Below the pieces are notes generated by a model that worked only from the letters and a program-made list of their open reading frames with translations, was not told where the DNA came from and searched no databases. The translations under genes were made by a program, and so were the position numbers. Shown piece by piece: positions 1 to 28,456 of a stretch of DNA of 28,456 bases. Positions within the stretch are counted from its first letter, which is position 1. The number at the start of each line of letters is the position of its first letter. The DNA is from a virus (Duplodnaviria > Caudoviricetes): IMG/VR virus record IMGVR_UViG_3300018423_000047, positions 1 through 28,456 of that record; one strand, given 5' to 3'.

Positions 1-124
1 CATCATACAGATTGCGCTGCGGCAGGCCAAACTCATAGCAATCTTCATAGATCTGCCGCCAATTGTCCTTGCGCCGCTGCGCGGCATCGTGCCGCTTCAG
101 GATCTGCTCAACACTGTACCTCAT
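1..124 (-). CDS. Portal (head-tail connector) protein, T7 gp8-like; 5' end only, truncated by window edge
   Basis: Not in the ORF track. ATG at 124 overlaps the upstream TGA (ATGA) and reads MRYSVEQILKRHDAAQRRKDNWRQIYEDCYEFGLPQRNLYD, matching the 'R..W...(Y/W).(D/E)..(Y/F).LP.R' N-terminus of T7-like portals. It lies downstream of terL. Confidence 0.8.
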   Translation of the reverse strand, partial: MRYSVEQILKRHDAAQRRKDNWRQIYEDCYEFGLPQRNLYD

Positions 125-417
125 GCCTTCGCCTCGTTTCTCTTGCTAATCCCCTTTGACTTTTTGCGCGCGTCAGCCTTGGAGCTAGCGCCCCAAGCGC
201 GCAGCGACAAGGTCAGGCGCGTGGGTTCGCCGTCCTTGTATTCAGGTCCGGGCATGTTGCCCATACGCGCCAAGAAACTCGCCCGGCGGGGGTTATCCCC
301 GCTTTTTACAGGGCGTTTTAGGTTCATGCCTTCGGCCTTGGCAGAACGCCGCCCAGCCTCATTCAAGCCACCCTTTGGGTTCTTGCCCTCTTTACGTTGC
401 CAAGCTGGACTAGCCAC
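121..417 (-). CDS. Small basic phage protein (DUF6321-like)
   Basis: 98 aa, K/R-rich, with motifs AWQRKEGKNPKGGLN, RRASFLARM and RLTLSLRAW recalled from this phage family. Coupled to both neighbours. Confidence 0.7.
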   Translation of the reverse strand: MASPAWQRKEGKNPKGGLNEAGRRSAKAEGMNLKRPVKSGDNPRRASFLARMGNMPGPEYKDGEPTRLTLSLRAWGASSKADARKKSKGISKRNEAKA

Positions 418-574
418 GAGCAGCCCTCATGTTGTCAATCAGGTTTGGATATGGACGGCCAGCCTTGGCAGCGGCACGCATAGCTGACCGCTTTTGTGCT
501 GGCGTCAAACCCTTCGGCTTGCCCAGATCCTTTGGCCGCTTTTTATCCCAAACCTCTTTTTTCTTATTTTCCAT
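410..574 (-). CDS. Small basic phage protein (54 aa)
   Basis: Likely start ATG 574 (MENKKKEVWDKKRPKDLGKPKGLTPAQKRSAMRAAAKAGRPYPNLIDNMRAARG). Tiles with neighbours. Contains a GRPYPNLIDNM motif. Confidence 0.7.
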   Translation of the reverse strand: MENKKKEVWDKKRPKDLGKPKGLTPAQKRSAMRAAAKAGRPYPNLIDNMRAARG

Positions 575-698
575 TTTTCTTTTTCCCAGCCTTTGACATT
601 GCGATAGCAACAGCTTGCTTTTGCGGACGACCTTCGCGCATCAGCATCTCAATGTTGCGCTTGACGGTTTTTTTGCCGTAGCCCTTCATCAGTGGCAT
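564..698 (-). CDS. Small basic phage protein (44 aa, DUF6496-like)
   Basis: Below the ORF-track cutoff. TAATG overlap at 696-700. Translates to MPLMKGYGKKTVKRNIEMLMREGRPQKQAVAIAMSKAGKKKNGK, with a KQAVAIA.S.A motif. Confidence 0.75.
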   Translation of the reverse strand: MPLMKGYGKKTVKRNIEMLMREGRPQKQAVAIAMSKAGKKKNGK

Positions 699-1243
699 TA
701 CGCGGCCCCCAATGTGTCAGCCGTAAGCCGGTCGCCACTCAGCAATGTGCGCGATCCAAGCCTGCGCATACCAGCCAAACGGCGGCGGCGGTTTTCCTCT
801 TCGATCTGTTGCACCAGCTTTGAGCGGCGCACTGTCTTGGCGGCTGGCTGTTCGGGCTGCGGAGCCGCCGCGCCCATCTGCGCGGACGGTGCAGCAGCAC
901 GGCCTTCGCCGTCACCTGTGGTTCTGACATCAGCCGCTCTAGGGCGACCGAAATATGTGCCGTCTGTTTCAACGCCGATGATGATGCCGCCTTCGCGAAC
1001 AGGCGTGCCACCGGCCTCAATCCGGCTGGCAATGCCCTCACGCACTCTTTCGCCGATATTTGCACCAATCGCTCTGGCTATTGCCAAAGACAGCGATGGC
1101 ACCATTTGCTGTTCGCCCTCACCGCCACGATCTCGTACAGACGCTGCGTCACGGCTCCGCTGTTCGGCTCGGCTTGGCCCCCGACTAGCAGGCGCACCGC
1201 GCCCTCTTTCACCACGACCACCGCTGTAACCGCCATATCTCAT
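698..1243 (-). CDS. Arg/Gly-rich putative virion protein
   Basis: 181 aa, low complexity, RGG-rich N-terminus. C-terminus RRRRLAGMRRLGSRTLLSG...TLG resembles small pre-portal virion proteins of podoviruses. Confidence 0.65.
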   Translation of the reverse strand: MRYGGYSGGRGERGRGAPASRGPSRAEQRSRDAASVRDRGGEGEQQMVPSLSLAIARAIGANIGERVREGIASRIEAGGTPVREGGIIIGVETDGTYFGRPRAADVRTTGDGEGRAAAPSAQMGAAAPQPEQPAAKTVRRSKLVQQIEEENRRRRLAGMRRLGSRTLLSGDRLTADTLGAA

Positions 1244-1253
1244 GCCTGCACCC

Positions 1254-1469
1254 CTATCCTAGTGTTTCCTGAATGCCCTTTTCGGCATCCTCGCGTATTG
1301 ACGACAGCAGCAAACGCTGGCCGCCTGCTTGTCTGGCACGCCGCCGGGCCGCAATCTGCTTTAGTTTTGTGCGCTCTTCTTCGGCCAGACGCGCCTCTGT
1401 GCGTTCCTGCGCCGCAGTAATCTCAGGATCTGGCTGTGGCTCTCTTGGCGTTTTGAGCAATCCACCCAT
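1254..1469 (-). CDS. Small putative virion/tail assembly protein (T7 gp7.3-like by position and composition)
   Basis: 71 aa; MGG start, Pro-rich stretch, helical middle, C-terminal RRRARQAGGQRLLLS...TLG. TGATG coupling to the GNAT gene. Confidence 0.65.
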   Translation of the reverse strand: MGGLLKTPREPQPDPEITAAQERTEARLAEEERTKLKQIAARRRARQAGGQRLLLSSIREDAEKGIQETLG

Positions 1470-1939
1470 CAGTAATACCTCGCAAACATAATATGATCGG
1501 AGCCGTCAGGCCCATACCGGCGCAGACGCCCCTCTTGCGTGAATTGTAACGCAATGGCCCACCTCACAGCAAGGCGGTGTCGGACATTTACCGTGATTTG
1601 CAACCGCTTCAGTCCCTCTTTGGTAGCTATGTGGTCAAAATACCTACCAGCGGAGCGGGTCAGCGATACCGCTCTGGTATTGATCTGGTCGGATGTCAGC
1701 ATCCACGCTTCGGCAACGCCGGGCCACAAGATCTGATAACCGAAGCAACAGGCAACCTTGCCACCCACCATAGCCGTATATGCGGTGCCAGCCGCCTGAT
1801 ACGCTTTTAGCACATCGCGGTAATTTGGCAGATCAGTGAAATACGCCAGATCGAACTCACGCAGATTGGCCGTGTATGGATGGCCCCAATGAAACGGCAC
1901 AATCGTGATGTCCGGGCTGGTCAGTATGTCACGCCACAT
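1469..1939 (-). CDS. GNAT-fold acetyltransferase-like protein (T7 gp13-like)
   Basis: Motifs LWPGVAEAWML, LKRLQITV, 'AVRWAIALQFTQEGRLRRYGPDGSDHIMF' (RimJ/RimL-like .F..EG.LR.Y). Coupled to terL. Confidence 0.8.
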   Translation of the reverse strand: MWRDILTSPDITIVPFHWGHPYTANLREFDLAYFTDLPNYRDVLKAYQAAGTAYTAMVGGKVACCFGYQILWPGVAEAWMLTSDQINTRAVSLTRSAGRYFDHIATKEGLKRLQITVNVRHRLAVRWAIALQFTQEGRLRRYGPDGSDHIMFARYY

Positions 1940-3492
1940 CAGAACACACTGAAATCAGCATTCGCCGTCAACTGCTTGAACTGCTGGCTGAACTGGCTGT
2001 TCCGCGTCAGGCTGCGCACCTCACCGGCACCAAGCATCAGATAGCCAAACGCATCACCCACATGCGAGTGTTCGTTCTTATTCGGCGCATCCCTGAACCG
2101 CTCATGCCCAGATCCGACCGCAACCCGCTTGAAATGATAGCCGCCAGCCAATGCCTTGCGTGTGCGCGTGCATTTGTTGCTGACATACAACCCTGGCTTG
2201 CCGTCAATCATGCGGTTCATCGGCATAGCACCAGCCTCGCGGCGCACCATAAAATCATTGCTTTGGGTTGGCCGGGCGTGCAAACCAAGCGTGCGCAGAT
2301 GCTCAAACGCCGTGACCTCGAAGATCTCATCCCGCTTAACACCAGCCGGGTCGCCCCACACCAGCACATCGCATTTCGGGAAATGCTGCTGGATGTCCGC
2401 AATCAAGTGATGGCAGAACCGCTCCAAACCCATATCAAACGCAACCAACTCATGCACCACATTCCAGCGACCGTTTTGCATTTTCTGGCCAAACACAGCG
2501 GCAGGCGTCAAACCAAAGTCAAGCCCGATATGCACCGGCCAGCCCGGCTCAATCTCAACATCGGTTGACATCACGCTGTCAGAAAACTCCGGCCAGACCG
2601 GCTTGCCATCCTGCACATACACATACTGCGCACCGGCATAGCACTGGATCCAATCAATCGACTTGCCAGCCAACTGCTGCTCATAATAGCCGGGCGGCAG
2701 ATTGTTGACGTTCTCAGCCAGTGGGTTGTTGATCCACCATTTCTCAGCCGCAAAGATCGCGTCCTCATGCTCGGCAGTGCCTTCAACCACGCCGCCGGGC
2801 TGCTTGTAAAACTTCCAAGGGTATTTGCCCTTAATCGGGTTTTTCTCCGCAAGGTTCGGCCACCAGTGATCGCTGTCCATCGGGTTGGTGGACATCCAGA
2901 CGCCGCGCCAAGTGCAGCCGCCATTCGCCTTTGTCGGATAACGGCCAACACGCGATGTCAGGCCGTCAACCACCGCTTTTGGCAACTCACGCGCTTCGTC
3001 AATGAAGCCCCCCGATAATTCAAGACTGAGCAATTTTCGAACATCCCGGGGTTGGTCCAACGCCAGAAAAATCACCTCGCAGTCAATCCCCGCAACGCCA
3101 TCACGCGGTGGCAGCTTGATGTGATGCGTGATCGGCGGCGACCACCGCATCGGACCCCAAACATTCTCCGGGAAGATCTCCTGCCAAGTCTTGATCGTGG
3201 TGGTCCGCAATTCCGGGTAGCTGTTTCGTATCACGGCAAATCTGGTATATCTGATCCCATCGATCGGCGATGGCTCCTGCTTCACCGCCCTCAACATCAC
3301 CTCGGCAAGCGAGGCAAACGTCTTGCCAGAGCCGACCGGCCCCATCAAGCCACGCACAAAGCTGTCGTCCTGTAAAAACTGCCATACCGTTGGGCTTTCC
3401 GAAAAGTTCAAGTTCAAACCAGCAAGCGCCTCAGTCGTGGGCTGCTTGCGTCTGCGTGGCGACCGATCTGTCGCTCTGGGTGATCTAGCCAT
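1939..3492 (-). CDS. terL: Terminase large subunit
   Basis: Walker A GPVGSGKT, Walker B GGFIDEARE, motif III STNP, RNase H-like nuclease motifs IGLDFG and HVGDAFGY. Confidence 0.95.
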   Translation of the reverse strand: MARSPRATDRSPRRRKQPTTEALAGLNLNFSESPTVWQFLQDDSFVRGLMGPVGSGKTFASLAEVMLRAVKQEPSPIDGIRYTRFAVIRNSYPELRTTTIKTWQEIFPENVWGPMRWSPPITHHIKLPPRDGVAGIDCEVIFLALDQPRDVRKLLSLELSGGFIDEARELPKAVVDGLTSRVGRYPTKANGGCTWRGVWMSTNPMDSDHWWPNLAEKNPIKGKYPWKFYKQPGGVVEGTAEHEDAIFAAEKWWINNPLAENVNNLPPGYYEQQLAGKSIDWIQCYAGAQYVYVQDGKPVWPEFSDSVMSTDVEIEPGWPVHIGLDFGLTPAAVFGQKMQNGRWNVVHELVAFDMGLERFCHHLIADIQQHFPKCDVLVWGDPAGVKRDEIFEVTAFEHLRTLGLHARPTQSNDFMVRREAGAMPMNRMIDGKPGLYVSNKCTRTRKALAGGYHFKRVAVGSGHERFRDAPNKNEHSHVGDAFGYLMLGAGEVRSLTRNSQFSQQFKQLTANADFSVF

Positions 3493-3701
3493 TACTCCTC
3501 CGGCGAAAACGTAACAATCGTGAAACCAGTGTACTCAGCCGGGCCAATCGTGATGAGCGGACCACCGCATTCACTGCACAACACCGCCTCACCACTATCA
3601 TAAACACGGCCCCGGGTGTCACACTCACAATGGCCACAAACCACATCCTCAGAAAAAAATCGGATACTCAAATATTCCTTCATCGATATAACGTCAGCCA
3701 T
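3492..3701 (-). CDS. Small zinc-ribbon protein
   Basis: Likely start ATG 3701. Contains CGHC and CSEC. Overlap-coupled between terS and terL. Confidence 0.7.
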   Translation of the reverse strand: MADVISMKEYLSIRFFSEDVVCGHCECDTRGRVYDSGEAVLCSECGGPLITIGPAEYTGFTIVTFSPEE

Positions 3702-4092
3702 CGTCACCCTCAATCTCAACAATCTTTGCAGTCGGCCCGGTTATGTTGATGCCGATCATACTTGGACGCTGGCTATCACTGTTTGGCTCCAACAACCCGC
3801 GATGCTTCGCCAAGAGCCGCAACGCCGACAGCTTGTCGTGCATCTCAACCTCGATCGTGTTGCCAAACTGGTTGGGCGTGACCTTCACCTTTTTGACAGA
3901 TCGCTTGGCACGCTCCGACAACTGATCACTCGGCGTCAGCGTGACCCGGCCCATATCATCCCACTGGATGACATCAGTCGCCTCACCAGCCGCTATGGCC
4001 TCCAACTCCTGCACAACAGCCTCGCGGCGGCTGTCGTCCTGAGACGACAAAGCCGCACGCTGGCTCCTAATCGTTGGCGTTTTCTCGCTCAT
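3694..4092 (-). CDS. terS: Terminase small subunit
   Basis: VVQELEAIA and EVEMHDKLSALRLLAKHRGL match the TerS 'K(L/M).DK..AL.LL.KH.G' motif. Lies just upstream of terL. Confidence 0.8.
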   Translation of the reverse strand: MSEKTPTIRSQRAALSSQDDSRREAVVQELEAIAAGEATDVIQWDDMGRVTLTPSDQLSERAKRSVKKVKVTPNQFGNTIEVEMHDKLSALRLLAKHRGLLEPNSDSQRPSMIGINITGPTAKIVEIEGDDG

Positions 4093-4345
4093 GCAAGCAC
4101 TCCGATCCTACTGCGGCATAGCCAGCCAAGTCCTTCCAGCTATCCTGATGATCCCGATTATACGACAACCGGGCAATCTTCATAGCCGCAAGACACAGCG
4201 CGACTTGCTCCGGCTCAAACTCCACGCCCATAATCGCAGACCACATAACCGCGATCCGCTCGTGGTTTTCCCACGGCGACCCATATTCCTCGCCGCGATC
4301 CCTGACAGCCTCCTTGGCTGCATCCAGTAGATCAAACCTATCCAT
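4067..4345 (-). CDS. DUF6378-family all-alpha NTP pyrophosphohydrolase-like phage protein
   Basis: Motifs RGEEYGSPWENHERIAVMWS, VALCLAAMKIARL and HQDSWKDLAGYAA. Start probably ATG 4345 (the ORF track gives 4369). Confidence 0.8.
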   Translation of the reverse strand: MDRFDLLDAAKEAVRDRGEEYGSPWENHERIAVMWSAIMGVEFEPEQVALCLAAMKIARLSYNRDHQDSWKDLAGYAAVGSECLHERENAND

Positions 4346-4526
4346 CGTTATTTCCGGCTTCATTGCCATCTCCCTTGTAATCCTTGATCTTCAACCGGCA
4401 GATGCCGCATTGATACTCCGCATGTAACTCAGTGATGCGCCGCACCACCAAAGTCGCAGTGTTGCAGTTCGGGCAGCGACCGGCGTCCATTCGCCGCTGC
4501 ATGATGCCGTCACCCTTCTCAATCAT
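4338..4526 (-). CDS. Small zinc-ribbon protein
   Basis: 62 aa, CPNC...CGIC, overlaps both neighbours. Confidence 0.7.
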   Translation of the reverse strand: MIEKGDGIMQRRMDAGRCPNCNTATLVVRRITELHAEYQCGICRLKIKDYKGDGNEAGNNDG

Positions 4527-4791
4527 CGTCCGGCCCCAAGTGTCGCACCCTCGTAATCAGCCGATTGCGCAGGCGTGGCAGCTTCACTGCATCAAACGGC
4601 GCAAAGGCACGCGCCAATGGCTGGCGACTGCCCTCATCCACTATAGGCCAGATCTCCACCCGGACGCCATCCCTTGTGCGCTCGATATGCACAGATAGCT
4701 TGTCGATATCAACCCAAGTATGCGCCGCAATCTGGCGATAAATGGTATCCTTGCGCAACAGTGGGCGCTCATCTTCGGTGTGTTCGGTCAT
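4519..4791 (-). CDS. Hypothetical phage protein
   Basis: 90 aa with a strong GGAGG RBS upstream of the ATG. First gene after the 4792-4932 intergenic region. Confidence 0.7.
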   Translation of the reverse strand: MTEHTEDERPLLRKDTIYRQIAAHTWVDIDKLSVHIERTRDGVRVEIWPIVDEGSRQPLARAFAPFDAVKLPRLRNRLITRVRHLGPDDD

Positions 4792-4932
4792 GCGTCAAAA
4801 CCCTCCAAAATTTTGTGTGAGACCCCTATCGATATGTAGGAAGGGGCCGGGGGCAAGGGGTCGTCTTTTGCCCAGCCGGCAGAAACAGGCGACCTTTCCC
4901 AGCCTGTAATCCTGCAAATGTCGGTTTGCTCG

Positions 4933-5640
4933 CTATACACTCATCGCCCTCGCTACGTCTGCCAGCGATGGAACCCCTGCCCTCCGCTCCAGCGCTTGGT
5001 CGCACACGTTAAGGGTTGCCGCCTTTACGTCAGCCGCACCGTGGCCAGCGTCAGCCAGCCGCCGGGCGTGTGCTATCTCATTGGCGTACAGCCGCGCCTG
5101 CCCGGTCGCCTGCTGCACGGCCACGATGTAGGCGTTGCAGATCTCATCGGCTGTTAACTGAATTCCGGTTAACTTTGGGTCGCCGGGTCGCGGCTGATCG
5201 GGGTGATGAGAGGGTGATTGCAAATCCCCCAGACCCCCTGTTTCTTCCTGCCCATCGCCATCTTGGTCACGCACAGGCTGTAGTGGCTTGGCGATGTCTA
5301 TCTCTTCCCGCGTGGGCAGCGGCTCGTCACCATCCCACAGCACCTGATAGCGATTGCTCTTCCAGCCGCTTGCCGTCTCTTGGTAATCCTTGGGCCGCAA
5401 CTGCCGGATGTATCGCTTTTGCTTCAGCACCTTGATCGCGTCATGTATCGTCTGCCGCTCTTTGTAGGCCGTCACATCGCACAGCGTGAACATGCTGGGC
5501 CAACACACGCCAGCCCTGTTTGCAAAGGCTGACAGCGCTCCCAGCACCCGCAGTTCGCGTTCCTTCAGCGTCCTATCCCCGAATGCACGCATCGGCACAA
5601 CAGACCAAGGCCGCTTATCTTCAGAAAGGGATTTCATCAT
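4933..5640 (-). CDS. Winged-HTH replication initiator-like protein (HTH_36-type N-terminus)
   Basis: ELRVLGALSAFANRAGVCWPSMFTL...IHDAIKVLKQKRYI...SNRYQV matches the 'CWPS..TL' HTH of phage initiators. Followed by a linker and a helical C-terminal domain. Confidence 0.75.
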   Translation of the reverse strand: MMKSLSEDKRPWSVVPMRAFGDRTLKERELRVLGALSAFANRAGVCWPSMFTLCDVTAYKERQTIHDAIKVLKQKRYIRQLRPKDYQETASGWKSNRYQVLWDGDEPLPTREEIDIAKPLQPVRDQDGDGQEETGGLGDLQSPSHHPDQPRPGDPKLTGIQLTADEICNAYIVAVQQATGQARLYANEIAHARRLADAGHGAADVKAATLNVCDQALERRAGVPSLADVARAMSV

Positions 5641-6181
5641 TCAGTTCCTTCTCGGTTGCTGTTTTGATCTTCTCAACGGTTGCGCCCGGCCACAGATCCT
5701 TTGCCTTCTCCACCGCTGGTGCCTGCTCCATATAAGCCTGCACCATCTTTGCCACCTCTTCGACACTGCACACCACCATTTCCCTGTTCTCACGTTTGAC
5801 CTTGCCCACCTCATAGCCGGTGCGCACGATTGCCAGCACCTTGCCGTTCGGCATCGGCGCTTCCCAATACTCGCCGGTCAGCGGCTGATGTCCTGCCTCG
5901 ATGGCCTTCTGCTCCAGCAGCGTCAGCCCTCTCATCGTCACATCCACCTGATGCTCGACATCGGCCTGATCATCGATGGCCTTGTTCAGCTTGTCCATCT
6001 GCGCATCAAACCGCTCCCGCAGTTCATGCCCGACTAGCCACGGCAATCGGTCCACGCCCCATTTCGCTTCCAGCTTGGTCACTGCCTCATCATACTTGAC
6101 CAGCGCATCTTGCATCCGGCGCATCGCCAGTTGACTAGGCGCATAGTAAGTCTTGTTCGGTTTTTTTGGTCGTTTAGCCAT
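5621..6181 (-). CDS. Hypothetical phage replication-region protein with acidic C-terminal tail (NDEIPF)
   Basis: 186 aa ORF in operon orientation; WGVDRLP motif; SSB-like tail. Confidence 0.75.
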   Translation of the reverse strand: MAKRPKKPNKTYYAPSQLAMRRMQDALVKYDEAVTKLEAKWGVDRLPWLVGHELRERFDAQMDKLNKAIDDQADVEHQVDVTMRGLTLLEQKAIEAGHQPLTGEYWEAPMPNGKVLAIVRTGYEVGKVKRENREMVVCSVEEVAKMVQAYMEQAPAVEKAKDLWPGATVEKIKTATEKELNDEIPF

Positions 6182-6199
6182 TAAAATGTACCCTTAAAA

Positions 6200-6292
6200 G
6201 GTAGGGTGCGATGGTAGGGTGTGATCCTAGGGATCATCACACCCCACCCACCCTGCGATGAACGTAAGATTTGCGTAAGATGGTCATCTTAC
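6200..6292. repeat. Cluster of direct and inverted repeats; candidate replication origin or regulatory site
   Basis: GGTAGGGTG(C/T)GAT tandem at 6200-6225. Nested inverted repeat GGGTGTGA..TCACACCC and TGATCC-tag-GGATCA at 6217-6244. CGTAAGAT at 6263 and 6274, plus inverted ATCTTAC at 6286. Confidence 0.55.
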
Positions 6293-8107
6293 ATTTTCCC
6301 CTATGTCCTTGTTTATCCACACTTTGCCCTCATGCACAGTCACCACACCCTTGTCTTGCAGCCCCTGACGCGCATCTTTGCGCTGTTGCGGCGTAAGATC
6401 GGGCGATTTTACCTTATGTGCGTCATGCCAAAGCCCGGTTCCGACCGCATCCACACCCACCTTGATTAGCGTGTTTCGCAGTGCTTGCAGCGCATGATAC
6501 TGCCTCGGCGACAGGTTCTGCTTCTTGGTTGCGCCTTGTGCCTCGATAGGCCGCAGCACCACGCTGCTGTCCTCCAGCAGTGCGATCGGCACCATCTCAA
6601 ACGTGATTCTATCCATCGGATCTGCGTCTTTTTGCTTTTCCATCGATAGCGTCACGATGCTCTCCGACTTGCCTACCGCCAGCACCGTATCGGCGGCACC
6701 AGCCAGCGCTGACGATCCCCGCATGCTATTGATGCCGCGTGATGCGTCCTTGCCAGCGTGATGTATCGCCAGCAGGCCACAGCCGGTGTGATGCTTGATG
6801 GCGTCACAGCCGCGTATGAAGGCGCTCATGTCGGTGGCGCTGTTCTCTTCCCCGGTCATGCTTCGCGCCACTGTGTCGATCACCAGACAGCTAAACTCTG
6901 TGTTCAGGCTGTCGATCGTGCGCAGCAGCTTTTCCACGCTTTCCTGATCCATCATATCGACCGCCACTGGCAGCACCCTGAGTGAGCCGGTGCCGTCCAC
7001 CTCATTGTGCTGCTTCCACGCCTTGACGCGCTTGCCAAGGCCGGATACGCCTTCCCCGGCTATGTACAGCACGGCCCCGGCGCTTGTTTCCCTGCCGTGC
7101 CACAACAGGCCGTGCGTCATGCAGAGCGCCATATCAATGGCGATGAACGACTTACCTGTACCGGGTGCGCCATACATCACCGTGAAGCCGTGCTTGGTCA
7201 GCACGCCGTCTATCATCCACTCGACCGGCGGCATCGCCATCAGGTACGCCTCGTCATACAGCGGATATATGTCTTGCGCCTCTTCCGGCTGTGCTGGCTC
7301 CGGCTCCACCGCTAGTGGCGGTGTCGCCTTCACCAGTGCCTGCAAGTCCTCCACCTTATTGCCAGCAAGCAGCCAATCCACGATATCGCCCTTGTCAGGC
7401 AATCCCGGCAGATCCACGCGCTTGATGGCCGCTGCAACGCCCCATAGCTGGCTCTGCACCACATCGGCGTGCTTTTGCCCCGCCTCATCGTTGTCAGGGA
7501 TCAGCACCACCTTGCGGCCAGCAAAATACTGGTTGAGGTCCGGCTTCCAATTCTTTGAGCCGCCGTGATTTGTGGTGGCGATCAGGCCGTGCTTTGACAA
7601 CCTGTCGGCGCATTTCTCACCTTCCACGATGAATACCGCCGCGTCTGGCTTCTCCATCATCTTCGGCAGATTGTACGGCACCGCTTGGACGCCATCCATA
7701 TTGTACAGCCATCCTCCCTTGCCATCAGGGCGGCGCTGTCTGAATGTCTTTGGCTCATACCGCTCAACCTCGAACACCACCTCGCCGTCAGCATTGACGT
7801 AGCTGTATCGCTTGGCGAGGAACCGGCTCGGTTGCAGCTTTGTCTGCGTCTGCTTCGGGATGCCGAACTTGGTCTCCAGAATATCCGGCAATCTGCCATT
7901 CATGCTGACCGGCTCATGCAGGCGCACGAGATCAATCACGCCGCCGCCAACGCCTTTCTCGTGATCGAAGAACGTGCCCTTTCTGAGATCCACCGACGTA
8001 CTGCCAAAATTGCCGAAGCGAAGTTCGGTGCCTTTCGACAGCTTGGCGTTTGGCTCCCCCAGATAATGCCGCGCCACCTGTTCTATGTATGCTGATAAAT
8101 TTGTCAT
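6284..8107 (-). CDS. Primase-helicase (TOPRIM primase + RecA-like AAA_25 helicase)
   Basis: TOPRIM motifs FIVEGEKCAD and IPDNDEAG. Walker A GAPGTGKS, YIAGEG, Walker B LVIDT, AIHHAGK, RGSSALAGAAD. Confidence 0.93.
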   Translation of the reverse strand: MTNLSAYIEQVARHYLGEPNAKLSKGTELRFGNFGSTSVDLRKGTFFDHEKGVGGGVIDLVRLHEPVSMNGRLPDILETKFGIPKQTQTKLQPSRFLAKRYSYVNADGEVVFEVERYEPKTFRQRRPDGKGGWLYNMDGVQAVPYNLPKMMEKPDAAVFIVEGEKCADRLSKHGLIATTNHGGSKNWKPDLNQYFAGRKVVLIPDNDEAGQKHADVVQSQLWGVAAAIKRVDLPGLPDKGDIVDWLLAGNKVEDLQALVKATPPLAVEPEPAQPEEAQDIYPLYDEAYLMAMPPVEWMIDGVLTKHGFTVMYGAPGTGKSFIAIDMALCMTHGLLWHGRETSAGAVLYIAGEGVSGLGKRVKAWKQHNEVDGTGSLRVLPVAVDMMDQESVEKLLRTIDSLNTEFSCLVIDTVARSMTGEENSATDMSAFIRGCDAIKHHTGCGLLAIHHAGKDASRGINSMRGSSALAGAADTVLAVGKSESIVTLSMEKQKDADPMDRITFEMVPIALLEDSSVVLRPIEAQGATKKQNLSPRQYHALQALRNTLIKVGVDAVGTGLWHDAHKVKSPDLTPQQRKDARQGLQDKGVVTVHEGKVWINKDIGENVR

Positions 8108-8141
8108 CTGTTCTTACTCTCCCGGTTCTCCCAATGTAGGC

Positions 8142-8181
8142 GGGGCGGCGAGGCGGGAGAAATCCCCGCCGCCCCTCCCGC
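8142..8181 (-). promoter_or_regulatory. GC-rich stem-loop between the SSB-like and primase-helicase genes
   Basis: GGGGCGGCG (8142-8150) pairs with CGCCGCCCC (8167-8175); alternative pairing of GCGGGAG (8153-8159) with CTCCCGC (8175-8181). No U-tract. Confidence 0.5.
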
Positions 8182-8182
8182 A

Positions 8183-8812
8183 TCAGAACAGGTCTGCGCC
8201 TGCCGCTGCCTCGCTCGGAGGAATTGAGGCTGGCGGCGCGACCGGCGCCGGTGCGGGTTCTTGTGCTGGTGCGCCGTCAAAAGACGCCGGGCGATCAGTC
8301 CAGCCCGACAGCGTCCACTGCGGCACACGCCACGTTTGGGTCTGGCCATCGTTCAGCGTCTGCGTCACGCGCTCTGTGCCGGTGATGTCCACGACTGGCA
8401 CCTTGCCCGGGTTCTGGGCCTTGCCAGCCTCATACGCCTGATACAGCGCCAGCATCCGCTCATACACGTTCCTGCTGCTGCTGGACAGTTCACGCAGGCC
8501 CATCTCTTTATTGGTGAGGCGCACGCGAAAGCCCCACTTGTGGTCAGGTGTCGGCTTTTCTGGGCGCTGTTGCCCAGACTTGGCCATATGGAAATCCGGC
8601 GCTGGATTAAAGTGCATCCAACCCATTTCGATCTCAGCCAGATCCATCGCCACCTTGATCGGTGCCTCCAGTTCCTGCTCGTGAGATGTCCACTGGCCAT
8701 CCACTTGCTGCCGATCGACAGCAATGAAGCTGCCGTCCTTGGCTGAGAATTTCAGGATTGGGGTGCGATCCCCGCCGCCGTTGCCGCTTCCGGCTGATTG
8801 ATAACTAAGCAT
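8183..8812 (-). CDS. Putative single-stranded DNA-binding protein
   Basis: Beta-rich, aromatic-rich core followed by a Pro/Ala linker and an acidic-aromatic end (ADLF). Immediately upstream of the primase-helicase. Function inferred from architecture and position. Confidence 0.6.
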   Translation of the reverse strand: MLSYQSAGSGNGGGDRTPILKFSAKDGSFIAVDRQQVDGQWTSHEQELEAPIKVAMDLAEIEMGWMHFNPAPDFHMAKSGQQRPEKPTPDHKWGFRVRLTNKEMGLRELSSSSRNVYERMLALYQAYEAGKAQNPGKVPVVDITGTERVTQTLNDGQTQTWRVPQWTLSGWTDRPASFDGAPAQEPAPAPVAPPASIPPSEAAAGADLF

Positions 8813-8843
8813 CGTCTGTTTACCTCTTTGACGTTTTAGCGTT

Positions 8844-9272
8844 TTAACGTTGGTTCACGATTGTGAACCGGCTTATTGGGAAATGGCACACCAGATCACG
8901 ATCCATCGGGTCATCCCGATCACTGCGACCATTGGCCAAAAACCCCAATTCAAAGTCCTCCGCGAAGCTGATCCGCGCAAGGGCGTCCTTATATAGCACC
9001 ACCATATAGCTGGGCAAGTCTGTCTCAAACGATAGCTGACGCGCTGCTATCACTTTGTGCAAGTTGACCAGCGCTGTCGGATATTTCTGCATGTTAAAGG
9101 TCCGGGCTTTCACCTCGACAAATGCCTTGGGCCGACCATCCTGCATCAGCACATAATCCAGCCGGTAATGTGGCGGCAGCTTGACCAGGTCGTACCCCAG
9201 CCCTTGGAGGGCTGTGGCCACGATCTGCTCATTCTGCCGGTCTAGCTGGCTTTCATACTGTGGTCTGCTCAA
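8844..9272 (-). CDS. PD-(D/E)XK-fold nuclease-like protein
   Basis: NE...YRLDY...FVEVK motif. Likely TTG start at 9272 overlapping the upstream TGA (the ORF track gives 9299). Confidence 0.7.
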   Translation of the reverse strand: MSRPQYESQLDRQNEQIVATALQGLGYDLVKLPPHYRLDYVLMQDGRPKAFVEVKARTFNMQKYPTALVNLHKVIAARQLSFETDLPSYMVVLYKDALARISFAEDFELGFLANGRSDRDDPMDRDLVCHFPISRFTIVNQR

Positions 9273-9493
9273 GATCCGCGCCCCTGTACCGGGCCACACT
9301 GCACGCTGACCACTGGCGGCACGTCATAATTCACCGCAATGTCCTGCGCCACATAAGCCTCGCGCCGTTCAGCATAGAACTCGCATTCCTCGATGGTGCT
9401 GAACCGCGTCTCTTCCTTGCCCATCCAGCAGGGGTTTGTCGGTTGCCCACCAATGTTGATCGCGAAGCAAAAGGCGAGGATTGTTTCATACAT
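9269..9493 (-). CDS. Small Cys-containing hypothetical protein
   Basis: ATG 9493 in a TGATG overlap. Hydrophobic N-terminus, four Cys, F.T.EEC motif. Confidence 0.65.
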   Translation of the reverse strand: MYETILAFCFAINIGGQPTNPCWMGKEETRFSTIEECEFYAERREAYVAQDIAVNYDVPPVVSVQCGPVQGRGS

Positions 9494-9918
9494 CACAGCA
9501 ACTCCCTGCACACCATAACCCAGTCATCCCACGACAGCGTGGCGGTGTAGCGCCAGTCATAGGCATCATGCGTAGCCGCATCATCCCGGCCAAGCACGAC
9601 CAGCGCCTCAATCGGGATGCGCACATTGATCGGCTGGCGATCCAGCTTCCAGATCAGCGCCGGGAATGCGTCATTTGTATTATGCGCAGACCGGCAAGTC
9701 TCGCAGATCTGGTCCCACCACTTTGGGTCCACTGAATTTTTGTAACGCTTCAATTCCAACCGAAAAGGGAACGGCTCACTAGGCGTCAGATCATCCAGCC
9801 CCTTAGTCTGGTATTGCAGGATATTGCGTTTGAACGTGATGTGCGGCGAAAACTCATCGTTCAACATCGATGCGATCTGGCGCTCGAAACTGGCCCCTTT
9901 TTGGCGACCGTTAACCAT
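9493..9918 (-). CDS. Holliday junction resolvase (archaeal Hjc-like, PD-(D/E)XK)
   Basis: Start ATG 9918: MVNGRQKGASFERQIA...DDL...RLELKRY...WWDQ, matching the KG..FER and E.K motifs. Confidence 0.85.
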   Translation of the reverse strand: MVNGRQKGASFERQIASMLNDEFSPHITFKRNILQYQTKGLDDLTPSEPFPFRLELKRYKNSVDPKWWDQICETCRSAHNTNDAFPALIWKLDRQPINVRIPIEALVVLGRDDAATHDAYDWRYTATLSWDDWVMVCRELL

Positions 9919-10111
9919 CGCGCCGCACCAACGAGCGCATTGTCTCAGCCGCCCGGTCCTGACCACTATTGATGCGCCTAGACAGTTCCTGCTCAAGTAT
10001 CTCATCAGCCAACGCCGCCATTGAGCGGTGTGCAGATGTAGCTAGACAGTGCCGCAACATATCGTAAGTGCTTGATCTCAGTCGAAAATGTACCTGTTTG
10101 CTAGGGGCCAT
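9911..10111 (-). CDS. Ribbon-helix-helix (Arc/CopG-like) DNA-binding protein
   Basis: Start ATG 10111: KQVHFRL (beta) RSSTYDMLRHCL (helix) HRSMAALADEILEQEL (helix). First gene of the leftward unit. Confidence 0.65.
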   Translation of the reverse strand: MAPSKQVHFRLRSSTYDMLRHCLATSAHRSMAALADEILEQELSRRINSGQDRAAETMRSLVRRDG

Positions 10112-10208
10112 TGCATTTTTTCCAAAAAAAAGTAGACAACCACCCTTGTACCACAATGGTTGATGTATTATATAGTTCATATGAGTTAATCATCAAAGGG
10201 AGACACCG
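10112..10208. promoter_or_regulatory. Divergent promoter/operator region
   Basis: AT-rich gap between divergent units. Rightward TTGTAC (10146-10151) followed by TATATA (17 nt spacer) or TATAGT (19 nt). Imperfect palindrome at 10137-10162. GGGAG RBS before ATG 10209. Confidence 0.65.
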
Positions 10209-10559
10209 ATGACAAGCGTTTTTACAATTACTGATCTCGAAACAAACCTCGATTGGACAGTTCGCGTTGTGTTTCAAGGTGACAGGTATGGCCGTGATAT
10301 GTGTCTGGTTCACGATGACATTGAACCAATGATTGAGTTTTATGACGCTGAATATAATTTTGAGAAAGACGTTGATGGCCGTGTTCTAGGTCAGTTTGTT
10401 TCTCGTTACTACGCAGAAACCTTGCTTAATGACCACGATATCTCAAGGGGCCTCAACCTTGATGGCGGCATCCCAAAATGGTCAATCAACGCAGCGTGTT
10501 ATCGCGTCATCATTTGCAACTGCGCAGAGATCATTAACGAGCAAAAGGCGGCGGCTTAA
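10209..10559 (+). CDS. Acidic hypothetical protein, first gene of the rightward (probably early) unit
   Basis: 116 aa with good RBS. Motifs GDRYG...EPMIEFYD...GQFVSRYY...GLNLDGG.P.W. Confidence 0.8.
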   Translation: MTSVFTITDLETNLDWTVRVVFQGDRYGRDMCLVHDDIEPMIEFYDAEYNFEKDVDGRVLGQFVSRYYAETLLNDHDISRGLNLDGGIPKWSINAACYRVIICNCAEIINEQKAAA

Positions 10560-10586
10560 CGGCCCCGCCCCAACCGGGAGACAGTC

Positions 10587-11219
10587 ATGACCAAATACGT
10601 TGCTTACTATCGCGTCTCAACCAAGCGTCAGGGCCAATCCGGCCTTGGCCTTGAGGCGCAGCAGCAGCTTGTCGCGCCGTATGCTGACGACATCCTGCAC
10701 AGCTTCACTGAGGTCGAGAGCGGCAAGAACGATGCCCGGCCACAGCTTGATGCCGCGCTTGCATTGTGCCGCGAGACCGGCGCTTCCATCCTGATTGCCA
10801 AGATCGACCGCTTGTCGCGTGACGCCGCATTCCTGATGTCGCTGCGCAAAGCCGGTGTTGAGATCGTTGCCGCTGACATGCCCAATGCTGGCACGCTGGA
10901 GTTCGGCATCCGCGCCGTATTCGCACAGCACGAGCGCGAAGAGATCAGCAAGCGCACCAAGGACGCTCTCGCCGCCGCCAAGGCGCGTGGCGTCAAACTT
11001 GGCTCACCCAACCCACGCGCTGGCGGCTTTGCCTCTGGCGCAGTACGCCGCGAAAAGCAGCAGGCCGCTGCCACGCAGGCAATGCCTATCATCGCGGCGC
11101 TGCGTGAGGCTGGTGCCTCACTCCGCGCCATCGCCAGCAAACTGAATGATGCTGGCATTCCAACTGCACTCGGCGGCAAATGGTACGCCGCCAGCGTGCG
11201 CAACATCATCAACGCATAG
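10587..11219 (+). CDS. Small serine recombinase (resolvase/invertase family) with C-terminal DNA-binding domain
   Basis: YYRVST (catalytic Ser), QGQSGLGLEAQ, ESGK...RPQL, AKIDRLSR, ERE.IS.RTK.AL.AAKARG..LG, SLRAIA..LN..GI.T..GGKW. GGGAG RBS. Confidence 0.93.
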   Translation: MTKYVAYYRVSTKRQGQSGLGLEAQQQLVAPYADDILHSFTEVESGKNDARPQLDAALALCRETGASILIAKIDRLSRDAAFLMSLRKAGVEIVAADMPNAGTLEFGIRAVFAQHEREEISKRTKDALAAAKARGVKLGSPNPRAGGFASGAVRREKQQAAATQAMPIIAALREAGASLRAIASKLNDAGIPTALGGKWYAASVRNIINA

Positions 11220-11231
11220 AGGAGACAAGTG

Positions 11232-11363
11232 ATGCGTGAAAACATAATCGATGCAATTGGCATGATTATCCTGACCGGCTTGGTCATCGTATTCGGGACA
11301 AGCCTTGTGACTGAGGATTGGAACGTCTGGGCCTTGATGGCTCGCTTTGGGGGAGCAGTGTGA
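11232..11363 (+). CDS. Small membrane protein (43 aa)
   Basis: Below the ORF-track cutoff. AGGAG RBS; [43 protein letters not shown]; TGATG coupling to the HNH gene. Confidence 0.7.
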
Positions 11364-11962
11364 TGGAGATTATTACGCGCCAAGAGGCGGTTGAGCAAGG
11401 TTTGTCGCACTATTTCACTGGCAAGCCTTGCAAGCGGGGTCACATAGATAAGCGACACACAAAAAGAAAAGTGTGCGCCGCTTGTGATGTGGGTCTAACA
11501 AAAAAAGCGCGGGAGATGGCAAAAGAAAAAGGGGCAAAGCACCACGGCAAACCGTGTAAATATGGTCACACACTTCGCTATTCTTGTTCTTTTACTTGCG
11601 TTGAGTGCGCGAGGTTAGACCGAATAAAAAACAAGGCCAAGCGCCAAAAGTATAAGCGCGAATATTATCTAAAAAATAAAGCAAAAATAATTGATTATAT
11701 GAGGGCTTACGAAAAGGCAAATGGTGTCAAAAGCAGGGGAGAAAGCATAAGGCCTATATGTAAGTCTCTGCGTCCATCGATAATGAGGCTCTACAGGAAG
11801 TCTCGTCAAATGAACAAGGATGCTGGATTTATTAAGTATCACGTTGACCACATCGTGCCACTTAAAGGCGAAAATGTTTGTGGTCTGCATGTGCCGTGGA
11901 ATTTGCAGATAATCACGGCTGAAGAAAATCTGCGTAAATCTAACAAATGGGAGACTGTATAA
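11363..11962 (+). CDS. HNH homing-type endonuclease with two N-terminal Cys/His repeats
   Basis: True start probably ATG 11363. Two GKPCK.GH...C..C repeats. C-terminal [38 protein letters not shown]-rich relative to flanks. Confidence 0.9.
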
Positions 11963-12180
11963 TGAGTAACAATAGAAATCATGTATTGGTGTCAGAGTTT
12001 GAGGCTTGGCACAATGATATTAAAATCTCTGCGATGGAGTTTTTTGCAATCAGATATGTCGAAGATGTTTTGCCAACAAAAGAGGAAATCGAATATTTGG
12101 AAAAACATTTTTTGGATGGAGATGACTGCCAGATCGTCATGCTCATCAAAGGACAAATGCAAGAGAGAGGACTGATATAA
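11962..12180 (+). CDS. Small acidic hypothetical protein
   Basis: TAATG overlaps at both ends (start ATG 11962). AT-rich. Confidence 0.65.
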   Translation: MSNNRNHVLVSEFEAWHNDIKISAMEFFAIRYVEDVLPTKEEIEYLEKHFLDGDDCQIVMLIKGQMQERGLI

Positions 12181-13139
12181 TGGTTGGCAAACTGACTAGA
12201 GATGACCAGCTTTCAGCCAGCCGCATCCCGGTTCTACTGAACGCATCACCGTATCAGACCCGCAACGAACTGCTGGCTGAGATGATCGACATCGACCGGG
12301 GAGGCACACCAACCCGCATCCCGCAGAACGAACCGATGTTCTGGGGCGACACGCTGGAAGAGCAGATCCTGACCGTTGCGGCTGAACGCCTCGGCCTCAA
12401 AGATCTGCGCACCAGCTTCCCCGCCGCGTTCCAGCATCCGACACTGCCGCTTGCGGCCAGTCTCGATGGATCTGCCAAGGGCAATCGCAAGTGGGCGTCT
12501 GATCCAGCCAACGGCATCTACACGCCGCAGGGTGGTGACATGATCGACCTGACCGGCGAGATCCTGCTGGAAGCGAAGAATACCAGCGTCATGCCGGAGA
12601 ACCCGCCAGCCGCACATCGCGGTCCTTTGCAGTTGCAGGCCCAGATGATGTGTACTGGCCTCAAAGCCGGGGTCATCGCGGTGCTGTATCGTGGCACTGA
12701 GTTGCGCCTGTTCCTCTACAAAGCCGATCCGGCCATACAGCAACGCATCGTGCTGGCCATCCAAGACTTCGAGGAACGCCGCAAGACTGGTGAGATGTAT
12801 CCAGTGACATCGCCGGAGGATGGCATCGCTGCCTATCCGACCGGCATCGATGACCGGCTGTACTGGGATGATGGCGCAGGCGATGAGGCGACAGCCATTG
12901 ACTGCCTGATGCACGCGCTCAAGCAAAAGGCCAACGCCGAAGAGGACATCGCTGAGTTCACATCATTCCTTATGGACAGGATGGGCCGGTCTGAAGAGGT
13001 TGAGGCGATGGTCGGCAACCGCCGGGTGCTGGTTAAGTGGCCAAGCCGCACATATCGTGCGCAGCCCGAAAAGCTGACCCCGGCCAAGCCGGAGCGCACA
13101 GTTAGATCCAAGACCCTGCAAATCAAGGAACTGGATTGA
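12180..13139 (+). CDS. YqaJ / lambda-exonuclease-like recombination nuclease
   Basis: LSAS, MFWGDTLE, HPTLPLAASLDG, LLEAKN and QLQAQM motifs of the YqaJ family. Confidence 0.9.
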   Translation: MVGKLTRDDQLSASRIPVLLNASPYQTRNELLAEMIDIDRGGTPTRIPQNEPMFWGDTLEEQILTVAAERLGLKDLRTSFPAAFQHPTLPLAASLDGSAKGNRKWASDPANGIYTPQGGDMIDLTGEILLEAKNTSVMPENPPAAHRGPLQLQAQMMCTGLKAGVIAVLYRGTELRLFLYKADPAIQQRIVLAIQDFEERRKTGEMYPVTSPEDGIAAYPTGIDDRLYWDDGAGDEATAIDCLMHALKQKANAEEDIAEFTSFLMDRMGRSEEVEAMVGNRRVLVKWPSRTYRAQPEKLTPAKPERTVRSKTLQIKELD

Positions 13140-13345
13140 TGGCGTTTACAGAGGCACAGAGGCGCATCTGGGATGCGATCAGTATATTCCAGCGGGAATA
13201 CGGCTACACGCCGTCCACGCGGGAATTAGGTCGCTTTATGGGGAAGGGCCAGACCACGATCCAGATGCAATTGACCGGCTTGATCGAGCGGGGCGGGGCT
13301 AGACGCATCAGCAACCGGGCGATAGAATTATTGCCGTTGGAATAA
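13139..13345 (+). CDS. LexA N-terminal-like winged-helix DNA-binding protein (no peptidase domain)
   Basis: TEAQRRIWDAI...GYTPSTRELG...L..L.ERG...RAIEL matches the LexA DNA-binding domain; only ~68 aa. Alternative TTG start at 13136. Confidence 0.8.
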   Translation: MAFTEAQRRIWDAISIFQREYGYTPSTRELGRFMGKGQTTIQMQLTGLIERGGARRISNRAIELLPLE

Positions 13346-13369
13346 AACCAACACCTCCCACCGACAACT

Positions 13370-13398
13370 GCCCCCGGCCCCGCGCCGGGGGTCTTTTT
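13370..13398 (+). terminator. Rho-independent terminator of the rightward unit
   Basis: CCCCCGGC-loop-GCCGGGGG followed by TCTTTTT, at the convergence of the two transcription units. Confidence 0.85.
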
Positions 13399-13756
13399 AT
13401 TTCTTGGACTTTACACTCTCGGCAAGGCCGCCGCCAAAGTAAAAGCCCACGATGATCAGCATGATTTCTCCAATCCAGAAATCACCAAGGATCGCCTTCA
13501 CGCCTTCGATGTCACCCTTGCCTGCCAGCGTCATGCCCAACGTGATCGCAAAGCACAGCAGGAAGGTGAATGCAAACATCAGCGCCAGATAACGCTGGGC
13601 CAGCTTGAACGGCGCATAGGCCGCAAGCAAATCTGTCTTGGCCTTGGACTTAATCGCGACCTCTTCCTCTGTGCTGGTGTGCATGTCATCGATGAGGCTC
13701 ATGCCTTGCTTGATAACGTCACCAGATCCAAGGATCTTTGCCAGTATACTAATCAT
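13397..13756 (-). CDS. Putative holin (3TM GTA-holin-like)
   Basis: IDDMHTSTEEE motif, two clear hydrophobic segments, GFYFGG and a basic tail. Coupled to the lysozyme gene. Confidence 0.7.
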   Translation of the reverse strand: MISILAKILGSGDVIKQGMSLIDDMHTSTEEEVAIKSKAKTDLLAAYAPFKLAQRYLALMFAFTFLLCFAITLGMTLAGKGDIEGVKAILGDFWIGEIMLIIVGFYFGGGLAESVKSKK

Positions 13757-14214
13757 TATAATTGCTCCTCTGCCAGATCTCGTATTCTTTTGACCAGCCG
13801 CTTTGCCCGGTTCGGCACCTGATCGTGCCAGCGGCTATCGACCATCTCATCTGCGGCTTTGATCCAGTCGCGCTCTTCAACCGCAGCCCGAAAATTCTTG
13901 AACTTGGACAGCCGGGGATAGCCAAGGTTGAAGCACATATTGGCTATCACTAGCTGTGCCTCTAATGGCAGATCCGCAAAGTCTGGGAACAGCCGCAGGC
14001 AATCCTCAAGTGTGACGGCAATGTCGAGCGCAAAGCATTGACGCACCCGCTCATCGCTGACCGGCGTGCCTACTGGTTGGCCGTGTTCCGGCTCATGTTC
14101 GCGGATCAAATGCCCTATGCCGTGCGTTGGTAGGCCCAGATGGTCGAGATAGATCTCATGCCGACACCCCTCATCAGCGGCTATCTCAGCGCGTAATCTG
14201 TCTTTATCCATCAT
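13756..14214 (-). CDS. Endolysin, GH24 / T4-type lysozyme
   Basis: DEGCRHEIYLDHLGLPTHGIGHL (E-x8-D-x5-T triad), NMCFNLG, AADEMVDSRWHDQVPNRAKRL. Confidence 0.93.
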   Translation of the reverse strand: MMDKDRLRAEIAADEGCRHEIYLDHLGLPTHGIGHLIREHEPEHGQPVGTPVSDERVRQCFALDIAVTLEDCLRLFPDFADLPLEAQLVIANMCFNLGYPRLSKFKNFRAAVEERDWIKAADEMVDSRWHDQVPNRAKRLVKRIRDLAEEQL

Positions 14215-14657
14215 CTCATCCTGTCTTGCACAATTTGCAGCGCCTTATCCCAAGTGTCCTGCTCAAAGCCCGGCGCAGAGGCGTAGTGCATCGGACGCCG
14301 CTGGCTGTACTGGCGCACCTGTTCGGTGGCGTAATAGGCAACCGTTCGCTCATCCAAAAAACAGTGTGCCACAATGTCCATTTCCTTAATAGTGGGCAGG
14401 GATTTGTTCTTGCAGCCGCTGCCATTTTGAAAGTGATAAAAGGGCCGATGCCCCGGCTTGTCTGTTTTAAGCGTGCTAGTCTTAACCTGTACACGCAGGA
14501 ACATGCCTTCATCGTTGAACGCCAGTATATCGATCTTGTCCTGCGGCGTGTGGACAACCTTCCAGTCACCATCTAGTCGCAGGATCGATGAGCAAACGAT
14601 GAACTCACCAGCCAGCCCGGTCCTTGTTGACAATGCTACTGCATCCCCTTCAGCCAC
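14211..14657 (-). CDS. PD-(D/E)XK endonuclease (homing-endonuclease-like, PDDEXK_5 type)
   Basis: TGLAGE...KIDIL...RVQVKT motif. Start uncertain (GTG 14657 or TTG 14633). Confidence 0.75.
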   Translation of the reverse strand: MAEGDAVALSTRTGLAGEFIVCSSILRLDGDWKVVHTPQDKIDILAFNDEGMFLRVQVKTSTLKTDKPGHRPFYHFQNGSGCKNKSLPTIKEMDIVAHCFLDERTVAYYATEQVRQYSQRRPMHYASAPGFEQDTWDKALQIVQDRMR

Positions 14658-15109
14658 ATTGCCAGCAGTATAAGGCCGCCCACACCAGAGACAACCAGCA
14701 GTATGATTGCCACGATCTCCAAAAACTTGCGGCGTCTCTCGCGCTGTTTGTAGATAGTTTCCTGCCTCTGCTTGCGGATAGAGCCTTCCATCTTAACAAG
14801 CTCATCCCATTTGCTTTGGCCGTAACTATATTGTATGTACTGCTTCAGTTGGGCGCGTTGCTCTTCGGCCTTGTTCTTGGCGGCAAACGCCTCCATTGCC
14901 TGCGCCTCGACAGACTGTCCAGCAAACAGCTTCTTAAATATGGGCGGGTTCTTGGCTTCCTTCTCTGCCTGTTCTAAGTCAGACAGCGCACCCATCCAGC
15001 GTGACAAATCACCAGCCATCTCCTCGATAGACCGTGCGACCTGAAAGCCTCGTTGGATTGTGGTGAAGGCGGCTGATGCTGTTGCGGCGGCAGAGATAGG
15101 ATCAATCAT
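14636..15109 (-). CDS. Conserved-looking phage protein with C-terminal transmembrane anchor
   Basis: MIDPISA.A.A..AF start, helical/coiled-coil body, basic stretch, then IVAIILLVVSGVGGLILLAMW. Confidence 0.75.
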   Translation of the reverse strand: MIDPISAAATASAAFTTIQRGFQVARSIEEMAGDLSRWMGALSDLEQAEKEAKNPPIFKKLFAGQSVEAQAMEAFAAKNKAEEQRAQLKQYIQYSYGQSKWDELVKMEGSIRKQRQETIYKQRERRRKFLEIVAIILLVVSGVGGLILLAMWLKGMQ

Positions 15110-15293
15110 AAATGCGTGTTCCTTCCGGCACCAGCTTCGGCAGGCAGTAGGCGGTTATGGTTGAGCCTTGTTTGTGCAATGTCTGAGCGTACCAGACACA
15201 ATCGGCGAGGCTCCGAAAGTAGAGGTCGTTGCTGACAAGGCGTTGGTCCTCGGCAAGACCCACGAACACAAAAAGTAGGAAAGCATGAACCAC
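15102..15293 (-). CDS. Small hypothetical protein (two Cys)
   Basis: 63 aa, GTG start 1 nt after the upstream stop; hydrophobic N-terminus; YFRS..DC...AYCLP. Confidence 0.65.
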   Translation of the reverse strand: MVHAFLLFVFVGLAEDQRLVSNDLYFRSLADCVWYAQTLHKQGSTITAYCLPKLVPEGTRIYD

Positions 15294-15294
15294 A

Positions 15295-15519
15295 TTATTG
15301 GCGGCTCATTAGCTTATCTAGCTTGGCATCCAAACGGTTCAACGCCTCCATAACGTCACGCATATCCTCACGCAGTTCAAACTTTGTGGCGTAATCCTCG
15401 CGGGTTCTGTTCAATAAAATCTCCAGCCTCTTTTGTTCATCAGCCATACGGTTGACCCACCAGCCACCGCCAGCAATGACTAGTCCAATGAGCAAATCTA
15501 TGAGGCCGGACATTTCCAT
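15295..15519 (-). CDS. Small membrane protein with coiled-coil C-terminus
   Basis: N-terminal TM segment LIDLLIGLVIAGGGWW; TREDYATK.EL...RLDAKLDKL, typical of genes between tail and lysis modules. Confidence 0.75.
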   Translation of the reverse strand: MEMSGLIDLLIGLVIAGGGWWVNRMADEQKRLEILLNRTREDYATKFELREDMRDVMEALNRLDAKLDKLMSRQ

Positions 15520-15522
15520 TGC

Positions 15523-15870
15523 TTACCACCCAGCAGGTACTTTGCCCACGATAGGTGGATTTGCCATCTCGTTAATCTTTGTGTCAAGCATCGCTTGCAT
15601 CTCTGCCTCTGTCTTGCCCAATGAAGCCAGCACCTTTTCTTTGCACCAGTCTTTTGTAACACTGTCAAATGCTACAAAGTTATCTGCATTAGCTTCACCA
15701 GCACTTGCTGTGCCGTATGTTGATGTTGACAAGGCATTGCCTTCAGCGTCTGTTTCACTGTCACTGACAGCAGTTATGCGCCAGTGAATAGTTTTGATTA
15801 CGTCTGACAAAGCACCTTCGGTGGGGGCTGTGTCAAGTGTTGGGAAATCCCAAGCATATGTGTTTGCCAT
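15523..15870 (-). CDS. Tail-fibre-associated hypothetical protein
   Basis: 115 aa with GAGGAG RBS. Motifs TYAW, DVIKTIHW, FVAFDSVT..W and terminal P..W. Confidence 0.75.
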   Translation of the reverse strand: MANTYAWDFPTLDTAPTEGALSDVIKTIHWRITAVSDSETDAEGNALSTSTYGTASAGEANADNFVAFDSVTKDWCKEKVLASLGKTEAEMQAMLDTKINEMANPPIVGKVPAGW

Positions 15871-15873
15871 TTT

Positions 15874-16230
15874 CTACTCCTCGTATGGGCTAGTGCCACA
15901 GCATGAAGGCCAAGCCGCCTTCAGTTCAGTGATGGTTGTTGCGCTGTCACCAGCAGTAGGCGCATCACGCAACGCCTGTTTGTCGGCTACAATCTGCGCC
16001 GTATCTGCATTTGCCTCTAGTGCTTTCATGTAGTCAGCATCCAAAGCCTCAAGCAATGGCGCTCTAGCTTCACGCACTTTGTCAGCAAAAATAGCTTTAG
16101 CCGCAGTCAAATCCTCAGAAATGACCGTGCCATCCAAAGCCCAAGCATTGCGAAAGTGCCTACCGCTTGGCACCGTTGCGTTGGCGGCATCAATCTCATT
16201 GCCGTCTTTATCTACGATATGTGTTATCAT
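15874..16230 (-). CDS. Tail fibre assembly-like protein
   Basis: ATG 16230 in an ATGA overlap. VREARAPLLEALD...KQALRDAP...WP resembles phage tail assembly chaperone domains. Confidence 0.7.
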   Translation of the reverse strand: MITHIVDKDGNEIDAANATVPSGRHFRNAWALDGTVISEDLTAAKAIFADKVREARAPLLEALDADYMKALEANADTAQIVADKQALRDAPTAGDSATTITELKAAWPSCCGTSPYEE

Positions 16231-16646
16231 GCCGCTATTCTCCAAGCGTTTCGGAACTCTCTGTCTGGCAGTTGTTTACGTTTGCAAATCTTCATCTTGA
16301 CGCTGTTGCTAGTCTCATAGTTACGCCAGATATGTTGTGGCACATCCTTCATAATCAAATACAACAGGGCTTCACGTTCTGTCTTTGGCCCTTCTCTTGG
16401 CGTGTCGTGCAACAGATAGCCTCTAGTGTGCCGGTTGAAATCAGGTTGTGCCTCATCTTTTGCCAGTTCCCAATAAACCCAGACAGGCGGGAATACACCA
16501 CCAGCCATTAGCGCAGACATAGCGTGTGGGTCAGGGTGCATAACAGCACAGCAGTCCATATCAACGTCCTCATACACAACAGCATACTCTGTCTGGTGTG
16601 GTTGAAGGCTTTGCTTTGCCTTTGTTATGCGGCCAAGCAAGTGCAT
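16227..16646 (-). CDS. Tail-associated hypothetical protein
   Basis: 139 aa, TAATG coupling; T..EA..YLIMKDVP and LPDREFRNAW motifs. Confidence 0.7.
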   Translation of the reverse strand: MHLLGRITKAKQSLQPHQTEYAVVYEDVDMDCCAVMHPDPHAMSALMAGGVFPPVWVYWELAKDEAQPDFNRHTRGYLLHDTPREGPKTEREALLYLIMKDVPQHIWRNYETSNSVKMKICKRKQLPDREFRNAWRIAA

Positions 16647-16975
16647 TAGATGTCACCGTGGGTTATTATCTGTATGCTTTCCCAATCTCCAAGCCCTCCT
16701 GTGGGGGAATAGCAAGACCTAGTTCTTATATAACTTGAACTTAGTGCGCTTACGCCAGAGACATTTCTATTGTAGTTTGTCGACTGGTTTTGATTTGCCA
16801 GCCCACTTGATGAATGGAGGGCGTTTGAGAAGTTAGTCGAAAAGTTTACGCTAAAATCTCCTGTGCCGTGGTCTGTCAGTGAAGATGTATTAAAGCTATC
16901 TCTAAATGCGGATGTGCCGCCATTTATATTTGCCCACGAGCCAGCCGCATGATGGTTAGGTCCAAAGCTAGACAT
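16646..16975 (-). CDS. Small tail-fibre-tip-like protein
   Basis: SWANING...RDSFNTSSLTDHGTGDFSVNF matches the 'AW.NF.G....RDS.N.SS.TD.GTG.Y.VNF' motif recalled from phage fibre C-termini. TAATG-coupled to the fibre gene. Confidence 0.7.
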   Translation of the reverse strand: MSSFGPNHHAAGSWANINGGTSAFRDSFNTSSLTDHGTGDFSVNFSTNFSNALHSSSGLANQNQSTNYNRNVSGVSALSSSYIRTRSCYSPTGGLGDWESIQIITHGDI

Positions 16976-19900
16976 TATTTAGCCTCCATATCAGCAATAC
17001 GCTGTTCCAGTTGTTCAATCTTACGATGTGCATCCTGCAACGCAGACACCAATATCGGCGTAATGCGTCCGTAGTCCATAGACATCATCGCATCTTCATC
17101 ATCGCCAGCAGCCACGGCCTCTGGCATTACCTCTTGCATCTCTTGTGCAATAAAGCCCATAGAACGTGGGCCGTCAGGGTCAGCCTTCCAGTTGTACGAC
17201 ACTGGGTTCATCGCCATCAGCTTGTCGGTAGCGACTAGCGGTTCGATGTTTTCCTTGAGGCGTAGGTCGGAGGTGGTGTTGTAGGTGGTGCCGGATGTGG
17301 TGATGCTTATTATTCCAACCGTAGCCCCAGCTTTACTAAACGCCAAAACAGTACCGTCTGTACCCTCACGGTTCATATTTGAACAGCTGTCGCTGGTATT
17401 TGATAAGTACAGTTTGTTGTTTGAGTTTAGTTCCACTCCATCTGAGCGATAGTTTGCAGATGTTTTGCCGTGCAAGAAATTCCCTGACGAATCCAGCCTC
17501 GCCCTTTCGCTAGGGCTACCTGACCCTGTGTAAAATCGCAATGCGCCATTTTCAGCTTCAAGGTTGAGGTTGTTTGGGCTTTCAATCGCATTATTTACAC
17601 GGATGTCGCCTTCAACGTGTAGCTTATCACTAGGACTCGCAGTGCCGATGCCCACCGAGCCATCCGATGTGATGCGGACTTTTTCAGCCAGTGTTCCATT
17701 GTTAATTGTAGCAAACGTAATTCTTGTGTCTTCCGAAGCGGGAGTGCCATCTTCCAACGTAGTGTCGATGTAGCTTATTTTTGTTGTGCCGTAGTAAGCC
17801 GCAAGGTTGATACCGCCGCCGCCGCCAACAGAATTGTCAACGCCAAAAAAGCCGTAGTTAGCTGTCGGTGTCATCACTGCGAGACGCCCATAACTGGAGG
17901 GACTCGTAGTTCCCAGCCCAAGCCGCTGTGTCGAGGCATCCCAGTAGAAACCTTGCGTGGTGCCTGTTGAATCATACAGTGCCACATCGTTAGAGTTATC
18001 AATAAGAAGTGATGTTTTGCTCTGGTTTATAAATTTAGTCTGACCGCTCGAATTGTTTGCTATAGTAAGTTCATCGGTTGTCACAGAACCTTGCACATAA
18101 AAGTTAGAAAAGCCTATTTGTAACTTTGATGTAAACGCGTCAGGATATGTAAGTAGTAATTGTCTGTAACCGTCTGTGCTTATAGTCAACCCATCCGCAG
18201 TCAGCACTCCGGTGATGACCGCGCCAGTGGCACTGGTGGCGAGTTTTTCTGAGCCATCGTAATAAAGTTTTACATCTGCGTTTTCATTAAACAAAGCAAC
18301 ATATTCTGTATGTCCAGTGTTTGTAATTGCAACACTATCAGCTTCTAATCTTAGCTGACCTGTCCCAGCATCTTGAATGTAACTATTAGCATTTGCACTA
18401 TCGTGATAAATCTGCAAGTCAGACCCAGCACCAAAAACGGCCTTGTCGTTGTCGCCGAAATTGATGTCGCCTGTCATCGTGCCGCCAGTTGTGGGCAAGA
18501 AGCCAGAGCCAGCCGTTACACCCTGCTCCCAAGCAGCACCAGTGTACACCTTCAACGTGTCTGTGGTGGTATTGTAGAACAAATCACCTTCATCGTTGTC
18601 CACTGTTGGGTCAGATGCGCCAATACGATACTTGTCAGCAAAGTCGTTGACCGATGAGATGTTAGTCGCAACGGTGTTGACATTAGAGATTGAACCGCCA
18701 ACTGAGTTTACGTTTGCAATGTTGGTAGCCACAGTGCCGATGGTGTCAGTGCCAGTAAGGTTAGTGGCTACCGTACCAATGTCAGTCGCATCTGCTGCGA
18801 CAGCCGTCACATCAGAACTAATCCCCGCAACTGTCGTAACATTGCCGCTAATCCCAGCAACGGTTGTCACGTTGCCTGAGATGCCAGCGACAGTGTTAAC
18901 ATTGCTGATTGCGCCAGCTACTGTGCCGATGTCAGTGCCATCAGCCGCAACCGTAGTAACATCGCCGCTGATGCCAGCAACCGTAGTCACGTTGCCAGAG
19001 ATCCCGGCCACGGTTGTGACGTTTGCGCTGATACCAGCAACCGTTGTGACGTTGGCGTTATTGCCAGCCACGGTGTTGACGTTGGCAATGTTGGTGCCAA
19101 CCGTATCGACATTGGCGATGCTGGCCGCAACCGTCTCAATCTCCGATACCGCCTCATTGAGATCGTTGGCTACCGTCTCAACCTCGGACACCGCTTCATT
19201 CAGATCGTTGGCAACAGCAACAACCTCACTGATGTTGCCAGCCACTGTGTTGACAGACGCAATGTTGGTGGCAACGGTTCCGATGTCAGTGGCATCGCCA
19301 GCAACAGCCGTCACATCCGCTTGGATGCCAGCCACTGTGCTGACGTTTGATGCGATGCCAGCGACTGTCGTGACGTTGGCTGAGATCCCGGCCACTGTCT
19401 GAATGGCATCAGTCGCATCGGTGCCGTCCTCGATGTCTGCCAGCGTAGCAATATCGGTGGCGATGTCAGCCAACGCCGTCACATCGGTGCTGTCAGGCCC
19501 GGCCTCTGGGTTGCCGGTGGTGCTGTTAAACTGGAGGTACTTACCAGCACGCGCCGCCTTGGCAGGCAGTGTCATGTCCAGCGTGCCGCCATCAGCCACA
19601 AGGGCCGGGTCGTAAACAGGCGCACGCAGCGTCCTGGCATTCTCTTCGGCAAGCTGCTGATCAAAGATGGTGAGCGCATCAAGCTGCTCATTGAGGCTGG
19701 ATGCCAGCAGATCACCCGCTGTCACAAAGTCGGTTACGCGCTCGATGTCGCGTGCGCCAACGATGATGATGCTGTCAGACGCAGTTGGCGTTGATGGTAC
19801 AGAACTGCCGGTCACAATCGTCACTGAGCCGGTGCCATTGGCGTTGATCGTCACAGTGTAGTCTGTGGTCAGCGTCAGCAGCGTGGTGTTGAAATACACC

Positions 19901-20010
19901 GCAACATCGTTCTCGTCCAACACCTCAAACGTGAAGGCGTATGGCCCAAGCCCGGCTGAACCAGTGAACACGACCCGGCGCGTGATTGCATTAATGTTGT
20001 AGTCAGCCAT
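16975..20010 (-). CDS. Tail fibre protein with T7 gp17-like N-terminal anchor and C-terminal intramolecular chaperone (peptidase S74)
   Basis: N-terminal YAFTFEV.DE.DV.VY...LTTDYTV...LNEQLDALT; NVTTVAGI repeats; GIGTASPSDKLHVEG repeats; TSDLRLKENI autocleavage motif, GFIAQE, MDYGRITPILV.ALQ. Confidence 0.93.
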   Translation of the reverse strand: MADYNINAITRRVVFTGSAGLGPYAFTFEVLDENDVAVYFNTTLLTLTTDYTVTINANGTGSVTIVTGSSVPSTPTASDSIIIVGARDIERVTDFVTAGDLLASSLNEQLDALTIFDQQLAEENARTLRAPVYDPALVADGGTLDMTLPAKAARAGKYLQFNSTTGNPEAGPDSTDVTALADIATDIATLADIEDGTDATDAIQTVAGISANVTTVAGIASNVSTVAGIQADVTAVAGDATDIGTVATNIASVNTVAGNISEVVAVANDLNEAVSEVETVANDLNEAVSEIETVAASIANVDTVGTNIANVNTVAGNNANVTTVAGISANVTTVAGISGNVTTVAGISGDVTTVAADGTDIGTVAGAISNVNTVAGISGNVTTVAGISGNVTTVAGISSDVTAVAADATDIGTVATNLTGTDTIGTVATNIANVNSVGGSISNVNTVATNISSVNDFADKYRIGASDPTVDNDEGDLFYNTTTDTLKVYTGAAWEQGVTAGSGFLPTTGGTMTGDINFGDNDKAVFGAGSDLQIYHDSANANSYIQDAGTGQLRLEADSVAITNTGHTEYVALFNENADVKLYYDGSEKLATSATGAVITGVLTADGLTISTDGYRQLLLTYPDAFTSKLQIGFSNFYVQGSVTTDELTIANNSSGQTKFINQSKTSLLIDNSNDVALYDSTGTTQGFYWDASTQRLGLGTTSPSSYGRLAVMTPTANYGFFGVDNSVGGGGGINLAAYYGTTKISYIDTTLEDGTPASEDTRITFATINNGTLAEKVRITSDGSVGIGTASPSDKLHVEGDIRVNNAIESPNNLNLEAENGALRFYTGSGSPSERARLDSSGNFLHGKTSANYRSDGVELNSNNKLYLSNTSDSCSNMNREGTDGTVLAFSKAGATVGIISITTSGTTYNTTSDLRLKENIEPLVATDKLMAMNPVSYNWKADPDGPRSMGFIAQEMQEVMPEAVAAGDDEDAMMSMDYGRITPILVSALQDAHRKIEQLEQRIADMEAK
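18650..19460 (-). repeat. Degenerate coding tandem repeats (mostly 30 nt / 10 aa, plus 42 nt / 14 aa) in the fibre shaft
   Basis: Many (N/D)V(T/N/S)TVA(G/T)(I/N)(S/I)(A/G) units, ANDLNEAVSE(V/I)ETV twice, and D(A/G)TDIGTVA three times. Confidence 0.9.
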
Positions 20011-20064
20011 CTCTGTGCCTCATTTTGTTGTGTGCATTATACACTAATCCAAGATCCCTTGTAA
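20011..20064 (-). promoter_or_regulatory. Possible sigma70-type promoter and RBS upstream of the tail fibre gene
   Basis: Perfect TATAAT at 20041-20036, a weak -35 (TTACAA) 17 nt upstream, and a GAGG RBS before ATG 20010. Confidence 0.4.
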
Positions 20065-23000
20065 GGTGGGTTTAGCTGGAGCCGCCAGCCTTGGGTATCT
20101 CTTTTTGTTTTTTGCAATTGCCAGCATTTCGGCAAATGCAGGGAACTCAATCCGCATATCATCGAGGCCATAATCCGACAGATCTTCTGGCGTCAGTGAA
20201 TACTCATATCTTCCGGGGTTCATCGGATCTTCTTGGATAGCCCCAAACATTCGCGCCTTTGCAATCTTGCGGTATTGGCCAACTATGTTAGCGACCATTG
20301 AACGCATGTCGCCTATAGGCACATCACTGCCATATATGCCTTCCACTTTGTACTCTTCCATCATTTCGCCCATAGTTGACTTGATGTTCTCTTCGAGGCT
20401 CATGCCATCAATCATAATTTGTTTTGAGTACAATTCAGCAAACCGCTTTTTAATATCTGATGGTATTTTGACGCCATCAATGGCGCGTGGCACTTCTGGC
20501 GGCGAGTATTGAATAGCATCCAAAAACTCAAGCACCTCATTGCTCTCACCCTTTGATACGGTGAGCGGGATCCAAGCAGAGTTTTCTGACATGCCGATTT
20601 CATTGCCCCACTTGTCCAGCTTCGCCGGCAACCCGGTCGAATAGTATGGGATGCGAGAGCGCCATCTATTCATAGCCTCACCAAAGCCAGCCAATGCCGG
20701 ATGATACTCATCACCCACGCCGACATCTCTGACGGTCGGATCAATGGCCCTCTCAATGCGCGATGCCATCGTGCTGTTACTCATGCCGGCAATCGGGATG
20801 GCATTGATGTAAAAGCTGGAATACCGCTTCACAAAAGCATTCCATATTTTCATGCCACGATCGCCGGCTGTCTCTTGCCTGTATCCGGCAATTGCCATCA
20901 TCTCAGAGAATGTTTGCATTGTCGGTATAGATGTGGCGTATTCAGAAACACCAGCCATACCAGCGCTAAATGCAGTGTCAAACATTGTGTTATCTGGATC
21001 GTAGCCGTCATACTTAACTGCATCAGCAATAGCAGCGCCCATCAAAAAGGGCATGTTTGCCGGCTCAAGGCGATTGAGCGGGATAAAGTAGCTGTCGCCA
21101 AAGTCCTCGCCAGTGCCGTCACCAAAATTTTCCTCGCCGATGATTTCTCTAAGCTGCGACACAAGATCGGATGGAACCTCATCCTTTCCAACCCGGAGCG
21201 AGAACTCGCGCCAGCCCCTGCTTTTCAAATCGTTTCTCTGGCCTGTGTCGCCGGGGCCAGCGCCTGTGACCCTGCCCCGCCCTGCTACCTCATAGCCTGC
21301 CCATATCATAGCGCCACCAAGCGCAAGCCGGCTAATAGCTAGATCACGATGACGCCCACCCTTTTGCCAGTCACTCCAAAAACGCGCAGACAACAACGCA
21401 AGCGGCCCAGATCTAGCCGCGCCCTCATTGGCAATGTTTGTTAAGGTTTTGGAAAACGGCGCAAGCGGCTTGATGTACCATTTGTTCATCAGTTTGTTTG
21501 CGCCGGCATAGATGCCAGCCATAGGCAGTTCTCTGTCGAGATCGTCCTGCAACGTGGCTTGCTTGCGCCAAGCCTGAACAGACGCCTCGACATCTGCCGG
21601 GCGCTCAGACAATAATTTTTGCACGGCACGTTGGCCAGCTTCTATAGCTTGCGCGTGAGCCGTTTTTTCTTCTGCGCCGCGTGCGATCAGATCTGCAAAT
21701 GTTTGGTCAAACACCTCACCGCCAAGACGCGCAGCCTCTTCATGCAACTGCACCCGCTGGGCAACCCCGGCAAAAAACTCATCGGCGGCACCAAGCGCTC
21801 TAAATGGCAGGCTGTAAACAAGCCCCATCCCATTAAATGCTTTGCCAAGTGCGGTGTCTGTAAGATCAGGGAACTCCCTAATTTGCTTGGTGAACGGTAT
21901 TCTGTAAGGCGCACCCGCCCAATATTCTGCACGCAGCGGATCGCGTGGCGCATCCTTCGCCGCGCCAGCCTCCACAAACTTGCGGCCCATCATGCCCCAA
22001 CCATCGACCAATCCATTGCGAATGCCAGACAGCCGCGCATAGATATCTGCACCATAGTATTGATCTGGGTTGGCCTTACCAACAAGCGCCTCAAGCCCCT
22101 TTCGCAAAGGCGCTACAGCAACTGCGCCCATACGTTCAGGCACATCTAAGAACTGCATCAGTGCGTTGCCGGCGGCGTTGTACATATGGGTGGTGTAATC
22201 GTTCAGCATGACCGACTGCGCCATATAGACCATAGATTCATAAGCCTTGCGCCTGACGCTGTTACGCAGCAAAGCGTTGCGTGCGGCCTTGCTGTTTGTG
22301 CTGTTGTATGTCTCAGCCAGCAAACGCAGTTGATCGTCACCACCAAGGTTATCAAGCGCGGCACGCATTTCATTGATGCTCACACCAGCGCGTTGGCCTT
22401 GGATCCCCTTAAACACATTCATTGAACGCGCTATGTCAGTTTTTGCGCCAGCAAGTTCTGCCATTATAACATTGTGCTGCGCAATAGCTTCCCGGGCCTC
22501 TAGCTTGCCGGCATCGTCAAGTTCATTTCTTGCCGCCAGCCGCAAATACTCATCAACCCTTTCCGCGCTTGCCCTTTCAAGCAAAACGAGGCCGGCCATA
22601 CGCTGGTTGAGTTGATCATTGCCAATGGGGGTGGACATTGGCTGGCCACCAAATATAGCGTCCAAATTTTCTTTTGGAGTGCCAGCCTCTATGGCAGCAT
22701 CGTAAATCTCGCCAATAGTTCTTGGCTTTATTGCAATGAGTGCGCCGTCATCCACGGCTTTTGCTGTGGCTTGTATTGTAGCCGCCAGACCATCATCATC
22801 ATAAAAGCGGGTGTTGACCGGGCCTTTAACCAGCCCAGCCTCTAGTTGCGCCGCTGATGGCGATGGCACCTCACGCGGTGTGCCTATCTCAGCCTCTCTA
22901 GCCGCAGCCAATGTTTCAAGTTCTGCCTCACTGACAGGCGCTGGTTTGACAGGTTGCGGTGCTTCAGCTTCTGGCGCTAACTCGATGCGGGGGCCAAGCG

Positions 23001-23196
23001 GCATTTCACCAACTGCTGGCGCTTCAACCGCCTCAACCACTTTGGATCTTGGTGAGATCCGCGCACCGGGCTTGGTCAAAGGCTGGATTAATTCACGAGT
23101 GACGCCCCTAGATAACTTGGAAACAACGCTTGCTGGTTGAATACCATCTTCTTGGTCGGCCATATCTGGAACAGGAATGTCTCTAGGAGTTGCCAT
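20044..23196 (-). CDS. Large internal virion (ejection) protein, T7 gp16-like position
   Basis: 1050 aa, helical and Ala-rich, directly upstream of the tail fibre. RALGAADEFF, PFSKTLTNI, GRVTGAGP and RLEP motifs are typical of podoviral internal virion proteins. Confidence 0.8.
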   Translation of the reverse strand: MATPRDIPVPDMADQEDGIQPASVVSKLSRGVTRELIQPLTKPGARISPRSKVVEAVEAPAVGEMPLGPRIELAPEAEAPQPVKPAPVSEAELETLAAAREAEIGTPREVPSPSAAQLEAGLVKGPVNTRFYDDDGLAATIQATAKAVDDGALIAIKPRTIGEIYDAAIEAGTPKENLDAIFGGQPMSTPIGNDQLNQRMAGLVLLERASAERVDEYLRLAARNELDDAGKLEAREAIAQHNVIMAELAGAKTDIARSMNVFKGIQGQRAGVSINEMRAALDNLGGDDQLRLLAETYNSTNSKAARNALLRNSVRRKAYESMVYMAQSVMLNDYTTHMYNAAGNALMQFLDVPERMGAVAVAPLRKGLEALVGKANPDQYYGADIYARLSGIRNGLVDGWGMMGRKFVEAGAAKDAPRDPLRAEYWAGAPYRIPFTKQIREFPDLTDTALGKAFNGMGLVYSLPFRALGAADEFFAGVAQRVQLHEEAARLGGEVFDQTFADLIARGAEEKTAHAQAIEAGQRAVQKLLSERPADVEASVQAWRKQATLQDDLDRELPMAGIYAGANKLMNKWYIKPLAPFSKTLTNIANEGAARSGPLALLSARFWSDWQKGGRHRDLAISRLALGGAMIWAGYEVAGRGRVTGAGPGDTGQRNDLKSRGWREFSLRVGKDEVPSDLVSQLREIIGEENFGDGTGEDFGDSYFIPLNRLEPANMPFLMGAAIADAVKYDGYDPDNTMFDTAFSAGMAGVSEYATSIPTMQTFSEMMAIAGYRQETAGDRGMKIWNAFVKRYSSFYINAIPIAGMSNSTMASRIERAIDPTVRDVGVGDEYHPALAGFGEAMNRWRSRIPYYSTGLPAKLDKWGNEIGMSENSAWIPLTVSKGESNEVLEFLDAIQYSPPEVPRAIDGVKIPSDIKKRFAELYSKQIMIDGMSLEENIKSTMGEMMEEYKVEGIYGSDVPIGDMRSMVANIVGQYRKIAKARMFGAIQEDPMNPGRYEYSLTPEDLSDYGLDDMRIEFPAFAEMLAIAKNKKRYPRLAAPAKPTLQGILD

Positions 23197-23199
23197 TGT

Positions 23200-23340
23200 T
23201 TATTCCTCTGGCTGATCTGCCTCTTTTGGCTCTGCTTGCATCGGCATTTGTTCGCGGCTGTCATACAAAGCCGCAACTAATGCCATTACATTATTCGATT
23301 TTTGTTCCGGCTGCTCTGATGAGTTCGTCAAGTTTTCCAC
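23200..23340 (-). CDS. Unannotated small acidic protein (46 aa)
   Basis: GTG at 23340 with AAGGAG 6 nt upstream. MENLTNSSEQPEQKSNNVMALVAALYDSREQMPMQAEPKEADQPEE. Fills the gap between two large genes; its TAA is 3 nt before the next ATG. Confidence 0.6.
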   Translation of the reverse strand: MENLTNSSEQPEQKSNNVMALVAALYDSREQMPMQAEPKEADQPEE

Positions 23341-25792
23341 GATTTACTCCTTCGTATTCGTACCAAGGTATGCTGCCACCTTCAAAAGACTTTACTCCCG
23401 GGAAGTCAGGCGGCAAAACTCCAGACTTTTTCTTGAAAGCCTCGCTAAACATATCATCTAGTTCTTGCTTTGTGAATTGATATGGTTCGCCAGCACTTGT
23501 TTCGTATATGTATCTAAATGAACCATCTGGCATCTTTTCATATTTAGCGCCAGAATATTTTTGATGGAAGCGGCCCTCCATAACAGGAACATTTGCCGTT
23601 GGCGTTGCCTTACGCTCTGATGTTCTGACAACAGTTTCTAATGTTGGGTGTGCCACAATTTGTCCAGATGCGCGCACCCAACTTTCCCAGTGATATCGGC
23701 CTACAGTTCCCTCTTCAGTGCGGCCTGCCATTCTATATAATTCTGGAACCCGATCCATCAATGATCTTTCCAAAGCCTCATATTGGGCAAGCCCTTGTGA
23801 CGTATCAAACTGCGCCATTATATCATCATAGACCTTGTCACCGCCGGCCCACATCTGGTTTATCTGGATGCGATCAAGAACAACAACATCATTCCTGCCT
23901 GACACAAGCAAGGCAAAAGATAGGATTTTATTTTTAATTCCTGTATCTTCCGCTAGCCCATAATATGCGCGTCTCAAATCGCGGCTGGACATATTTGGGT
24001 TTGCTATCATTTCGTGCAAGCGCGTCAATGCTGATTTGCCTGTCTCATCAACGGCGGCCATTTTTTTCAAAAACACTTTGCCAAAATCATTTGCGTTGCT
24101 TGTTGCTGATTTGCCGGGGCTACCTGTTGGTATTGTGGCTTTAACCATTTTCAGCCACCCGGCTGTATCAGCATCTGACCACTCTCCACGCGCTGCCTTT
24201 TCAATGAATGGCATTGCTTTTTCAGCCAAGTCTTTATATCCGCTTTCATGTGGGAATGCTGACAGCCGGCGCGACAAAATAGACCATAACATAAGTTGGC
24301 CAGTCAGTTCTGCACCAGCACCAGCCTCATATGCAGCCTTAAATCTTTCTTGAACAGCAAGGCCGTCATTAGCGGCTTTGATTTGTGCCGGGGTTAATTG
24401 CTTGAACCAATCAGACCATTTGTTCATATCATTGGCATGCTCAATCATCCAGACTGGTGGCGCTGGAGTTTCTTGCTTATTCAATGTTTTTGACATCATG
24501 TTGACATAGTTTTGGGCTGATGCCAGAGGATCTGGAAATTCTTGTGCAATTTCATCAAGCCTAAATGATTGCTCCCCAAAGTTATTTGGGGTCATTTTAG
24601 CTGCAACAAACATCTCATTTTTACGGCCAAGTTGCACCGGCTCATATGCTGGGTTTGTCACTGTATATTTTCCCGGCACGCCGATGATGTTGGTGTCGGC
24701 TTCGGTGCGCGGCGTAAATACAGGCTGCAAATCTTGGCCCTGCGCCATTTTGCCCATAGCCGCAAGCGCCGGGTCAATCACCTCCATTGGATCAACGCCT
24801 GACATGACGCGGCTTGTTATAGGGCCACGCTCTGCCATACGCGCCTCCGCAGCCTCGCCAGCGGCCACAACCCCCCTGCTGACAGCCGGCGCGACCTCTT
24901 CAGCGGCACCACCAAAGAGTTTGCCCAACAACCCGCCAGCGCCAGCGCCAGCAACACTTGTTGTCAACGTCCTCATAACGGCTTCTTTCAAAGACGGCGG
25001 CATACCAGCCGCTGTCTCTAGGATCATATTTGCACCCTCATATAGATCTGCGTAAGCAGCGCCAGCAATTGCGCCACTCTTGCCCGGCGCACGCTTTGCA
25101 AGCTGCGTGGTAAACCCGGCTGTTTTGGCGGCAGCCATCAGCATTTGACGCGCTGTCATGCTGCTGGTTTTCATTGCAGCGGCTTTGAGAAACGGCGCGG
25201 TAATGCCGCCGGCAAAAGTAGCGTATGTTTCTGGAGCGCCAAACAAAGCGCGGAATGACCGTTTAATTGTTTCGCCTTCTGTTTTGGTGTCAGCATATGT
25301 GTTGAGCAGAAACAAGAAATCGTTGGCGTTGTTTTCTTTGGTTACCAAATTGCCATCCAAGTCTGTGTAACCGCCACTGTTTACGATGTTCCAAACTTGG
25401 CCAATCATGCCGGGCGAACTAATCCCAGCCTCTCCGGGGAACCCAGCGGGGCCAGTTACATTCCAATTAAACTCAGACATCAGATCCATACCATAGGCAG
25501 CGGCCTGTTTGTCAGATCCAATAAACTCATACCCCTCCATTACGCGATACATGCGTTTCGACACCTCGATCCAATCCGGCATCATTTCCAATTGATCTTC
25601 AGTGTATTTTGGTTTTGTTGTTGGCGGCGAATAGCTTTCGTCCATAAATGTGCCAGAAAACCCCATTTCAGCGGGGCGCTCTTGCGCATTTTCTCTGGTG
25701 GCGTCTATTTGCAAAAAAGATCTTTGATCGGCTTGCTGGTTGTGCATGTCAGCAAGTTCATCCATCACCCTATCTTCTAAAAACCCATTCAT
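23291..25792 (-). CDS. Internal virion-locus protein with C-terminal HhH-GPD (Ogg2-like) DNA glycosylase/lyase-like domain
   Basis: 833 aa. Gly/Ala-rich hydrophobic segments at ~190-300. GIKNKILSFALLVSGRNDVVVLDR has K622 and D640 spaced 18 apart. Also LMLWSILS, YEALE and HWESW. ATGA-coupled to the upstream internal virion gene. Confidence 0.7.
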   Translation of the reverse strand: MNGFLEDRVMDELADMHNQQADQRSFLQIDATRENAQERPAEMGFSGTFMDESYSPPTTKPKYTEDQLEMMPDWIEVSKRMYRVMEGYEFIGSDKQAAAYGMDLMSEFNWNVTGPAGFPGEAGISSPGMIGQVWNIVNSGGYTDLDGNLVTKENNANDFLFLLNTYADTKTEGETIKRSFRALFGAPETYATFAGGITAPFLKAAAMKTSSMTARQMLMAAAKTAGFTTQLAKRAPGKSGAIAGAAYADLYEGANMILETAAGMPPSLKEAVMRTLTTSVAGAGAGGLLGKLFGGAAEEVAPAVSRGVVAAGEAAEARMAERGPITSRVMSGVDPMEVIDPALAAMGKMAQGQDLQPVFTPRTEADTNIIGVPGKYTVTNPAYEPVQLGRKNEMFVAAKMTPNNFGEQSFRLDEIAQEFPDPLASAQNYVNMMSKTLNKQETPAPPVWMIEHANDMNKWSDWFKQLTPAQIKAANDGLAVQERFKAAYEAGAGAELTGQLMLWSILSRRLSAFPHESGYKDLAEKAMPFIEKAARGEWSDADTAGWLKMVKATIPTGSPGKSATSNANDFGKVFLKKMAAVDETGKSALTRLHEMIANPNMSSRDLRRAYYGLAEDTGIKNKILSFALLVSGRNDVVVLDRIQINQMWAGGDKVYDDIMAQFDTSQGLAQYEALERSLMDRVPELYRMAGRTEEGTVGRYHWESWVRASGQIVAHPTLETVVRTSERKATPTANVPVMEGRFHQKYSGAKYEKMPDGSFRYIYETSAGEPYQFTKQELDDMFSEAFKKKSGVLPPDFPGVKSFEGGSIPWYEYEGVNRGKLDELIRAAGTKIE

Positions 25793-27552
25793 CGCAATTC
25801 ATCCCGCAAAACAATGTTTTTCTGCACAGTAGAAATTTTGGAAATAATTGTCGTTAGATCTGCGTCACTTATTCCCCACGCCCTTTGATTTGCGCGGACC
25901 TCTTCTGTTGTGGTGTATTCATTAAACACATCACCATATTTTTCATTAAGCGAACTAAGGGTCGCATCAATAACCTTTTGGTATTTGCTGCTGGCAAGTT
26001 CCAATCTGTATTCTCTAGCTATGACATCTTTTCTGGGGCGTGACCCTGTTTCGCCGCCCTCTTGCCAAGCGGCTACGGCGTCATCAAACCGCCTCTCTAC
26101 ATTTGCGATAAAACTGTTTACTGCCTTGGCTTGGTTAACCTTAACATTAATCATGCCTGTCGTAAGCCCTGCATGTTTTCGAGCCTCATCATCGACAGCA
26201 TTGTTGATCCGCAACTGCGTGCTGTCTAAGTATGTCGTCAAACCGTTTGTTTGTTTTGGCCCTAAACCAAGTTCTTCTGCTTTGGCTGCAAGCTGGAGGA
26301 AATCAACAATTTGTCCATTGCGAATTAATGTTTTGATTGCGAACACCAAACTTGGTTTTTCTTCTTCGTAATACCCAGCTTGTCGTATTGTTTGTTTTGA
26401 CTTGGCCAGCGCCACAATCCCCTGACCATCAATCACTTCTGGGTAATTCATTGCTGTTTCACCCAATCGGCCAAGCGCGTCATTCGCCTCAACGCTGCCG
26501 TCATCGTTCTCCATAAATGCCAGCACATCTAGCACTGTGTCTTGTCTTGCAGTTAACACGCCATCTGCACGCGCTTGGTCATCTGCGTTTTGCCGCGCAA
26601 TGATTTCATCACGCACCTGTTTGCGCAACACTGCCTTGCTTGTGTCATCTAATGTGTTGAATAGTGCGGTCTTGTCGCCAAAGTCGCCAGTGCGTAACGC
26701 TGACAATCTTTTCTCTTCAGGAAGATTGACGGCGTGTTCTGTCAATACATTTATCTTTGCTGTTGTTTTGATGCCCTCAAACTTAGACATCTCTGTTGTT
26801 GCAAAGTTGGCGTCATTAGTCGCAATCAATTGGTCGCTAATCGAACGCTGGAGATTGTCAGCCTCGCCATCTGTTCGCAGGATAGATGTTCCATCTTGTA
26901 AAAGTACAACGCCGCCCTTGTCTGTGCGATAAATGTCCTCAAACGATTGCAACGCACCAGCCATAGCATCAAGACCTTTTGCCTTGGCTATTGCTTGGCT
27001 CATTTTTATTTCGCGCTCAAGGGCTTTTGAATATACCGGCGCGGCCATTGTGGCAACAGACGCAGAAAAAGCATTGGCAATAGTTGGGTCAAGTTGCGAC
27101 AGCAATTCTGTGTGGCCGGCTTGAACGCCATTGATTGCAGTTATTTCTGCCATCAAATCTATGTCAGCACCGCCATCAACCTTCGCACTTAAAGCAGCAA
27201 GCTGGCTTCTGACGCCGGCCTCAAGTTCTGTCTTTAACTTAGATGCAGTGCTGGCGATTGACACAGACCCAAAAACTGTTGTTGGGTCTCCAATAATTTC
27301 CTCAATAGATCGCCCGGCAGATAGTGCTGCTTGCAATTGCTCTGCTGACAGATCCTGATCATAGGCCCATTGCTCGGCTTCAAACTTTGTTTTTGCCTCT
27401 TCTTTTGTCGCCACATACCGCTGCATCACATCAAGGCCGCGAGATATGTTTTCGTAAACACGCGCCTGCGCTCTGCCTGTTGATACAAAATCAACAGTTG
27501 GTATTGATGGGATTGCTACGCCTAATGGGCGATATCTTGGAAGCTCGGCCAT
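25789..27552 (-). CDS. Internal virion (ejection) protein, T7 gp15-like position
   Basis: 587 aa, helical; MAELPRYRP start; lies between the gp14-like gene and the larger internal proteins. Confidence 0.75.
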   Translation of the reverse strand: MAELPRYRPLGVAIPSIPTVDFVSTGRAQARVYENISRGLDVMQRYVATKEEAKTKFEAEQWAYDQDLSAEQLQAALSAGRSIEEIIGDPTTVFGSVSIASTASKLKTELEAGVRSQLAALSAKVDGGADIDLMAEITAINGVQAGHTELLSQLDPTIANAFSASVATMAAPVYSKALEREIKMSQAIAKAKGLDAMAGALQSFEDIYRTDKGGVVLLQDGTSILRTDGEADNLQRSISDQLIATNDANFATTEMSKFEGIKTTAKINVLTEHAVNLPEEKRLSALRTGDFGDKTALFNTLDDTSKAVLRKQVRDEIIARQNADDQARADGVLTARQDTVLDVLAFMENDDGSVEANDALGRLGETAMNYPEVIDGQGIVALAKSKQTIRQAGYYEEEKPSLVFAIKTLIRNGQIVDFLQLAAKAEELGLGPKQTNGLTTYLDSTQLRINNAVDDEARKHAGLTTGMINVKVNQAKAVNSFIANVERRFDDAVAAWQEGGETGSRPRKDVIAREYRLELASSKYQKVIDATLSSLNEKYGDVFNEYTTTEEVRANQRAWGISDADLTTIISKISTVQKNIVLRDELR

Positions 27553-28022
27553 TATGTTACCTTTGTTATTTCGCCAGCCGGCGCTGTGCCAAGCTGTTTG
27601 TCAAAAGCGTAAGCCTGACCAAATGCAGTGGCGGCGTTAGCAACGCCTGCCAGCATAGTCGCTTTTGCCTGCATCATGCGTTGATCAGCTTGCATCATGC
27701 CAGTGCGGATAGCAATCAATGCGCCATCATCAGACAACTGCTTTTCTTCAATGCCTTTAGCCAACGCAAAATCTGACAAGGTTTTCGCGCTGCCGCTGAA
27801 TGGATCTATGCCGCCGGCACCGGCTCTAGCAACAATTAAGGCATCTGTTTGCAAGATGTTTTCCAAAACCTTTACGCCTTGTTGCTTGTACTTTAGCGCC
27901 TCAGATCTGGCTTGTACCTTGTCCATAGCCGCCTGCGAGGCCAAGCCCTTGGCCTGCGCTCTCGCGGACATCATAGATGTTGCCGCTTGCAGACCAGCCA
28001 CAATGTACATTGGATTTGCCAT
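27552..28022 (-). CDS. Internal virion protein, T7 gp14-like
   Basis: Likely start ATG 28022. Ala/Gln-rich with an ARAGAGGIDPFSGSA motif. Directly downstream of tail tubular protein B. Confidence 0.75.
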   Translation of the reverse strand: MANPMYIVAGLQAATSMMSARAQAKGLASQAAMDKVQARSEALKYKQQGVKVLENILQTDALIVARAGAGGIDPFSGSAKTLSDFALAKGIEEKQLSDDGALIAIRTGMMQADQRMMQAKATMLAGVANAATAFGQAYAFDKQLGTAPAGEITKVT

Positions 28023-28023
28023 C

Positions 28024-28456
28024 TTACTGCCCCACACTCACTTTGTAATCGATCCCAAGTAATGTCATCTTTAACGGCACATCCTGACCAATCGTGATCT
28101 GGCCGTCATAAGTATACCCTAAAATGCCGTGCAATGTCTTGATGCCGGTAAACTCATCAACTGCGCCATCAAGAACAGCCGCGCCGAAATTGCGGAACGG
28201 CACCTCTTTGCCCTCAATCGTCATTGCCTGCGTCTCGAACAATTCCGCATTAACCTCAAAGATCCGTTTCTTAAAGCCCTTTAGAGAGCCGCTGGGCAGG
28301 TTTGGCTCAACCGGCAGTGTCTTTACCTCCGGCGTAAAGTTGAGGCCGACCTGATAGCTTGTAGAGGCCGCAGTGGCAAAGGTCACAGTGTAAGGTGATC
28401 CCGGCACTGTCTGATCCGGCTCGATGACACCATCGCGGATGATCTTGACTGTTGCC
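28024..28456 (-). CDS. Tail tubular protein B / nozzle (T7 gp12-like); 3' end only, truncated by window edge
   Basis: The frame is open to the window end (ATVKIIRDG...TVP). VGLNFT.EVKTLP, KKRI, FTGIK and I.QDVPLKMTLLGI motifs match the C-terminus of podoviral nozzle proteins. Confidence 0.85.
   Translation of the reverse strand, partial: ATVKIIRDGVIEPDQTVPGSPYTVTFATAASTSYQVGLNFTPEVKTLPVEPNLPSGSLKGFKKRIFEVNAELFETQAMTIEGKEVPFRNFGAAVLDGAVDEFTGIKTLHGILGYTYDGQITIGQDVPLKMTLLGIDYKVSVGQ

Follow-up and report, generated by a model that had tools for sequence, protein, structure and literature searches.

Introduction

Base-excision enzymes are known for their part in repair and, since recently, as bacterial weapons against phages. 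Brig1, a host-encoded glycosylase of the UDG fold, is reportedly one such anti-phage enzyme. Dag1 and Dag2, also host-encoded and directed against phages, are described as HhH glycosylases aimed at 7-deazaguanine phages by means of a Lys, an Asp and a Trp (bioRxiv 10.1101/2025.10.29.685425). In these cases a repair fold has been turned to conflict, which is also what we propose for P0001, a gene that is, in contrast, phage-encoded and whose product is likely virion-borne. In the literature searched, which lay mostly outside subscription journals and comprised papers without their supplements, we came across no description of an HhH glycosylase that is packaged in a virion or ejected from it.

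On the phage side, LPD and ART-PolyVal domains belong to proteins described as predicted to be injected by phages (PMC5512222, PMC9503650). The C-terminal domain of P0001 is found together with LPD22/23/37/38, ART-PolyVal, ddrB-ParB, InPase and GNAT domains, as described for the phage polyvalent proteins (Iyer et al., 2017; PMC5512222), and a neighbourhood of virion genes is common to both; P0001 differs in being a single-cargo cassette with a nested partner. The word 'glycosylase' is absent from the main text of that study, whose supplements could list the domain under another name. The MuF polymorphic toxins of temperate phages, as described in PMC5576092, likewise combine a carrier encoded in a virion locus, a variable C-terminal enzyme and a small downstream ORF, and they too have short forms lacking the cargo. 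Small downstream ORFs are reported there to mark toxic MuF head proteins (89% versus 26%; PMC5576092, section 8). Unlike the MuF toxins, P0001 lies in the ejection locus of a podovirus-type tail module, carries a cargo with a predicted glycosylase fold and has a partner that overlaps it in the +1 frame; no MuF domain was matched on it by Pfam or PHROG.

Genomic context of P0001

The window, i.e. the whole stretch of 28,456 nucleotides analysed here, is a 28.5-kb virus record that is about 82% complete. According to profile searches it also encodes a terminase, a primase-helicase, YqaJ, a resolvase, a lysozyme, a tail fibre and tail tube genes. The stretch is present in salt-marsh and freshwater metagenome runs, and among cultured phages it is closest, by tail tube B, to Methylophilales phage MEP301 (46%).

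P0001 (23291..25792, minus strand) was delimited by its ORF and translation and encodes a carrier-plus-cargo protein of 833 aa; the ORF and all motifs quoted in a preliminary description of this DNA are present. Searches with Pfam, PHROG and NCBIfam profiles were all blank. The gene is found whole on a single contig in an independent DNA run (23117-25817, 8 differences), and is therefore not an assembly artefact. It sits between genes of 587 and 1050 aa, with tail tube B upstream and a tail fibre downstream. The 1050-aa gene (20044..23196, minus strand) encodes a gp16/protein D-like internal virion protein: it matches PHROG 6651, 'internal virion protein' (E 9.6e-9), and its tblastn matches bear the annotation 'internal virion protein (D)'. 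The 587-aa gene (25789..27552, minus strand) matches no Pfam or PHROG family and likely encodes an ejection protein, as suggested by its ATGA junction with P0001 and by its syntenic homologue, MEP301 gp26. By its conserved position and its syntenic homologue MEP301 gp27, the 161-aa gene that follows tail tube B (27552..28037, minus strand) likely encodes a small ejection protein. This order, i.e. tube B, small gene, gene of ~590 aa, P0001-type gene, internal virion gene of ~1000 aa and tail fibre, is kept in the loci that bear the domain. The virion-ejection context first proposed for P0001 is supported. Translational coupling through ATGA, proposed at the same time, holds upstream; downstream, P0001 is separated from the 1050-aa gene by a 94-nt gap, which is occupied by the second half of a hidden gene.

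A conservation profile drawn from 121 near homologues separates a variable part of the protein, residues 1-400, from a conserved one, residues 401-833, with column identities of 12-40% for the former against mostly 50-90% for the latter. The variable part (24593..25792, minus strand) is likely an ejection or packaging carrier. Its segment 171-350 is rich in Gly and Ala (G+A 35%), and its profile matches MEP301 gp25, which occupies the same position and is a bare carrier of 161 aa without any cargo (18.5 bits, E 3e-7, among 5 proteins). From the locus and by analogy, we predict with good confidence that P0001 is packaged in the virion and ejected from it.

A predicted HhH-GPD fold with invariant catalytic residues

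The conserved domain (residues ~401-833) comprises an Ogg2-like HhH-GPD core (residues ~455-715; 23648..24430, minus strand) and a C-terminal extension of 118 residues (716-833; 23294..23647, minus strand). The domain recognised earlier at residues 495-715 is real, its limits being wider. An AF2 model displays a two-lobed helical HhH-GPD fold whose best structural matches are Ogg2 enzymes, as anticipated (best Foldseek E 3.5e-3); identity with TmOgg (3n0u), MjOgg (3fhf/3knt) and SsOgg (3fhg) is 12-16%. The extension, absent from Ogg2, is ordered in the model as a three-stranded sheet with helices and has no clear match in the PDB. At the sequence level the HhH link is weak. One of 35 members matches PF22175 (E 0.025) and PRK01229 (E 0.088), and in these 35 members the cut-offs of the Ogg2 family HMMs are not reached (PRK01229, 12 bits against a cut-off of 183). 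HHalign comparisons with a small Ogg-HhH alignment (E 0.11) and with 11 proteins of the Nth/MutY/AlkA type are not significant, and sequence searches of the PDB retrieved nothing relevant.

In a search of all 50%-identity cluster representatives, 363 proteins match the domain at E<=0.001. No tblastn match was obtained among 50,697 records of cultured phages. In an alignment of 152 sequences, made of the window protein, 150 matches listed of the 363 and one further homologue, K622, D640, G618, S625, G632, D635, W503, S507, E516, N566, H593 and R607 are invariant. K622 (23927..23929, minus strand), the predicted Schiff-base lysine, starts helix 221-230 of the model and aligns with the Lys of the Ogg-HhH enzymes; D640 (23873..23875, minus strand), the predicted catalytic aspartate, stands just before helix 241-249 and aligns with their Asp. 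The two residues are 18 positions apart, as initially noticed, and the conservation then expected of them is complete (152/152 each). The hairpin reads G618-I-x-N-K as compared with the canonical xPG[VI]GxK, with an invariant G618 and without the second Gly. The modelled fold leads us to predict that the domain resembles a bifunctional HhH glycosylase and, given fold and residues together, catalytic activity appears highly probable by analogy.

A predicted base pocket distinct from that of Ogg2

In Ogg2, as described in PMC3397491, the carboxylate of the C-terminal Lys reads N7-H of 8-oxoG, Trp198 stacks on the base, and Asp194 is the equivalent of OGG1 Gln315, which bonds N1. Conservation, structural alignment and a weak HHalign alignment point to H701, W705, Q711 and H715 as the predicted pocket here (23648..23692, minus strand), corresponding to Asp194, Trp198 and the C-terminal Lys207 of Ogg2. 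H701 is conserved in 150, W705 in 149 and H715 in 148 of the 152 sequences, the remainder being nearly all gaps. The base-stacking Trp198 would be retained as W705 and Asp194 replaced by His701, in a register that depends on the weak HHalign alignment. The structural alignment pairs Ogg2 residue 207 with model residue 315, which is H715; the C-terminal Lys sensor is thus replaced by a His, beyond which the chain runs 118 residues more, to 833. Four positions after the catalytic Lys, the residue is described as His in Ogg2 and Phe in AGOG (PMC3397491); it is F626 here (151/152).

The domain is not an Ogg2, as both the Lys sensor and the guanine-reading Asp appear to be replaced, by His715 and His701, respectively. 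P0001 further departs from Ogg2 in its fusion to a virion carrier and in having a partner gene. The pocket is likely tuned to a base other than 8-oxoG, although 8-oxoG could still be read if a backbone carbonyl served as sensor. An altered substrate had already been suggested from the continuation of the chain past the Lys position, which stands, and from the loss of the His that follows the 'DR' motif. In Ogg enzymes this His is described as touching a phosphate (PMC3397491, section 2.5), so that its absence is hardly informative as to which base is recognised.

An overlapping partner gene in the +1 frame

The gap that follows the P0001 stop encodes a conserved peptide, which forms the second half of a 46-aa ORF (23200..23340, minus strand) starting with GTG within the last codons of the enzyme. 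The codons for Glu-Gly-Val-Asn-Arg spell AAGGAG, six bases and GTG, i.e. a Shine-Dalgarno sequence (23347..23352, minus strand) 6 nt before the start. Of 59 distinct loci, 57 have the +1 frame open over 35 codons or more, compared with 2 for the control +2 frame. Codon choice in the enzyme is biased accordingly: the Gly codon within the Shine-Dalgarno sequence is GGA in 40/47 loci (background 13%), and the Arg codon at the start is CGT in 43/58 (background 20%). In the non-overlapping part of the partner, differences among 11 loci fall on codon positions 3, 1 and 2 in the numbers 121, 43 and 35. These loci are related rather than independent, with the signal reaching homologues down to ~30% identity. 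Where the domain forms part of the interior of giant polyvalent proteins, the ORF is kept as well, wholly within the larger gene. The predicted peptides share an amphipathic helix and a PMxP motif; the partner encoded in the window has the helix motif L[FW/V]xxL...PMxP together with a tail of acidic residues.

A +1 frameshift extending the enzyme would be another reading of this frame, and it is disfavoured by the codon bias at the Shine-Dalgarno sequence and GTG as well as by a stop codon that lies in frame two codons ahead of the GTG. A PWYE-derived ATG was rejected as a universal start, since 35 of 64 loci have the +1 frame closed just downstream of it; its use in a few clades is possible. 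Architecture makes the partner a candidate inhibitor of the enzyme, a role that we regard as fairly probable; it could alternatively be a chaperone for folding or loading.

A polymorphic cargo slot

Using tube B rather than the domain as bait, we collected 77 new loci, of which 30, not deduplicated, span the position of P0001. With cargo classes assigned from motifs, they comprise 11 Ogg2-like domains, 8 DUF7178-like cargoes, 6 GNAT-like cargoes (a motif call with nothing beyond an Atlas lead, 0.81-0.83), 4 ART-PolyVal-like cargoes and 1 bare carrier, counts that come from related loci and are not independent. The 11 Ogg2-like cargoes form two subclades, between which identity is about 32%. 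The exchange is apparent in six loci with near-identical backbones: identities are 80-95% for the upstream gene, 71-95% for the carrier and 89-98% for the downstream gene, as against 20-33% for the cargoes; these six hold five cargo types if the two subclades are counted apart. The swapping of the C-terminal domain envisaged in the preliminary description is borne out. The polymorphic slot and the bare carrier of MEP301 indicate that the enzyme is accessory and interchangeable with macromolecule-modifying enzymes, a kind reported among injected effectors (PMC5512222, PMC7824862, PMC9503650).

DUF7178 (PF23802) consists of small phage proteins, some of which are annotated 'glycosylase' in mycobacteriophages; no paper on it was found in the literature searched. 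Its likeness to the Ogg2-like cargo lies in an Atlas feature match of 0.93 (the family is found on 22-33% of cluster members), in the K-x17-D spacing and in the use of the same slot by sister phages; it has Q-x3-W where the Ogg2-like cargo has H-x3-W. Neither the genome (at E<=1) nor any of 35 members matches the DUF7178 Pfam HMM, and HHalign against a small DUF7178 alignment is not significant. In five of six DUF7178-like or GNAT-like cargoes checked, an unrelated short ORF led by a Shine-Dalgarno sequence overlaps the end of the gene. Scanning the last 330 nt revealed no such ORF for four ART cargoes, the bare carrier and one unclassified cargo; a partner is therefore no general rule of the slot.

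In distant phages the domain lies within proteins of 1.3-4.8 kaa. Among 36 such giants scanned, 27 have LPD22/23/37/38 or ART-PolyVal matches, some of the ART matches being below the gathering score, and some giants match PHROG virion, head or DarB-like families. Fusion of a P0001-type gene with the 1050-aa gene, considered as their origin, was rejected, being supported in only 1 of 103 records above 1300 aa (P0200).

Discussion

A shared carrier, a variable C-terminal cargo and a small ORF together reproduce the layout of polymorphic toxin-immunity systems such as the MuF toxin-immunity pairs, and in this effector-plus-immunity architecture P0001 would likely serve as a weapon, injected and matched by a predicted antidote, and not as an enzyme for repair. 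We tentatively favour, largely by analogy and at somewhat less than moderate confidence, a base-excision effector that would be injected against host DNA and held off in the producer cell by its small partner. Enzyme and partner would be made late in infection from one mRNA stretch, the partner from its own ribosome-binding site; its gene is shown by conservation, whereas this timing is conjectural. The partner would then bind the enzyme and spare progeny DNA, as the architecture suggests. As the locus and analogy suggest, the carrier would load the protein into the head, and unfolded passage through the tail would shed the partner. In the new cell, the enzyme would refold and flip a base into the H701/W705/H715 pocket, where D640 would support glycosidic cleavage and K622 form a Schiff base, leaving abasic sites or nicks, a chemistry proposed by analogy from the predicted fold and the conserved residues. 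The least certain step is the target, which would likely be a purine or a host-marked base of the host chromosome and not 8-oxoG, its loss weakening early defence or transcription. The main weakness of such an attack on host DNA is that the enzyme would enter beside its own genome, which would have to be spared. Among 54 ORFs (window and an overlapping relative), many of which are unannotated, no base-modification or methylase gene was recognized. The incoming genome might escape because the few copies injected meet a chromosome of much greater size, or through a host-specific mark. The window also contains a resolvase-family recombinase; heavy damage to the host would be costly if the phage is temperate.

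Early delivery would suit the protection of a single incoming genome, and the enzyme could instead remove from phage DNA a base adduct placed there by a host defence, with host repair filling the gap and the partner limiting off-target cutting. The altered pocket and the 118-residue extension could accommodate a bulky adduct, and rapid cargo swapping fits host-specific defences. However, there would be little need to inhibit an enzyme whose specificity is for a rare adduct, and abasic sites are risky in a single incoming genome, which makes such editing unlikely.

The repair on entry of oxidative damage (8-oxoG, Fapy or AP sites) acquired by the free virion was one of three functions first envisaged. 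It has become the weaker of these, given that the cargo can be dispensed with, is exchanged for non-repair enzymes of the ART and GNAT-like types and comes with a partner gene of its own. Among solved structures the nearest folds are indeed those of 8-oxoG glycosylases, and the habitat labels are aquatic; N7-H could be read by a main-chain carbonyl close to H715, in the way described for OGG1 Gly42, and Phe626 is as in AGOG (PMC3397491, section 2.4). As both the Lys sensor at the C-terminus and an equivalent of Asp194 are missing, we consider repair improbable. A weapon carried in the virion to attack co-infecting phages or elements whose bases are modified is a little harder still to credit. 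The HhH enzymes Dag1 and Dag2 provide a precedent against 7-deazaguanine phages (bioRxiv 10.1101/2025.10.29.685425), and a phage without recognized modification genes would have the self/non-self problem solved, but Dag1 has D-x3-W (D184, W188) where the Ogg2-like cargo family has H-x3-W, an inhibitor would be needless, and the few injected copies would act only briefly.

Lys-Schiff-base adducts can persist for a long time. A domain that does not turn over could thus bind DNA or cap it covalently, escorting or shielding the entering genome with the partner as its chaperone; fusion to ejection-type proteins and an extension unique to the domain, which may clamp DNA, would agree with such a role. 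It is very improbable nonetheless, considering that catalytic and pocket residues are all near-invariant and that an escort would be neither interchangeable with ART or GNAT-like cargoes nor absent. A base-modifying transferase of the aGPT-Pplase type, whose phage members share the HhH fold, is largely refuted and hardly credible, as the amino acid:DNA transferases of aGPT-Pplase2 are described as requiring a catalytic Cys (PMC8989533) and P0001 has no Cys in its 833 aa.

The injected effector held by an antidote can be extended, with the same reserve, to the wider group: aquatic phages may arm an ejection protein with interchangeable glycosylases (the two subclades and the DUF7178 types) against host DNA, each with a cognate antidote in the +1 frame. 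P0001 is a previously unannotated effector cassette with a predicted glycosylase fold, a new form of the injected phage effectors, and a fold can now be assigned to a domain found in 363 clusters (50% identity, E<=0.001). At the slot, injected effectors that have one carrier in common can naturally be compared with each other, and the partner is a candidate for a peptide that inhibits an HhH glycosylase; its gene is of a kind that standard gene callers likely miss. If our reading is true, a virion-delivered glycosylase would bring the same chemistry into the service of phages in the first seconds of infection, before phage gene expression. It would constitute a phage-side mirror of Brig1 and Dag immunity, and new glycosylase specificities as well as small inhibitors of such enzymes could be drawn from it.

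Exchange of cargoes and of the ejection module

Swapping takes place at the level of the whole ejection module as well as at that of the cargo, since two related loci, L111 and L113, encode a tail tube B protein 98% identical to that of the window and yet have had the entire ejection module replaced. Identity to the window falls to 52% for the small gene, 27% for the 587-aa gene and 25% for the 1050-aa internal virion gene, and the exchanged module bears an ART cargo.

Three relatives (L114:6830-9484, L142 and L176) carry a DUF7178-like cargo, for which the Pfam match is weak, followed by an unannotated domain of about 300 aa and accompanied by an overlapping acidic ORF of 51-52 aa. DUF7178 also occurs in an actinobacterial genome (L101, G384:C27), within a 1718-codon frame that looks like a polyvalent-type protein; its relatives are small genes that mycobacteriophages carry near the right genome end, some of them labelled 'glycosylase'.

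A two-part alternative cargo was observed at L129:14369-16894, L138:13913-16447, L126 and L117. It has no match in Pfam or NCBIfam; the C-terminal portion resembles a GNAT domain, on an Atlas lead below 0.9. This cargo has its own nested +1-frame ORF, which is acidic, SD-led and 48 aa long. In the giant homologues of L065 and L070, the nested partner (L065:1733-1972 and L070:11247-11483) is lengthened to about 80 aa, the added stretch being a predicted second helical segment.

In MEP301 (L216, 14031-17130), gp24 matches the N-terminal half, and gp23 the C-terminal half, of an internal virion gene (about 950 aa) that is undivided in relatives, reflecting either a gene split or a frameshift in the sequence.

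Other regions of the window

The tail fibre (16975-20010, - strand) contains a long tract of VxTVAG repeats and ends in a Peptidase_S74 chaperone. Among relatives, this fibre differs widely in length and at its C-terminus. A short + strand block (10209-13345), flanked by two - strand arms, encodes a resolvase-family recombinase, an endonuclease VII-like protein and a YqaJ exonuclease; MEP301 likewise has resolvase and YqaJ genes. This recombinase block is relevant to the question of a temperate lifestyle.
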